Source: Candidatus Omnitrophota bacterium (GTDB taxonomy: Bacteria > Omnitrophota > Gorgyraeia > Gygaellales > Profunditerraquicolaceae). From it: 64,000 nt of DNA. Each line of letters starts with the position of its first letter. The stretch's first letter is position 1. Where the stretch lies: positions 913 to 64,912 of the forward strand of contig JAHIOW010000066.1 in NCBI GenBank assembly GCA_018895075.1. The letters run 5' to 3'. Below are positions 1-64,000 of this stretch, in pieces. A model generated the notes under the pieces. The model saw nothing but the letters and a program-made list of their open reading frames with translations, was not told the origin of the DNA and made no database searches. The position numbers and the translations under genes are program-made.

Positions 1-469
1 TTGATTTTTCTAGATACGTCGCTAATCTGTCTAGAACCTCATCGAGCATGCCTGAGGTCTCGCCTGCCCTCACTATATTTATAAAAAGTTCGGAGAAGGC
101 ATTAGGGTGTCTGGCCAGGGCATCGCAGAAACTCATTCCTGCCTCGATATCCTGGCGCAACATTATAACTATACCTTTTAAATTTTTATTCTCAATCTGC
201 TCTCCTAATATCCCTAACGACTGGACCAAAGGGATACCCGCGTCAATCATCGTGGCTAATTGGCGCGAGAAGATAACCAGGTCATCATCTTTTATTTTTT
301 TTGCCTTGGTTTTCGTTTTTAAATCTTTCTCTTTTACTGGCTCAACGGAAATAACCACCAATTCTTTATTATGCAGGGCATTGGCGACCTCAACATCTGA
401 GGCGCCGTCTAACATACCAACTACTGTAAGTCCATCCTTATCTTTGGCGGTATAGCGATAAGTACTCAT
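1..469 (-). CDS. pilC: Type IV pilus assembly protein PilC / GspF-family platform protein (N-terminal part; gene continues beyond window start)
   Basis: Manual translation from the ATG at 469..467 gives MSTYRYTAKDKDGLTVVGMLDGASDVEVANALHNKELVV...DDLVIFSRQLATMIDAGIPLVQSLGILGEQIEN...AGETSGMLDEVLDRLATYLEKS with no stop before position 1. The ORF table misses it because there is no in-window stop. The sequence is a typical first T2SS-F domain. Confidence 0.7.
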   Translation of the reverse strand, partial: MSTYRYTAKDKDGLTVVGMLDGASDVEVANALHNKELVVISVEPVKEKDLKTKTKAKKIKDDDLVIFSRQLATMIDAGIPLVQSLGILGEQIENKNLKGIVIMLRQDIEAGMSFCDALARHPNAFSELFINIVRAGETSGMLDEVLDRLATYLEKS

Positions 470-472
470 TCT

Positions 473-1549
473 TTATATTGGTAATTTATCCGCAATCTTT
501 AAGAAAGCATCAACCACTTTTGGGTCAAACTGTTTACCGCTATTTTTTTTAATCTCTGCGATCGCCTCTTCTTTCGGAAGCGGGGTTTTTCTATAAGCAC
601 GCGCTGAGCGCATGGCATCATAGGCATCTGCCAGATTTATTATACGCGCACCCAGAAGAATCTCCTCTCCTCGCAGCCCTTTTGGATAACCCCCACCATC
701 ATAGTGTTCATGGTGTTGTCTCACTAACTCTACCACCGCACCTAAAAAAGTCAGTGGTTCTAAAATCTGTGCAGCAGTTTGGGGGTGAAGTTTTACCTGC
801 TTCCATTCTTCTTCAGTCAGGCTAGAGGGTTTGGAAAGGATACTGTCTTGAATCCCGATTTTACCTAAGTCGTGCAATTCGCAGGCCTCTCTAATCAGCT
901 CAGTCTCATTGGCAGAAAGGCCCAACTCTTGAGCAATGAGCACAGCGCATTTGGCCACGTTTTCAGAATGACTATGGGTGTAATGATCCCGGGCATCTAT
1001 GGCCTGGGCCAATGCCTTAATTGTACGCATATAAGTTGAGCGCAGGTCCTCATAAAGCCGTACGAGATTTTTTGTTGACTCCTCTATTCTTTTGGCCAAT
1101 AGAGTATTCTGCTTTTGTAAATTAACTGACTGCTCTTGAAAACCCTGCATTAATTTACGATGCGCAGCCGTCAAGGAATGCAACTCTACGCCTTTTTTAA
1201 TAAGAAAAAATAACTTTTCTAAGTTAACGGGCTTGACAATAAAATCATAAATTCCCAGTTTGGATATTTCTCTTAATAGGCCGGGGTTGTCATTTTCGAA
1301 AAACGCAATGACCACGCAATCCGGGTCTATCTTTTTTAAGGCCTTGAGGAATCCTGGAGTATCCAACTCCGGTTTACCAAATTTGGCAATAACCACATCA
1401 AAACTATTCTGGCTAAAATCTCCTAAGGCTGCTTGTATATCAGACGCGCAAGAAACCGAGCAATTGCCCTTAATCATTAATTCTTCCATAAAATACCTGG
1501 ATGCTGTATCGTCGTTATCAAACAATAAAATCCTGGGGTTTTCTCTCAT
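473..1549 (-). CDS. Response regulator with N-terminal receiver domain and C-terminal HD-GYP phosphodiesterase domain (RpfG-like c-di-GMP hydrolase)
   Basis: N-terminal REC-like segment (ILLFDNDD...FDVVIAKF). HD motif HDLGKIGI and HHEHYDGGGYP (HD-GYP signature). Confidence 0.8.
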   Translation of the reverse strand: MRENPRILLFDNDDTASRYFMEELMIKGNCSVSCASDIQAALGDFSQNSFDVVIAKFGKPELDTPGFLKALKKIDPDCVVIAFFENDNPGLLREISKLGIYDFIVKPVNLEKLFFLIKKGVELHSLTAAHRKLMQGFQEQSVNLQKQNTLLAKRIEESTKNLVRLYEDLRSTYMRTIKALAQAIDARDHYTHSHSENVAKCAVLIAQELGLSANETELIREACELHDLGKIGIQDSILSKPSSLTEEEWKQVKLHPQTAAQILEPLTFLGAVVELVRQHHEHYDGGGYPKGLRGEEILLGARIINLADAYDAMRSARAYRKTPLPKEEAIAEIKKNSGKQFDPKVVDAFLKIADKLPI

Positions 1550-1552
1550 AGG

Positions 1553-3271
1553 TTATTCCTCTGTAGTTACTCTGATCGCTTCATCCAGGGTGATGAGTCC
1601 TTCTTTTACTTTTAAAAACGCATTTTCTCTTAATGTCTTCATGCCGCAATCTCCAATAGCATATTGTTTTATCTCATCAATCGATTTTCTTTTTATAATC
1701 ATCTCCCGGATATTATTATCAATCATAACCGTCTCCAGGATAGCTATTCTACCATAAAACTTCGTATTATTGCAATATTTACAGCCTCTGGCAGTATAAA
1801 AAGTTGCTTTTTCTTTAAAGCCGATTTTCTTCAAGAAGTCCTCGGGTATATCTACAGACTCTCTGCATTTAGTACAAATCTTCCGACAGAGTCTCTGGGC
1901 GCAAAGCATAATAAGACTGGATGCAACCAAGAATGGTTCAACCCCCATATCAATAAGACGGGTGATACTGGAAATGGCATCATTGGTATGCAGCGTAGAG
2001 AAAACTAGTTGGCCGGTCAATGATGCCTTTATGGCGATATCCGCGGTCTCGGCATCCCTTATCTCGCCAATCATAATTACATCAGGACTCTGTCTTAATA
2101 GGGCACGCAGCCCTGAAGCAAAATCAATGCCGATCTCAGGCTTTACCTGGATCTGGGTAATCTCTTCAATCTGATATTCTACAGGGTCCTCAATAGTAAT
2201 GATATTTTTATCTGGAGTATTTAACTGGTTTAATATCGAATATAAAGTTGTGGATTTACCTGAACCTGTAGGCCCGGTAACTAAAATCATACCAAAGGGC
2301 TTGGCTATCGCTGCCTTAAATATATCTGTAGGTTGCCCGGAAAAACCCAATTTATCTAAACCCATAGATAAATTGGATTTGTCAAGTATGCGCAGGACAA
2401 ACTTCTGGCCAAACGTCGTGGGCAGGCCTGAGACACGGAAGTCTATCTCTTTACCCTCAAATTTTACCTTAAATCTTCCATCCTGTGCGATACGGTTTTC
2501 AGTAATGTCCAGGTCCGAGATAATCTTAATCCGGGCAAGAATCGCATTCTGGTTTGTCTTAGGAATTTGGAATATATCATGCAGTGAACCATCAATACGA
2601 TATCTTATCCTTAAGGCATCCTGCTCTGGTTCAATATGGATATCAGAGGCCCTCTTCTTTAAGGCCTGAGTTAACATAAGATCCACTAATTTTACAATGG
2701 GTGCCTTCTCGCTCTCTTCTTTGATGGCACTGGTAAGCTCAATCTCTTGCTCCTTAAGTAATTCTATATCTTCTTCTTTCTCTAAATCTGTTTGCCCCGA
2801 AGAAGCCTCTTCTAAAATCTGCTGCATATTTTCAGATTCCCCGTGATATTGTACCTGTATAGCTTGAGATATTTCCTTTTCGGGGCTTAAAACAGTATCA
2901 ATATTACAGCCGGTAAGGAGCCTTAAGTCATCCAAGGCAAAGATATTTAAAGGGTCAGACATAGCCACAGTCATGGTATTACCTATTTGAGACAATGGAA
3001 TAATATTATATTGCCTGGCCATGCGTTCAGGGACGAGTTTAATAATCTCAGTGTCAAACTTATATCTTGCAAGATGCAAGGTAGGCATATAAAGCTGCTC
3101 TGACAAAAGAGAAAGTAAGCCCTCTTCAGAAATAAACCCCTCCTTCACCAATATACTTCTTAAAGGTATCTGCTTTTGTTTCTGTATCTCCAATGCCTTC
3201 TCTAATTGTTCTTGGCTAAGATGTTTACTTTTGACTAATATCTCGACTATATTCTTTTTTAGTGTCTGCAT
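1553..3271 (-). CDS. pilB: Type IV pilus / type II secretion assembly ATPase PilB/GspE family, paralog 1, with N-terminal MshEN (T2SSE_N) domain
   Basis: Walker A VTGPTGSGKSTT, Asp/His boxes, C-terminal tetracysteine CRKICTKC...GCKYC. N-terminal T2SSE_N domain includes RSILVKEGFISEEGLLSLLSEQ. Confidence 0.85.
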   Translation of the reverse strand: MQTLKKNIVEILVKSKHLSQEQLEKALEIQKQKQIPLRSILVKEGFISEEGLLSLLSEQLYMPTLHLARYKFDTEIIKLVPERMARQYNIIPLSQIGNTMTVAMSDPLNIFALDDLRLLTGCNIDTVLSPEKEISQAIQVQYHGESENMQQILEEASSGQTDLEKEEDIELLKEQEIELTSAIKEESEKAPIVKLVDLMLTQALKKRASDIHIEPEQDALRIRYRIDGSLHDIFQIPKTNQNAILARIKIISDLDITENRIAQDGRFKVKFEGKEIDFRVSGLPTTFGQKFVLRILDKSNLSMGLDKLGFSGQPTDIFKAAIAKPFGMILVTGPTGSGKSTTLYSILNQLNTPDKNIITIEDPVEYQIEEITQIQVKPEIGIDFASGLRALLRQSPDVIMIGEIRDAETADIAIKASLTGQLVFSTLHTNDAISSITRLIDMGVEPFLVASSLIMLCAQRLCRKICTKCRESVDIPEDFLKKIGFKEKATFYTARGCKYCNNTKFYGRIAILETVMIDNNIREMIIKRKSIDEIKQYAIGDCGMKTLRENAFLKVKEGLITLDEAIRVTTEE

Positions 3272-3277
3272 CGCGTA

Positions 3278-4993
3278 TTATTCATCAGGTGCGGTTACCC
3301 GCAAGACCTCTTCCAGCGCGGTTATGCCCTTTAATGCCATCTCTAACCCCTGTTCTCTGAGCGTCTTCATCCCTTCCTGGCGTGCCTGTTGTTTTATTAA
3401 ATGTTCTTGGGGCTGGCTTAATATCAACTCCCGGATCTTAAGCGTTACCAGGAGAATCTCGGCAATAGGTATCCTTCCGCTATAACCGGTATTAAAACAG
3501 CGCGGGCAACCCTTGCCTTTAAAAAATTTAGGATTCTTACTCGTATCGACGGCCAATTTTAAAGTATCCATGATCTCTTTTTTTATAGGGTGTGGTTCCT
3601 TACAATGAGTGCAGACCTTACGCAGGAGTCTCTGAGTAAGCACACAGACCAAAGATGAATTAATTAAATAGGGTTCAACCCCCATATTAACCAGGCGTAC
3701 AATTGCCCCGCTGGATGTGGTAGTATGTAAAGTAGAAAGAACAAGGTGGCCGGTAAGGGCGCTCTTAATGGCAATATCTACAGTCTCATAGTCGCGTATT
3801 TCACCAATCATAATCACATTAGGATCTTGCCTTAATATGGAGCGCAGGGCAGAGGCAAAAGTCAGGCCTATTTTGGGCCGGGAGGTAACCTGATTTATCC
3901 CTTCCAGCTGATATTCTACAGGGTCCTCAACTGTAACAATATTCTTAGAGGGCGAATCTACAAATTTTAAAATTGAATATAGTGTCGTAGTCTTACCGGA
4001 GCCTGTTGGCCCGCAGACAAGTATCATACCATGCGGAAGCTTGGCTGCTTTTTTCAATTTAGAGATTCCCTCTTCAGCAAAACCTAATTTGTCTATGTCC
4101 AGGAGCGCGCAAGATTTATCCAATATGCGGATAGCTACTTTCTCGCCTAAGCTGGAAGGAAGAATGGATACGCGAAAGTCTACTTCTTTTCCTGACATCC
4201 TGGCCTTAAAGCGGCCATCCTGAGATAATCTGTGCTCGGCAATATTTAAATCTGACATTACCTTGATACGAGAAACAATAGGCGGATGCATATTTTTAGG
4301 AGGCGCTTGTTGCTCTTGCAGAACACCATCGATACGAAAGCGCACTCTCAACTTTTTGTTCAATGGCTCAATAAGTATATCTGAAGACTTCTTATTAATC
4401 CCTTCTTCCAGTATCATATTGGTAATCTTAATTACCGGCGCCTGGCGGCTAATCCGGTTCAGTTCTTGGTCATCAGGCAATACCTGTTGTTCTTCCTTTA
4501 TAAGTTCTATGGAAGAGGAAGCCATCTCTTTAATCAAACCGTCGATGACGCCCGTGGTAGCATCAGGATAGTAGGCCTCTATGGTCTGTAATATATTTTG
4601 GCTGGAGGAGATAATCGGATTTATCTTATAACCCGTAAGGGCCTCTACATGGTCAATGGCAAATATATTCAGAGGGTCTGCCATAGCCATGGCAATAGTA
4701 TCGCCCATCTTGGATATAGGAACTATTTGATAATGGCGGGCAATGTTAACGGGAATAATCTTTATTACCTCCTGGTCTATCTTAAATCGTTTTAAATCAA
4801 TCAAGGGGAAATTCAATGTTTCGCTTAATAATAAAATAAGCTCGTTTTCTTTAATAAAATTTAAATCTACAAGGATATCGGAAAGCCTCCCCCCTTTTTT
4901 CTTCTGCGCCTCTAAGGCCTGATCAAGCTGTTCCTGCGTTATAAGCTTATTATTAATGAGTATTTCGGTCAGGTGCTCTTTTAAGGAAACCAT
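3278..4993 (-). CDS. PilB/GspE family secretion ATPase, paralog 2 (tandem duplicate), with N-terminal MshEN domain
   Basis: Walker A VCGPTGSGKTTT, C-terminal CTHC...GCPRC. N-terminal RLSDILVDLNFIKENELILLLSETL matches the MshEN c-di-GMP-binding motif pattern. Confidence 0.85.
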   Translation of the reverse strand: MVSLKEHLTEILINNKLITQEQLDQALEAQKKKGGRLSDILVDLNFIKENELILLLSETLNFPLIDLKRFKIDQEVIKIIPVNIARHYQIVPISKMGDTIAMAMADPLNIFAIDHVEALTGYKINPIISSSQNILQTIEAYYPDATTGVIDGLIKEMASSSIELIKEEQQVLPDDQELNRISRQAPVIKITNMILEEGINKKSSDILIEPLNKKLRVRFRIDGVLQEQQAPPKNMHPPIVSRIKVMSDLNIAEHRLSQDGRFKARMSGKEVDFRVSILPSSLGEKVAIRILDKSCALLDIDKLGFAEEGISKLKKAAKLPHGMILVCGPTGSGKTTTLYSILKFVDSPSKNIVTVEDPVEYQLEGINQVTSRPKIGLTFASALRSILRQDPNVIMIGEIRDYETVDIAIKSALTGHLVLSTLHTTTSSGAIVRLVNMGVEPYLINSSLVCVLTQRLLRKVCTHCKEPHPIKKEIMDTLKLAVDTSKNPKFFKGKGCPRCFNTGYSGRIPIAEILLVTLKIRELILSQPQEHLIKQQARQEGMKTLREQGLEMALKGITALEEVLRVTAPDE

Positions 4994-4999
4994 TTCTTT

Positions 5000-5449
5000 T
5001 TATTCCTTATCTTTATAATATCTCTCTATAGCCCCTTTGATATCCGAAGACGTAGAAACAAAGATCTGAACCTTGCAATTAGAAACTAATTCCACGTCCT
5101 CGATTGCCTGTTCATTAAGAGGATTGGACATAGCAATACTGAGATTGTCTTGAATCCTATCTATGGGTACAAGCAGATATTGCCGCGCAACCCTTCCGGG
5201 AATAATATTAATAATTTCATCATCAATCTCATAGTTAGACAATGGTAAATATGGAAAACCGTATTGCATGGTTAAGGCCTTGGCAATATCCTCTTCTTTT
5301 ACGAATCCCAAATCTACCAGTATCTCACCGATAAGACCGTCTTTTTCTTCTTGTAGCTTTAAGGCCTTATCCAGTTGTTGCTGGCTAATCATTCCATCAT
5401 CAATGAGTAACTGGCCTAATTGTTTTTTTCTTATCCTTTTAATTGGCAT
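5000..5449 (-). CDS. Standalone MshEN / T2SSE_N-domain protein (putative c-di-GMP receptor), probable start at Met 5449
   Basis: About 150 aa containing only the GspE N-terminal domain. It has the motif LIGEILVDLGFVKEEDIAKALTMQ (RLGxxLLxxGLLxxxxLxxxLxxQ-like). Starting at the internal Met (MPIKRIRKK) removes the overlap with the upstream gene's stop at 5451. Confidence 0.65.
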   Translation of the reverse strand: MPIKRIRKKQLGQLLIDDGMISQQQLDKALKLQEEKDGLIGEILVDLGFVKEEDIAKALTMQYGFPYLPLSNYEIDDEIINIIPGRVARQYLLVPIDRIQDNLSIAMSNPLNEQAIEDVELVSNCKVQIFVSTSSDIKGAIERYYKDKE

Positions 5450-5450
5450 C

Positions 5451-6866
5451 TTAAATGACAATGCGATTCTTGCCTTCTTTTTTGGCAAGACTAAGCAATT
5501 CCTTTGCCTTACTGATCAATTCTTCGGCCTCTATGCCATCAAGGGGGTTCTCGCTTACGCCTCCGCTAGCGGTAAGTTTCCTGTCTGCCTCTTGCTCTGA
5601 GCTAAAGGCATACTCTATCTTCTTCCTTATATCATTAGCTATCTTTTGCGCTTTACGTTTATTTTTCTCAGGCAAAACAACAGCAAATTCATCGTCAGCT
5701 ATTCTGGCCACGCGGTCAATCTCAGTAACAGAGTCTCTAATCGAATAGGCAATCTTCTTTAAGGCGTTCTCAGCTTGTAATGAACCGAACTTATTGCGAA
5801 ATCCTCCAAAATTGTCAATACCAAGGAGGATAAATGCGCAAGGCCGCTGAGAGACAATCGCCCTTTTTATCTCTTCTTGTAAACGATTGCGGATAAATAC
5901 CTCATTGTATAAACCTGTAAGTCCGTCTTTTATCTCTAATTTTTCCAGGCGATGCAGCAATCTGTCGTTTTCCTCGGCAATAGCCAGCTGTTTGGCTAAA
6001 ATATCCAGCAATTCTATATCAGCTTTCTTATATGAAAAGAGCTCCCGGCTATTTCCAATACCCAGTATTCCTATTATTTTTCTTCTTAAAAATATCGGTA
6101 AGGCCAGGGTATTCTTTAGGTTAAATTTTTTACGGAAATCTGCGTTTAGGTTTTCGGGTAGCATATTTTCATTATCTAATATGACTGGCCCGCTAGTCTG
6201 AAGGAATTTATTAAATATGCTCTCTTTGCGTTCTATCTTAATTTTTAATACCCGCTCTGAATTTATGCCATCAGCTGCTTTCATATAAAAAGCCTCATTC
6301 CCTTCCTCTATATAAAGAAGATAGGATAGATCGGAATCAGCCAGAAATTTTGATTTTTCCAGAATAAGTTGAAGTATATCTTCTAACTTGGCATCTTGAG
6401 AGATTAAAGAACTTATCTGTAATAATCCGGAAAGCGTAAGGACGTGTCTCTGTATCTTGAGATTTATCTCATTGGTCCTCTCGTTATAACTCTTCAATTC
6501 ATTCATGTTACTGCGAATACCCTGGGTAAGTTTATTTAACGAATCCGCTAATTCACTCACTTCATCCGCGGGAGTTATTTCTAATTTGCGGTTTATATCC
6601 CCGGCGGCAATTAATTTGGCCTCATTACTCACAGAAAGGATACGGTCAAACACTTCCTTTATCAGGAGAAAACCAATTATACTGATAAATATACTTATCA
6701 GAATGGAGAGGACTATGTCTAACTGAAAACCCAGATATGGCAATATATAATTTGCAACAAGGTATATGCATACCAATAAAGGCAGTATAGACATCAGATA
6801 AAAGGATACCTTTAATTTATACTTAAGCCCTTGAGCAGCTAAAGAAATATTTTTATCCTTAGGCAT
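5451..6866 (-). CDS. Membrane HAMP-GAF-GGDEF domain protein with degenerate active site (RIADDEF instead of RxGGDEF); probably catalytically inactive, possibly a c-di-GMP sensor/effector
   Basis: Two N-terminal TM helices, HAMP-like linker, GAF-like region, then GGDEF-fold GLTGLYNEV...LLGIDNFGGFRNKFGS...RIADDEFAVVLPE. Confidence 0.75.
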   Translation of the reverse strand: MPKDKNISLAAQGLKYKLKVSFYLMSILPLLVCIYLVANYILPYLGFQLDIVLSILISIFISIIGFLLIKEVFDRILSVSNEAKLIAAGDINRKLEITPADEVSELADSLNKLTQGIRSNMNELKSYNERTNEINLKIQRHVLTLSGLLQISSLISQDAKLEDILQLILEKSKFLADSDLSYLLYIEEGNEAFYMKAADGINSERVLKIKIERKESIFNKFLQTSGPVILDNENMLPENLNADFRKKFNLKNTLALPIFLRRKIIGILGIGNSRELFSYKKADIELLDILAKQLAIAEENDRLLHRLEKLEIKDGLTGLYNEVFIRNRLQEEIKRAIVSQRPCAFILLGIDNFGGFRNKFGSLQAENALKKIAYSIRDSVTEIDRVARIADDEFAVVLPEKNKRKAQKIANDIRKKIEYAFSSEQEADRKLTASGGVSENPLDGIEAEELISKAKELLSLAKKEGKNRIVI

Positions 6867-6915
6867 CTTCTCCTCCTTTATTCTTTTAAGTTAACGTTAT
6901 ATTATACTTCTTATT

Positions 6916-8670
6916 TTATTCTAAGGCAATAGCCAGGTTGGCTTCTCTAATAAGCTCCTCTTTACTTATGCCCATATCTAAAAAGTCCCACGGTAAAACT
7001 TCATCCTTGGACTTTTCTCTTAAATAAAAATTAGGGTTTATACCTGATTCCTTAAAGGCATCAAGCCACTTATCCAGCATAAAATAATTATCCCAGGCAT
7101 CAAATTTTGCGCCTTTACTAAATGCCCTAAGGATAACCTCGCTCAATCTTCTATCTCCCCGGGATAATACCCCTTCCAAAAAACCCATATCAGGATTATG
7201 CAGGCTCAATTTTAGTTTATTATTTCTTATTTTTCTTTTAAGATAACCCTGTTTATATCTTACACTCTCCAAGTCTTGCATCTTAAGCCACTGAAACGGC
7301 GTATGCGGCTTGGGGATTAATGTATTTATGCTGATATTAACCTGTGCGGGCCTCTGGTTGATTTTTTTTCTTAATTCTGATACCTGGTTAGCAAAACCTA
7401 TAATCGCATCCAGGTCTTTCTCTTCTTCTGTGGGCAGGCCAATCATAAAATAGAGTTTTATGCGTTCCCAGCCGCAAAGATATGCCTGTTCTATTGCCCT
7501 GAAGAAATCCTCAAGATTAAAATCTTTGGCCAGAATCCTGCGTAGCCTTTCAGTAGCAGCCTCAGGCGCAAATGTAAAACCTGTCTTTTTAATCGTAGCA
7601 ATTAACGCAGATAGATTTCCTACTGTAGTCTTTGGTTTTATAGAAGGTAAAGATATGCTGATGCCTTTTTCTTTAAATAAACCCACTAATTGCCTTAAGA
7701 GTTCTTCCACATCTCTATAGTCGCTTACTGATAGCCCGCCTAAGGATATCTCTTCGTAACCTGTACGTTTATATACATCCGCGGCCATGTTTATTATATT
7801 TTTTACACCCCTTTGCCTGAAAGGGAAATACTGGAGTCTGGACTGACAGAAGCGGCATCTATTGGGACAACCGCGCATAACCTCTATGCTGATGCGGTCG
7901 TGAACTATCTGAATATAAGGTATCACCCAGTCTAAAGGAAAATATGCGCTGTCTAAATCTTTTACGAAGCGCTTCTTAATTTTGGTGGGGATACCTTTGA
8001 CCTTGGGCCTTAACTCTTCTATTTTTCCTTCATTGTTATATATCGCCTCGTATAATGATGGCGCATATAATCCCTGGACACCGGAAAACATAATTAGTAA
8101 ATCTTGCTTATCTATCTTGCCTGCCTTAAATTGTTTCTTAGACTTTCGATAGATATCAACTATTTCTATAATTGCATCCTCTGCTTCTCCAATAACAAAG
8201 AGGTCAAAGAACTCATGCAGGGGTTCAGGATTCAATACGCAAGGTCCGCCACCGATAACTAAAGGATGGCTTGAGTCGCGCAGGGAAGATTTTAAAGGGA
8301 TCCCGCCTAAATCCAGGATATTTAATACATTAGTGCAGCCTAATTCATAGCCCAGAGAAAATCCAATTATGTCAAACTCCTTAAGCCTCTTTTTAGACTC
8401 CAGAGAAAAGATTTCTATATGCCTGTTGCGCAAGAATCTTTCCAAATCTAAATCTGGAGAAAAAAACCTCTCACAACAGGCATCTTGGATATTATTCAAT
8501 ATGCCATAAAGGATCCTCAGGCCTAAATTGTTCATGCCTATTTCATATAGGTCAGGAAAACACAAGGCAAATTTTATCTGCTCGGGGTTAAAATCCTTCT
8601 TTACCGCATTCCATTCTCCGCCGATATAACGGCCCGGCTTTTTTACCTGTAATAGGATATCGTCTAACAT
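6916..8670 (-). CDS. Radical SAM family protein with N-terminal B12-binding-like domain (TIGR03960-like, uncharacterized)
   Basis: N-terminus MLDDILLQVKKPGRYIGGEWN is typical of that family. CX3CX2C cluster motif GCPNRCRFC. Confidence 0.6.
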   Translation of the reverse strand: MLDDILLQVKKPGRYIGGEWNAVKKDFNPEQIKFALCFPDLYEIGMNNLGLRILYGILNNIQDACCERFFSPDLDLERFLRNRHIEIFSLESKKRLKEFDIIGFSLGYELGCTNVLNILDLGGIPLKSSLRDSSHPLVIGGGPCVLNPEPLHEFFDLFVIGEAEDAIIEIVDIYRKSKKQFKAGKIDKQDLLIMFSGVQGLYAPSLYEAIYNNEGKIEELRPKVKGIPTKIKKRFVKDLDSAYFPLDWVIPYIQIVHDRISIEVMRGCPNRCRFCQSRLQYFPFRQRGVKNIINMAADVYKRTGYEEISLGGLSVSDYRDVEELLRQLVGLFKEKGISISLPSIKPKTTVGNLSALIATIKKTGFTFAPEAATERLRRILAKDFNLEDFFRAIEQAYLCGWERIKLYFMIGLPTEEEKDLDAIIGFANQVSELRKKINQRPAQVNISINTLIPKPHTPFQWLKMQDLESVRYKQGYLKRKIRNNKLKLSLHNPDMGFLEGVLSRGDRRLSEVILRAFSKGAKFDAWDNYFMLDKWLDAFKESGINPNFYLREKSKDEVLPWDFLDMGISKEELIREANLAIALE

Positions 8671-8685
8671 AATACAAATACCGAG

Positions 8686-8760
8686 ATTAAATTACCAATT
8701 ACCAATTGGAGATTGGTCATTGGTAATTTATTTGACATTGGGAATTGGCAATTGGTCATT
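8686..8760. promoter_or_regulatory. Array of CCAATT/ATTGG direct and inverted repeats with a TTGACA hexamer, upstream of the radical SAM gene (candidate operator/promoter region)
   Basis: aattaccaattaccaattggagattggtcattggtaatttatttgacattgggaattggcaattggtcatt. The core CCAATTGG is palindromic and the ATTGGTCATT unit occurs twice. Confidence 0.3.
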
Positions 8761-8766
8761 AAGGTT

Positions 8767-9870
8767 TTAAAATACTGTTCTTGTTCTGTTGATATTCGCC
8801 AATATCCCCAAAGATATAAAAGTTACAAATAGGCATGAACCGCCATAACTGGCCAAAGGCAAAGGCAGGCCTACAACCGGGGCAAGCCCAAAGGTCATGG
8901 CGATATTGATAAAGACCTGAATAACCAACATCAAAGAGATCCCCCAGGCCAATAGTCTACCAAAGTAATCCTGCGTACGCAGGGCAATCTGAATACCTTG
9001 CCTAATTAAAAGATAATATAAAAATAATACTATGATACTCCCTGCCAGGCCCCACTCTTCGGCAAGCGTAGCAAATATAAAGTCAGTATGCGATTCGGGT
9101 AAGAAATGCAGCTGGCTCTGTGTCCCACAAAGCCACCCCTTGCCAAAGATTCCGCCTGAGCCAATGGCAATCTTAGATTGAATTATAGTATAGCCTGCGC
9201 CCAGGGGGTCTATATTAGGATTTAAAAATACTAAGATTCTCTCCTGCTGATAGTCTCTTAAGAAATGCCAGAATACAGGCCCGGAGAATAAGGCAACCAG
9301 CAAAAATATCAGTATGTATCTTAACCTTACCCCCGCAAGATAAAGCATGGCTATAAATATAAAAGATATCAAGACCGCGCTTCCTAAATCTGGCTGTTGT
9401 ATAATCAACCCCATAGGGACAGCTACAAATATAAATGGAAAAAGTAGACCGCGCAATATTCCAAATCTGCTTGCCCTTAGGGAAATATCATCAACTGATT
9501 TCGAACTAAAATATCTTGAGAGAAATATTACAATAATTAATTTTGCCAACTCTGACGGCTGAACATTAAACCAGATAACTCTCAGCCAGCGCTGGGCGCC
9601 TAGACGACTAATCCCCAATACAAATACCAATAATAACAATAATATCATCAAGGCATAGAGGATATATGTAATATCCCAAAGGCGACGATAATTCAAATTA
9701 GACATAATCAGAAAAAAAACCAAGCCTAAGATAACCCATAATATCTGACGTTGATAAATTAGTTCCCAGAATTTACCTTCTTTCTGGTAGGTGCAACTAT
9801 AGATAGAAAGAATGCCGATGGAGGCGATTAAGAGAGCAATTAATAGTATTATAAACTTAGGATTTCGCAT
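8767..9870 (-). CDS. rodA: Rod shape-determining protein RodA (SEDS family peptidoglycan glycosyltransferase)
   Basis: Ten-TM SEDS protein ending GLPLPLASYGGSCLFVTFISLGILANI, immediately downstream of mrdA. Confidence 0.85.
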   Translation of the reverse strand: MRNPKFIILLIALLIASIGILSIYSCTYQKEGKFWELIYQRQILWVILGLVFFLIMSNLNYRRLWDITYILYALMILLLLLVFVLGISRLGAQRWLRVIWFNVQPSELAKLIIVIFLSRYFSSKSVDDISLRASRFGILRGLLFPFIFVAVPMGLIIQQPDLGSAVLISFIFIAMLYLAGVRLRYILIFLLVALFSGPVFWHFLRDYQQERILVFLNPNIDPLGAGYTIIQSKIAIGSGGIFGKGWLCGTQSQLHFLPESHTDFIFATLAEEWGLAGSIIVLFLYYLLIRQGIQIALRTQDYFGRLLAWGISLMLVIQVFINIAMTFGLAPVVGLPLPLASYGGSCLFVTFISLGILANINRTRTVF

Positions 9871-9882
9871 CTTTTGACTTTG

Positions 9883-11595
9883 TTACAGAACCCCCTCCTT
9901 GATCATCGCCTCTATTATTTCTCTGGCTAATACGCAGGAGGCAAATCCTGAGCCGCCGTGTTCTAACAATACACAGATAACAAATTTCGGATTTTCAAAA
10001 GGAAAGAATCCCGCAAACCAGCCATGGGATTTCTGGCCAGGCGCGACCTGGGCAGTTCCGGTCTTACCGGCAACGGAAACAGACAGATTAGATAATACAT
10101 TACCCGTACCATTAGGGTCTGCTATAACATTTTTTAAGGCCCCCCTTATGTAATCGATGGTGCTTTCTTTAATAGGTACACGCGTAATCTTCCTCTGGCT
10201 AGTAATACGCTGACCCTCTATAGCCTTAACGATATAAGGAGTGATAAGGATCCCTTTGTTGGCAAATACCGCCATCATGCGGCTAATCTGCAGAGGAGTA
10301 ACTAACAGTTCTCCCTGGCCTATAGAAAGATTTGCAGTATCGCCATCAAACCAATTCTGGAATTTATAGATTCTTTTTAATAGGGGGCTGGGCACAAAAC
10401 CGCCTGCCTCATATGGCAACTCCACTCCGGTAGGCTTTGATAAACCAAACTTAAGGGCATAATTGTGTATTAGTTGGGCACCGAGAAGAAGACCGGTCCT
10501 GTAGAAAAAAATATTGCAAGAATGCGTAATAGCATTATATAAGTTCTGTTGATTATGCCTATCCCAGCAAGAGAATTCCTGCCTTCCGATATGCATAGTG
10601 CCGGGGCAAGAAAATGTAGTTTCCGGGTTAATCTTGCCTGTCTCCAGGGCTGCGGTTGCCAATATTAATTTAAAGACCGAACCTGCAGGATAAAGGCCGC
10701 TGATGGCACGATTTATTAATGGCGCGTGGGGATTATTAAAAAGATTGGTAATTGAGGCCTCGCTCTTTTCCATAAATATAGAAGGGGCAAAATTTGGGTT
10801 GTTGGCCAGGGCTAAAATCTCGCCTGTATAGGGCTCCATGAGAATGACACTGCCTTTTTTATCTCGGAGTTTATCTTCGGCTATCTTTTGTATCTTTAAA
10901 TCCAAGGTCAGCTGAATATCTTTTCCGCTCTGCGGCGGCCTAAAACCTAACAGACGCACAATCCTGCCGCGATGGTCTACCTCTACCGACGACCCGCCTT
11001 CTTCCTGGCGTAAATAATAATCGTATTTTTCTTCCACTCCCCCAAAACCTACTATATCCTTGGCCTTATAGCCGTAATCTGCTAATTTTCTCAGGCGCCA
11101 GTGGTCAATCTCATTTAGATAACCGAGTACATGGCAGGCAAGCCTTTTATAAGGATATACCCTTTGGGGGTGAGGTTGTATAATTATATTGGCAAGGCCT
11201 GGTTTTAACTCTTCTAAGGCAAAAACCTTCTTTAGGTCAATATTCTTTGCCACTGTAACAGGTAGAAACGGTACAGTAAAGCCGCTGTTAAATGCCTCTT
11301 TTAAATCCTGGGGACTCCTACCTAGAACGCCAGATATTTTTGTCAGTGACTTCTCTAGGCCCTTCTCTTCCTGAGGCAAAATCATGACATCATAGGAAAG
11401 ATAATTATCTACAATAATATTTCCCTGGCGGTCAAGGATCCTGCCCCGCGTACCTGGTTGTGGTAGAAGCCGGATACAATTTTTATTACTTAATTCTCTG
11501 TATCTGTTGCCCTGTATAACCTGCAGATTAAAAAGGCCAAAGGCTAAAAATAAAAAAACAAATATTACTGCGGAATTAACAATCTTTGTTCTCAT
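9883..11595 (-). CDS. mrdA: Penicillin-binding protein 2 (elongasome transpeptidase)
   Basis: SxxK motif SVFK, SCN, KTGTA. Sits between mreD and rodA. Confidence 0.85.
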   Translation of the reverse strand: MRTKIVNSAVIFVFLFLAFGLFNLQVIQGNRYRELSNKNCIRLLPQPGTRGRILDRQGNIIVDNYLSYDVMILPQEEKGLEKSLTKISGVLGRSPQDLKEAFNSGFTVPFLPVTVAKNIDLKKVFALEELKPGLANIIIQPHPQRVYPYKRLACHVLGYLNEIDHWRLRKLADYGYKAKDIVGFGGVEEKYDYYLRQEEGGSSVEVDHRGRIVRLLGFRPPQSGKDIQLTLDLKIQKIAEDKLRDKKGSVILMEPYTGEILALANNPNFAPSIFMEKSEASITNLFNNPHAPLINRAISGLYPAGSVFKLILATAALETGKINPETTFSCPGTMHIGRQEFSCWDRHNQQNLYNAITHSCNIFFYRTGLLLGAQLIHNYALKFGLSKPTGVELPYEAGGFVPSPLLKRIYKFQNWFDGDTANLSIGQGELLVTPLQISRMMAVFANKGILITPYIVKAIEGQRITSQRKITRVPIKESTIDYIRGALKNVIADPNGTGNVLSNLSVSVAGKTGTAQVAPGQKSHGWFAGFFPFENPKFVICVLLEHGGSGFASCVLAREIIEAMIKEGVL

Positions 11596-11599
11596 TATC

Positions 11600-12121
11600 T
11601 TATTCCCAGTTCCAGGCCCCTTGAGGCAGCCATCTGGGGAAAGTTCGGAAAATCTTAAATACTAAAGGCGCAATAATGGCGGTATATAAAGATTCAAGAA
11701 ATGCAATACGCAGGGAAATACCCAAGGGGATAAAGAATCCACCTGAAAAAACCAATATTAATCCGGTGATTATATTGTGGGAGGCCGTAATAATAAATAT
11801 AACTGCCATAAGAATAAAGTTATTATCTATGGATATCCTTTTGGACAATTTCATAATTAGAAAACTCCATAATGGCAATAGCAGCGTATTTATGCCGAAT
11901 GTATTTATGCTAAAGGCATCTTTTAACACGCCGGCAAAGATGACAAAAAATATAACCCCCTTCAACTCGAAAAACAGACTCAAGATAACTACGACGATTA
12001 AAAAAAGGTCTGGTTTTACGCCAAATATCTTAAAATAATCTAAGACTGCAACCTCAAGCAACCCTAGAACGACAATAATAAATAAAAAAAACCACTTCCT
12101 CATTGGATTCCTTTCAATCAA
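11600..12121 (-). CDS. mreD: Rod shape-determining protein MreD
   Basis: Small polytopic membrane protein downstream of mreC in the mreBCD context. Confidence 0.6.
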   Translation of the reverse strand: MIERNPMRKWFFLFIIVVLGLLEVAVLDYFKIFGVKPDLFLIVVVILSLFFELKGVIFFVIFAGVLKDAFSINTFGINTLLLPLWSFLIMKLSKRISIDNNFILMAVIFIITASHNIITGLILVFSGGFFIPLGISLRIAFLESLYTAIIAPLVFKIFRTFPRWLPQGAWNWE

Positions 12122-12161
12122 CTAATGCCTATTGCTCTTAAGGCGTATGTCGCGGGGGATA

Positions 12162-12935
12162 CTATGGTATAATTATCAATACCTCTTCAATGCTAGATAG
12201 ATTAACCGCAGGTTTTATTATGGCGTAACGGGTCAAACCAGAAAGTTCTTCACCTACCTCTATTACTTCACCAATAAGCAGGCCTTTAGGATATGCATCG
12301 GTTAAACCCGAAGTTATAATTACATCGGAAATCTTAATATCAGCTCCTTTAGGTAAATATTTCATAATTAAAGAGTTTCCTAAAGTGCCGGATACAAGTC
12401 CTTCTTGACGGCTGCCTACGACTATGCAGGAAACCCCTAGATTCGGGTCATTAATGAGCATTATCTTGCTTGTAGATTCCGTGGTCTCAATAACCCGGCC
12501 TAGAAACCCCAAATAAGTCATGGCAGCCATCTCTTGCTTTATGCCATTATATCTGCCCTTATCGATAATAACTACTGAAGACCAGTTGTCCGGAGAACGG
12601 CCAATAACCCTGGCAGCAATTACCTTGTAAGGCGTTTTTTGTTTAAGGGAAAGGATGTCATTCAATCGCCTATTTTCAAGATAAATCTCATCTAGAGTAT
12701 TGATTTTGTTTCTTAATAAATCTACTTCTCTTTTCAATCCTTCATTTTGCATGAGATTACGATGATAAAAAATAATACCGCCAATCTCACGCCTGATTAA
12801 TGTTAATAAACTAAGGGGATATTTGAAGGTGCTTAATATCGTAGTTCTTAAGGCAGGATTTAAACTGGAAAGCAATGTAAGCAGAAATATAGAAACGGCT
12901 AAATAGATTAAGCTTTTCTTTTTAAACTTCAACAC
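12162..12935 (-). CDS. mreC: Rod shape-determining protein MreC
   Basis: N-terminal TM, coiled-coil, C-terminal beta domains. Positioned between mreB and mreD. Confidence 0.75.
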   Translation of the reverse strand: MLKFKKKSLIYLAVSIFLLTLLSSLNPALRTTILSTFKYPLSLLTLIRREIGGIIFYHRNLMQNEGLKREVDLLRNKINTLDEIYLENRRLNDILSLKQKTPYKVIAARVIGRSPDNWSSVVIIDKGRYNGIKQEMAAMTYLGFLGRVIETTESTSKIMLINDPNLGVSCIVVGSRQEGLVSGTLGNSLIMKYLPKGADIKISDVIITSGLTDAYPKGLLIGEVIEVGEELSGLTRYAIIKPAVNLSSIEEVLIIIP

Positions 12936-12951
12936 ATCTTATTTTCAAAAC

Positions 12952-14025
12952 CTAAGAGTGCATTTCAGATTTTATGGGGACAGTAACCTTTTTTAGATAA
13001 CGTATCTCATCCAGGACTATGCCTGTACCGCAGACTACGGCAGTTAAAGGGTCGTCGGCAATGTGCACGGGTAATCCTGTCTCTTCAGATACCAGCTTAT
13101 CCATGCCTCTTAATAGCGCCCCGCCGCCTGCGATAACAATACCATGTTCTATTAAATCCGAAGATAATTCGGGCGGGGTCCTTTCTAGAGATACCTTGGT
13201 TATCTCTAATATAGCGCGCAAAGGTTCCTGTAGCGCCTCTCTTATCTCTTCCGAAGTTATTGTTATTGCCTTAGGCAGACCGGCAACCAAATCCCTTCCC
13301 TTTACCTCCAGCGTCATCTCTTCCTCTTGGGGATAGGCAGAGCCAATTTTTATCTTTATCTCCTCGGCAGTGCGCTCGCCAATCATCAAATTATATGTCT
13401 TCTTTAAATATTCAATAATGGCATCGTCCATCTCGTCTCCGCCAATGCGTATGGACTTAGAAAAAACAATGCCTGCCAGTGAGATAACGGCAATCTCGGT
13501 CGTGCCTCCGCCGATATCTATCACCATATTGCCTATGGGTTCTTGTATAGGAAGGCCCACGCCGATTGCCGCGGCAATCGGTTCCTCGATTAAAAATACC
13601 TCTCTGGCGCCCGCGCGCTCTGCAGAATCCTTAACTGCGCGCTTCTCCACTTCTGTAATCCCTGAAGGTATGGCTATAACTATCCGGGGCCTGACTAGAA
13701 CGTGACGATGATGTACCTTCTTTATAAAATATCTTAACATCGCCTCAGTTATTTCAAAATCAGCAATAACCCCGCCTTTCATTGGCCTAATAGCCACGAT
13801 ATTGCCGGGCGTGCGGCCAAGCATACGTTTGGCCTCTTCTCCTACGGCAAGGACCCGGGATGTACCTCGCTCAATAGCCACCACTGAGGGCTCACAGAGA
13901 ACAACGCCTTCGCCTTTTACATAAACCAGGGTCGTAGCCGTACCTAAATCAATACCCATATCATTGGAAAATAAACCCAGTAAATAATTAAACAATTTTT
14001 TGGCTATTTCTTTAAATTCTCTCAT
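12952..14025 (-). CDS. mreB: Rod shape-determining actin homolog MreB
   Basis: [16 protein letters not shown]..., [13 protein letters not shown], actin-fold phosphate motifs. Shine-Dalgarno aggagag sits upstream. Confidence 0.9.
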
Positions 14026-14102
14026 CTTCTCTCCTTCAAGGTCTAATACCGAGAATTCTACCAGAGATTAAACCCTATGTCAAATAAAAAGTTAGCAAAA
14101 AT

Positions 14103-15461
14103 CTATCTAGGAGGGTATATCATTAAGGCCTCTAATTGACTCAAGAAGTCAGGGAATGATTTATTAATACAGGATACATCATCTATAAGGGTCTTACCTT
14201 CTGCGGCCAGGCCGGCTACAACCATACTCATTGCTGTGCGGTGGTCGCCAAAACTCTGGAGGCGGCAGCCCTTAAGTTTCTTGACGCCCTCAATGACTAC
14301 CTTCTCTGAATTGCCGTCTTTAAGAACTTTAACGATAGCGCCCATCTTCTTTAGATTCTCAGACATTGATCTTATGCGGTCTGTTTCTTTTACGCGTAGC
14401 TCACCTACGCCTTCAAATATAGTCTTAGCCTTTGCCTGAGAAGCCGCTACCATCAAAATTGGCAATTCATCTATTAAAGATGGTACTTCATTTTTTCTAA
14501 TTACTGTACCTTTTAATGAACTGCTTCTAACTATCAAATCTCCCATAGGTTCAATGCTCGATGCTCGATGTTCGGTACTCGATACTCGAATCTTTGCTCC
14601 CATCCTTTTCAGAACCTTAATTATTCCTGTGCGGGAAGGATTTAAACCTAGATTTTTTATCAAGATTTTTGCCTTTGGCAGTATGGTTGCTAAAACTATA
14701 AAAAAACTCGCCGAAGATACATCACCGGGTATATAAATTCTTTTGGGAGAAGCCAATTCTTTGTTTCCTTTTATAACTATTGTATTTTCAACAAGCTTTA
14801 TATCTGCTTTAAATAACTTTAACATACGTTCTGTGTGATCGCGTGTCTTTATCTGCTCAATCACCTTCGTATTTCCTTTTACATAAAGACCTGCCAGCAA
14901 TATTGCTGACTTTACCTGCGCAGAGGCAACAGGCATCCTGTAAGTGATAGGCTTAAGATTACCTCCGCTGATTGTAACCGGTGGATAATCTTCTGCTTTT
15001 AGCCCTTGATTTTTATGTCTTGCCTTTATTTCAACGCCCATTGAGATTAACGGTATGGTTACACGGCGCATTGGTCTTTGGAGAAGGGATCTGCCTGTTA
15101 TCAGTTTGACCCTAAAGGCTCTTCCTGCCAAGACACCTAAAATAAGTCGCAATGTGGTAGCAGAATCACCCACAAAAACAGGACTTTTGGGTTTCTTTAG
15201 CCCATAAAGTCCTTTTCCAAATACTGTAATTGCAGGACACCTTGCTGCCTGGGTCTTGAATTTTTGTGTTATCCTGATGCCTAATTTCCTAAAGGCCTTT
15301 ACTGTATAAATACAGTCTTTATTGGCAGGGAAATTCCTAATTACTGTCTTACCTTTACTGATTGCACTTAGGATTATCGAACGGTGGGCTATAGATTTGT
15401 CACCTAAAAGGGTAATTTCCCCTTCCAGGCGCAAGGCTGGCTCAACCCGAAGAGACTTCAT
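14103..15461 (-). CDS. aroA: 3-phosphoshikimate 1-carboxyvinyltransferase (EPSP synthase, class II-like)
   Basis: LRLEGEITLLGDKSIAHRSIILSAI (class II PGDKSISHR-like), 452 aa, EPT-family fold. Confidence 0.8.
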   Translation of the reverse strand: MKSLRVEPALRLEGEITLLGDKSIAHRSIILSAISKGKTVIRNFPANKDCIYTVKAFRKLGIRITQKFKTQAARCPAITVFGKGLYGLKKPKSPVFVGDSATTLRLILGVLAGRAFRVKLITGRSLLQRPMRRVTIPLISMGVEIKARHKNQGLKAEDYPPVTISGGNLKPITYRMPVASAQVKSAILLAGLYVKGNTKVIEQIKTRDHTERMLKLFKADIKLVENTIVIKGNKELASPKRIYIPGDVSSASFFIVLATILPKAKILIKNLGLNPSRTGIIKVLKRMGAKIRVSSTEHRASSIEPMGDLIVRSSSLKGTVIRKNEVPSLIDELPILMVAASQAKAKTIFEGVGELRVKETDRIRSMSENLKKMGAIVKVLKDGNSEKVVIEGVKKLKGCRLQSFGDHRTAMSMVVAGLAAEGKTLIDDVSCINKSFPDFLSQLEALMIYPPR

Positions 15462-16267
15462 TTAGTCTTTTGTATGACCTTATCGCCTTCGCTGACTTTA
15501 TTTTTTACCTCTGCAGACTCCAATCCCGCTGCAGACATAGAATCGTGAATCTTCTCTACTGTAACATCACATACGTATTTATCATCATGATAAACAGAAA
15601 ATATGTGACCCACCTTCACTCCCTCTCTGCTACCTAAATTTATCACCACAAAATTATAATCTTTATTTATAACCACTATTATACCTTCCAGGACTGAAGG
15701 CGCTTTCTCTTCTCTCTGTATATCAACTGATGCCTCTTCAAGAATATCACCCTCAGGGCCCACCACAATCTTACCCAGTTGGACATCGCGCTGGCCCCTA
15801 GAACGTTTTTCTAAAACCTCCATTTTTTTCACTAAATCTGCTTTTTTGGATTCCAGCTCATTAACCTTAACCTGCATCTTTTCCATATCTTTCTGTGTCT
15901 GATTAAGTTCCTTTTCTAAATTTGACTTTACCTCTTTCTGTTGCTCTAAATCTACCTTTAATTGTTCTATCTGGGTCAATGCTTCTTGTTTTAAATTTTT
16001 CTCCTGCTCTAAATCGCCGGTTAGCATATTTAACTGTTCTTGGGTTTCCTGTAATTTAAGTTCCAATGTAGAAATTATATTTTTGGCCTCTGCCAGCTTT
16101 GTTTCGGCTATCCTTTGCTTTATCTTTGTATCACCCAATTCCTCTTGGAGGGTTGTATTCTTTAGCCGTTCCTTTTGTAAAAGACAGAAGACTCCGCCTG
16201 CCAAAGATAAAGAAACCACTATTAATATAATTAATGTTACTATAGGGATACTTTTCTTATCCGCCAT
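15458..16267 (-). CDS. Membrane-anchored coiled-coil protein with C-terminal beta-rich (OB/NfeD-like?) domain; function unknown
   Basis: N-terminal TM (IVTLIILIVVSLSLAGGVF), about 140 aa of heptad-rich E/K/L/Q coiled coil, then a C-terminal region GIIVVINKDYNFVVINLGSREGVKVGHIFSVY. Confidence 0.5.
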   Translation of the reverse strand: MADKKSIPIVTLIILIVVSLSLAGGVFCLLQKERLKNTTLQEELGDTKIKQRIAETKLAEAKNIISTLELKLQETQEQLNMLTGDLEQEKNLKQEALTQIEQLKVDLEQQKEVKSNLEKELNQTQKDMEKMQVKVNELESKKADLVKKMEVLEKRSRGQRDVQLGKIVVGPEGDILEEASVDIQREEKAPSVLEGIIVVINKDYNFVVINLGSREGVKVGHIFSVYHDDKYVCDVTVEKIHDSMSAAGLESAEVKNKVSEGDKVIQKTK

Positions 16268-16372
16268 TCTTGCCTCCTTCTGGAATTCTATTCAGACTTC
16301 GGCTTAAAAGTTATAATGTTTTAAGTATAGCATCTGATATGAAAAAATCAAGTCCTATTTTTAATGAGCAGA

Positions 16373-16452
16373 TAATTTATGGAGCTCGTAAGAGCGACAT
16401 AAATTATAGCGAAGCGTCTGCGAATTAACCCCGCACCATAGTGGTGCGTGGT
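16373..16452. repeat. Member of the mosaic multi-hairpin repeat family (AATGAGCAG-stem / GNRA mini-hairpin / GAATTAAC-GC hairpin)
   Basis: aatgagcagataatttatgg-agctcgtaagagcga-cataaattat...tctgcgaattaaccccgcaccatagtggtgcgtggtaagtc. The stem GCAGATAATTTATG/CATAAATTAT..TCTGC covaries with other copies. Confidence 0.6.
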
Positions 16453-16463
16453 AAGTCATACTC

Positions 16464-17390
16464 TTACTTATTTAAAGATTTACTAAACTCTATCGGCAGA
16501 GCGCAAGAGAAATCTAGGAATTTTCCTGTACGCGGATGTGTAAAACCAATATATTTGGCGTGCAGTGCCAATCGGCTAAATTCATTATTTTTACCGTATT
16601 TATTATCACCCAAAATAGGATGCCCTATAAAATCAAGATGTACCCTCAGCTGATGGGTCCTGCCGGTAAAAGGCTCCAGCTCCAGAAAACTGGAGTCCTT
16701 TGCACGCCTTAAAGTCCGATAATATGTCTTAGCGTATCTTGTTTTCCTGCCAAAACCTACGGACATATTTTTTCTCTTATAAGGATGCCTGCCGATAGGT
16801 AGTTCAATTATATGCTCATCAAATTCCACGCTGCCTTTTACCAGGGCGACGTATTTTCGCTTCACGCTATGCTGGGAAAACTGTTGCCTAAGATGATGAT
16901 AAGCGACATTGTTCTTGGCAATAACCAAAAGCCCCGAAGTCTCCTTATCTAATCTATGCACGATACCAGGCCTATTGGGATTAACATCAGATAGATTCTT
17001 AAAGTGGTATAAAAGGGCGTTTACTAGTGTATGTTCGTAATTTCCTGGCGCAGGATGGACTACCAATCCCGAAGGTTTATTTATTACGGCTAAATCCTGG
17101 TCTTCATAAATAATATCCAAAGGGATATTTTCTGCCCTGATCTCATTTGTCTTTTTATCCTCAATCTGGATTCTAACTTCATCATCTGCCTTTACCTTAT
17201 AATGCGCTCGAGGCAAGGCAACGTTTTTTAAGACCACCTTGCCCTCTTTAAGTAACCTTTGTATAAATGTCCGGGAAAATCCAAGATTTTTATGTTTAGA
17301 AAATTCTAAGAGAAACAAATCTAAACGCATACCGGCGTCTTGCGGCGATATATTTAATTTATATTCTTGCATTTTCAATGAGTCCCGCAT
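16464..17390 (-). CDS. rluD: 23S rRNA pseudouridine synthase, RluA/RluD family, with S4 domain
   Basis: HRLDKETSGLLVIAKN catalytic Asp motif. N-terminal S4-like domain. Confidence 0.85.
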   Translation of the reverse strand: MRDSLKMQEYKLNISPQDAGMRLDLFLLEFSKHKNLGFSRTFIQRLLKEGKVVLKNVALPRAHYKVKADDEVRIQIEDKKTNEIRAENIPLDIIYEDQDLAVINKPSGLVVHPAPGNYEHTLVNALLYHFKNLSDVNPNRPGIVHRLDKETSGLLVIAKNNVAYHHLRQQFSQHSVKRKYVALVKGSVEFDEHIIELPIGRHPYKRKNMSVGFGRKTRYAKTYYRTLRRAKDSSFLELEPFTGRTHQLRVHLDFIGHPILGDNKYGKNNEFSRLALHAKYIGFTHPRTGKFLDFSCALPIEFSKSLNK

Positions 17391-18133
17391 TTGGCGGGAC
17401 GAATTGAGAAAAGTTTTATGCTGCTTAAGACAAATATTACCAGGCTTATAATCTGAAACAAGGTTAACTCTAGAAAAATAACCTCATTATCCGCACGTAA
17501 GAATTCAATAAAGAATCGAACTATCGAATAAAGCAGTAGATAAAGAAAGAAAATCTGGCCTTGGCGGTGAGGCCTGTCTTGTAAAAATCTTAAGAGCAGG
17601 AAAATGAAAATCAGCAGCAAAGAAGAATATAGTTGCGTCGGTATAAGAACTAACCTATGGACCGGGAAATAAAGGCCAAATCTGGATATCTTGCCAAAAC
17701 AACAACCGTTTAGCAAACAACCGATCCTGCCTATCGCCTGTCCCAATGCCACAAAGGGCACCACTAAATCAAGAATTTTATATAAGAGCGGATTCCTTTT
17801 CTTTAAATAGGCAACGCCAAAAATGATGCCCGCAAATAGCCCTCCGAACCAGGAAAGGCCTCCGTATTGTAGCATAATTATCTCAAGGGGATTTTTTATA
17901 TAATAACCCAGATTTTCGATTATATAAAAAATACGTGCTCCTATAATGCCGGCAACAAAAACCAGGAATGCAAAATTAAAGATTATACTGGTATCGATAC
18001 TTTGTTTTCTTGCCTCTGCCATCGCCAATACCACGCTTAGGCCAAAGGCAATACTAAGCATAAGGCCATAAGAGTAGACGGTAAAAGGACCTATCTTGCA
18101 GATTATGGGATACATTTTCAACTCAAAATTCAA
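17375..18133 (-). CDS. lgt: Prolipoprotein diacylglyceryl transferase
   Basis: Lgt signature GARIFYI...GGLSWFGGLFAGI. Seven-TM protein. Confidence 0.85.
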   Translation of the reverse strand: MNFELKMYPIICKIGPFTVYSYGLMLSIAFGLSVVLAMAEARKQSIDTSIIFNFAFLVFVAGIIGARIFYIIENLGYYIKNPLEIIMLQYGGLSWFGGLFAGIIFGVAYLKKRNPLLYKILDLVVPFVALGQAIGRIGCLLNGCCFGKISRFGLYFPVHRLVLIPTQLYSSLLLIFIFLLLRFLQDRPHRQGQIFFLYLLLYSIVRFFIEFLRADNEVIFLELTLFQIISLVIFVLSSIKLFSIRPAKCGTH

Positions 18134-18185
18134 AACGTAAAAGTCAAAACCACAACTAAAAATTAAAAACTTTTTACTTTTGACT
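18121..18185. repeat. AT-rich imperfect inverted repeat with a 7-nt A-tract period (terminator-like hairpin between lspA and lgt)
   Basis: aaaattcaaaacgtaaaagtcaaaacc...ttacttttgacttttaacttt. AAAAGTCAAAA pairs with TTTTGACTTTT. Related to the element at 21782..21887. Confidence 0.4.
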
Positions 18186-18617
18186 TTTAACTTTCAATAT
18201 AGACCATCCCAGCAATATTGCCCCAATTGTAATAGCGCTATCGGCAATATTAAACACAGGCCAGATGCGAAAATCCAAAAAATCTACGACATACCCTAAA
18301 AATAGGCGGTCAATAAGATTTCCCAATGCGCCTGCTAATATAAGGCTTAAGGAAACGTTATAAATAGAAAATTTTTTATATCTGGATTTATTAAGCTTAA
18401 AAACGGCCAACGCTACAGCAAATAAAGAAATAAAGATGAACAGGGGAATCTGATCTTTGAGGATTCCGAAGGCTGCGCCGCGATTATGGACGAGCGTCAA
18501 ATGAAATATCCCCTTTAGTATAGGCAGAGATTTGTTTAATATTAATTTTTTAGTGGCGAGAAATTTAGAAAGCTGGTCTAAAAAAAGGACGAGCAATATA
18601 AAGATAGGTGGCATCAA
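18174..18617 (-). CDS. lspA: Lipoprotein signal peptidase II
   Basis: NRGAAFGIL and FNIADSAITIGAILL motifs. Confidence 0.85.
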   Translation of the reverse strand: MMPPIFILLVLFLDQLSKFLATKKLILNKSLPILKGIFHLTLVHNRGAAFGILKDQIPLFIFISLFAVALAVFKLNKSRYKKFSIYNVSLSLILAGALGNLIDRLFLGYVVDFLDFRIWPVFNIADSAITIGAILLGWSILKVKSQK

Positions 18618-18624
18618 GGAATTC

Positions 18625-19008
18625 TTATCGCTTCTCTTTCTTCTCCTGGCACTTGAGGCAAAACCGGGCGTAGGGCACAGCCTTTAATCTGGTTTTTGAG
18701 ATGATTAACTTACATTCTTCGCATATACCGAATGTGCCTTCTTCTATTTTTTTCAAGGCATCGTCTAACTCATATAACGATTTTTGCCCGTTAGAGGCCA
18801 GGCCCAATGAAAACTCTCTATCGTATGTATCTGTGGCCACATCAGCCATATGATATGAATATCCGGAGATATCGCCAGCAGCGTCTTTTTGAGACTTTTT
18901 CAACGTATCTTCGGATATGTGCCTTATTTCTTCAAGTATTTCGTCTTTTCTTTTTAAGATCAATTTTTTGAAATACTCTAAATCTTTCTTATTCAATTTC
19001 CTTTTCAA
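18625..19008 (-). CDS. DksA/TraR-family C4 zinc-finger protein
   Basis: C-terminal CEECKLIIS...FCLKC (CxxC-x17-CxxC) after a coiled-coil region. Confidence 0.7.
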   Translation of the reverse strand: MKRKLNKKDLEYFKKLILKRKDEILEEIRHISEDTLKKSQKDAAGDISGYSYHMADVATDTYDREFSLGLASNGQKSLYELDDALKKIEEGTFGICEECKLIISKTRLKAVPYARFCLKCQEKKEKR

Positions 19009-19009
19009 T

Positions 19010-21781
19010 TTATTTTCCTCCTATTGCTGATAAACATCTTGCGCAAATAAAACTGTGACTTTTATCTTTACCTACAGATAGGCAATAGTTCCAGCAACGT
19101 TGACATTTAAGCCCCGAGGCCTTTAAGGCCTCTATTGCAATATCAGGATACTTACTGCTTATAACCAGGGCCGAATCTAAATCTTCCTTTCTTATCACCT
19201 CTACCTGAGATACCTTAAATATCTCAGGTAGGTCGGCTTTAAAGCTTTCTAAGTGTTTATACCTGATTTCATCTTTTGTCAATATATTTATTCTGGCATC
19301 AAAGGAACTGCCGATCTCTGTCTGGCTGCGTTTTGCTTCCAATATCTTGGCTATATCGGGAATTAAATCTATAATTGTTGAAAAATATTCATCTTCTTTA
19401 AAAGTCCGGGAAACCGGCCACTCTAAAAGATGGACGCTGGAATTAATGCCTTTCTTACCGGGCATATGCTGCCATATCTCTTCTGCGGTAAATACCAGCA
19501 TGGGTGCGATCATCCTGACCAAAATACTTAATATCTCATAGATAGTCGTCTGCGCAGCCCTTCTCTGGGAAGAACCAGAGGCATAAGTATAAAGCCGTCC
19601 TTTAACCATATCCAGATAATACATTGATAATTTCTCATTACAGAAATCATAAATAAGTTTATAGGCTTTATAAAACTGAAAGGATTCGTATGTACCCTCG
19701 GCAGCCAACAATACTACACTGGCTGTTCTTAACGCCCATTTATCTATATCTTTGAGGTTTTCATAATTTATTTTATGTATCTGAGGATCAAAATCATATA
19801 AATTACTGAGCATAAATCTGGCTGTATTTCTTATCTTGCGATAGGCCTCGGAAAGCCTGGATAAAATTTCAGGCGAAATCCTGATGTCGTCGTTATAATC
19901 GCTTGAGGCCACCCAGAGCCTTAAGATATCAGCACCGGAATTTTTAATGATATCAAAAGGTAAAATTACATTTCCCAACGATTTAGACATCTTCCTACCT
20001 TGGCCATCAACTACAAAACCATGGGTGAGCACACTTTTAAAAGGGGCTTCTCCATCGATACATAGCGAAGGTATTAGTGAAGATTGAAACCATCCCCGAT
20101 GCTGGTCAGAACCTTCAAGATACAAGGCAGAAGGAAATTCTAAATCCTTTCTTTTCTTTAAGACTGCCTGATTGCTTACCCCGGAATCAAACCAGACATC
20201 CAGAATATCCGAGCCTTTGGAAAATCTATCTCCTTGGCAATGCGGGCATTTCAGGCCTTTTGGTAAGAAATCCTGGATATCTCTTTTAAACCAGCAATCC
20301 GAACCTTCTTCTCTGACTATCTGGGCAACTTTTTTTATTACTGAGCAATCAAGAAATTCCTCTTTGCATCTATCGCAAGATAAAGCCGGTATCGGAACAC
20401 CCCAATACCTCTGGCGTGAAAGGCACCAATCAGGCCTTAGTCTGACCATAGTTGAAATCCTCTCTCGACCGGCTTCAGGAATCCATTGCACATCTTTGTT
20501 TATTACACTAAGGAGCTTCTTTCTTAAGCTTCTATGCTCAAGCCTTAAAAACCACTGTTTTGTTGCCCTAAATATTATCGCACTTTTACAACGCCAGCAA
20601 TGTGGATAAGAATGCCGGACTTTATCTGTAAAAAGCAAGGCCCCTAAATCTTGAAGTCTTTTAATGATAGCCTCATTTGCATCATATACATTTAACCCTT
20701 TGAGATCCCCTGCGGTAGAATCAAAATTACCTTTAGCATCTACCGGCATTATAATCTCTAATTTATACTTTAAGCCGGTTATATAATCCTCATTCCCATG
20801 GCCAGGCGCAGTATGCACCAGGCCTGTGCCTTCATCCCTCAAGACATACTCTGCCAAAACCACCTGACCTTTCCTGGATATAAAGGGATGGTTGTAGCTC
20901 AGGCCCTCTAAATCTTTACCTTTGATTTCTTTTATCAGCTCATAACTATCTATCCCTGCTTGTTCTAACGCCTTCGGCAATAAATCCTTGGCTAAGATGA
21001 GATTGCCCTCCTCCGTCTTTATATAAGAATAAATAAAATCAGGATGTACGGCTACAGCCACATTGGCAACCAGTGTCCAGGGCGTAGTTGTCCATATTAC
21101 CAGATAAGTTTCTTGCCTGTAATTTTCACTTTCATCTAATTGAAATTTAACATATATTGAGGGTGAAATATGGTCTTGATATTCAACCTCTGCCTCTGCC
21201 AGGGCAGTCTCGCATTTAAAACACCAATTAACCGGTTTTAATCCGCGATAGATATAACCTTTCTTAACTAATTCATTAAACGAACTTAATATGGTCTCTT
21301 CATAATCAGGGCTTAAGGTCAAATAAGGATGCTGCCAATCGCCAAATACGCCTAAACGTATGAATTGTTCTTTCTGTATGGAAACATATTTAAGGGCATA
21401 ATCACAGGCCTTTTTTCTAAACTCTACCTGGCTGATTTGATATTTATTAATCTTAAGTTCCTTAAATAACTGGTGTTCCACCGGCAGGCCGTGACAATCC
21501 CAGCCTGGCACGTATGCAGAATCGTATCCGCGCATAGTCTTGTATCTGATAATGATGTCTTTGAGGGTCTTATTCAGGGTATGCCCGATATGTATGTCTC
21601 CGTTTGCATAAGGCGGGCCGTCATGAAGGATATACTTTTTCTTACCCTTTGATTTTTCCCGGATAAGGCGGTAGATACCATTATCCTGCCAATCCTTAAG
21701 AAAAAGGGGCTCCCTTTTAGGCAGGTCTGCCTTCATGGGGAATTTGGTCTGAGGAAGATTGAGAGTATTCTTATAGTCCAT
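19010..21781 (-). CDS. ileS: Isoleucine--tRNA ligase
   Basis: HIGH motif PYANGDIHIGH, KMSKS motif KMSKSLGN, C-terminal zinc-binding cysteines, 923 aa. Confidence 0.95.
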   Translation of the reverse strand: MDYKNTLNLPQTKFPMKADLPKREPLFLKDWQDNGIYRLIREKSKGKKKYILHDGPPYANGDIHIGHTLNKTLKDIIIRYKTMRGYDSAYVPGWDCHGLPVEHQLFKELKINKYQISQVEFRKKACDYALKYVSIQKEQFIRLGVFGDWQHPYLTLSPDYEETILSSFNELVKKGYIYRGLKPVNWCFKCETALAEAEVEYQDHISPSIYVKFQLDESENYRQETYLVIWTTTPWTLVANVAVAVHPDFIYSYIKTEEGNLILAKDLLPKALEQAGIDSYELIKEIKGKDLEGLSYNHPFISRKGQVVLAEYVLRDEGTGLVHTAPGHGNEDYITGLKYKLEIIMPVDAKGNFDSTAGDLKGLNVYDANEAIIKRLQDLGALLFTDKVRHSYPHCWRCKSAIIFRATKQWFLRLEHRSLRKKLLSVINKDVQWIPEAGRERISTMVRLRPDWCLSRQRYWGVPIPALSCDRCKEEFLDCSVIKKVAQIVREEGSDCWFKRDIQDFLPKGLKCPHCQGDRFSKGSDILDVWFDSGVSNQAVLKKRKDLEFPSALYLEGSDQHRGWFQSSLIPSLCIDGEAPFKSVLTHGFVVDGQGRKMSKSLGNVILPFDIIKNSGADILRLWVASSDYNDDIRISPEILSRLSEAYRKIRNTARFMLSNLYDFDPQIHKINYENLKDIDKWALRTASVVLLAAEGTYESFQFYKAYKLIYDFCNEKLSMYYLDMVKGRLYTYASGSSQRRAAQTTIYEILSILVRMIAPMLVFTAEEIWQHMPGKKGINSSVHLLEWPVSRTFKEDEYFSTIIDLIPDIAKILEAKRSQTEIGSSFDARINILTKDEIRYKHLESFKADLPEIFKVSQVEVIRKEDLDSALVISSKYPDIAIEALKASGLKCQRCWNYCLSVGKDKSHSFICARCLSAIGGK

Positions 21782-21887
21782 CTTTCTAACTCAAAAGTCA
21801 AAACGCAAAAGGTAAAACCACAATTCAAAACTTAAAACTTTTTACTTTTAACTTTTGGTTTTTACTTTTTACTTTTGACTTTTTACT
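21782..21887. repeat. AT-rich spacer built from ~7-nt periodic repeats (TTTTTAC/TTTTGAC/AAAAGTC) forming nested inverted repeats; probable terminator for mtnP and promoter region for ileS
   Basis: aaaagtcaaaacgcaaaaggtaaaaccaca...tttttacttttaacttttggtttttactttttacttttgactttttac. Confidence 0.4.
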
Positions 21888-22748
21888 TTACCTGATATAT
21901 TTTCCGATGATAATCTTTAAATCCTTCTTTATCTTAGCGGGTATAATTTTCTTATCAGTAATGATTGCATGTTTAAGGGTATCGCCACAAGCGCAATTTC
22001 TCTGAGCGGTGAGATTTTTTATCACTGTGGATAGTATCTTCTTGGCATTCTCAACATTCTTGAGTAAATTCTGAATTACCATATCAACGGTCACGCTTTC
22101 ATGTTGCGGATGCCAACAGTCATAGTCGGTTACACAGGCCAGGGTTGAATAACAGATCTCTGCCTCTCTGGCTAACTTAGCTTCAGGCATATTGGTCATG
22201 CCGATAATATCCATACCCCAGCTGCGATAAAGATTTGACTCCGCCAGAGTTGAAAATGCCGGTCCCTCCATATTTATGTAAGTGCCTTTGTTATGTATGG
22301 TTAATTTAAGACTCCTGCCCCCTTCGTATATTATCCTGCTCAGTTCTAAGCATACGGGATTGGCGAAGATGATATGAGCCACTATTCCCTGATCAAAAAA
22401 GGACATCTTTCTTGCCTGATTAGTCCGGTCAACAAACTGGTCTACCACCACAAAATCCAGAGGCTTAATCTCTTCTTTAAGGCTCCCGCAGGCAGTAACC
22501 GAAATAATCCTTTCTACTCCCAGTTTTTTCATCCCGTAGATATTAGCCCGGTAGTTTATTTCACTGGGAGAAATGCGATGCCCTACTCCATGGCGCGGCA
22601 GGAACACTACTTCCTTGCCTTCCAGATTACCAACGATATACTTATCCGAAGGATCCCCAAATGGTGTCTGCACAGCTACTTCTTTTATATCTTTAGTACC
22701 CTCGATCTTATATAGACCGCTGCCTCCGATTATTCCGATACGCCCCAT
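21888..22748 (-). CDS. mtnP: S-methyl-5'-thioadenosine phosphorylase / purine nucleoside phosphorylase family
   Basis: MGRIGIIGGSGLY...FLPRHGVGH typical MTAP N-terminus. Confidence 0.75.
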   Translation of the reverse strand: MGRIGIIGGSGLYKIEGTKDIKEVAVQTPFGDPSDKYIVGNLEGKEVVFLPRHGVGHRISPSEINYRANIYGMKKLGVERIISVTACGSLKEEIKPLDFVVVDQFVDRTNQARKMSFFDQGIVAHIIFANPVCLELSRIIYEGGRSLKLTIHNKGTYINMEGPAFSTLAESNLYRSWGMDIIGMTNMPEAKLAREAEICYSTLACVTDYDCWHPQHESVTVDMVIQNLLKNVENAKKILSTVIKNLTAQRNCACGDTLKHAIITDKKIIPAKIKKDLKIIIGKYIR

Positions 22749-22752
22749 TTAT

Positions 22753-23583
22753 TTACTCCTTTTTAGATAATTCCTCTGCGCGCTTCTTCGCTGCCTTTAC
22801 AGCCTCAATCAAAGATCCAGTTGCATGCAAGGCATCTAAACCAGCCAATGTAGTACCCCCTTTAGATGTAATTTGTTTTTTTAGTTCAAGTGGCGGTATT
22901 TTAGTTTCTGCCAATAATAGCTGACAGGCATTGCCTGTGCCTGATGCTATAAATACCGCCTCTTCATGCTTAAGGCCAGATTCCTCTGCAGCTCTTGTCA
23001 GAGAAATAATAAATTCTCTTGTGAATTCTTCAGGATTTTTATTGCCAGCCAGAATTGATTCAATACTATCGAAATAAAAGCCTGGGCCGCTCCCTGATAC
23101 GGCAGTGACAGCAGCCATTTTTTCTTCTTCTATCCTTAAAGTCTTTCCCATATAATCAAATAATTCCTCTGCAAAATCAAAATCTTTCTCTGTGGCAAAT
23201 TTACCTTTTGACAAACAAGAAATCCCATGGCCAACCTTTATCCCCATATTTGGCATAACCCTGACAACCCTAACATCTCCTAGCGTCCTCTCAATATATC
23301 TTGTACTTATCCCGGCGGCTATAGAGACTATCAACTTATCCTTTATTAGGTATTTCTTAATTTCCTCTAGAACATCATCAAAATCCTGTGGTTTTACAGC
23401 TAATATCACTGCATCAACCTTATTTACCAAATCCACCAAATTATTGGCAACATTTATCTCTGAAAGACTCTTAGTTTTAGTTCTGTCTTTATCAAAAACC
23501 CAAAGCCGATGTTTTGATTTAATTCCTTCGCTAATGACAGAACCCATATTTCCAAAACCTATTATACCTATGGTTTTTTTCAT
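22753..23583 (-). CDS. proC: Pyrroline-5-carboxylate reductase
   Basis: MKKTIGIIGFGNMGSVISEGI Rossmann N-terminus. P5CR C-terminal dimerization domain. Confidence 0.85.
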   Translation of the reverse strand: MKKTIGIIGFGNMGSVISEGIKSKHRLWVFDKDRTKTKSLSEINVANNLVDLVNKVDAVILAVKPQDFDDVLEEIKKYLIKDKLIVSIAAGISTRYIERTLGDVRVVRVMPNMGIKVGHGISCLSKGKFATEKDFDFAEELFDYMGKTLRIEEEKMAAVTAVSGSGPGFYFDSIESILAGNKNPEEFTREFIISLTRAAEESGLKHEEAVFIASGTGNACQLLLAETKIPPLELKKQITSKGGTTLAGLDALHATGSLIEAVKAAKKRAEELSKKE

Positions 23584-24249
23584 CTAACTCTCGAATATTG
23601 CCCGGCCTAATCTTACCATATTAGAGCCTTCCTCTATTGCTACCCCAAAATCATCCGTCATGCCCATTGATAAAAGTTGTAAGTTGTAAGTTGTAAGTTG
23701 TAAATTATTAATTTTATCTCTTAGTTTCCGCAATAACCGGAAATAAGGCCTGGCTTTTTGAGGGTCATCTACAATTGGAGCAATAGTCATCAGGCCTTTG
23801 ACGTTTACGTTTTTAAATTCAACTATCTTTTTTATAACCTCAACTGCCTCTTCGGGTTTTAAGCCGGATTTGTTGGATTCAGCAGAAGTATTAACCTGGA
23901 GTAAGATGTCTTGAGTCTTATCTATCCGCGCTGCCTGTTTATCTATCTCAGAGGCCAAACGCAGGCTGTCTACGGACTGGATTAAATCAAAAATTCTTAC
24001 CACTTCTTTTACCTTATTAGTCTGTAAGTGGCCGACCATATGCCACTTTATAGTTTGGAGTTTTGAGTTATGAGTTATGAGTTCGTTATATTTAACGACT
24101 GCTTCCTGGACTCTGTTTTCTCCAATATCAGTTATGCCGGCTGCTATGGCTTCTTTTATTTGTTCCGGCGTCCTGGCCTTGCTTACAGCGACAATAGTTA
24201 CTGAATTAGGAATGTGCCCCCTTACCTTAAGGACATTGTCTCTGATCAT
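23584..24249 (-). CDS. yggS: YggS-family pyridoxal phosphate homeostasis protein
   Basis: PLP-binding Lys region AVSKARTPEQI, C-terminal SMGMTDDF...VRLGRAIF. Contains in-frame heptamer tandem repeats (gttgtaa x4 and gagttat x3). Confidence 0.8.
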   Translation of the reverse strand: MIRDNVLKVRGHIPNSVTIVAVSKARTPEQIKEAIAAGITDIGENRVQEAVVKYNELITHNSKLQTIKWHMVGHLQTNKVKEVVRIFDLIQSVDSLRLASEIDKQAARIDKTQDILLQVNTSAESNKSGLKPEEAVEVIKKIVEFKNVNVKGLMTIAPIVDDPQKARPYFRLLRKLRDKINNLQLTTYNLQLLSMGMTDDFGVAIEEGSNMVRLGRAIFES

Positions 24250-24316
24250 TTATCAATATTAATCCCAATAAGTTCTGAATTAAAACATATTATACCTCAT
24301 AAAACTACCGGGTCAA

Positions 24317-25570
24317 TTAAAAGTATTCCTGATAGACCTCTTTGACTCTATTAATTATGTTAAGGAAAGGATTACGGGCAGGCCCCCTGGCATAAGGAAA
24401 TTGAGTTTGGCCATTATACAGCAACTGAGAGATTATGCCTAAGGGGATAAGATAGGTTAGATATCTTCCTGAGGTAAGAGCATCGTTTTTATTTACTAAA
24501 GAGGCCATACTGGGATGGGTAATGCGCGCTATTTTGACTGAGACCCCTAAGGTATCCTCTAATCCCTCAAGGAATCCTTCTAACAATACACTCCTTCCTG
24601 ATATTACAAAATTATTCACCTCATCACAAGGAATCTTTTTTTGTATTCTATCCTTTATAGTTTCATAGATTAATTTTGCCTTAGAGGTTATTATCTCTGA
24701 GACCAGGCTTTGTTTTATCGGTTTATATATATTATTCTTTTTTATCAAGATTTCCTGATCCTCCTTTGTCTGGCTGGAATCTGCCACTATCGCATATGAC
24801 CTCTTGATATCTTCGGCTAACTCCAAAGGTATTCTTAATGCCTCGGATAGCCCTTCTGTTAAATCATTGCCGCCGATGGATAAAACTTCAATATCGCGCA
24901 GTAGTCCCTCTTTAAATACTAGCAATTCGGTTATGTCGCTGCCTATATCACAAAGTATATTTATACCCTGCTTAAGTTCTTTGCCGAAAACGACCCCACT
25001 CGTTGCTATCCCAGAAAAAAAGAGTTCTTTCATTTCATAGCCCGCCTGATTTACTACGCGCAGGAGGCTCTGTAAAGAAGCTGTCTTGGCGCAGACCAAA
25101 TATAAGTCTACTTCCAACCTATGGCTGTATAGCCCAAGAGGGTTTAAAATGTTGCTTTTTGAGTCTATATTATAACTAAAAGGTATCTGGTGGATTATTT
25201 CTTCTTCGAGGCTCAAGCCCAATATCCGCGCCTGCTCATTTACCTTACGTATGTCGCTGCCTGTTATAATTCTACTTGCCCTCTCAGCAAGCGGTATAAC
25301 GGCATGGCTGTTTTTAGTAATTATCTGGCCTCCAGAAAGATTCAGATTCAGGGATTTGATATTTATACCGGATTTAACTTTTAAATTTTTTAAGGTGCGG
25401 GCCAGACAATCGCTTAACTCTATAGAATCTATAATTATACCTTTTTGCATACCCTTGACAGGCAAGCTCTCAAAGAAGATATCGGCGATACAGCCTCTTT
25501 TAATCTGAGCAACCGCGGAGGCGATTTTACTTGAGCCAATATCTAATGCGCAAATATAATTAGCGAACAT
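24317..25570 (-). CDS. ftsA: Cell division protein FtsA
   Basis: Actin-like ALDIGSSKIASAV N-terminus, about 417 aa, last gene of the dcw cluster. Confidence 0.9.
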   Translation of the reverse strand: MFANYICALDIGSSKIASAVAQIKRGCIADIFFESLPVKGMQKGIIIDSIELSDCLARTLKNLKVKSGINIKSLNLNLSGGQIITKNSHAVIPLAERASRIITGSDIRKVNEQARILGLSLEEEIIHQIPFSYNIDSKSNILNPLGLYSHRLEVDLYLVCAKTASLQSLLRVVNQAGYEMKELFFSGIATSGVVFGKELKQGINILCDIGSDITELLVFKEGLLRDIEVLSIGGNDLTEGLSEALRIPLELAEDIKRSYAIVADSSQTKEDQEILIKKNNIYKPIKQSLVSEIITSKAKLIYETIKDRIQKKIPCDEVNNFVISGRSVLLEGFLEGLEDTLGVSVKIARITHPSMASLVNKNDALTSGRYLTYLIPLGIISQLLYNGQTQFPYARGPARNPFLNIINRVKEVYQEYF

Positions 25571-26333
25571 CTTTAAATTTTATCACCGCTTCTTTAAATC
25601 TCAGGTCAATATATTTTATATTACCGAGGCCGTTCTTTATCCGGGCCTCCCCCAGTAATGTGTTTAAAATATTAATCTTATTTTTAAGTTCACCCTCTCC
25701 AATCTTTACTACTAAACCTTCCAGCAAAGAAAAGGATGCACTACCAGGATCTCTGACATCCACTGTTCTTAATTTATAATCTTGCATCCTCTTATTATTA
25801 TTTATTGTTTTTATTATATTTAAAGCTAGCGTCAACTCTTTGATGTCATATTTCCGGGCTACTTTAGGGCCAAAGATCTTTGTCTCTAATCCTAAAATAA
25901 TAGGTAGAACATCTGTCTCTAATTCAGGCGGCGGGTCAAAGAGGATCTGGTCTTGGTCCACGCAGAAATATCGATATAGCTTTACCAAGGCCAGGGGCTT
26001 GCGTTTTATAAAGTCTATAAATAACCGATTGGGTAAAACCCTGATTAATCTAATCTTCTTGTACGTCGGGTAGAGTTTTAATATATATCTTGATTCCCTG
26101 TTTAAATCAATATCGAAAATATTCTGGCCTTTAAGGTAAGAAAATTCATCCGGCTGGCCTTGGCTGGCTATAATGCCTTTTATCTTAAAATAATCTAATT
26201 TCTTTAATGCCTTCCCCAAATACCCAATGATCAAACAGCCGCTGACAACAACAACGATGAAGATTATTGGCTTAACCGGAAAGTTGCGTAACTTTATCCG
26301 GGGAAGACGTAATTTTATCTTTGGCTTTTTCAT
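25560..26333 (-). CDS. ftsQ: Cell division protein FtsQ/DivIB (POTRA domain)
   Basis: N-terminal TM, then a POTRA-like region. Conserved position between ddl and ftsA. Confidence 0.7.
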   Translation of the reverse strand: MKKPKIKLRLPRIKLRNFPVKPIIFIVVVVSGCLIIGYLGKALKKLDYFKIKGIIASQGQPDEFSYLKGQNIFDIDLNRESRYILKLYPTYKKIRLIRVLPNRLFIDFIKRKPLALVKLYRYFCVDQDQILFDPPPELETDVLPIILGLETKIFGPKVARKYDIKELTLALNIIKTINNNKRMQDYKLRTVDVRDPGSASFSLLEGLVVKIGEGELKNKINILNTLLGEARIKNGLGNIKYIDLRFKEAVIKFKDVR

Positions 26334-27285
26334 ATGCTAATCTGATTAAGTTAAGGCACAACTGGTCAAATTCGATACCGGCTACCTTGGCTGCCTTAGG
26401 CAGAAGACTGGTAGTTGTAAGGCCAGGTATAGAATTAAGCTCTAAAACATAAGGGATATCCTCTGTACTTAAAATCATATCCGCCCTGGAGAAACCAGAA
26501 CAACCCAAAAGGTTATGCGCTGACATAGCTATAGATTGGATGCTTTTGGCAATCCCTTCTTCTAACTGTGCCGGTGCTATATATTCTGTAACTCCCGGCT
26601 GATATTTAGCCTCGTAATCAAAAAATTTTCTCTTAGGGACTATCTCTATTACGGGTAATGCCCTATCATCCAATATGCCTACTGTCACCTCTCTGCCCTG
26701 AATATGCTCCTCAATAATTATCCTTTCATCAAAAGTGAATGCTAAGCCGATGGCCTTGTGTAATTCTTTCTCTGCCTCCACTATGCTCATGCCAATACTG
26801 GAGCCATGCGCGGCAGGTTTTACCACTAAAGGTAAAATAAGATTGTCCGTAATGTAACCGGGGAGGCTATTGTTATAAAAAGACTTCTCTAATACCTCAT
26901 ACCTGGGTACTATCAATCCAGCCCCTTGAAATACCTTACGTGAGGCAATCTTATCCATAGCCAAACTGCTTGCCAGGCGGTCTGAGCCGGTATAAGAAAT
27001 ATTCAAATTATCCAGCATCTCCTGGATTTGCCCGTCTTCACCAAAACGGCCATGCAGGGCTATGAATGCACAATCTATCTTATGTGCTCTTATTAATTCA
27101 ATATTTTCTTCTATATTATCTGTCTTTATATCAATAGCTACTACCTCAGGCATCATTTGTTTCAAGGCTTCATAGACAGCCTTTCCGGATGCCAGTGAAA
27201 TAATCCTTTCTGTAGAAGGCCCCCCCATCAAAACAGCAATCCTGCCAAATTGAGCAGCTAGAGGGTCAATCTTTGTTATTGCCAT
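26272..27285 (-). CDS. ddl: D-alanine--D-alanine ligase
   Basis: ATP-grasp fold, VLMGGPSTEREISL-like N-terminus (VLMGGPSTERIISL), 337 aa. Confidence 0.9.
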   Translation of the reverse strand: MAITKIDPLAAQFGRIAVLMGGPSTERIISLASGKAVYEALKQMMPEVVAIDIKTDNIEENIELIRAHKIDCAFIALHGRFGEDGQIQEMLDNLNISYTGSDRLASSLAMDKIASRKVFQGAGLIVPRYEVLEKSFYNNSLPGYITDNLILPLVVKPAAHGSSIGMSIVEAEKELHKAIGLAFTFDERIIIEEHIQGREVTVGILDDRALPVIEIVPKRKFFDYEAKYQPGVTEYIAPAQLEEGIAKSIQSIAMSAHNLLGCSGFSRADMILSTEDIPYVLELNSIPGLTTTSLLPKAAKVAGIEFDQLCLNLIRLAYEKAKDKITSSPDKVTQLSG

Positions 27286-28172
27286 ATCTTTATTTCCGGT
27301 TCTAAGGTTATATTAAATTTGGCCTTTACTCTTTTCTTTATCAAGCCCATTAACCTCAGGATATCTTTGGCGCTTGCATTCTTAAAATTTAATATAAAAT
27401 TTGCATGCCTTAAAGAGATAGATGCGCCCCCAATCCTTGTTCCTTTTAAGCCGCAGAGGTCTATCAATCTACCTGCTGATCTGCCTCTTGGGTTCTTAAA
27501 GGCGCAGCCAGCAGAGGGCAAAGATAAATCTTGAGTGAGCCGACGGTAATTAAGGTATCTATCCGTTTTGTCCTTTATCTGTTGTTTATTCTTTTTAAAC
27601 AGTTTCAAGCGCGCATGTAAAATTATATACTTTGATAAACCAGAACGCCGATAACCAAATTCTATATTTTTTTTATTTAAAATCTTGATTTTCCCCTGGC
27701 CATCCAGCACTGTAACGTCCTTTATGAGGTCTGCAATCCTGGCCTCAGGTATACCCGCATTCATTACCAATGCCCCGCCTATAGTGCCGGGGATACCCCC
27801 TAAGAACTCGCTACCTGATAAGCCATGTCTTTGCGCTTGTAGAACAACCTGCTTAAGCATTGCTGCGCTACCTGCCTGAAGATAATCGCCATTGAAAAAT
27901 AACCTCTTAAAACAAGGTGCATTCAGGCATATAACCGCATGATCCAAACCCTTATCAGAGGCTAAAATATTACTCCCTGCGCCGATTATTAAAAAAGGCA
28001 CCTTATGTCTTTTTAATAAGTTGAACGCTGATTTTAAACCCTCAATGTCTCTGGGCTCAATAAAGAATTTAGCTCTACCGCCAACCTTAAATGTCGTATG
28101 CTTCTTTAGCGGCTCATTTAACCTGATCTTGCCTCTTAAGTCTTTCCACCAACTCATCAGAAGTTCTCCCAA
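27276..28172 (-). CDS. murB: UDP-N-acetylenolpyruvoylglucosamine reductase
   Basis: FAD-binding FKVGGRAKFF...IIGAGSNIL. MurB C-terminal domain. Confidence 0.85.
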   Translation of the reverse strand: MGELLMSWWKDLRGKIRLNEPLKKHTTFKVGGRAKFFIEPRDIEGLKSAFNLLKRHKVPFLIIGAGSNILASDKGLDHAVICLNAPCFKRLFFNGDYLQAGSAAMLKQVVLQAQRHGLSGSEFLGGIPGTIGGALVMNAGIPEARIADLIKDVTVLDGQGKIKILNKKNIEFGYRRSGLSKYIILHARLKLFKKNKQQIKDKTDRYLNYRRLTQDLSLPSAGCAFKNPRGRSAGRLIDLCGLKGTRIGGASISLRHANFILNFKNASAKDILRLMGLIKKRVKAKFNITLEPEIKIWQ

Positions 28173-29490
28173 TATCGCCTGCCCCTAATGTAATTACCAG
28201 GTCCTGCGGTTTTATAATCTCTAAAATGTGTCCCGTTATTTCTTCTTTAGGCAAAAATCGTAACTTTTTATTTGGGTTATACTCTTTTATCTTATCGCAC
28301 ATAGAGCTGCCACTGATTCCTTCCAAGGGCAACTCAGAAGCCGCATAGATATCGGTCACAACCAGGTAATCGGCTAAATCAAAACTCTTTGCGAATTCAT
28401 CTAGAAGCAGCTTTGTGCGCGTAAAACGGTGCGGCTGAAATACAACAATTATCCTCTTAACTTTTAAATTTTTTACTGCCTCAAGGGCCGCCCTTATCTC
28501 TGTGGGGTGGTGGGCATAGTCGTCGATAACCAGGTATCTTTCGTCCCTAAACTTAATCTCCAGGCGCCTGGCAACACCCTTATAGCCTGAAAGTACCTTC
28601 TTAATCATCCCTAATTTTATATCCAGCTTGAGCCCTAAGGCGATTACTGAAAGGGCATTAGAAATATTATGCTCACCGCCCAGCGCCAGATGAAATCTAT
28701 CCACAAGTTTATCTTTATAAAAACAATCGAATTCAGAACTCAGGCCATTCATTTTTATATTCCGCGGGTATACATCGGCATTTTTTTTAAGGCCAAATGA
28801 CAGATAACTCTTTTTATAATCCTTTAATATATTCTTTATATTGATATCATCATTGCAACAAAAGGCACAGCCATCTTCTTGCGTCTTATTTAAGAATTCC
28901 TTAAAGGCATTGACCACATTTTTAAAGTCACTGTAGTAATCAATATGTTCGTAGTCTATATTGGTAATGATAGAGTATTTAGGCTGGTAACATAAAAAAG
29001 AACCGTCGGATTCGTCTGCCTCGGCCACAAAAAATTTACCATTCCCCAAAGAGGCATTGGTATCTATATTTCTTAAAATACCGCCTATGGCTACAGTAGG
29101 GGAAAAACCCGACTCTAATAATAAACAGGATACTAAAGAAGTGGTTGTAGTCTTACCGTGGCTGCCAGAGACCGTAACCACAACCTTGCCTTCCATCAGT
29201 TTAGCCAGGGCCTCTGCCCTTTTCATCAAAAGAATACCTAATCTTTTTGCCCGGGTAATCTCTGGGTTATCCGTCTTAATGGCAGAGGAATAAATAATTA
29301 AATTAGCGCCTGCAATATTTTTAGGGTTGTGTCCGATAAAAATTTGGGCTCCTAACCTCTTGAGTTCATCCGTCGTCTTACTTTCTTTTAAGTCTGAACC
29401 GCTTATCTTTATGCCGCGACGCAGAAAAAGTTGTGCAATCCCGCTCATCCCGATACCGCCTATACCAATCAAGTGATAGTGCCTATTCAT
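28114..29490 (-). CDS. murC: UDP-N-acetylmuramate--L-alanine ligase
   Basis: HLIGIGGIGMSGIAQL N-terminus, Mur ligase P-loop GSHGKTTTTS. Confidence 0.9.
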   Translation of the reverse strand: MNRHYHLIGIGGIGMSGIAQLFLRRGIKISGSDLKESKTTDELKRLGAQIFIGHNPKNIAGANLIIYSSAIKTDNPEITRAKRLGILLMKRAEALAKLMEGKVVVTVSGSHGKTTTTSLVSCLLLESGFSPTVAIGGILRNIDTNASLGNGKFFVAEADESDGSFLCYQPKYSIITNIDYEHIDYYSDFKNVVNAFKEFLNKTQEDGCAFCCNDDINIKNILKDYKKSYLSFGLKKNADVYPRNIKMNGLSSEFDCFYKDKLVDRFHLALGGEHNISNALSVIALGLKLDIKLGMIKKVLSGYKGVARRLEIKFRDERYLVIDDYAHHPTEIRAALEAVKNLKVKRIIVVFQPHRFTRTKLLLDEFAKSFDLADYLVVTDIYAASELPLEGISGSSMCDKIKEYNPNKKLRFLPKEEITGHILEIIKPQDLVITLGAGDIGRTSDELVERLKRQDQVK

Positions 29491-30575
29491 GTCGCTAAAG
29501 ACAACGCCTCCTCTACCAGTAAAATATTAGCATTGAGTCTTGAAATACCATCATAACTCAAACGCATTACTCCCAGCCTCTGGTGATCATTTATAAGTTC
29601 ATCTATAGTCTGTCTTAATATACCGCTGTGCAATTTATGGTCTTCAATTCTAATAGCACAACCTTTACTTTCTAATACCTGGGCGTTGCTGGATTGATGC
29701 CTCCGGGCATAAGGATAAGGCACGATTATTGCGGGAAGTTTGAAATACATAATCTCGGCAATTGTAGTTGCACCGGCCCTAGATAATACCAAATCACAGG
29801 CACTATAGGCATAGTGCATAGACTCTAAAAAACTGAATAATTTGGCATTAACATTTAAAGTTTGATAGCTACGTTTTAATAAATCGTAATCCCGGCTCCC
29901 GGTAAGATGGATAATCTGTATTTTTTCAATATCGGATATTGTAGATATTGCTTTTAAGAAAGCGGTATTAATATTGTGGCTACCCTGGCTGCCCCCCATT
30001 ACCAAGATGGTAAATTTATAATCGCTAAATCCAAAAAATTCCAAGGCCTTATTTCTATCGCACCTTTTTAATTGTTTACGTATAGGATTACCTGTCAGGG
30101 CTATTTTTTGCTGGTGCCCCTTAAAATAATCCCTGGTCTGGGGGAAAGAAATAGCAATCTTATTGGTAATTTTCCCCAAGAACCTGTTAGCCCTGCCCGG
30201 GATGACATTCTGCTCGTGTATTAAATTCTTTATACCAAAGACCCGGGCGAGTGAAACCATAGGTATAGATGCCAGGCTGCCAAATGCCACCACAATGGCG
30301 GGTTTAAAACTTAAGATTATAACTAGGCTTTGGAAAAACCCCTTAATAAATCCTAATATAGCCATAATATTTTTAAAATCAAGACTTAATTTAATAGGAG
30401 AAATTGAAATATAGTTAACTTGATAGCCAAGATTTTCTAACGGAACTGTTATATTTCTTTCCGGTAGAACCAAAAGCGCTCTGATATTCTTGTCTCTGGC
30501 CTTCAATGTCTCTAAAAATTCCAAGGCAGGAAATATATGTCCGCCGCTTGCACCGGTAATAACTAAAACTCTCAC
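29487..30575 (-). CDS. murG: UDP-N-acetylglucosamine--N-acetylmuramyl-(pentapeptide) pyrophosphoryl-undecaprenol GlcNAc transferase
   Basis: GT28 fold, GGTGGHIFPA-like N-terminus (GASGGHIFPA). Confidence 0.85.
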   Translation of the reverse strand: MRVLVITGASGGHIFPALEFLETLKARDKNIRALLVLPERNITVPLENLGYQVNYISISPIKLSLDFKNIMAILGFIKGFFQSLVIILSFKPAIVVAFGSLASIPMVSLARVFGIKNLIHEQNVIPGRANRFLGKITNKIAISFPQTRDYFKGHQQKIALTGNPIRKQLKRCDRNKALEFFGFSDYKFTILVMGGSQGSHNINTAFLKAISTISDIEKIQIIHLTGSRDYDLLKRSYQTLNVNAKLFSFLESMHYAYSACDLVLSRAGATTIAEIMYFKLPAIIVPYPYARRHQSSNAQVLESKGCAIRIEDHKLHSGILRQTIDELINDHQRLGVMRLSYDGISRLNANILLVEEALSLAT

Positions 30576-30608
30576 TTTAGCCTTTCTCTAATCTCAAAAA
30601 GGGGGGGA

Positions 30609-31703
30609 TCATGTATAATCTCCTGAGCGGGCGATATTCATAAGTAGCCCCACGCTAAACATATCAAAGATAAAAGAAGAGCCACCATAACTAATAAAAG
30701 GAAGCGGCAGGCCCTTTGTAGGCAATATGCCACAGGAGACTCCAATATTTATTATTACCTTAAGGGAAATCATTAAAACTAACCCCAGGCTTAAAAAATA
30801 ACCAAACTTATCCGCTGCATTCTTTATTACCTTAAACCCCTGCTGTATAAAAATTAAAAATAATATAATTATACCTATTGTGCCTATAAGGCCCAGTTCT
30901 TCTCCGATTATAGAAAAAATAAAATCGGTGTGTGCGGCAGGCAGATAAAATAATTTCTGCTTGGATTGCCCTAAACCTATCCCGAATATCCCCCCTGAGC
31001 CCAAGGCAATCTGCGACTGGATTATCTGAAAACCACTGCCTTTAGGGTCCAGCCAGGGGTTTAGGAAAGCCGCGATGCGCATCCTCCTATATGGAACGCT
31101 AAATATCAATATATATAGTACTGGCAGGCTGGCTAAAACCACAGATAAAAGATAAGATAATCTTATACCCGCTACAAAAAGCATAATAAACACCACCATT
31201 CCTAATGCCACGGCAGTCCCCAAGTCCGGCTGCATCAGGATTAATACTATGCTCATGCCTAAAACAAGTATCGGCGGCAAGAATCCCCTCAAGAAATCTT
31301 TTATTACATTGCCTCTGCGGCTAATAAAATCTGCTATATAAATGACTATAACTATGTTGGCTAGTTCTGAAGGCTGGAAACTAATAAATTTAAATCTAAA
31401 CCATCTCTGGGCCCCGAAAACTTCCCTGCCTATCCCCGGAATTAAAACTAAAACTAATAAAAAAAGTGAAAATATTAACAGGGATTTTGACCATTTTCTT
31501 AATTTTCTATAATCAATACTCATAGCTAAAAATGCAAGGGATATTCCGATAAGAAGAAAACTAATATGTCTTTTTAAGAAAAAGAAACTGTCATTATATC
31601 TCTCTGTGGCATATATGCTAGAAGCGCTATAAATCATTACTATGCCGATAGATATCAAAATAACTGTGGTTATAAATAGATTTACTCTACTATTATGTCC
31701 CAT
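30609..31703 (-). CDS. ftsW: Cell division SEDS protein FtsW
   Basis: SEDS motifs, C-terminal GLPLPFISYGGSS, dcw position between murD and murG. Confidence 0.85.
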   Translation of the reverse strand: MGHNSRVNLFITTVILISIGIVMIYSASSIYATERYNDSFFFLKRHISFLLIGISLAFLAMSIDYRKLRKWSKSLLIFSLFLLVLVLIPGIGREVFGAQRWFRFKFISFQPSELANIVIVIYIADFISRRGNVIKDFLRGFLPPILVLGMSIVLILMQPDLGTAVALGMVVFIMLFVAGIRLSYLLSVVLASLPVLYILIFSVPYRRMRIAAFLNPWLDPKGSGFQIIQSQIALGSGGIFGIGLGQSKQKLFYLPAAHTDFIFSIIGEELGLIGTIGIIILFLIFIQQGFKVIKNAADKFGYFLSLGLVLMISLKVIINIGVSCGILPTKGLPLPFISYGGSSFIFDMFSVGLLMNIARSGDYT

Positions 31704-32973
31704 GATGACTTTGGTTTTTAACTAAATCATAAACTGCCTTCTTAAAAACCATGCCCCTCTCCTCAAAATTAGAAAACATATCAAAACTTGAACACATCGG
31801 AGAAAGTAATATACAATCACCAGATGCGGCTTTATAAAAGGCCGCCTTTACTGCCTCTTTTAAAGTAGGTACTTCATCAATAGGTATAAAACCTCCAAGC
31901 GTATCTTTCATTTTCTCCCTGGCCTCACCCAAAATAATCATCGCTTTGACATTCCTGCGTATTAAATCCAAGATAATGCTATAATCACTACCTTTATCTC
32001 TACCGCCGGCAATTAAGATAACGGGCTTGCGGATATTTTTTAAGGCCCATATCGTGGAATCTACATTGGTGCTCTTGGAGTCATTGATAAACTCTATGTT
32101 GCCTGACTCCGCTACATGCTCTAAGCGATGCTCAACGCCCTTAAATTTGCTAAATACCTCCAAACATAATTCTTTTTCTATACCTAATATTGAACCCATG
32201 GTTAAAACTGCTGCCTGATTAGGATTTAGGCTCTGCGTCCCGGAAAAATATACAACATTGACTTTAGCCCCTTGGGCTAAATCCCTGAGCACAGGATCCT
32301 GGCTATTCAAAACTAAATAATCAGATTCGTCCTGATTCATAAATATGCGTTTTTTTGCTTTTAAATATTCTTGCATATCTTTATATCTATCCAGATGATT
32401 AAGGCCGAAATTTAGCATAACGGAGATATCGGGTTTAAACATCTCTATTGTCTCTAGTTGAAAGGAGCTTACCTCTAAAGAGACAAAATCAGATATCCCC
32501 ATTTTATCCAATTCGCCACAAAAAGAATTACCAATATTACCACAGACAAATACCTTTTTCTTTTGCGCCTCCAGTATCTTACCTATCAACGTAGTCACGG
32601 TGGTCTTGCCATTGGTACCAGTCACGGCAATTATTGTAGCCGGACACAGAATCCAACCCACCTCTATCTCGCTGATAATAGGAATCTTAAAGCCTTTAGC
32701 CCAAATCATGGGTAATGCCTCATCCGTTACCCCTGGTGAAACCACGATTAGATCCCTGCCTCTTATGAATTCCTGCGAATGTCTGCCTAGTTCAATCTTT
32801 GTATTTTTCGATTTTAATTCCAGGGCCTGCAAACGGACTAAATTATTATCTTGGGCTTCTGTCACGCTTACCTGGGCACCTAAGTCAGAAAGCACCTTAG
32901 CGCAGCTCACGCCACTGCGCCCCAATCCCACTACGGTAACTTTCTTATCCTTAAAATAATCCGTATTTCTCAT
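31693..32973 (-). CDS. murD: UDP-N-acetylmuramoylalanine--D-glutamate ligase
   Basis: VVGLGRSGVS Rossmann N-terminus, GTNGKTT P-loop. Confidence 0.9.
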   Translation of the reverse strand: MRNTDYFKDKKVTVVGLGRSGVSCAKVLSDLGAQVSVTEAQDNNLVRLQALELKSKNTKIELGRHSQEFIRGRDLIVVSPGVTDEALPMIWAKGFKIPIISEIEVGWILCPATIIAVTGTNGKTTVTTLIGKILEAQKKKVFVCGNIGNSFCGELDKMGISDFVSLEVSSFQLETIEMFKPDISVMLNFGLNHLDRYKDMQEYLKAKKRIFMNQDESDYLVLNSQDPVLRDLAQGAKVNVVYFSGTQSLNPNQAAVLTMGSILGIEKELCLEVFSKFKGVEHRLEHVAESGNIEFINDSKSTNVDSTIWALKNIRKPVILIAGGRDKGSDYSIILDLIRRNVKAMIILGEAREKMKDTLGGFIPIDEVPTLKEAVKAAFYKAASGDCILLSPMCSSFDMFSNFEERGMVFKKAVYDLVKNQSHHGT

Positions 32974-33006
32974 CTAACAAGTAATACTTATAACTTATGT
33001 CCTCGC

Positions 33007-34095
33007 CTATCTTATCTTTAAAGTAACTATTGTCAGGAGTGCCAGGAGGCTGGCGATAATCCAAAACCTTACGATCACCTTATTTTCTGGCCAGCCGAGA
33101 AACTGAAGATGATGATGCAGGGGCGCAATCTTGAATATGCGTTTCTTACTCAGGCGAAAAGAGGCTACCTGTAAGATTACAGATAGGGCTTCGAGAACAA
33201 ATACCCCGCCCATGATTACTAAAAGTAACTCTTTTTTTATCAACAGTGCGATTGTCCCCAAGGCCCCGCCTAAAGCTAAAGAACCCACATCTCCCATAAA
33301 AATAGAGGCCGGATAGCAATTAAACCACAAAAAACCCAAACCCGCGCCTAAAATACTAGTACAAAATATAGTCAACTCGCCGCTATCTGGGATATAAGGT
33401 ATTAATAGGTAACGGGAAAGGTTCATATTCCCTGATACATAACTTAAAACACTAAGAGTAAAAGCTACCATAATAACATTACCTATGGCCAAACCATCTA
33501 ACCCATCGGTAAGATTTACAGCGTTAGAAGTGCCGGTTATCACCAAAATTACAAATAGTATGTAAAAAATACCCAATTCTAAAGAAATATTTTTTAAAAG
33601 CGGTATATCTAGACTTGTACTATTTTCAGGGCTTAAGAAAAGGATAACTCCTAAAATTGAGGCTAAGACAATCTGGCTAGTAAACTTGGCAGTAGCAGTG
33701 AGGCCTTTAGAGCATTTTCTGACATGTTTTAGATAATCATCAATGAATCCGGTTATGCCTAACCAGATAGTGGTGGCTGAGGCAATTATTATATACTTAT
33801 TAAAGATATCTGCCCAGAGCAATACCGAGAATAACACTGCCAACAATATGAATATACCGCCCATTGTGGGCGTATTCTGTTTGTCGCTATGTAATGCATA
33901 TAATTGCTTACTGTCTTCCTTCCTTATGTTCTCGGTTATTTTTAATCTGGTGAGCCATTTTATTACTAGCGGACCAAAGATAATACTGAGCAAAAATGAG
34001 GTCAATGCCGCCATAGCGGCACGAAAGGTAATATAGCGAAAGACATTAAAGACAAAGATTATATTATGTAAGGGATAAAATAAATAATATAACAT
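33007..34095 (-). CDS. mraY: Phospho-N-acetylmuramoyl-pentapeptide transferase
   Basis: Polytopic membrane protein with the PTMGG motif (KQNTPTMGG) and DD motifs (IDDYLK). Confidence 0.9.
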   Translation of the reverse strand: MLYYLFYPLHNIIFVFNVFRYITFRAAMAALTSFLLSIIFGPLVIKWLTRLKITENIRKEDSKQLYALHSDKQNTPTMGGIFILLAVLFSVLLWADIFNKYIIIASATTIWLGITGFIDDYLKHVRKCSKGLTATAKFTSQIVLASILGVILFLSPENSTSLDIPLLKNISLELGIFYILFVILVITGTSNAVNLTDGLDGLAIGNVIMVAFTLSVLSYVSGNMNLSRYLLIPYIPDSGELTIFCTSILGAGLGFLWFNCYPASIFMGDVGSLALGGALGTIALLIKKELLLVIMGGVFVLEALSVILQVASFRLSKKRIFKIAPLHHHLQFLGWPENKVIVRFWIIASLLALLTIVTLKIR

Positions 34096-34096
34096 A

Positions 34097-35461
34097 TCAG
34101 CCCCTAAAGACCTCTTCCATCCTCATCAAGCGGGAACCTTTAACCAGAACTATATCGTCTTCTTCTGGAACTATCTTATTAAATAAAATATTAGCCGCCT
34201 CTTGAACAGAATCACAGATAAATATATTCTTAACATCCAGGCCGCAAGACTGCGCTGTCTGGGCAGCCATTTTAGACAATTTGCCTACGGTTATAAGGGC
34301 GTCGCAGACGCCGGCGGCTCGACGGCCCGCTTGGCAATGGAACAATTTTTTGTAATTTCCCAATTCCAACATATCGCCCATCACCAAGATTTTTTTACCT
34401 TTTGTCCTGAAATTATTCAGCGTATTTAAAGCCTGCCCTAAAGAAACGGGGTTAGAATTATATGTATCGTCTATAAATCTTACCTTGTTTAATTTTATAA
34501 CCTTAAGCCTGCCTTGCGGAAAGTTAAAAGTAACCAGCCTAGATTTAATATCTTTATATTCAATGCCAAATATACGTGCCACAGCTACAGCAGCCAAGGC
34601 ATTATAAATATTATAATACCCTAATGTCTTTAATGTAAACCTATATTTTAGACCTGCCAAAAATTCTATTTTCGTATTAAAGATTTTGATATCTGTGGCG
34701 GAAAAATCACACTTATGCTTAATAGCGAATCCGAAAATAATTGGTTTTTTTATTTTTCTTGCTGTTTGTTTTCTTAGTGGCCCGCTATCGGCGTTTAATA
34801 TAGCAATATATGGTTTTTTTAGATTTTCTATTAACCTGTATTTTTCTCTAAATACTCCCTCTAAATTATGGAAATATTCAAGATGGACAGGCCCGATATT
34901 AGTAATTATGCCTATATTGGGCTGACATATTGCGCCCAGATAATCAATCTCGCCAAAGTGGTTTGTCCCTAACTCCAAAACAGCAATATCATGTTCGGGC
35001 CTAAGATTAAGTAAAGCCAAAGGTAGGCCTATATGGTTATTCTTTGTGCCTTCGTTCTTCAGGACATTAAATTTTTTAGACAATATCCAGGCAATCATCT
35101 CTTTGGTAGTAGTTTTGCCGTTGCTGCCAGAAATAGCGATAACAGGAATATTGAATTTACGGCGCTGGTATCCAGCGATATCACCTAATGCCTTTATTGT
35201 ATCTTGCGCCTCTATGAAAGTTACATTTTTCTGCTTCTGTAATGCCCCCTGCTGGCAAGAGGCTATGATACATGCCGCCCTTTTCTTAATCGCCTCGGCA
35301 ATAAAACCGTGTCCATCGAGATTAACTCCTTTTATAGCAATAAAGGCTTCTTGAGGTTTGATTGTTCTGGAGTCTATAGAGATACCCCTGGCAATAATAT
35401 CTCCTCTACCCTGGATTAACTTACCTCCAGTAGCTTCTAATAGTTCATCGACTTTAAACAT
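34097..35461 (-). CDS. murF: UDP-N-acetylmuramoyl-tripeptide--D-alanyl-D-alanine ligase
   Basis: Mur ligase P-loop GSNGKTTTKE, 454 aa. Confidence 0.85.
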   Translation of the reverse strand: MFKVDELLEATGGKLIQGRGDIIARGISIDSRTIKPQEAFIAIKGVNLDGHGFIAEAIKKRAACIIASCQQGALQKQKNVTFIEAQDTIKALGDIAGYQRRKFNIPVIAISGSNGKTTTKEMIAWILSKKFNVLKNEGTKNNHIGLPLALLNLRPEHDIAVLELGTNHFGEIDYLGAICQPNIGIITNIGPVHLEYFHNLEGVFREKYRLIENLKKPYIAILNADSGPLRKQTARKIKKPIIFGFAIKHKCDFSATDIKIFNTKIEFLAGLKYRFTLKTLGYYNIYNALAAVAVARIFGIEYKDIKSRLVTFNFPQGRLKVIKLNKVRFIDDTYNSNPVSLGQALNTLNNFRTKGKKILVMGDMLELGNYKKLFHCQAGRRAAGVCDALITVGKLSKMAAQTAQSCGLDVKNIFICDSVQEAANILFNKIVPEEDDIVLVKGSRLMRMEEVFRG

Positions 35462-36903
35462 TTTTCTATTACCCTGCGGTCTGCAAAGGGAATTACCCTA
35501 TCTTTCAATATCTGGTAATCCTCATGGCCTTTACCCGCTACTAATATAATATCACCCGATTTAGCCAAAGATAACGATTTTCTTATCGCCTCTTCTCGCT
35601 CGAGCATGACACAGAAGTTTTCTTTCTTTATCCCTTTCTTAATATCTTCTATTATCGCTTCAGGGTCTTCTGAGCGCGGGTTATCAGTAGTAATAATAGC
35701 GTAATCAGCCAATTCAGATACTACATAACCCATCTTGGGCCTTTTTGTCTTATCACGTTGGCCGCCACAGCCAAAAACAACAATAATCCTGCCAGAAGCC
35801 AATTGCCTTAAAGTACTGATGACATTCTTCAGCGCATCTTCGGTATGGGCATAATCTAGGAAAATCAAAAAATCTAAAGGCGCATCTACCCTCTCCAGCC
35901 TCCCCGGGACATAAGAAAATTTCTCAATCGCAGATTTTATTGTAGGCAGTTCTAACCCTTCTCTTAAAGCCCAGGAAACTGCCGCTAATATATTATATAC
36001 ATTATGCCTTCCGATCAAACTGGTTCTAAAATTTGTCTGGCCTTTAATAGTGGTCAATAAAAATTCCGTATGCCAGATATCAAACTTTATCTCTCCTGCC
36101 ATGACATCCGCCTGATTTTCTACTCCATATGTAATTACCTCTGCAGGGGTTAATCCTTTAAGTATCCTGCCATATTCATCATCGTTATTAATAATAACAA
36201 AAGAATTTAAACCAATATTTTTAAAAAGCTTGAGCTTCGCCTGAAAATAGTTTTCTAATGTTTTATGATAATCTAGATGTTCTGGAGTTAAATTGGTAAA
36301 GATAGCCGAGTAAAAATTTATTCCCTCAGTCCTATGTTGGTCGAGGGCGTGCGATGAAACTTCCATGATTGCATAATCAAGGCCCCCCTTCAACATTTCA
36401 GATAAGATACAGTGGAGCTCTAAAGGACCGGGAGTAGTGTTTTTTGCGGATAAAACTTTATCTTTGAAGCGATAATTAATTGTGCCTATAACTGCGGGAT
36501 TAAAATTCGCTTCTTTTAATATTGCCTCGATTAAATAAGTTACTGTGGTCTTGCCATTAGTCCCGGTAATACCTACAACCTTTATTTTTGAAGAAGGGTT
36601 CCCATAAAATTCTGCTGCTAATCTCGCTAATGCCCTGCGCGTATCTTCAACTTTTATTAAATTTATCTTATCTTGATACCTGATACCTGATACCTGATAC
36701 TGAATTAATACTGCCTCTGCTCCGCGAGCTATTGCCTCTTCAATAAAATTATGCCCATCTTCATCAATACCTCTTATAGCCACGAAGATAAAATTCTCAC
36801 CCACCAACTTAGAATCGCAACTTATACCCCTAACCTCAAAATCCTTCAGATTAGAATCCGTATGGTAACTATCTAGAGATTTGATTAATTGTATTAGTCT
36901 CAT
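35437..36903 (-). CDS. murE: UDP-N-acetylmuramoyl-L-alanyl-D-glutamate--2,6-diaminopimelate (or L-Lys) ligase
   Basis: GTNGKTTVTY P-loop, DNPRSEDP C-terminal motif. Contains an in-frame gatacct x4 repeat. Confidence 0.9.
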   Translation of the reverse strand: MRLIQLIKSLDSYHTDSNLKDFEVRGISCDSKLVGENFIFVAIRGIDEDGHNFIEEAIARGAEAVLIQYQVSGIRYQDKINLIKVEDTRRALARLAAEFYGNPSSKIKVVGITGTNGKTTVTYLIEAILKEANFNPAVIGTINYRFKDKVLSAKNTTPGPLELHCILSEMLKGGLDYAIMEVSSHALDQHRTEGINFYSAIFTNLTPEHLDYHKTLENYFQAKLKLFKNIGLNSFVIINNDDEYGRILKGLTPAEVITYGVENQADVMAGEIKFDIWHTEFLLTTIKGQTNFRTSLIGRHNVYNILAAVSWALREGLELPTIKSAIEKFSYVPGRLERVDAPLDFLIFLDYAHTEDALKNVISTLRQLASGRIIVVFGCGGQRDKTKRPKMGYVVSELADYAIITTDNPRSEDPEAIIEDIKKGIKKENFCVMLEREEAIRKSLSLAKSGDIILVAGKGHEDYQILKDRVIPFADRRVIEKCLKSMNY

Positions 36904-38605
36904 TGAGTGCTGTAGCGTAGTTTGCTGAAGACTCTATCTTAAGATACCGAAGAACATCATTAACTACATTCTTAAACACAGGCGCAGCTACAACTCCACC
37001 AAAATAATAGGGATGGGGTTCATCAACCACAACAACAATAGCAATAACCGGGTCTTCTACCGGAGCAAATCCGATAAAAGAGGCAATAAATTTATTATGA
37101 GAATAAGTGCCGTTGGGTTCTAATTTCTGCGAGGTTCCGGTCTTACCTGCTACTCTAAAATCAGATACCTTGGCTAATTTGCCTGTACCATTCTCTATTA
37201 CACCAGCAAGTATCGCCTTCATCCTGGAGGCAGTGTCTACGGATACAACTTTACGGATCAAAGTCGGCGGAAACCTTTTAATTGTTTCACCGTATTTATC
37301 TCGGATTTCGCTGACGAGGAAAGGCTTCATCAGTTGACCGCCATTAGCAATAGCAGATATGGCACTCACTAATTGTAATGCGCTCACGCCTATCTCTTGG
37401 CCAATGGGTATTGCTCCGATAGATAGCTTGGACCACAGCCGCGGTTCCTTGATCATACCGGAAATTTCACCCGGGAGGTCAATTCCTAACTTTGAACCAA
37501 AACCAAAGAGTCTTATATATCGATAAAGAATATCCGGCCCTAAAATCTGTGCCACTTTGGTTGTACCGATATTACTTGATTGCTCAATAACCTCTCTAAA
37601 AGTAAGCCAACCGTGCGGCCGGTGGTCATGTAGGGTATGAGTAGCTATCCGGTAAGCCCCATTTTCACAGAAGATTTTATCTTCCTCTGTTACCTTTGCC
37701 TCTTCCAATGCCGCGGAGGCAGTAACAATCTTTAATACTGAGCCCGGCTCAAATAGATCACAGACTGAACGGTTACGTAATCCCTCCCGGTTGGTATCAA
37801 CATATTCATTAAGATCAAAGTTGGGTCGATTTGCCAAAGCAAGGATTGCTCCGGAATGCGGGTCTATAACTATTATGCTGGCGCCTTTAGCGTTATATTT
37901 TTTGACTGCCTTATCCAGTTCTCTTTCCGCAATATACTGAATTATCTCATCCATAGTCAGAACTAAATCATAACCTTCCTTAGGCAAAACCATCTTTTCG
38001 TATAGGCCTAGCCTTCTCTGGCGCGCATCCCTTAAAAACAAGGCAAAGCCGCTTTCTCCCTTAAGATATCTATCATAATATAATTCGATACCCTCTAATC
38101 CTTTATTATCTAAACCTGCGAGGCCGATTATATGGCTGGCAAGATAACCGTTAGGATAACAACGCTTACTTTCTTTAATAAAATAAAGGCCTTTTATATC
38201 TAATTTCTTAATTGCCTCGGCTCTCTGTGGAGTTATCTTCCTTGCCAGCCAGATAAAACCTTTCTTACGGTATAATCTATCTTTTAAATAGCCGTAGTCT
38301 ATATTTAGTATTGGCGCAAGCTTGCTTATAATCGCCTCTTTATCTTTATCGGGTATTTCGTAAGGTACGGCATAGAGCGATTCCACTGATATATTCACTG
38401 CCTGCGGCTTAAGATTGGAATCATATATAGTACCACGGCGGGGTTCTAACTCTACATATAGATTATGCTGTTTCTTGGCAATCCCTATAAGGTAAGTTGA
38501 ACGGAAGAATTTGATAAAAAAAAGGCGGGCTATGCAGAATATTAAAAAGACAAGGAAGAATAAAAATACCGCTTTGACTCTGCGGTGATAATTGACTATA
38601 TACAC
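36869..38605 (-). CDS. ftsI: Penicillin-binding protein 3 (divisome transpeptidase FtsI)
   Basis: N-terminal TM, PBP dimerization domain, SxxK (SVLK), SSN, KTGT. Confidence 0.85.
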   Translation of the reverse strand: MYIVNYHRRVKAVFLFFLVFLIFCIARLFFIKFFRSTYLIGIAKKQHNLYVELEPRRGTIYDSNLKPQAVNISVESLYAVPYEIPDKDKEAIISKLAPILNIDYGYLKDRLYRKKGFIWLARKITPQRAEAIKKLDIKGLYFIKESKRCYPNGYLASHIIGLAGLDNKGLEGIELYYDRYLKGESGFALFLRDARQRRLGLYEKMVLPKEGYDLVLTMDEIIQYIAERELDKAVKKYNAKGASIIVIDPHSGAILALANRPNFDLNEYVDTNREGLRNRSVCDLFEPGSVLKIVTASAALEEAKVTEEDKIFCENGAYRIATHTLHDHRPHGWLTFREVIEQSSNIGTTKVAQILGPDILYRYIRLFGFGSKLGIDLPGEISGMIKEPRLWSKLSIGAIPIGQEIGVSALQLVSAISAIANGGQLMKPFLVSEIRDKYGETIKRFPPTLIRKVVSVDTASRMKAILAGVIENGTGKLAKVSDFRVAGKTGTSQKLEPNGTYSHNKFIASFIGFAPVEDPVIAIVVVVDEPHPYYFGGVVAAPVFKNVVNDVLRYLKIESSANYATALNETNTINQISR

Positions 38606-38680
38606 GAATTAAGTAAATTTAACGGTTGGTGATTGGTAGTTCGACTTTGCTGACTATTAACCCTGTCCCTGTACCCTGCC

Positions 38681-39097
38681 CTAGTCTTCCAAATAGAAGT
38701 ATTCTGAGCTTATCGAAGGAGGCAGTGTCGAAGGGCTGATTGTCTTTGCCTCGGCTTGTCTTTTAATATCAAAGAGGCGGGATATTATATTTTCTTTCTG
38801 GGATAGTTGCCCATTTACTCTTAAGGCCTCTTTAGGCTGTCTCAATCTTACTAAATGATAAGCATAAGGCATCTGGAAATCACTATATTCAGAAACTTTA
38901 CCGGCAATGCGGATTAACGAGGCGTCTCTCTCTGTATTGTATCTTAAGAGGGCATTGTTATCAAGTAAATCTTGGAATACATTCAACTTTTTCTGGCCCA
39001 GATAGGCAAGGCGAAAGATCTCTGTCTGTTGCCAGACAAAAGCCAGAGAAAATAGGGTAATAAAGGTAATGATTGTTAGAAATTTAAATAATTTCAT
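38681..39097 (-). CDS. ftsL: Cell division protein FtsL-like (small bitopic membrane protein)
   Basis: Single TM plus short periplasmic region, at the conserved position between rsmH and ftsI. Confidence 0.5.
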   Translation of the reverse strand: MKLFKFLTIITFITLFSLAFVWQQTEIFRLAYLGQKKLNVFQDLLDNNALLRYNTERDASLIRIAGKVSEYSDFQMPYAYHLVRLRQPKEALRVNGQLSQKENIISRLFDIKRQAEAKTISPSTLPPSISSEYFYLED

Positions 39098-39991
39098 TTA
39101 GATCCTCTCTGCAACCCTAAACTTTGCGCTACGGCTTGAAGAATTCTCTTTTATCTCATTCCTTGTTGGCGTCAGAGGTTTAGATGTTATTATATCCAAT
39201 TCCTTCTTAGAGCTAAGCGCGCGGAAACCTAATTTTACTATACGGTCCTCTAAAGAATGAAAAGAGATAACGCATATCCTGCCCGACTTATTAAGCAACT
39301 TAACCGCCTTTGTTATCGCTACCTCTAAAGCCTCTAATTCTCTATTCACCGCAATACGGATTGCCTGAAAAGTCCTGGTCGCAGGATGTATGCGATAATG
39401 TCTATACCTATAAGGTGTCGCCCTAACTACAATATTACTTAACTGTAAGGTGGTAGCAATGGGGTGCCTTTGCCTCTCTTCTACTAAAAGACGGGCAATA
39501 CGGTTATGCCACCTCTCTTGTCCGAAGGTCCAAAGTAAATTAGAAATCTCCTCCTGCGTGAGATTATTTATTAAGTCGTAGGCAGATATATAACTATTAT
39601 TATCTAAACGCATATCCAGGGGCCCCTCATATTGAAAACTAAAACCGCGACGCGGGTTTTCTAACTGAAAAGAAGAAAGACCCAGATCAAATAATATGCC
39701 GTCTATATTTTTAATATTTAATCTTTCTAAGATTTTATCGACATCAGTAAAATTGCCGTGTACAAATTCACAGGCATCGGCAAAATCGCGTAATCTTTCA
39801 GAGGCTACGGCTAAAGACTCTTGATCCCGGTCGATACCGATAAGTTTGCCTGCCGGCATAATATGCTCTAGTATTGCACGGCTATGTCCGCCTGTGCCTA
39901 TCGTGGCATCGACTATAATCTTGCCTGGAGTTAAATTTAAATGTTCTATAACCTCGTTTAACATTACCGGAGTATGAAGTTTATTTTCCAC
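39098..39991 (-). CDS. rsmH: 16S rRNA (cytosine1402-N4)-methyltransferase
   Basis: HTPVMLNEV...VDATIGTGGHS SAM-binding N-terminus. Confidence 0.9.
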   Translation of the reverse strand: MENKLHTPVMLNEVIEHLNLTPGKIIVDATIGTGGHSRAILEHIMPAGKLIGIDRDQESLAVASERLRDFADACEFVHGNFTDVDKILERLNIKNIDGILFDLGLSSFQLENPRRGFSFQYEGPLDMRLDNNSYISAYDLINNLTQEEISNLLWTFGQERWHNRIARLLVEERQRHPIATTLQLSNIVVRATPYRYRHYRIHPATRTFQAIRIAVNRELEALEVAITKAVKLLNKSGRICVISFHSLEDRIVKLGFRALSSKKELDIITSKPLTPTRNEIKENSSSRSAKFRVAERI

Positions 39992-40008
39992 TTTAAAAAT
40001 CTACTCTT

Positions 40009-40449
40009 CTATACATTTTCCATCAACTTCTCAGCTATATCCTCAAAGGACGCCTGCCAGTTTCCATAAAAGTCCCGCCACTTTTCCTTTGCCCAGATTT
40101 CAATTCGGTTAGAGACGCCTACGATAACCACATCTCTTTTTATCTGGGCAAAATCCTTAAGATACAGCGGAATTAAAATGCGCCCTTGTCTATCGGGTAA
40201 GACTTCTACCGCACCCGAAAAATATAAGCGATTAAATGTGCGCGCCTGCTGTTTAGTAAAAGAAATAGCTTTAAACTTCGCTTCCTGTGTCCGCCACTCC
40301 TCTTCCGCAAACATAAAAAGACATTTATCCAACCCCCGGGTAACAAAAAATCTTTCTATAAAACTAGATTTGGCAACCTCGCGAAATCTGGCAGGTAAGA
40401 TAAGACGACCTTTGCGGTCTATGGAGTGCAGATACTCCCCGTAGAACAT
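40009..40449 (-). CDS. mraZ: Transcriptional regulator MraZ
   Basis: Duplicated MraZ domains with DxxxR motifs (SIDRKGRLILP, LPDRQGRILIP). Confidence 0.9.
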   Translation of the reverse strand: MFYGEYLHSIDRKGRLILPARFREVAKSSFIERFFVTRGLDKCLFMFAEEEWRTQEAKFKAISFTKQQARTFNRLYFSGAVEVLPDRQGRILIPLYLKDFAQIKRDVVIVGVSNRIEIWAKEKWRDFYGNWQASFEDIAEKLMENV

Positions 40450-40462
40450 ATTTGCCTTCCTT

Positions 40463-40526
40463 CCACTTTACGCCACTTTTAACCACTTTGTATCAAAAGT
40501 ATAGATAAGAATTGCTGCTTTGTCAA
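40463..40526 (-). promoter_or_regulatory. dcw-cluster promoter (TTGACA-17-TATACT) followed by three AAAGTGG direct repeats at 10-nt spacing (MraZ operator boxes)
   Basis: Minus strand reads TTGACAaagcagcaattcttatcTATACTtttgatacaAAGTGGttaaAAGTGGcgtaAAGTGGaaggaaggcaaatATG. Hexamers map to 40521..40526 and 40498..40503, the repeats to 40463..40488. Confidence 0.55.
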
Positions 40527-40643
40527 GGTAAAAATTTACCTAATTTGATGGGATACAACTAGTTGGGGATATGGCCTACTATAGGCTCTACATATTGTGG
40601 CAATGCAGAGAAATTCTGGTGGAGGATTTTTTCTAAAATATGA

Positions 40644-41570
40644 TTAATTAGGAGGGATTACCTTTTTGGCAAGAGCAACGTCTTTTTTTATCTGTTCTGC
40701 TAAGTCCTGGTGGCAGGCGAATCTTTTTTCACCTCTTATCCTTTTTATAAACTCAATCTCTAAATTTTTGCCGTAGATACTTTTCTTAAAATTAAATATA
40801 TGCACTTCAATACATTTAGTTTTCTGCTTAACAGGGAAAGAATGATTCTTAAAGGCTGACTTTCTGCCAATGTAGCAGACACCGTTTAATTTCTTATTAT
40901 TAAATATAACCTTCACCGTATACACACCTGAAGGTGGCAGTATTTCATGGTGGGGATTTATATTAGCAGTAGGAAACCCTAGCCCTCTACCCAGAGAAAC
41001 CCCCTTGATCACACTGCCCATGACAGCCACCGGGTGACAAAGCAGTCTCTGCGCAGACGCCAGGTCTCCTCTGCTAATCAATCTACGTACGTAGGTACTA
41101 CTTATGGGCTTATGGTTTATCTTGATTACATCAAATACCTTTAATTTAAAATTGTAGATCCTAGATAACCTATCTAAAGTCTTAAAATTACCCTTTGTTG
41201 CCTTTCCAAATCTAAAGTTCTTGCCCACGCATATATAATGGGCACCGATCTTTCTCATCAAAATATCTTTTATAAAATCTCCCGCTAGAATCCTAGAGAA
41301 TTCCTTATTAAATTTCATAACTATACACACCTCTATGCCGAGTTGGCTGATTAGTTTCAAACGGTGTTCTAAAGAATACAAGCTGCCTTCTTTCTGGGGA
41401 TGGGGCCAGAATGTAACTACTATGCTCTTGCCTTTTATACGGCGTGAAAGCCTTACTACATACTTCAATATCTGCCTATGGGCACGGTGCATCCCGTCGA
41501 ATATACCTAAGGCAACAACCGGCTTTCTATATCTCCTAATCCCCCTAAACCCAAATATTATTTTCATCAA
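40644..41570 (-). CDS. ribF: Bifunctional riboflavin kinase / FMN adenylyltransferase
   Basis: ALGIFDGMHRAH FAD-synthetase motif. C-terminal riboflavin kinase domain. Confidence 0.9.
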   Translation of the reverse strand: MMKIIFGFRGIRRYRKPVVALGIFDGMHRAHRQILKYVVRLSRRIKGKSIVVTFWPHPQKEGSLYSLEHRLKLISQLGIEVCIVMKFNKEFSRILAGDFIKDILMRKIGAHYICVGKNFRFGKATKGNFKTLDRLSRIYNFKLKVFDVIKINHKPISSTYVRRLISRGDLASAQRLLCHPVAVMGSVIKGVSLGRGLGFPTANINPHHEILPPSGVYTVKVIFNNKKLNGVCYIGRKSAFKNHSFPVKQKTKCIEVHIFNFKKSIYGKNLEIEFIKRIRGEKRFACHQDLAEQIKKDVALAKKVIPPN

Positions 41571-41589
41571 TCATACCCCTTAGCGTGTC

Positions 41590-41880
41590 TGTCCCTGCCT
41601 GCCGGCAGGCAGGGGGTTCCTCGGACGCCCTGCTCGAAATCAAGCCAAGCCAACCCCGCTAAGAAAACTTTGTCTAATTACTATGATGTCTTTGATTTTA
41701 GGGTTCTTGCTGGAGCGCGCATTAGGATTTTTTCGGCAAAGGTGCGCAAGGCTTTACGATGAGCGAAGGTCGTGCGTGTCGAAAGGCGCCTCCGAAAGCG
41801 AAGAGTAAACCGTAGCGCACGGCGAAAAAATCCAGCGCGCGCAAGACAAAACCCTGAAATCAACGTCTCATTGAACGAGA
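41590..41880. ncRNA. Candidate GC-rich structured ncRNA (long imperfect hairpin about 190 nt; 6S-like architecture); strand unresolved
   Basis: GC content is far above local background. Arms of about 35 nt (41701..41742 and 41821..41854) are near-perfect reverse complements (GGGUUUUGUCUUGCGCGCGCUGGAUUUUUUCGCC vs GGCGAAAAAAUCC..GCGCGC..GCAAGAACCC), and the stem continues inward (GUGCGC/GCGCAC). Only Arg-rich, artefact-like ORFs occur here. Confidence 0.3.
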
Positions 41881-41892
41881 AAATCGCCAGGT

Positions 41893-42906
41893 TCATTTTA
41901 GGCTTTCCCGGATTTTGGCTAAGACCCTTTTTCTTACCTCGTCTATCTTGCCTTCAATAGTGCAACCGCTGGCAGTCTTATGTCCCCCGCCGCCAAAGAA
42001 TTGGGCAATTTTATTGACATCAACCTTGCCTTGGGACCTAAAATTTACCCTTACCTCATTTTTTTGGTCTAAATTCTCTTTAAATAAAACTGCTACTTCT
42101 ACATCCTTTATGGCGCGGGCAAAACTTAATATATATTCGCTTAAATCAAAAGATATTTTTTTATTTTTAATTAAACTCTGTTTTACTTCAAACCATGCGA
42201 CCTTTCCGTTAAAGTCTCTTCTTACAGTACTTTGTATTTTATTCAATAACCGCATATCCTCAAAAGCTATATTCTCATATACATTTTTATAAACCCCCAC
42301 TACATCTAAATTAAACTTCAGGAGTTCTGATGCTATCTTATGCGTTAAACTACTCGTATTAGAATGACGGAATGAACCGGTATCGGTAAGTATGCCCGCA
42401 TATAAAAGCATGGCTATGTCTTTATTCAAGGTAACGCCTAAGCCTTTATAAAGTTTATAAATCATCTGACAGCAGGATGAAGAATCTGGCTCTATCCAGT
42501 TTATATTGCCAAACCTTTCATTACTTATATGATGGTCAATATTAAGGATGGGCTTATCTTTAGTATTTAACTTAGAAACCTCACCGCATCTTCCCAGGTT
42601 CGAACAGTCTAGAGTTACGAAACAATCAAATTCTATATCTTTTAGGTTCTTCTTTGCGCCCTTGGCGGATTCGCCTTCGGCGAAAAATTTCCGATTAAGC
42701 TTTTCTATATTGTTTATCCCGGGTAAGAAATAATATTCGGTAGGGGTATTATCTTGATTTACAATAGTAGCCTGTTTACCTATTGCCTTAAGAAGCCTAT
42801 AGAAAGACAGCTCGGAGCCTAGGGCATCTGCCTCTAAATTTGTATGGCTGGTAATGAGAAAATTATTATTGCCTCTTATACAGGCTATTGCCTTTTTTAG
42901 ACTCAT
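41893..42906 (-). CDS. nrnA: DHH/DHHA1-family bifunctional oligoribonuclease / pAp phosphatase
   Basis: DHH-family motifs (SHTNLEADALGS, NIDHHISN) and the C-terminal DHHA1 GGGH motif (FGGGGHKTASG). Confidence 0.75.
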   Translation of the reverse strand: MSLKKAIACIRGNNNFLITSHTNLEADALGSELSFYRLLKAIGKQATIVNQDNTPTEYYFLPGINNIEKLNRKFFAEGESAKGAKKNLKDIEFDCFVTLDCSNLGRCGEVSKLNTKDKPILNIDHHISNERFGNINWIEPDSSSCCQMIYKLYKGLGVTLNKDIAMLLYAGILTDTGSFRHSNTSSLTHKIASELLKFNLDVVGVYKNVYENIAFEDMRLLNKIQSTVRRDFNGKVAWFEVKQSLIKNKKISFDLSEYILSFARAIKDVEVAVLFKENLDQKNEVRVNFRSQGKVDVNKIAQFFGGGGHKTASGCTIEGKIDEVRKRVLAKIRESLK

Positions 42907-43243
42907 TGGATTTTTTTATCTCATCCAGTATTTCTTGTATCTTAACGCTGTGTTCACTAGACCTATCCTCTTTAAAGATTAGCTCCGGTGCAAATCTTAA
43001 TCTGATTCTCTGAGCAATTAATCTGCGAATAAATCCCAATGCTGAATCCAGAGCCTGGCGCGTTTTTTGATAATCCTGGTTCTGACCTAAGACGCTGAAA
43101 AATACCTTAGCCAATCTTAAATCCGGAGTCAATTCAACCTTGGTAACCGTAATAAATCCTAAACGGGGATCTTTTAATTCGCCATGTATTATACTGCTGA
43201 TTTCTTTTTTTATTGCCTTATTGATTTTTTCCTGCCTTGACAT
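42866..43243 (-). CDS. rbfA: Ribosome-binding factor A
   Basis: KH-like RbfA fold, ...ELKDPRLGFITVTKVELTPDLRLAKVFFSV. Confidence 0.85.
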   Translation of the reverse strand: MSRQEKINKAIKKEISSIIHGELKDPRLGFITVTKVELTPDLRLAKVFFSVLGQNQDYQKTRQALDSALGFIRRLIAQRIRLRFAPELIFKEDRSSEHSVKIQEILDEIKKSNESKKGNSLYKRQ

Positions 43244-43273
43244 TTAAATTCTCTCTTTCTAAAATATATTGCT

Positions 43274-43294
43274 CCCTGCCTGCCGGCAGGCAGG
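43274..43294. repeat. GC-rich perfect palindrome CCCTGCCTGCCGGCAGGCAGG (copy 2 of 3), a terminator-like hairpin after cca
   Basis: Identical palindrome at 41594..41613 and a variant at 46822..46842. The genome around it is AT-rich. Confidence 0.6.
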
Positions 43295-43300
43295 CATAAC

Positions 43301-44572
43301 TTATGTCCTCACTAACTTTTTGATCAATGCTAATTCTTCTTGTTTTGTTCTAATCCTACCATTGAGTTTTGCATTTAAAACCTCAGAGAAGATTTTCTGG
43401 TAATATGGACCGGGGGCAATACCCAATCCGGACAGATCATCTCCCGATATATACGGGCGCATGCCATTATAAATTTCAAAAAAATCCTTAATACGCCTTT
43501 GGATATTGCGGTTTTCAGACTTTGCTTTAATCAAAATGATTATCTCATAACTTAGAGGCTCAAGCAAACTAAAAATTATGGAGGGATTAACCTTAGCTCG
43601 ACTTAACCGGTGAATAAGTTTACTTCCAATTTTTTTATGGGCTAATATTCGTTTCTCTTCTCCTTTACGAAAGACGAATCTCTTACAGATTGCTTGAACA
43701 TGATTTATAGCCAGATTTTCTATCAAACCCATAAAATAAATAAGCCATGTATCCAGCGGCCTGCGCTGCGGATACTCTTGTCTAAACCATTTAATCTGCT
43801 TTTCAATCGCACGTAATAACTTATAAGTCCTCTTTGAAACAGAAAGTTCCAAAGCTATAAAATTGAACCCCAGCAACTGATGGATACGCCTTATCTGCTT
43901 TATAGGGCGTTCTTCTTTTAATATTAAAATTAACTCATCGCGTAGTCTTTGGGGTTGTACGCTCTCTAAAATTTTTAGTTTAACCGCTTTTTTTAAAAAG
44001 CCAAGCGTATCGGAATCAATTCTGAAATTATATCTTTTTTCAAACCGGATTGCCCTTAATATACGCGTAGGGTCATCAATGAAACTTAAATCATGTAATA
44101 TGCGTATCCTCTTATTGCGCAGGTCACCTTTGCCGCCAAAGGAATCTATAAACCTACCAAAGTCTCTTGGGGTTATACTTATAGCCATAGCGTTTATGGT
44201 AAAGTCACGTCTGGATAGGTCATCTTTTAGCCTGCCCTTGGCAACCTCTGGCAGACAGGCAGGTTGCGGATAAAATTCTTTTCTGGCGCTGGCAATATCA
44301 ATTTTTAAGTTAGATTTTATGACTATAGTGGCAGTTCCAAATCTTCTATGGCGGATAAGCTTTACCCCTAAGCTAGCAGCAAAATGTTCTGCGAATCTTA
44401 TGCCATCGCCTTCCACAACGATATCTAAATCTAAGTTCTTGGCGCCTAAGATTAAATCGCGTACGAATCCACCTACTAAATAGGCAGGCATCTTATTTTT
44501 AGCAGCAATATCACTGGCTAGATGTATCAAATCCTGAATTTCCTTAGGTAATTTCTCTAAATATTTTTTCAT
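43301..44572 (-). CDS. cca: CCA tRNA nucleotidyltransferase / poly(A) polymerase family with HD domain
   Basis: Pol-beta-like head LVGGFVRDLILGAKNLDLDIVVEG. C-terminal HD-like region. Confidence 0.8.
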   Translation of the reverse strand: MKKYLEKLPKEIQDLIHLASDIAAKNKMPAYLVGGFVRDLILGAKNLDLDIVVEGDGIRFAEHFAASLGVKLIRHRRFGTATIVIKSNLKIDIASARKEFYPQPACLPEVAKGRLKDDLSRRDFTINAMAISITPRDFGRFIDSFGGKGDLRNKRIRILHDLSFIDDPTRILRAIRFEKRYNFRIDSDTLGFLKKAVKLKILESVQPQRLRDELILILKEERPIKQIRRIHQLLGFNFIALELSVSKRTYKLLRAIEKQIKWFRQEYPQRRPLDTWLIYFMGLIENLAINHVQAICKRFVFRKGEEKRILAHKKIGSKLIHRLSRAKVNPSIIFSLLEPLSYEIIILIKAKSENRNIQRRIKDFFEIYNGMRPYISGDDLSGLGIAPGPYYQKIFSEVLNAKLNGRIRTKQEELALIKKLVRT

Positions 44573-44647
44573 CTTATTTAAGCTTTAAGCCGTAAGCTAT
44601 TAAGCTCTTTAAGCTTAAAACTTAAAACTTACAACTTACAGCTACCT

Positions 44648-45535
44648 CTATGGCCGGGGGTGAAACGTCCGGTGTATTGTCTTAAGCCTATCCTTATTTA
44701 TATGAGTATAAATCTGAGTAGTGGAAATATTAGCGTGCCCAAGCATCTCCTGAACAGAACGTAGGTCTGCTCCCCCTTCCAATAGATGCGTGGCAAAAGA
44801 ATGCCTTAAGGTATGTGGTTTTATTGGTTTCTTAATCCTCGCCTGCCTGGCATATCTTTTTATAATCTTCCATAAAGACTGCCGAGATATTCTTTTTCCA
44901 AAGCGATTTAAAAATAAGAACTCGGATTCTTTTTTCTTTAATAACTGCGGCCGGCTAATCTCTAAATATCGCCTGATGCTGCCTATTGCCTTCTTGCCTA
45001 CGGGAATAACCCGCTCTTTATTGCCCTTGCCGATGCAACGCAAAAACCCTATATTCAAATTGACATTATCCAGTTTTAGATTTACTGCTTCTGATACGCG
45101 CATCCCTGTGGCATAAAACGCCTCGAGAATAGCCTTATCTCTGATACCTTGAGTATCCCTGATATTTGGTTGATTGAGTAATGCCTTTACCTCATTTAAG
45201 GAAAGTGTATCGGGAATCTTTTTCCATAATTTAGGTGAATCTATTAAACTGCTGGGATTATCCTTCAAGAGCCTTTCTCTTACTAAAAACCTATAAAACA
45301 CTTTGACTGCGGCCAATTGACGGGAAATTGAGTTTGTGGATAGGCCTTTATCTTTTTGATAGAGCATAAAATTGGTTATATCATTTCTAGTTGTCTTAGA
45401 TAATGCGTCTTTATTACGGCCGATAAGAAAGCCTATATAGGTACTAAGGTCTCTGCCATAAGCAACAATGGTATTGCCAGCCAGGCCGCGCTCTACAGAT
45501 AAATAATTAAGAAAGGTATCAACCAATTCTCTCAT
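44648..45535 (-). CDS. xerD: Tyrosine site-specific recombinase XerC/XerD
   Basis: R..H..R..Y catalytic residues. C-terminus LRHSFATHLLEGGADLRSVQEMLGHANISTTQIYTH. Confidence 0.85.
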   Translation of the reverse strand: MRELVDTFLNYLSVERGLAGNTIVAYGRDLSTYIGFLIGRNKDALSKTTRNDITNFMLYQKDKGLSTNSISRQLAAVKVFYRFLVRERLLKDNPSSLIDSPKLWKKIPDTLSLNEVKALLNQPNIRDTQGIRDKAILEAFYATGMRVSEAVNLKLDNVNLNIGFLRCIGKGNKERVIPVGKKAIGSIRRYLEISRPQLLKKKESEFLFLNRFGKRISRQSLWKIIKRYARQARIKKPIKPHTLRHSFATHLLEGGADLRSVQEMLGHANISTTQIYTHINKDRLKTIHRTFHPRP

Positions 45536-45536
45536 T

Positions 45537-46157
45537 TCAAATAAAAAAGGTATTGCTTTTCTTCTCCCCTCCTATAGTAGAAGATGGGCCATGGCCAGGG
45601 TAAATTACGGTATCATCAGGTAACTTAAGTAATTTATTTTTTATGGATTTTATAAGCAGCTTCTCATCTGCACCGGGAAAGTCGGTCCTGCCGATACCTT
45701 GGCAGAAGAGCGTATCGCCGGTAAATAAAACCTTACTGCAAGGCTTGCGCATTAATAGGCAGATTCCTCCTGGCGTATGGCCAGGCGTATGAATAACCTC
45801 TAATTGTATACCGTCTAATTCGATATTCTCTTTATCCTCTAGTGTTCTAATTTTAGAATTCAGGCTATAGGGCAACATAAGAAGATGGGACAGATTAAGT
45901 TCAGGATTTCTTGATAACGCTAAGTCTTTACTGTGAATATAAACAGGTATGTCAAATTTACCATCAGCGCCAATGTGGTCAATATGGGCATGGGTATTAA
46001 TAATAAATGCGGGCTTTAATTTATATTTGCCTAAGGCATACCTTATCTTATTCTCTTCATCGCCCGGGTCAATAATTACTGCCTCGGAGTCGGCACGAAC
46101 CGCCAGTATATAACAGTTAACCTGCATTGGCCCTACGCAGACCGTCTCTAGTATCAT
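45537..46157 (-). CDS. MBL-fold metallo-hydrolase (glyoxalase II-like)
   Basis: THAHIDHIG metal-binding motif and HTPGHTPG. Confidence 0.8.
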   Translation of the reverse strand: MILETVCVGPMQVNCYILAVRADSEAVIIDPGDEENKIRYALGKYKLKPAFIINTHAHIDHIGADGKFDIPVYIHSKDLALSRNPELNLSHLLMLPYSLNSKIRTLEDKENIELDGIQLEVIHTPGHTPGGICLLMRKPCSKVLFTGDTLFCQGIGRTDFPGADEKLLIKSIKNKLLKLPDDTVIYPGHGPSSTIGGEKKSNTFFI

Positions 46158-46312
46158 ATTAAATGAGCAGACGACTTATGGAACGCAAGTGAACATAAGT
46201 CGTAGGCGAAGCCGTCTGCGAATTTAACCCCTCACCCAGAAAACCATAGCTTTCTTTGCTGCTGGCTGGGTGAGGGGTAAGTTCGGACTGATAAATTATG
46301 TCGCTTATATCT
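46158..46312. repeat. Member of the mosaic multi-hairpin repeat family (AATGAGCAG stem / GCAA tetraloop / GAATTTAAC / CCCCTCACCCAG..CTGGGTGAGGGG hairpin / TAAGTTCGGAC)
   Basis: attaaatgagcagacgacttatggaacgcaagtgaacataagtcgtaggcgaagccgtctgcgaatttaacccctcacccagaaaaccatagctttctttgctgctggctgggtgaggggtaagttcggac. Confidence 0.65.
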
Positions 46313-48855
<2,543 letters not shown>

Positions 48856-48863
48856 TTATCTAC

Positions 48864-49136
48864 TCAGAAATCTATCCCAAACCCTTTAAACTCACCCTTG
48901 GCTTCCTGCCACTCTACATCCACATCGTGAATATATCGGGAAAAATATTGATTTAGGCTCTTTAAAAAATCTTTTAAGGCCTCCTCCTGGCCTTCAGCTA
49001 ATACCTCAACCCTGCCATCGCTAAGATTCTTGACCCAACCAGCAATGCCTAAATCATTGGCTATATTCTCTGCGGTAAACCTAAACCCTACTCCCTGAAC
49101 CCTACCGCTATAATATACGTGCATCTGTTTTTTCAT
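48864..49136 (-). CDS. acyP: Acylphosphatase
   Basis: 90 aa with VQGVGFR and GWVKN motifs. Confidence 0.8.
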   Translation of the reverse strand: MKKQMHVYYSGRVQGVGFRFTAENIANDLGIAGWVKNLSDGRVEVLAEGQEEALKDFLKSLNQYFSRYIHDVDVEWQEAKGEFKGFGIDF

Positions 49137-49359
49137 TAGATCAAGTCGCAGTTATTAAACGCAGTGCGAACCTATTTTGAAAAATTGACTACTGAAATCT
49201 AATCTATGTTACCGCGCGCGGAGCGCGCTCCCACATCTCCCGCGCAGTGCTTCAGAGCCAATGGGCAAAATTTTGGGCGGGGGCAATGAAAACCGGTCTA
49301 TTTAAACCTTAGAAAGAACAGGAAAAATTTGCTTTGAATATGTCGCAAAAATGCTACTT

Positions 49360-50292
49360 TTACGACCTCCTCCTTATTAGGTCCGCCTCTCTGCGAAGAT
49401 TGTAGTAAAATCCTCCAAATGCACTCTTTGAACTGAGTCGAAGTCCCAATTTTTCTAATTGGCATTCCACATTAGGCCCAGCTAATGAAACGTCTATCCG
49501 CTTGGTGGGATCCATCTCCAACTCAAAAATACCTTCCCCAAGGTCGCGCCTATACTTAAAATCACCGGCTACGACCGTAGTACGAGTGATGGAAGCTTGT
49601 CCCTCAGTAGACCCCTCTTTAATCCTTTCAACTCTCCCGAACACAATCCCCAGGGGAGCAAGAAGAGATGCCTCATCTACAGAACCTTTGCTCCAGTGTT
49701 CTTCAATCCATTTAGCAATGTCCTTAACCAAAGCCTCCTTCTTGCTCTGCAAAAAAACAAGAAGTGTTTGACGCTCATTGAAGGTTTTAAACACATTGTA
49801 GGCCTCTTTGGAGTCTAATGTTCCATTTGCGAGATACTTGAGATAATCGAGAAACATCAAGCGGGTGGGAGAAATCTCTGTATCCATCACTAAAGCGTTC
49901 ACTACATCTTCACCCTTGGAGAAGTCAACACCATAGAGACGCAACCTTTGTCCATTTGTTACAAGCGCCCACGGAACACTAAGATTGCGAGCATAGCTTA
50001 GTGCTTGCCGGGCTGCAACCTCATCCAAATCTCCTGCTTTTGCTTCGACAACACAAATTGGAGTATCTCCAGACATTAGCGCATAATCAACCTTTTTTGT
50101 TTCGGATCCCATGGTCACTGGAAATTCATGGCGAACAAAATTGGGGTCGGTAGGATCCCAAAGCAAAGCAGTTAATAATGGTTCAATAAGGTATTTCTTT
50201 ACTTCAACCTCTGTCCATTTTTGGAACTGCTCTCTAAACGAGTTGACACGTTCGGCGTACTTTATAAGGTTATCGTTTATTTCTTCGCTCAT
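49360..50292 (-). CDS. PD-(D/E)xK nuclease-superfamily protein (HsdR_N / restriction-endonuclease-like N-terminal domain) with uncharacterized C-terminal domain; higher GC than surroundings
   Basis: VDYALMSGDTPICVVEAKAGDLD contains the D...E-x-K catalytic arrangement typical of the HSDR_N/Mrr fold. By eye the gene is more GC-rich than its flanks. Confidence 0.5.
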   Translation of the reverse strand: MSEEINDNLIKYAERVNSFREQFQKWTEVEVKKYLIEPLLTALLWDPTDPNFVRHEFPVTMGSETKKVDYALMSGDTPICVVEAKAGDLDEVAARQALSYARNLSVPWALVTNGQRLRLYGVDFSKGEDVVNALVMDTEISPTRLMFLDYLKYLANGTLDSKEAYNVFKTFNERQTLLVFLQSKKEALVKDIAKWIEEHWSKGSVDEASLLAPLGIVFGRVERIKEGSTEGQASITRTTVVAGDFKYRRDLGEGIFELEMDPTKRIDVSLAGPNVECQLEKLGLRLSSKSAFGGFYYNLRREADLIRRRS

Positions 50293-50398
50293 TCTGTCTC
50301 CTTGTATTTATTTGAGTGGCCAAACATATACTGGTTTTTCAACCTTAACTTCTCTGCTATCTGCTTGTTGTTGGCATCCTAAAATATGAGCACCTAAT

Positions 50399-50722
50399 TT
50401 ATTTTTTTAGGGTAGGACTGTCTTTTAATCTCCCACCCTGCCAGCCGGTATTTGAAACCTTTACAAAATCATGCAATTTACACTTTGAACAATACAGTTC
50501 AAAAGCAACGGTGAAATCTCTCTTGACCTTAGGGCGATCCTCTTTCGCATATTCAGCCGGCCCTTCATTTACAATACCAAAATCTAAAATCTGCAAGACG
50601 TGAGCGTTTCCACATTTAGAACAGAAGAAATAGAAGTAATCTGTGTCTGTTGTGCCGGTAAGTCTTCCATTACTTATATTCTCTGATCCATGAAAAGGTT
50701 TTCCATTATTGAATTTTTTCAT
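50399..50722 (-). CDS. Small zinc-ribbon protein (two CSKC motifs), hypothetical
   Basis: FFCSKCGNAH ... LYCSKCKLHDF. 107 aa, no known family recognised. Confidence 0.4.
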   Translation of the reverse strand: MKKFNNGKPFHGSENISNGRLTGTTDTDYFYFFCSKCGNAHVLQILDFGIVNEGPAEYAKEDRPKVKRDFTVAFELYCSKCKLHDFVKVSNTGWQGGRLKDSPTLKK

Positions 50723-50780
50723 TTTCCCTCTTAACTTTCCTACTTTCCTTCAAAATGCCACAGAGTTTATCGTCCAATCA

Positions 50781-51146
50781 TTATTTATTCTGCATTTTTA
50801 TATCATATTCTCTTCTGTCTGTGGGCATAGCCGAACCAAAATCCCCCGCTCTGCCGTATTGAACTACTTTTCCATTCTCTAATGTTACCCAAAAATACTC
50901 TCTATCCCCCCAAGTCGAATCCCAAGTAGGATATAGAACATATTCTAAAATTTCTTTATTGGATTGCCCTTTGGAGGAAACGGGAGTTCCCATTATTTTT
51001 ATTACTTCTACCTTAGTCATACCTAAACTTATAAGGTTACTTCTTTTTGTGGTAGCACACCCACACAACCCCATAAGAGAAAGCGTTAATATACAACAAA
51101 GACAAGTCATTACTATTTTGGATATCTTACCCATAACACACCTCAC
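50781..51146 (-). CDS. Lipoprotein with SmpA/OmlA (BamE-like) domain
   Basis: Signal peptide plus lipobox (SLMGLCGC). GMTKVEVIKIMGTPVSS resembles the BamE-fold consensus. Confidence 0.5.
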   Translation of the reverse strand: MRCVMGKISKIVMTCLCCILTLSLMGLCGCATTKRSNLISLGMTKVEVIKIMGTPVSSKGQSNKEILEYVLYPTWDSTWGDREYFWVTLENGKVVQYGRAGDFGSAMPTDRREYDIKMQNK

Positions 51147-51169
51147 TTTTTCTTGCTCTTTATCTCTCC

Positions 51170-51319
51170 TTACCTTTCCACCAGCATCTCTGCCGCCTCT
51201 TCTAGATCTTCCGGAAACACGTCAACATAATACCTCAATGTCGTCGCCACATCTGAATACTCTAAATATTTACTTTTACGAAGCAAAAATTTGGGTGAGT
51301 GCCGTAAGGCACGAACCTT
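51170..51319 (-). pseudogene. Tyrosine recombinase (phage integrase) C-terminal fragment, remnant copy 1
   Basis: Start-less minus-strand frame KVRALRHSPKFLLRKSKYLEYSDVATTLRYYVDVFPEDLEEAAEMLVER*. It matches the integrase C-terminal box (compare the XerD copy in this window, LGHANISTTQIYTHI) including the catalytic Tyr position. Upstream it is truncated by a stop. Confidence 0.55.
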
Positions 51320-51329
51320 TTATGCTGTG

Positions 51330-51806
51330 TTAACCGACGCTCTTTATAAATTCAACCACTCCCCAAATTACCATGAGTGATAACACAAATAAAATAGTAG
51401 CATAAAGAACATAAAACCCCCAGCCCCATAAACGGGTACATAATGTGACCGGGTTTTCAGAGAACCATTCATCGGGAAATACTCTTTTGTTATCAACTAA
51501 CCATTTGTCTAATTCTAACTTCTTTTGAATCTTAACCTGAATATTTCTTGCCGTAAGATAGTTTAAATGACATTTCCCACAGTAATAAATTGTCCAAAGA
51601 TATAATGAAGTTACTACAACCGCCAAAACAATTTTGACCCATAAAAAAGGTATTTCTATTTTGTTTAACAAAAATAATCCGATAAAACCGAAATAAAAGG
51701 CTGATGTAAAAGTAAGTATCCTTATTGGCCAATCTCTATATCTGTTAATCTCTTCGATTAAAGGCGGGTGTATAAGCTTGAGTTTCTCTATATCATTCTC
51801 ATTCAT
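51330..51806 (-). CDS. Hypothetical membrane protein (3-4 TM helices)
   Basis: Hydrophobic segments FTSAFYFGFIGLFLL, IVLAVVVTSLYLWTIYY, FYVLYATILFVLSLMVIWGVV. Flanked by two copies of the integrase-remnant repeat. Confidence 0.45.
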   Translation of the reverse strand: MNENDIEKLKLIHPPLIEEINRYRDWPIRILTFTSAFYFGFIGLFLLNKIEIPFLWVKIVLAVVVTSLYLWTIYYCGKCHLNYLTARNIQVKIQKKLELDKWLVDNKRVFPDEWFSENPVTLCTRLWGWGFYVLYATILFVLSLMVIWGVVEFIKSVG

Positions 51807-51899
51807 TTTATGGATCTCCCTTAAGAATGTCGGCTAACTTCAAATAACCGAACTACTTCGTCTATGCTCCCAAATTGGCATATTTTGCGAAGTATTTTG

Positions 51900-51990
51900 T
51901 CACTTCTGTGCCAGCATCTCTGTTGTCTCTTCTAGATCTTCCGGAAACACATACACATAACGCCTTAACTAATCACGCATCTGAATGTTT
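51900..51990 (-). pseudogene. Tyrosine recombinase C-terminal fragment, remnant copy 2 (frameshifted)
   Basis: LRRYVYVFPEDLEETTEMLAQK*. About 50 nt are near-identical to 51186..51236, and the upstream part is frameshifted relative to copy 1. Confidence 0.45.
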
Positions 51991-52030
51991 TAGATCTTGA
52001 GAATGACCTACCTTAAATTCTTTTGCGATG

Positions 52031-52375
52031 TTATGTAACATCCTTTAGAATTTGTTCCACCTCTGCTTTTAGCGTCGGAATATCTTTTCTTGTCGTAGAC
52101 CAAACTGCATTGATATCTACTCCAAAGTAATCATGAATAAGCTTATCTCGCATTCCTGCTATGTCTTTCCAGGGGATATTGGGGTATTTGTTTCGTATGG
52201 TAGAGGAAATCCTTTTAGCTGCTTCTCCAATGATTTCGGTCTGCCGAATGACCCCGTCTTGAAGAAGCATGGTCTTGGTAAAAGTCTCCTCATTAACCCC
52301 GGAAAGATATCCTTCAATTCTAGCAATCGCATCTAAAATATGCTTTAGGTATATTGTATCATCCCGCTCTTTCAT
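52031..52375 (-). CDS. hepT: HepT-like (DUF86, HEPN) toxin of a HepT/MNT toxin-antitoxin pair
   Basis: R-x4-H-x-Y motif RDKLIHDY. 114 aa, 17-nt overlap with the upstream MNT gene. Confidence 0.8.
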
Positions 52376-52655
52376 AAACTACCTCCATCTCATTTTTAAT
52401 CCTGTCTTTTAAATACGGGCTGATAGAGGCTTCGGTTAATAAATCTGCCTTTCTGCCCAAAACCTCTGAAAGCACTCTTTCAATCCTTACAATATCGAGC
52501 AAACTCTTAGGCTTAGAAAAACGAGCTAAAAGATCAATATCGCTCTCTTCTGTAAAGTCACCTGTTACAAAAGAGCCAAATATTGCCAAGAATACAATGT
52601 CATTATTTTTGCATATTTCGAGTAACTTCTTTTTATTATTAATAGCACCTCTCAT
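52359..52655 (-). CDS. mntA: Minimal nucleotidyltransferase (MNT) antitoxin
   Basis: [17 protein letters not shown] nucleotidyltransferase motif (GS...D.D). 98 aa. Confidence 0.8.
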
Positions 52656-52716
52656 AATCTCCTCTTTTTATCTGATGTTGCTCTCTTTCTCTTCTAAAAA
52701 TCCACCAAGTCAAATC

Positions 52717-52794
52717 TGGTCGGGGAGGTGGGACTTGAACCCACGACCTTTTGGTCCCGAACCAAACGCGCTACCAAACTGCGCTACTCCCCGA
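52717..52794 (-). tRNA. tRNA-Pro (anticodon CGG)
   Basis: Minus-strand sequence TCGGGGAGTAGCGCAGTTTGGTAGCGCGTTTGGTTCGGGACCAAAAGGTCGTGGGTTCAAGTCCCACCTCCCCGACCA. It has a 7-bp acceptor stem, D and T arms, GTTCAAGTCC T-loop, anticodon loop TTCGGGA, encoded CCA, and close similarity to bacterial tRNA-Pro. Confidence 0.85.
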
Positions 52795-52859
52795 ATAATC
52801 ACTTAAATCTTAAATAACTCAAGTATTTTAGATAAGTATAACAGAAATCAGAAAGGTAA

Positions 52860-53107
52860 GCAATAATAATGCTTATTTCGCGGCGAAGTTAACATAAGTG
52901 AGTGCACAATTTATGGAACGACAGTGTCCGCCGAAGGACGGATCAGCCTTCGACTGAAACATAAATTGTCTGCACGAACTTACCCCTCACTCAGAAAACC
53001 ATAGATTTCTTTGCTGCTGGCTGAGTGAGGGGTTAAATTCAGACATACAACTTACGTCATTTCATTCCGTAAGTTGTGTCTTCATTTAACACAAGTTATC
53101 GGAGGTA
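52860..53107. repeat. Mosaic multi-hairpin repeat element, long copy A (between tRNA-Pro and ribE)
   Basis: cataagtgagtgcacaatttatgg...tccgccgaaggacgga...cataaattgtctgcacgaacttac-CCCCTCACTCAG..CTGAGTGAGGGG-ttaaattcagacatacaacttacgtcatttcattccgtaagttgtgtcttcatttaaca. Confidence 0.7.
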
Positions 53108-53677
53108 TTAACTCTTTTGCTTAAGGAGGTCGAATTCGATATTGACCTTATCTGATGGTCCCTTAAACCCAAGGGTAGTGTTTTTAAGGGTGTGCGGAAT
53201 TATATATATACTGAAGGTATTGGATTTTTTCTCTGCAATAGTAAGACTTATCCCATCAACCGCAATAGAGCCCCGGGGTAAAATATACCCTATAAATTTT
53301 GGGGGGAAGGCAATCTCAAAACAAAAATTATTATTAATATAACTTTTCTTACGGATAATCCCTATACAATCAACATGCCCGCTAACAAAATGTCCAGAAA
53401 GCCTGTCCCCTATTCTTAAAGCGCGCTCTAAATTTACCTTATCTCTAATTCTTAATGGCCCTAAATCTGTAATCTCAAGGGTCTTGGGCATAACTTCAAA
53501 ACTTAAGGTATCTTTTTCCTTTTTTATGACCGTAAGGCAGGTACCATTTACAGAAATACTATCGCCGACCCCGGTATCCTCCAGTGTCTTTTCTGCCTTG
53601 ATTTCCAAGAGCGTGACTGCACCCCGCCTAGATATCCTTCTGATTTGGCCTAATTCTTCAACAATCCCACTAAACAT
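53108..53677 (-). CDS. ribE: Riboflavin synthase (alpha subunit)
   Basis: MFSGIVEELGQI... N-terminus (the ORF table starts 4 codons earlier at 53689; Met 53677 fits the family). Duplicated lumazine-binding repeats. Confidence 0.85.
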   Translation of the reverse strand: MFSGIVEELGQIRRISRRGAVTLLEIKAEKTLEDTGVGDSISVNGTCLTVIKKEKDTLSFEVMPKTLEITDLGPLRIRDKVNLERALRIGDRLSGHFVSGHVDCIGIIRKKSYINNNFCFEIAFPPKFIGYILPRGSIAVDGISLTIAEKKSNTFSIYIIPHTLKNTTLGFKGPSDKVNIEFDLLKQKS

Positions 53678-53689
53678 AAGTAAGTGCAC

Positions 53690-53863
53690 AATTTATGGAG
53701 CGAAAGCGTCCGCCGAAGGCGGATCAGCCTGCGGCTGAAACATAACTTATTTGGCCGAACTTACCCCGCACCAATTTGTGATTAATGACGTATCCATTAC
53801 AAATTAGTGCGGGGTTAAATTCAGACATACAACTTACTTCATTTCATTCCGTAAGTTGTGTCT
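53690..53863. repeat. Mosaic multi-hairpin repeat element, long copy B (between ribE and ribD)
   Basis: Collinear with copy A over cataagtaagtgcacaatttatgg...tccgccgaaggcgga...gaacttac and ttaaattcagacatacaacttac(t)tcatttcattccgtaagttgtgtcttcatttaaca. The central hairpin is replaced by CCCCGCACCAATTTGT..ACAAATTAGTGCGGGG. Confidence 0.7.
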
Positions 53864-54961
53864 TCATTTAACATATCCTTCTACTAAGAAATCTCCGCCT
53901 AGGCGTGTTAATTTAACATCTTTTAATTTAACTGCCTTCTCTATCCGCGCTATACCCTTACCCATTACTGAACTAATCGCTTCTTTACCGCCAATAATCT
54001 TGGGGCTTATAAAAAATAACACCTTATCCACAAGGCCCTCATCAAATAAAGAACCGATTAAAGTCCCTCCGCCTTCAACCAGAATATTGCTGATTCCCAT
54101 GCGCGCTAGTTTCTTCATCATATCCTTTAAATTTATCTGTCCTTCTTTCTCTTTCGCTTCTAAAATCCTGGCCTGAGCAGCTAACAATCCCCTATTCTCT
54201 GTTTCCTGGCCGACCTCCTCCGTTAAGGTAACAATGATGACGGAACTATTTTTTGAAAATATTTTTGCCTCCTGCGGAGTGCTCAACTGGCTGTCCACGA
54301 TAATCTTCTGCGGCTGTCGTCTTGAAAACCATGCCTCCAGAGCCGGATTATCCCTTAAAATAGTATTTACACCCACTATTATGGCATCATAATTTTGACG
54401 CAAGCGGTGGGCATAAGTACGCGCCTTATCTGAAGTTATCCATTTAGAATCAGCGGTCTTAGTGGCAATCTTACCGTCTAAAGATTGGGCTACTTTGACT
54501 GTAACAAAGGGCACCCTTTGAGTAATATATTTTATAAAGACCTCGTTCTGCGCCTTTAATTTGTCTTCTAAGAAGCCCACCTTCACTTTGATCCCGTGTT
54601 GCCTAAGCATATTGATTGCGCCTCCATTAGTTAGAGGATTAGGATCAATCATGCCTATTATAACTTCTCTTATTCCACTCCTTACAATTTTATCCACGCA
54701 AGGCGGGGTCTTGCCGAAATGTACACAGGGCTCCAGCGTCACATACAAAGTAGCGCCTTTTGCAAGTCTTCCTGCATCATCTAAAGCAATTGCCTCTGCA
54801 TGAGCAAGGCCTGCCTTATGATGATAGCCTCGGCCTACAACGCGGCCATTCTTTACTATCATGGCGCCTACCAGAGGATTAGGATAAGTCTGACCTTTTG
54901 CTTTTTCAGCCAGCCTCATTGCCAGGTTCATAAAGTAGACGTGGTCTTTTTTATATTTCAT
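53864..54961 (-). CDS. ribD: Bifunctional diaminohydroxyphosphoribosylaminopyrimidine deaminase / 5-amino-6-(5-phosphoribosylamino)uracil reductase
   Basis: Deaminase motifs HAEAIAL and PCVHFGKTPPC. C-terminal reductase domain. Start is probably Met 54961 (MKYKKDHVYFMNLA), giving a 4-nt overlap with the upstream gene rather than the 55054 start in the ORF table. Confidence 0.85.
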   Translation of the reverse strand: MKYKKDHVYFMNLAMRLAEKAKGQTYPNPLVGAMIVKNGRVVGRGYHHKAGLAHAEAIALDDAGRLAKGATLYVTLEPCVHFGKTPPCVDKIVRSGIREVIIGMIDPNPLTNGGAINMLRQHGIKVKVGFLEDKLKAQNEVFIKYITQRVPFVTVKVAQSLDGKIATKTADSKWITSDKARTYAHRLRQNYDAIIVGVNTILRDNPALEAWFSRRQPQKIIVDSQLSTPQEAKIFSKNSSVIIVTLTEEVGQETENRGLLAAQARILEAKEKEGQINLKDMMKKLARMGISNILVEGGGTLIGSLFDEGLVDKVLFFISPKIIGGKEAISSVMGKGIARIEKAVKLKDVKLTRLGGDFLVEGYVK

Positions 54962-55779
54962 AACTCTTTTCTTGCTTCCTTTAGTCTTTCTACCAGTACA
55001 TAGGGTATCTTTATGGATCCTATCTTGACTGCTGGTTTTGCCAGGCCATGACAATCAGAGCCACCGGTAACTAATAAATTAAATTTTTTGGCTAAATCAA
55101 GATAAAAATTCACCATTGACTGGGTATGCTCAGGATAATATACTTCTAAACCCATAAGCCCATAATCAATAAACCGGGATATTAACTCATCTCTGTTAAC
55201 AGTATAGGGATGTGCCAAGACTGGTATACCGCCTGCGTCCCTGATTAATTTTATGGCCTCCTGGGTTGATAATTTAAAATCCAGGACACAGGCAGGGCAT
55301 TTATCACCGATATATTTTCTAAAAGCCTCTGCGGTAGAGCTTATCTGGCCAACTTTTACCATTGCCTGGGCAATATGCAGCCTACTTACTATACCGCCTC
55401 TGGCCATCGCAAATACAGCTTTGGGTTCTAATTCTATATTCATACCTTTTAGTTTATCTATTATTTTATAGGCGCGTTCAATGCGGTTTTTCTTCAAAGA
55501 ATCTAATTCTCCCATCAGCCTCTTATTTTTGTAATCAATTAAATAACCTAGAATGTGTATCTCTTTGCCGTCGTACTCGCTACTAAGTTCTATACCGGCT
55601 AAGACCTCTATGTTTTTTGATTTGGCTGCCTTAAAAGTAGCCTCAACTCCATCAACTGTATCATGATCAACAAGGCCAATTGCAGATAGGTCTCTCTTGG
55701 AGGCCTCTAAGATAAGTTCCTGGGGCGTATATGTACCATCAGAGAAAAGAGTATGCAGGTGCAGATCAGCAAATCTCAT
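54958..55779 (-). CDS. PHP-domain phosphoesterase (TrpH/YciV-like)
   Basis: MRFADLHLHTLFSDGT...GLVDHDTVDG polymerase-and-histidinol-phosphatase motifs. Confidence 0.7.
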   Translation of the reverse strand: MRFADLHLHTLFSDGTYTPQELILEASKRDLSAIGLVDHDTVDGVEATFKAAKSKNIEVLAGIELSSEYDGKEIHILGYLIDYKNKRLMGELDSLKKNRIERAYKIIDKLKGMNIELEPKAVFAMARGGIVSRLHIAQAMVKVGQISSTAEAFRKYIGDKCPACVLDFKLSTQEAIKLIRDAGGIPVLAHPYTVNRDELISRFIDYGLMGLEVYYPEHTQSMVNFYLDLAKKFNLLVTGGSDCHGLAKPAVKIGSIKIPYVLVERLKEARKEL

Positions 55780-56209
55780 CGGTTTTTCTTTCTAATTTTA
55801 CTTTATCCAGAATGCCATTGACGAATTTGGATGCCTCCAGGCTAGAGTATTTTTTGGCAAGCTCCACTGCCTCATTTATAGAGACTTTGAGAGGGATATC
55901 GTGACAAAACATAAGTTCAAAACTCCCCAGGCGTAATATATTCTTATCTACAACTGCGATACGCGACAGTTGCCAGTTAGTAGCATATTGACTGATCTTT
56001 ATATCAATTTTTTCTAAATTGCCTCTAACTCCTTTGACAAGTTGAGAAGTGAAATTCTTCACCTCCTCTTCTATATTCTCTTTAGCCTGCGCCTGCCAGA
56101 AATTACTCAAAGAAACTTCATAGCTGTCCTGGGAGATATCCATCTGGTAAAGAATCTGTAAGGCAAATTCACGCGCCTTTGTACGTTTACGCATATTTAA
56201 TGAGCGCAT
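55766..56209 (-). CDS. nusB: Transcription antitermination factor NusB
   Basis: KAREFALQILYQMDI N-terminus, all-helical NusB fold, in rib context. Confidence 0.85.
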   Translation of the reverse strand: MRSLNMRKRTKAREFALQILYQMDISQDSYEVSLSNFWQAQAKENIEEEVKNFTSQLVKGVRGNLEKIDIKISQYATNWQLSRIAVVDKNILRLGSFELMFCHDIPLKVSINEAVELAKKYSSLEASKFVNGILDKVKLERKTDEIC

Positions 56210-56276
56210 AACTTACGGAATGAAATGACGTAAGTTATATGCGCGAATTTAATCCGCCGAAGGCGGATATCCATAT
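56210..56276. repeat. Short mosaic repeat element (GCGCATAACTTACG-GAATGAAATGA-CGTAAGTTAT hairpin plus GAATTTAA-TCCGCCGAAGGCGGA)
   Basis: The loop GAATGAAATGA is the reverse complement of the loop TCATTTCATTC in copies A and B. The stems covary (GCGCATAACTTACG vs GACATACAACTTACG). Confidence 0.6.
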
Positions 56277-56750
56277 TTACTTAATCTGGGTTAATAGATT
56301 TACCATCTCAATAGCGCTTAATGCAGCATCCCGGCCTTTATTGCCTTCTTTTGTCCCTGAGCGTTCAATTGCCTGTTCAATAGTATCGACAGTAATAATC
56401 CCAAAGATTACTGGTAGGCCTGTGTCCTGGCTAACTCTGGCTACGCCTTTGGCTGCCTCTTGGGCAATATACTCAAAATGAGGGGTTGAACCACGGATAA
56501 TAGTACCTAAGCAAATCAAGGCATCAAAGGATTTAGACTTAGCAATTTTCTGGGCAACAGTGACAATCTCAAATGCACCGGGAACCCAGGTAACTACCAA
56601 GTCCTCTTCTTGCGCCGCGTGCCTCTTCAATGTATCCAGGCACCCAGAAACTAATTCCTTAGTGATAAAATCATTGAAGCGCGAAGCAATAATAGCGAAT
56701 TTTTTACCCTTGGCAATGAAATTTCCTTCTATTACTTTAACCATATACAT
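56277..56750 (-). CDS. ribH: 6,7-dimethyl-8-ribityllumazine synthase
   Basis: [11 protein letters not shown]..., 157 aa, lumazine synthase fold. Confidence 0.9.
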
Positions 56751-56929
56751 CTACCTCCTTTCTTAAATGAGCACATAACCCCGAAACTTCGGGGTTATGT
56801 GTGCGAATTTAACCCGATAGCAACGAGAAAATTTAGAATAAATTTTCGAAGTGTTTTGCTATCGGGATAGTTCGGACACATAACTTATGTCGTCCCGAGA
56901 TTTTGAGACTCCATAAGTTATGTCCTCAC
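56751..56929. repeat. Mosaic repeat element (CATAACCCCGAAACTTCGGGGTTATG hairpin; GAATTTAAC-CCGATAGCAA..TTGCTATCGGG-ATAGTTCGGAC; CATAACTTATG..CATAAGTTATGTCCTCAC)
   Basis: Same GAATTTAAC...TTCGGAC frame as other copies but a different central hairpin. Ends with the 18-nt motif CATAAGTTATGTCCTCAC abutting the ribBA stop codon. Confidence 0.6.
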
Positions 56930-58150
56930 TTATATTTTTAAATAGTGGCCTAATTTTTCTTTTTTAGTCTTAAGGTACCGGTAATTTAAGGGATTAGGTT
57001 TGATCTCTAAAGGAATACGTTCAACGACGTTGAGGCCATAACCTTTTAATCCTACGATCTTGCGTGGATTATTAGTAAGAAGCCTGATATTCTTAATCCC
57101 TAAATCCACCAAAATCTGCGCCCCTATCCCGTAATCCCGCAAGTCCGGCTTGTGCCCTAAGGCCTCATTTGCCTGGATCGTATCTAATCCTTTATCTTGT
57201 AAACCATAGGCGCGGATTTTATCGATCAGCCCAATACCGCGGCCTTCCTGGCTCATATAAAGAATGGCTCCTTTCTTCTCTCTTGCGATAATCTCCATAG
57301 CCTTCTTCAGTTGCCTCCCGCAATCACAACGTAAAGAACCAAATACATCACCGGTAAGGCATTCAGAATGTACACGCACCAACACTGCCGGATCGCCTAA
57401 TTCGCCCATTGTCAGGGCAATATGAAAATGGTTATTGGTTAGGTCTCGATATAAAATTAATTTGAATGTTCCGAATTCTGTGGGAATAACTGTTTCAGAA
57501 ATCCTCTCAATCAATTTTTCAATCTGCCTTCGGTATTGAATAATGTCAGCGATAGAACAAATCTTTAGATTATGCTGCTGGGCAAAACCAAGTAGCTGTT
57601 TAAGCCTTGCCATTGTGCCATCGTCATTCATAATCTCGCATATTACGCCCGCAGGATAAAGTCCACACAAGCGCATCAGGTCTACTGTTGCCTCGGTATG
57701 ACCTGCCCTGACCAAAACACCGCCTTTCTGTGCTTTTAAAGGAAAGATATGGCCTGGACGAATAAGGTCATCGGGTTTGCTCTGAGTATCAATGAGCGCC
57801 TCTATGGTCCTGGCGCGATCATAGGCAGAAATACCTGTAGTGATTCCTCTGGCAGCGTCTACTGATACTATCCAGGCAGTAGAGAAAGGGTCTTTTATAT
57901 TTGGTGTTCTTTTATCTCTGACCATTGCCTGTAAAGACAACTCATTTAATCTTTGTTCTTCCATCGGCACACAAATGAGCCCTCTGCCACTCTTAGCCAT
58001 AAAATTTATATCTTCCGGCCTAACAAAGGAAGCGGCCATTACCAGGTCACCTTCGTTCTCGCGGTCCTGGTCATCCGCCACAATAACCATTCGGCCTGAT
58101 TTCAAATCCTCTAGTATCTCTGGAATAGAATTAAACATAAGTGAGTGCAC
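56930..58150 (-). CDS. ribBA: Bifunctional 3,4-dihydroxy-2-butanone-4-phosphate synthase / GTP cyclohydrolase II
   Basis: DHBP synthase motif DRENEGDLVMAA. GTP cyclohydrolase II zinc cysteines (ECLTGD...CDCG). Confidence 0.9.
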   Translation of the reverse strand: MHSLMFNSIPEILEDLKSGRMVIVADDQDRENEGDLVMAASFVRPEDINFMAKSGRGLICVPMEEQRLNELSLQAMVRDKRTPNIKDPFSTAWIVSVDAARGITTGISAYDRARTIEALIDTQSKPDDLIRPGHIFPLKAQKGGVLVRAGHTEATVDLMRLCGLYPAGVICEIMNDDGTMARLKQLLGFAQQHNLKICSIADIIQYRRQIEKLIERISETVIPTEFGTFKLILYRDLTNNHFHIALTMGELGDPAVLVRVHSECLTGDVFGSLRCDCGRQLKKAMEIIAREKKGAILYMSQEGRGIGLIDKIRAYGLQDKGLDTIQANEALGHKPDLRDYGIGAQILVDLGIKNIRLLTNNPRKIVGLKGYGLNVVERIPLEIKPNPLNYRYLKTKKEKLGHYLKI

Positions 58151-58190
58151 AATTTACAGAACGCAAGTGAATGTAAATTGTCTGCTCATT

Positions 58191-58215
58191 AAAAAAACCC
58201 GAAGAAATCTTCGGG
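58191..58215 (-). terminator. Rho-independent terminator (attenuator of the FMN riboswitch leader)
   Basis: Minus-strand RNA reads GACCCGAAGAUUUCUUCGGGUUUUUUUAAU, a 7-bp GC-rich stem plus a U7 tract, between the riboswitch and the ribBA start. Confidence 0.65.
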
Positions 58216-58264
58216 TCAGTGATATTTCGCCATACTGCCTGGCGAGCCCGCCACGTTTTGTGGC

Positions 58265-58460
58265 GGAAATCTTCTCCCATCTAGACTTTGCATCCAATCC
58301 TATTTGTTGGATTGGTGTCCGCTTATGCGGAACTATCGGCTCTGGAATTGACCAGATCTACCCCACACCCAGAAACCCATAGCCTTATTTTTGCTGGCTG
58401 GGTGTGGGGCTCGCGGGCTAAACCGCCGGTCAGGACTTTCACCTTACCCCGAAGATTAAC
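58265..58460 (-). promoter_or_regulatory. FMN riboswitch (RFN element) in the ribBA leader, carrying a ~70-nt insertion in its variable P3 region
   Basis: Minus strand reads CUUCGGGGUAAGGUGAAAGUCCUGACCGGCGGUUUAGCCCGCGAGCC...CCGCAUAAGCGG...GGAUUGGAUGCAAAGUCUAGAUGGGAGAAGA. It matches the conserved FMN aptamer blocks (GGGCAGGGUGAAAUUCCCGACCGGCGGUAGUAAAGC... and GCCGACAGUGAAAGUCUGGAUGGGAGAAGGA). Confidence 0.8.
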
Positions 58461-58468
58461 TTTATACT

Positions 58469-58496
58469 ATTATAACAAAAAAACTTAGCTTGTCAA
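58469..58496 (-). promoter_or_regulatory. Sigma-70-type promoter of the rib operon (TTGACA-16-TATAAT)
   Basis: Minus strand TTGACAagctaagtttttttgtTATAATagtataaa. -35 maps to 58491..58496 and -10 to 58469..58474, immediately upstream of the riboswitch. Confidence 0.55.
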
Positions 58497-58529
58497 TGAT
58501 TTAAAAAACAATATAATATAAGTGAGACC

Positions 58530-58658
58530 ACAACTTAGCGAACACAAGTGAAGCTAAGTTGTAGGGTCGAAGTTATCCGCCTTCGGCGGATTAAATTCGC
58601 ACAAATAACTTACCTCGCTTTATTTAATAGAAAGCTCCGTAAGTTATGTGCTCATTTA
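58530..58658. repeat. Mosaic repeat element in inverted orientation (TCCGCCTTCGGCGGA-TTAAATTCGCAC; CATAACTTACC; CCGTAAGTTATGTGCTCATT)
   Basis: Reverse complement of modules seen at 52920, 53724, 56248 (TCCGCCGAAGGCGGA/GAATTTAA) and of AATGAGCA...CATAACTTACGG. The element abuts the cinA start codon. Confidence 0.55.
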
Positions 58659-59132
58659 ATGGAACACATATTAAATCAAATACATAGCCTGCTCATAAAA
58701 AATAAAAAAAAGATTGCTATAGCAGAATCCTGCACAGGCGGCCTCCTTTCTAATCTTCTGACCCGGATTCCAGGAAGCTCCCATTACTTTATTTTAGGAA
58801 TAGTTGCTTATAGTAATAAAGCAAAGGGAACTATTTTAAAAATCCCCGCTCCGCTGATCAATAAAAGAGGCGCGGTCTCAAAAGAAGTAGCCAAAAAGAT
58901 GGCTAAGGCAATCAGAAAGTTGGCTCAAAGCCACATCGGCATAGCTATAACTGGCATAGCTGGTCCAGGCGGCGGGACTCCCCAGAAACCAAAAGGCACA
59001 ATATTTATCGCTATAGATAGTAAGACAAAAAAAATCTCTGAAAGATTTATTTTTAAGGGTAATAGGCTTGCGGTGAGAAAAATAGCAGCATTAAAAGCCT
59101 TAAGGCTATTAAAGCGTGTACTTAAAAAATGA
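58659..59132 (+). CDS. CinA C-terminal domain protein (PncC-family nicotinamide-nucleotide amidohydrolase)
   Basis: IAIAESCTGGLLSNLLTRIPGSS motif. Start chosen at MEHILNQ (58659) rather than 58548, which would read through repeat sequence. Confidence 0.75.
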   Translation: MEHILNQIHSLLIKNKKKIAIAESCTGGLLSNLLTRIPGSSHYFILGIVAYSNKAKGTILKIPAPLINKRGAVSKEVAKKMAKAIRKLAQSHIGIAITGIAGPGGGTPQKPKGTIFIAIDSKTKKISERFIFKGNRLAVRKIAALKALRLLKRVLKK

Positions 59133-59701
59133 GGGTATTTATTGCTATTGAATTATCTGAAAGAACCCAAGGTTTTTTAAACCGGCTTCAAGAACAGTTA
59201 AAAAACTCACAGGCAGAGGTTACTTGGGTCAAACCGCAAAATATTCATCTCACCTTACAATTTTTAGGTGAAATTGATGATAAAAAAGTATCTCAAGTTA
59301 TAGGGCTTCTGGATAATGTGGCTGCCGACAAGAATGCTTTTTATATCCGTTTATCCGGTATAGGCGCTTTTCCAAAGATAAGTTTTCCCCGCATTATCTG
59401 GGTAGGAATCGATAAGGGAGATATAGAAACTAAACAAATAGCTAAGGATTTAGAAGAAGACGCAGCTAAGATAGGTATCTTTAAAGAAAATAAACCGTTT
59501 TCTTCTCATATCACCATTGGGCGGGTACGGTCGGCTTTAAACCGTAATGCCTTAGTGAAGAACTTAGATAATCTAGTAAATAATTTTCTAAAAGACGCAC
59601 CGGAATCACCTGTTAACAAAATCACCCTCTTTAAAAGTACCCTCACCCCCAAAGGCCCTATCTATGAAGTCATAAAAGAAGCATACCTTAAGACAAACTG
59701 A
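59129..59701 (+). CDS. thpR: RNA 2',3'-cyclic phosphodiesterase (2H family, LigT/ThpR)
   Basis: Two H-x-T-x motifs, HLTLQFLGE and HITIGRV. 190 aa. Confidence 0.8.
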   Translation: MRVFIAIELSERTQGFLNRLQEQLKNSQAEVTWVKPQNIHLTLQFLGEIDDKKVSQVIGLLDNVAADKNAFYIRLSGIGAFPKISFPRIIWVGIDKGDIETKQIAKDLEEDAAKIGIFKENKPFSSHITIGRVRSALNRNALVKNLDNLVNNFLKDAPESPVNKITLFKSTLTPKGPIYEVIKEAYLKTN

Positions 59702-60129
59702 AGGATAATATTGGTATATAATCCTGCTATGATATCATCGCCCATTATTCCCATGCTGCCCCTTATACCTTGAATCTTGTTTGCCGGATATGGCTTTAGC
59801 GCATCTAATATACGGAATAAACAGAAAGCAAGAATTACTACTTTTATGCCATAAGGTATAAATATAAGGCTTAAAAACATACCTGAGACCTCATCTATTA
59901 CAATGCATTTTGCATCTTTTTTGTTGAATATTCTCTCTGCCTGGCCAGCTACCAGAAATCCTATAACCATCAACGCTAAAGTAGATAGTATATATATAAA
60001 AATACTGCCTTTAACCAAGTAAAATAATAACACGCCCACTATACTGGCAGCCGTACCAGGTATCAAAGGTAGATAACCCACATAGAAAAATGTACTTAAG
60101 GTCTTGATGATAGGATTACGGATATTCAT
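59662..60129 (-). CDS. pgpA: Phosphatidylglycerophosphatase A
   Basis: GTAASIVGVLLFYL... and MGIMGDDIIAGLY, PgpA family. Confidence 0.8.
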   Translation of the reverse strand: MNIRNPIIKTLSTFFYVGYLPLIPGTAASIVGVLLFYLVKGSIFIYILSTLALMVIGFLVAGQAERIFNKKDAKCIVIDEVSGMFLSLIFIPYGIKVVILAFCLFRILDALKPYPANKIQGIRGSMGIMGDDIIAGLYTNIILQFVLRYASFMTS

Positions 60130-60141
60130 TGGGCTTTTAGA

Positions 60142-60720
60142 TTAAAACTTAGTAATTATCTTACGGTTTTCCCAAAGATAGGAGAGGCCTGAGTAAAGGG
60201 TAATTGCGACGGTAAGCAACATAAGCAAATATATGCCCTGACGGAATAACTTTTCTCCGGCAGGGTTCCAGGTAAAGAATGTTAACATCACTTCTTTTGA
60301 AACAATAAATCCCAATATCGAGAATATAACTACCATCTGAGATAGGGTCTTGTGTTTTCCTATCTTGCTTGCCGATAATACCTTGCCTTTATTAAGGGCA
60401 AACAATCTTAAAGAAGTGATTAATATTTCACGCGATATAATGATTACAAACATCCAGGCCTCAATTAATTGCATCTGCACAAAAGCTGCAAATGCCGCCA
60501 ATACCAAAATTTTATCTGCAATGGGATCCATAAGTTTTCCAAAATCAGTAACCATGTTTTTCTTATGTGCAATCCTGCCATCAAAAAAATCTGATAGGGC
60601 CGCGAATAAAAAAATCAAAAGGCTTGTAACCTTAGCCCAAAGCCCATGGCAGAATAAAAAGAACATAAACACAAAGGTAAGAATAATCCTCAGGATAGTT
60701 AACCGGTTAGCAATGTTCAT
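60142..60720 (-). CDS. pgsA: CDP-diacylglycerol--glycerol-3-phosphate 3-phosphatidyltransferase
   Basis: CDP-alcohol phosphatidyltransferase motif DFFDGRIAHKKNMVTDFGKLMDPIADK. Confidence 0.85.
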   Translation of the reverse strand: MNIANRLTILRIILTFVFMFFLFCHGLWAKVTSLLIFLFAALSDFFDGRIAHKKNMVTDFGKLMDPIADKILVLAAFAAFVQMQLIEAWMFVIIISREILITSLRLFALNKGKVLSASKIGKHKTLSQMVVIFSILGFIVSKEVMLTFFTWNPAGEKLFRQGIYLLMLLTVAITLYSGLSYLWENRKIITKF

Positions 60721-61969
60721 TTAAGTAGACCTCCCCTACTAAATCGTATTCTAGGCTATCAGTAATCTTTACTTTTACAAAGTCACCCGGCCTTAATTCT
60801 TTTTTAGAATGCACATAAACCAGGCCATCAACTTCAGGGGCATCGTATTGGCTACGGCCTAAATAAAAACCTTCTTGCCGCTCGTCTATTAAGACATCGA
60901 TGACCCTGCCTAATAATTTTTTATTGAAATCTTGGGAAATTTTCTGCTGTTCTAGCATTAGGGTATTGAAACGCTCTGTCTTGATTTTGTGCATAATCTG
61001 CTTTCCAAAATTATAGGCAGGTGTGCCTTCTTCACGAGAATAGATAAAGGCGCCCAGCCTCTGGAACTTCACATCTTTGATAAATTCAAGTAATTCTCTG
61101 AATTCCCTATCTGTCTCGGAAGGGAATCCCAATATAAACGAAGTCCTGATTGCCAGATGAGGAATCTTTTTTTTAATCTTTTCAATGAGCATCAAGATAT
61201 CTTTCTTCCTCGTATGGCGGTGCATTAATCTCAATATACGGTCATTTATGTGCTGAAGAGGTAAATCAATATATTTGCAAATCTGAGGACAATCTTTAAT
61301 CAATTCTAACAATTCATCACTGAGACGGTTAGGATATAAATAAAGGAGCCTGATCCAGCCGATATTTTTGACTCTCTTAATTATATTGTTTAGAAGTTTA
61401 GGTAACATTTCGGTCTTATATAAATCCATACCGTATCCGGTAATATCTTGGCCCACGATATTTACTTCCGCAACTTTATCTCTATCAAACCCCTCTATTC
61501 TATCGAGTATGGAATCCATATCAAGACTAACAAATCCTGGCTTTATCTTAGGTATAATACAGTAACTACAATTATTTATGCAGCCTTCAGCAATCTTTAA
61601 GTATGTATAATGTTTAGGAGTTATAGAAAACCTCCTGGAGTCGTGATTCAAGGAAACCGTCCCTACGAAGACATCGACTTCGGGTAACGCCTTTGCCAGT
61701 TTGTCTTTATAACGCTGGGTGAGACACCCATAGGCAATTATCTTTTTAAGTTTGCCCCTCCTCTTTAAATCAATTAAATCTAATATGGCATCGATAGATT
61801 CTGCCTTTGCATCTTCTATAAAGGCACAGGTATTTACGATAGCGATATCCGCCTTATTCATATCTACAATACGATACCCTTTAAAAGCTAACCTGCCTAA
61901 AATACCTTCGGAATCAACTATATTCCTGGGGCAACCTAGACTCAATATTCCAATCTTGCATTTTCCCAT
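60707..61969 (-). CDS. rimO: Ribosomal protein S12 methylthiotransferase (radical SAM MTTase, RimO-like)
   Basis: MTTase N-domain KIGILSLGCPRNIVDSE, radical SAM CINNCSYCIIP, C-terminal TRAM domain. Confidence 0.8.
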   Translation of the reverse strand: MGKCKIGILSLGCPRNIVDSEGILGRLAFKGYRIVDMNKADIAIVNTCAFIEDAKAESIDAILDLIDLKRRGKLKKIIAYGCLTQRYKDKLAKALPEVDVFVGTVSLNHDSRRFSITPKHYTYLKIAEGCINNCSYCIIPKIKPGFVSLDMDSILDRIEGFDRDKVAEVNIVGQDITGYGMDLYKTEMLPKLLNNIIKRVKNIGWIRLLYLYPNRLSDELLELIKDCPQICKYIDLPLQHINDRILRLMHRHTRKKDILMLIEKIKKKIPHLAIRTSFILGFPSETDREFRELLEFIKDVKFQRLGAFIYSREEGTPAYNFGKQIMHKIKTERFNTLMLEQQKISQDFNKKLLGRVIDVLIDERQEGFYLGRSQYDAPEVDGLVYVHSKKELRPGDFVKVKITDSLEYDLVGEVYLNEHC

Positions 61970-62694
61970 TATCGCCCAATACTTATACCTTCCTTAGTAA
62001 TCAAGATGTTCTTAAGGACCTGACCCCTTCTGCCTAAATTGGAGATAAGTTTACCATTTACTTCTAGATCCACTACCCCGGCATTGCCTAAAGAAAGTTC
62101 TATCTTGCTTTCTGCCTCCCAATTCTCAAATCTACCCTTCTTTAAGACGCTTTGAAAGACAACCTTACCATCAGTCTTTAATTGTATCCAGCAATCTTCT
62201 TTAGCGCGTATGAGCAATCTAATAGCTGTAGGAATAGGCGTCTGGGGCAATTTGACTGACTGATCCGCCAATCCCGCCTTTTTAGATACTGGCCTGGACT
62301 TAGAAGAGATGTTTTTTCCCAAATTAAATAAGCCAATACTGGATATAAGTATTAAAACAACTACAAAAACTATCTTTTTTATATATATTAAGTTCGGGGG
62401 TGTTATTTTTAAAAGATTTGCCTTAAATAATGATGTAGATTCTTTTCTCTGGTATACAGGCCGCATACCTTGAGTTTCCCTGTAATCTGATATATAATCT
62501 CGGGGGTCTACGCCTAAGAATTTACAGTAAATTTTTAAGAATCCTTTTATATATATCGGGTTTAAGTTTAGGAAACTGTCTTCTTCTATGGCCTTCAAAA
62601 TATCTAAATGGATCCTTGTCTTTTTATGGACTTCTTCAAGAGGAATCCCTTTTTCTAAGCGTAATTTTTTAAGCCTTACTCCGGCTGATTCCAT
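61969..62694 (-). CDS. rodZ: RodZ-like cytoskeleton protein (N-terminal XRE-type HTH, TM, C-terminal DUF4115)
   Basis: HTH LRLEKGIPLEEVHKKTRIHLDILKAIE. Single TM. C-terminal domain CWIQLKTDGKVVFQ... Confidence 0.7.
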   Translation of the reverse strand: MESAGVRLKKLRLEKGIPLEEVHKKTRIHLDILKAIEEDSFLNLNPIYIKGFLKIYCKFLGVDPRDYISDYRETQGMRPVYQRKESTSLFKANLLKITPPNLIYIKKIVFVVVLILISSIGLFNLGKNISSKSRPVSKKAGLADQSVKLPQTPIPTAIRLLIRAKEDCWIQLKTDGKVVFQSVLKKGRFENWEAESKIELSLGNAGVVDLEVNGKLISNLGRRGQVLKNILITKEGISIGR

Positions 62695-62707
62695 ATGTCC
62701 AGCGAGC

Positions 62708-64000
62708 CTACCCTCCGCTCTCTTTTTGCATTATCTCTTGCTCAAGCCAGGCCTCTCTATCGACCAATATCTTGCGAGGCTTGCTCCCCTCAAAGGGCCC
62801 GATAAGGGTTTCCTGCTCCATCGTATCAATAATCCGGGCAGCGCGTGTATAACCGAGGCGTAAGCGCCTCTGGAGTATTGATACCGAGGCCTGATTGCTT
62901 TCCATAATAATCCTTACTGCTTCGTCATAGAGTTCATCTTTTTCTCCCTGCGCCAAAGCAGACTTAGATTGTTCTTTTAGGATTTCCTCATCATAGGATG
63001 GCTCTGCCTGAGACTTAATAAAATCTACTACCCTGGAGATTTCTTTATCGGTAACCAGTGAGCCTTGGGCCCGGATTAATTTTGACTCTCCCGGAAGCAA
63101 AAATAGCAAATCGCCTTTTCCTAAAAGTTTATCTGCGCCGTTGCTATCTAATACTGTACGTGAATCTACCTTAGAGGCAACCTTAAAAGATATGCGTGCA
63201 GGAAAATTCGCCTTGATCACTCCCGTGACCACATTTACTGAAGGCCTCTGGGTAGCTAAGATCAGATGAATGCCCACTGCGCGCGAGAGTTGCGCCAGGC
63301 GGGTGATAGCGTTTTCAATCTGGTCTCGGGCAACCACCATCAGGTCAGCGAGCTCATCAATAATCACTATAATATAGGGAATCTTTTCTTGTTTCCCGTT
63401 ATAGATCTCAATATTCCTTGTTCCTGCTTTTGCGAAAAGCCGATAACGCTCTTCCATCTCATTTACCACCCAATTAAGGGCAAGCGATGCCTTCTTGGCA
63501 TCTGTAACTACCGGGCACAAAAGATGCGGCAGCCCATTAAAGGGTGCTAACTCTACCATCTTAGGGTCAACCATTAAAAGTTTCAATTCATGAGGCGCCA
63601 ATCTAAAAAGCATAGATAAAATTAAGGAGTTAACGCATACAGTCTTGCCAGAACCGGTAGTTCCGGCAATTAACAGATGCGGCATATCGCCTAAATCTGT
63701 CACCACTGATTGACCGGCAATATCCTTGCCTATGGCCAGGCTCAATCCTGATTTTGCTTCCTGGAATTCTCTGGATGTAAGTATTTCCTTTAAATAAACA
63801 AAACTGCTTTGCGTATTGGGAACCTCTACACCCACCCTGCCCTTTCCCGGTATAGGAGCGACAATCCTCACCGACTGGGCTTTCATGGTCAGGGCAATAT
63901 CATCACTTAGGGCGACAATACGATTTAATTTCACTCCCGGCGCAGGCTCAAGTTCATAACGGGTAATTACCGGTCCGCGCTCTATATCCGTAACTTTAAC
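62708..64000 (-). CDS. ftsK: DNA translocase FtsK (C-terminal motor and gamma domains; gene continues beyond window end)
   Basis: Walker A GTTGSGKTVCVN. C-terminal winged-helix gamma domain ILQRRLRLGYTRAARIID. The reading frame stays open upstream of Met 63934 to position 64000 (...VKVTDIERGPVITRYELEPAPGVKLNRIVAL). Confidence 0.85.
   Translation of the reverse strand, partial: VKVTDIERGPVITRYELEPAPGVKLNRIVALSDDIALTMKAQSVRIVAPIPGKGRVGVEVPNTQSSFVYLKEILTSREFQEAKSGLSLAIGKDIAGQSVVTDLGDMPHLLIAGTTGSGKTVCVNSLILSMLFRLAPHELKLLMVDPKMVELAPFNGLPHLLCPVVTDAKKASLALNWVVNEMEERYRLFAKAGTRNIEIYNGKQEKIPYIIVIIDELADLMVVARDQIENAITRLAQLSRAVGIHLILATQRPSVNVVTGVIKANFPARISFKVASKVDSRTVLDSNGADKLLGKGDLLFLLPGESKLIRAQGSLVTDKEISRVVDFIKSQAEPSYDEEILKEQSKSALAQGEKDELYDEAVRIIMESNQASVSILQRRLRLGYTRAARIIDTMEQETLIGPFEGSKPRKILVDREAWLEQEIMQKESGG

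Follow-up and report, generated by a model that had tools for sequence, protein, structure and literature searches.

Among known palindromic repeat systems, the REP/BIME sequences of enterobacteria are mosaics of palindromic units that bear a GTAG-type head and are accompanied by a RAYT (Y1 transposase) gene, and Rickettsia palindromic elements (RPE) insert into functional protein and RNA genes. MITEs are small, non-coding, multi-copy elements with inverted ends and in some cases a modular build (BOX), which are co-transcribed with their neighbours and are present or absent at orthologous sites. In quasipalindrome template-switch mutagenesis, one arm of an inverted repeat serves as the template for the other, so that a change in the first is reproduced in the second. 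MITEs such as the Neisseria Correia elements and the pneumococcal BOX elements have been reviewed (PMC10969869). In the FMN riboswitch, loop L4 becomes exposed to solvent and is not involved in the contacts between L2 and L6 or between L3 and L5 (PMC3201879), and the T-loops tolerate inserted helices, such that a loop may be interrupted by a helix (PMC2258182). A search of the literature yielded nothing relevant on Omnitrophota repeats or on repeats inside riboswitch aptamers.

Here, an FMN (vitamin B2) riboswitch of an uncultured Candidatus Omnitrophota bacterium was analyzed whose P4 arm is formed by a hairpin, designated H2, that also occurs elsewhere in the window (the whole 64-kb stretch of DNA under analysis) and in other genomes. 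It is considered likely, on the basis of the sequence comparisons given below, that H2 stems from an undescribed repeat family and is a dispensable passenger, serving as P4 in a solvent-exposed arm where it has exactly replaced a short P4.

The aptamer, which the first-pass annotation had correctly assigned to the FMN class, occupies positions 58265..58460 of the minus strand and aligns with RF00050 through P1-P6, scoring 80.2 bits (gathering score, 66.2; E = 1.4e-16), the match covering the full model (1-138) with every upper-case consensus core block present. A sigma-70-type promoter of the riboswitch-rib operon is located at 58469..58496 on the same strand (TTGACA, 16 nt, TG-TATAAT; 12/12 consensus matches), and the intrinsic terminator of the expression platform at 58189..58217 (minus strand), with 58217-58196 as a narrower placement. 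The 5’ arm of this terminator, CCCGAAGAU, is complementary, as read from the sequence, to the 5’ strand of P1, AUCUUCGGG, so that pairing of the two would constitute an antiterminator in the classical arrangement. The first gene under riboswitch control is ribBA (56930..58138, minus strand), encoding DHBP synthase / GTP cyclohydrolase II (PF00926, PF00925), and the gene order downstream (ribBA, ribH, nusB, a PHP-domain gene, ribD, ribE, tRNA) is conserved at orthologous loci. The minimum-free-energy fold of the leader (z = -6.2) recovers P1, P3, P4 (= H2), P5, part of P2, two small hairpins in L6 and the terminator; P6 is not recovered in this fold. Taken together, the riboswitch looks functional and transcription-terminating. 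The window around it is a housekeeping region, containing dcw and mre clusters, an isoleucyl-type tRNA synthetase gene, ribF, ligA and a gene for an XerC/D-like recombinase.

The H2 hairpin spans 58361..58409 on the minus strand and consists of a perfect 12-bp stem, to which a G.U closing pair (58410/58360) is added, and a 25-nt apical part. Its sequence, coordinates and stem agree with those first reported, and no match to the hairpin pattern was obtained in 100 shuffles. The apical part had been described as a nearly invariant loop of about 27 nt; in the predicted fold some of it is double-stranded, through CCA/UGG pairs and a short upper stem, and near-invariance is found only between copies 1 and 2 (46228-46277 and 52983-53032; 25/26 positions), the two further copies whose existence is confirmed here. 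The helix in which H2 resides had been labelled the variable P3. The arm is P4 and not P3: the RF00050 alignment places H2 between P3 and P5 and gives P4 a length of 39 nt as opposed to 10 in the model. The argument that 78 nt instead of 11 nt separate two conserved blocks arose from a misparsed aptamer, as the stretch in question comprises P4 and a canonical P5, and the GCAUAAGC stem used in that argument is not canonical. It belongs to a second insertion, a 44-nt two-hairpin unit in loop L6 (58288..58331, minus strand; UCCGC-AUAA-GCGGA followed by CACCAAUCC-AACAAAUA-GGAUUGGAUG), by which L6 reaches 47 nt compared to 5 in the model.

Copies nearer to the P4 copy than those of the window are found in another genome. 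Five copies in MAG JAPLLU01 are 92-94% identical to it over 49-50 nt (E about 1e-13), and its identity to window copy 1 (46228-46277) is 86% over the whole length, the other two window copies both reaching only 86%; a donor of the P4 copy was not found within the 64-kb window. An ordinary lineage-specific extension of P4, grown gradually in situ, with a convergent or trivial likeness to the other copies, would agree with P4 being a variable arm that in this clade often starts with CCCC/TCCC and ends with GGGG/GGGA. The degree of identity to copies that reside in intergenic elements of another genome argues against it, as do the alleles and sister lineages described below, and its probability is considered close to negligible.

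The most telling evidence comes from the same species. The RibBA protein of the window is identical to NCBI protein MBU4473613.1 (P0122), whose 90% cluster has three further members, each 1-2 residues away from it, and the contigs of two of these three (L116 and L117) were compared with the window. Contig L117 (ENA ERZ27247124) is 99.6-99.7% identical to the window over 3.7 kb, and is thus from the same species, and carries an ordinary 16-nt P4 hairpin, TTCCGATATTTCGGGA, exactly at the position of H2, the flanks GCCCGCGAG and TAGATCTGG being identical, with no duplication or other change. Contig L116 (GCA_018900855.1), 99.6% identical over 6.2 kb, contains H2 in P4 with two uncompensated changes in the 5’ arm. 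Since the two alleles share no P4 sequence and occupy the same helix position between identical flanks, they represent a hairpin-for-hairpin replacement that is polymorphic in one population, an observation hardly compatible with in-situ growth; and since a near-identical strain keeps an ordinary short arm, the swap is recent and tolerated. Judging from this allele pair, H2 is dispensable in the conspecific strain. The short allele TTCCGATATTTCGGGA is known from one metagenome contig (L117) and was not found elsewhere in the retrieved DNA; it is typical of the ordinary P4 of relatives.

Assemblies do break at these repeats: NCBI contig JAHIMD010000021.1 ends 6 nt before ribBA, and Logan contig L104 (SRR27458589) starts inside the 3’ arm of H2 and runs on into the aptamer. 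A repeat-driven chimeric join, in which case H2 would not truly lie inside the aptamer, thus has to be considered. Both junctions of H2 are nevertheless present in two independent assemblies (the window and L116) and the 3’ junction in a third (L104), and the join is made exactly helix for helix and preserves a full-scoring aptamer, so that an artefact of this type is given very little credence.

Orthologous loci with RibBA identities of 67-82% were compared, the aptamers of L105, L028 and L111, which have a changed P3 or very large inserts, being parsed by hand. A short P4 of about 16-26 nt is present in L025-L033, L105, L109, L111 and L113-115, and a long P4 in the window, L023, L024, L034, L110 and L112. 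In a RibBA tree the window groups with L109, L111, L105 and L033, all of which have P4s of 16-22 nt, and the H2-containing P4 is therefore a derived state; short P4s in sister lineages also speak against gradual extension in situ. An H2-like P4 base is found in L112 (53-nt P4; CCCCCACAC..) and possibly in L023 (66-nt P4; 3’ end ..GTGTGGGG), with the form CCCC(C)ACAC..GTGTGGGG, which makes some affinity between P4 and this type of hairpin possible, be it selective or mechanistic.

Other loops of these aptamers carry insertions as well. Insertions are present in L2 of L032, L033 and L034 (in L033 and L034 a genome-wide palindrome, CCTGCCTG..CAGGCAGG), in L3 of L024, L031, L034 and L113-115 (hairpin units), in L5 of L025 (a hairpin) and in L6 of the window, L023, L024, L026, L029, L038, L105, L110 and L112-115 (hairpin units), and L6 of L111 contains a complete composite element (described below) of about 170 nt. 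All insertions are located at helix tips and none in the junction. Some decorated orthologues fall below the RF00050 gathering score of 66.2, L105 scoring 60.7 bits and L024 not being reported at gathering.

Two insertions in one aptamer (P4 and L6), the size that insertions reach in relatives (up to 170 nt) and the low scores of L105 and L024 could be read as signs of a decaying pseudo-riboswitch that is being overrun by repeats. Against such decay stand the intact core blocks, the intact antiterminator/terminator logic, the confinement of insertions to helix tips and the pattern of divergence between the window and L111. The two are identical at 50/51 positions of the 5’ core and at 88/102 positions of the 3’ core and expression platform, although third codon positions of ribBA are only 49% identical, and the differences in P5 and P6 affect both strands such that pairing is kept. 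The core and platform are far better conserved than these silent sites, which is indicative of purifying selection, and decay is accordingly regarded as very improbable. The two circumstances named in the first-pass annotation as speaking against its reading, namely an ordinary extension with no copies elsewhere and a non-functional aptamer, are thus not encountered: copies exist elsewhere, and the aptamer is intact and apparently under purifying selection.

Outside the riboswitch, H2 forms the upper part of the central arm in a modular repeat of about 140-200 nt that is built of nested palindromes and has the consensus TAARTGAG-hairpin-CGAAYTTA-H2-TAARTTCG-hairpin-CTCAYTTA, which in the window takes the form TAAATGAGC-hairpin-GCGAATTTAA-H2-TAAGTTCGGAC-hairpin-CCTCACTTA. 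Such composite elements occupy operon spacers of the window and of at least 8 Omnitrophota-type MAGs; a strict box-pair scan for them recovered only 14. The window holds six full or short copies within 16 kb, some with other central hairpins. The element at 46160..46348, between a hypothetical gene and a metallo-beta-lactamase-fold gene, reads TAAATGAGC-hp1-GCGAATTTAA-H2(46228-46277)-TAAGTTCGGAC-hp3-CCTCACTTA, and that at 52894..53091, between ribE and the tRNA gene, contains H2 copy 52983-53032 in the opposite frame. In the ribD-ribE spacer (53676..53873), the central hairpin (53764-53814) combines the H2 stem base CCCCGCAC..GTGCGGGG with a different top, and in the ribBA-ribH spacer (56764..56933) a different central hairpin, CCCGATAGCAA..TTGCTATCGGG, is present. 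A short palindromic form, AATGAGCAG-hairpin-GCACTCACTTA, lies between the terminator and the ribBA ATG (58137..58192, minus strand), and an element with the central hairpin TCCGCCGAAGGCGGA forms the 5’ UTR of a divergent cinA-like gene (58518..58658).

These sites differ between orthologous loci. At the site of the short form, L105 and L111 have versions of 300-430 nt. In the ribD-ribE spacer, L028 agrees with the window in the site and frame of its element and differs in the H2 top and the third hairpin, and no element is present in this spacer in L023 and L032 (only TAAT before the ATG) and in five other orthologues. In the ribBA-ribH spacer, an element or other extra DNA of 150-400 nt is found in the window, L025, L027 and L034, and none in L023, L026, L028, L030 and L032, where the stop codon is followed by a Shine-Dalgarno sequence. 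The filled ribBA-ribH site reads TAA/GTGAGG..CTCATT/TAA compared to TAA in element-free sites, and the borders of the L6 element of L111 read TAA..TAT. With dispersed copies, presence or absence at orthologous sites and terminal inverted repeats (TAA(A/G)TGAG.. and ..CTCA(C/T)TTA, often extended to about 20 nt), the composite element shares several features of MITEs. Composite elements, as far as can be judged from these distributions, behave as mobile DNA. The Pfam-scanned ORFs of the 64-kb window gave no transposase but only the XerC/D-like recombinase. Two further ideas were discarded: a nested insertion, by which H2 would have landed in the central TAA of a composite and duplicated it, as no empty-centre composite CGAAYTTAARTTCG occurs in the retrieved DNA, and a hammerhead-like core, mini-ORF or Shine-Dalgarno mimic within the boxes, as AAUGAG, UAUGGAG and UAAGUGAGG, inspected by eye, miss the consensus or are not conserved.

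The extent of the family was assessed by scanning a 596-Gb collection (one genome per species) with the pattern CCCCNCACNCAGAAANCCATAG, comprising 19 bases, which retrieved 22 loci. Nineteen of these are genuine hairpins, spread over about 8 MAGs that bear the label Candidatus Omnitrophota or Planctomycetales, and nearly all of the nineteen are flanked by at least one conserved box of the composite element; the remaining three are chance matches, of which roughly 4 are estimated for a pattern of this length in a collection of this size. A search of viral contigs with the hairpin pattern gave no match, and a permissive-threshold Rfam scan of 43-59 kb assigned no family to the hairpin or the composite elements. 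As a member of a dispersed repeat family that is absent from P4 of almost all orthologues, with an ordinary short P4 in its place in a conspecific contig, H2 bears out the earlier suggestion of a mobile structured module.

The same note had proposed a protein or RNA docking site on account of a conserved loop and a covarying stem. Both pair changes are genuine: at stem position 5 T:A has become A:T, and at position 9 C:G has become T:A. Across 24 copies, which come from 9 genomes, 98.9% of the stem is paired, position 5 being A:U in 13 and U:A in 9 copies and position 9 C:G in 18 and U:A in 4, with none broken at either. The 3’ arm was outside the search pattern, so that its pairing is an independent observation; in L001-L022 every hit had to match the pattern in the 5’ arm and in loop bases 1-10, and constancy there is not evidence of conservation. 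Compensated changes in a DNA palindrome need not mean selection at the RNA level, and the H2 stem base also carries unrelated tops (window 53764, L023 7740, L028 4257).

A functional RNA module, recruited so that a docked protein or RNA adds a second regulatory input, or for stabilizing or processing the leader, would nevertheless account for several features. Stem pairing survives double changes; the motif AAANCCAUAG and the stem are kept in several genomes, subject to the constancy that the search imposed on L001-L022; the three window copies share one loop orientation in the mRNA sense; and composites are framed with respect to transcription by about 15 to 1 among clearly framed H2-bearing copies, a bias resting mainly on such copies and on gene strands taken from rough stop-to-stop ORFs. 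Across genomes, on the other hand, the loop is sense in 8 and antisense in 16 copies relative to transcription, a distribution that speaks against docking of RNA in a strand-specific manner, and even inside one box frame the apical part points one way in 9 copies and the opposite way in 6. Mixed orientation, unrelated loops on identical stems and the lack of an Rfam family are not what characterizes a strand-specific structured RNA motif, and both the two uncompensated changes of L116 and the absence of H2 from a conspecific strain and nearly all orthologous riboswitches point away from a docking function. Such recruitment is therefore judged unlikely, and the docking proposal is unsupported. 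Overall, what was first observed at this locus is partly confirmed and its interpretation partly supported. Conservation of the module sequences extends to species between which synonymous sites are saturated; this implies constraint or ongoing spread and is left unexplained by a view of H2 as a pure ‘junk passenger’.

A copy of H2 has replaced the resident short P4 precisely at the helix base. Under the favoured reading, H2 as a dispensable passenger in the P4 arm, the aptamer would still fold and sense FMN, as P4/L4 is a variable, solvent-exposed arm without tertiary contact. The perfect stems and ‘compensatory’ changes would then reflect palindromic symmetry kept at the level of the family and not a riboswitch-specific function, whether by selection for the hairpin or by templated correction between its two arms. 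The P4 swap lacks homology beyond 1-2 nt as well as a target duplication. Among possible routes, template switching between hairpins during replication, or other illegitimate recombination, filtered by selection, is roughly estimated to have the best prospects, albeit below an even chance; a hairpin-recognizing enzyme and short-tract gene conversion from an unseen H2-bearing riboswitch allele or paralogue are, on the same rough estimate, each somewhat less probable. Tentatively, and with more doubt than confidence, one may envisage in Omnitrophota a process guided by structure, in which hairpins are exchanged, inverted or inserted precisely at the bases and tips of helices, either through an enzyme that works on hairpins in DNA or through template switching from one hairpin to another. 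Such a process would act on intergenic palindromes and structured-RNA genes alike, and would account for the precise exchange of P4, for apical parts in flipped orientation, for the differing tops of orthologous elements and for the hairpins at every aptamer tip in relatives.

In kind, there is precedent both for variable riboswitch arms and for functional molecules that tolerate palindromic repeats at permissive sites; the repeat family, its arrival in a riboswitch aptamer, the exact exchange of one helix for another as a within-species polymorphism and the range of insertions among close relatives appear to be new. The locus provides a natural allele pair, in which the same riboswitch occurs with and without a foreign 49-nt P4 hairpin, and, together with the inserts in L2, L3, L5 and L6 of relatives (including a 170-nt element), this pair maps the cargo tolerance of the FMN aptamer in a manner useful to riboswitch folding studies and engineering. 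The modular palindromic family of Omnitrophota, which is apparently undescribed, contributes to the layout of operon spacers, borders directly on start codons and causes breaks in assemblies, and decorated riboswitches that score below Rfam gathering thresholds are under-counted by standard annotation. If a dedicated helix-for-helix mechanism were to exist, it would represent new DNA or RNA recombination biology, and if hairpin exchange were structure-directed, these riboswitches would constitute a natural insertion-scanning experiment.

In comparison with the known systems, the composites resemble REP/BIME sequences in being mosaics of short palindromic units with conserved linkers, located in operon spacers, co-transcribed, multi-copy and strain-variable. 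Their sequences are however unrelated, their ends are TIR-like (TAARTGAG..CTCAYTTA), the GTAG head is absent from H2 and the boxes, and no RAYT is present within the 64-kb window. With RPE they share the character of selfish palindromic repeats tolerated at structurally permissive sites inside functional molecules, although the phylum and sequence are different, the host is a riboswitch aptamer, and a helix-for-helix replacement takes the place of the simple insertion seen for RPE. The likeness to MITEs lies in a small, non-coding, multi-copy build with inverted ends, modularity, co-transcription with neighbouring genes and presence or absence at orthologous sites, the difference being that hairpins of the composites are swapped or inverted between copies far beyond point divergence, that the composites have no known cognate transposase and that a target duplication, possibly of TAA, is not clear-cut. 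Quasipalindrome template switching could yield ‘compensatory’ double changes and loop inversions at the DNA level without selection on RNA, but would account for the maintenance of symmetry and not for the transfer of a hairpin into P4. Finally, the riboswitch itself conforms to the known FMN riboswitch (RFN element, RF00050) in its six-helix aptamer, conserved junction, variable P4, terminator platform and position upstream of riboflavin genes; it departs from known FMN riboswitches in that its variable arm is a copy of a genome-wide repeat and polymorphic within one species, and in that, among its close relatives, each of the five helix tips bears insertions, which differ from one another and reach the size of an entire 170-nt element.

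Loop L6 of the window's FMN riboswitch, at the tip of helix P6, contains a two-hairpin unit of the form [YGCGC-n4-GCGCR][CACC-N5-loop8-N5-GGGUG] (58288-58331, minus strand), which is also present in the riboswitches of the comparison loci L023, L024, L026, L034, L105, L110 and L112-L115. Among these relatives the unit is placed in L3 and/or L6, in one or two tandem copies and in both orientations, and its stems covary; an identical 27-nt hairpin is common to L023 and L110 despite saturated silent sites. In the 0.95 Mb of DNA examined, the two-hairpin unit was not seen outside riboswitches.

Some other loop inserts belong to repeats of wider distribution. The palindrome CCTGCCTGCCGG(N)CAGGCAGG, of 20-21 nt, was found at many loci, including window positions 41594-41613, 43275-43294 and 46822-46842, L033 (2350-2372), L034 (3111-3130) and L011 (6953-7001), and in two of the orthologous riboswitches it occupies loop L2. 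In L011 it is organised in tandem, in units of 28 bp, and a 7-bp direct repeat lies on each side. Furthermore, loop L6 of the orthologous riboswitch in L111 contains a complete composite palindromic element, the modular repeat of operon spacers, of ≈170 nt (2468-2620), with the junctions GGT|AAATGAAGCC...GTGCTCATTA|TAGTCC, and both the core and the expression platform of this riboswitch are intact.

Palindromic elements were also located at gene boundaries. In the window, element ends (CTCACTTATG or CTCATTTAATG) directly adjoin the start codons of ribBA (ATG 58138), ribE (ATG 53677) and a cinA-like gene (ATG about 58660, plus strand), none of which is preceded by a Shine-Dalgarno sequence; for ribH (ATG 56750), GGAGG is present between the element and the start. 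The first TAA of the element is often the stop codon of the upstream gene. In L105, where the element separating ribBA from the terminator of the riboswitch is expanded, it includes ≈3.5 tandem copies of a ≈43-nt unit (GACCCCTCCTTTAAAGGTTCGGAGGGTCTATCCTTTCTGGATTA; 5690-5860).

The breakpoints of independent assemblies of the same species fall exactly at palindromic repeats: L103 (JAHIMD010000021.1) ends inside the short element, the abridged palindromic element ahead of ribBA, 6 nt before the ATG, and the L104 contig (Logan SRR27458589) starts within the 3' arm of H2, the repeat-family hairpin serving as P4. In L116, the 5' arm of H2 (about 2233-2244) differs by two changes within 12 nt (CCCCCCACCCAA vs CCCCACACCCAG) against a background identity of 99.6%. 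Both changes break base pairs, and they could represent either hairpin-associated mutation or consensus error.

Elsewhere in the window, A/T-rich repeats (..AAAACTTTTTACTTTTGACTTTT; 18115-18188 and 21783-21883) bracket a gene for a 923-aa class I (isoleucyl-type) tRNA synthetase on both sides, and a HepT-like/nucleotidyltransferase (MNT) toxin-antitoxin pair (52031-52655, minus strand) adjoins a tRNA gene (52720-52793). In L109 (493-1506, minus strand), a tmRNA gene (129 bits) lies directly beside a weak match to the group I intron (32.9 bits, E = 1e-4), within which is an ORF with a faint LAGLIDADG match.

When compared with the Rfam model, FMN riboswitches with large loop insertions score below the gathering threshold or are truncated there: that of L105 reaches 60.7 bits, that of L024 is not reported at this threshold and that of L111 is matched partially. 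Riboswitches decorated in this manner would escape standard annotation.
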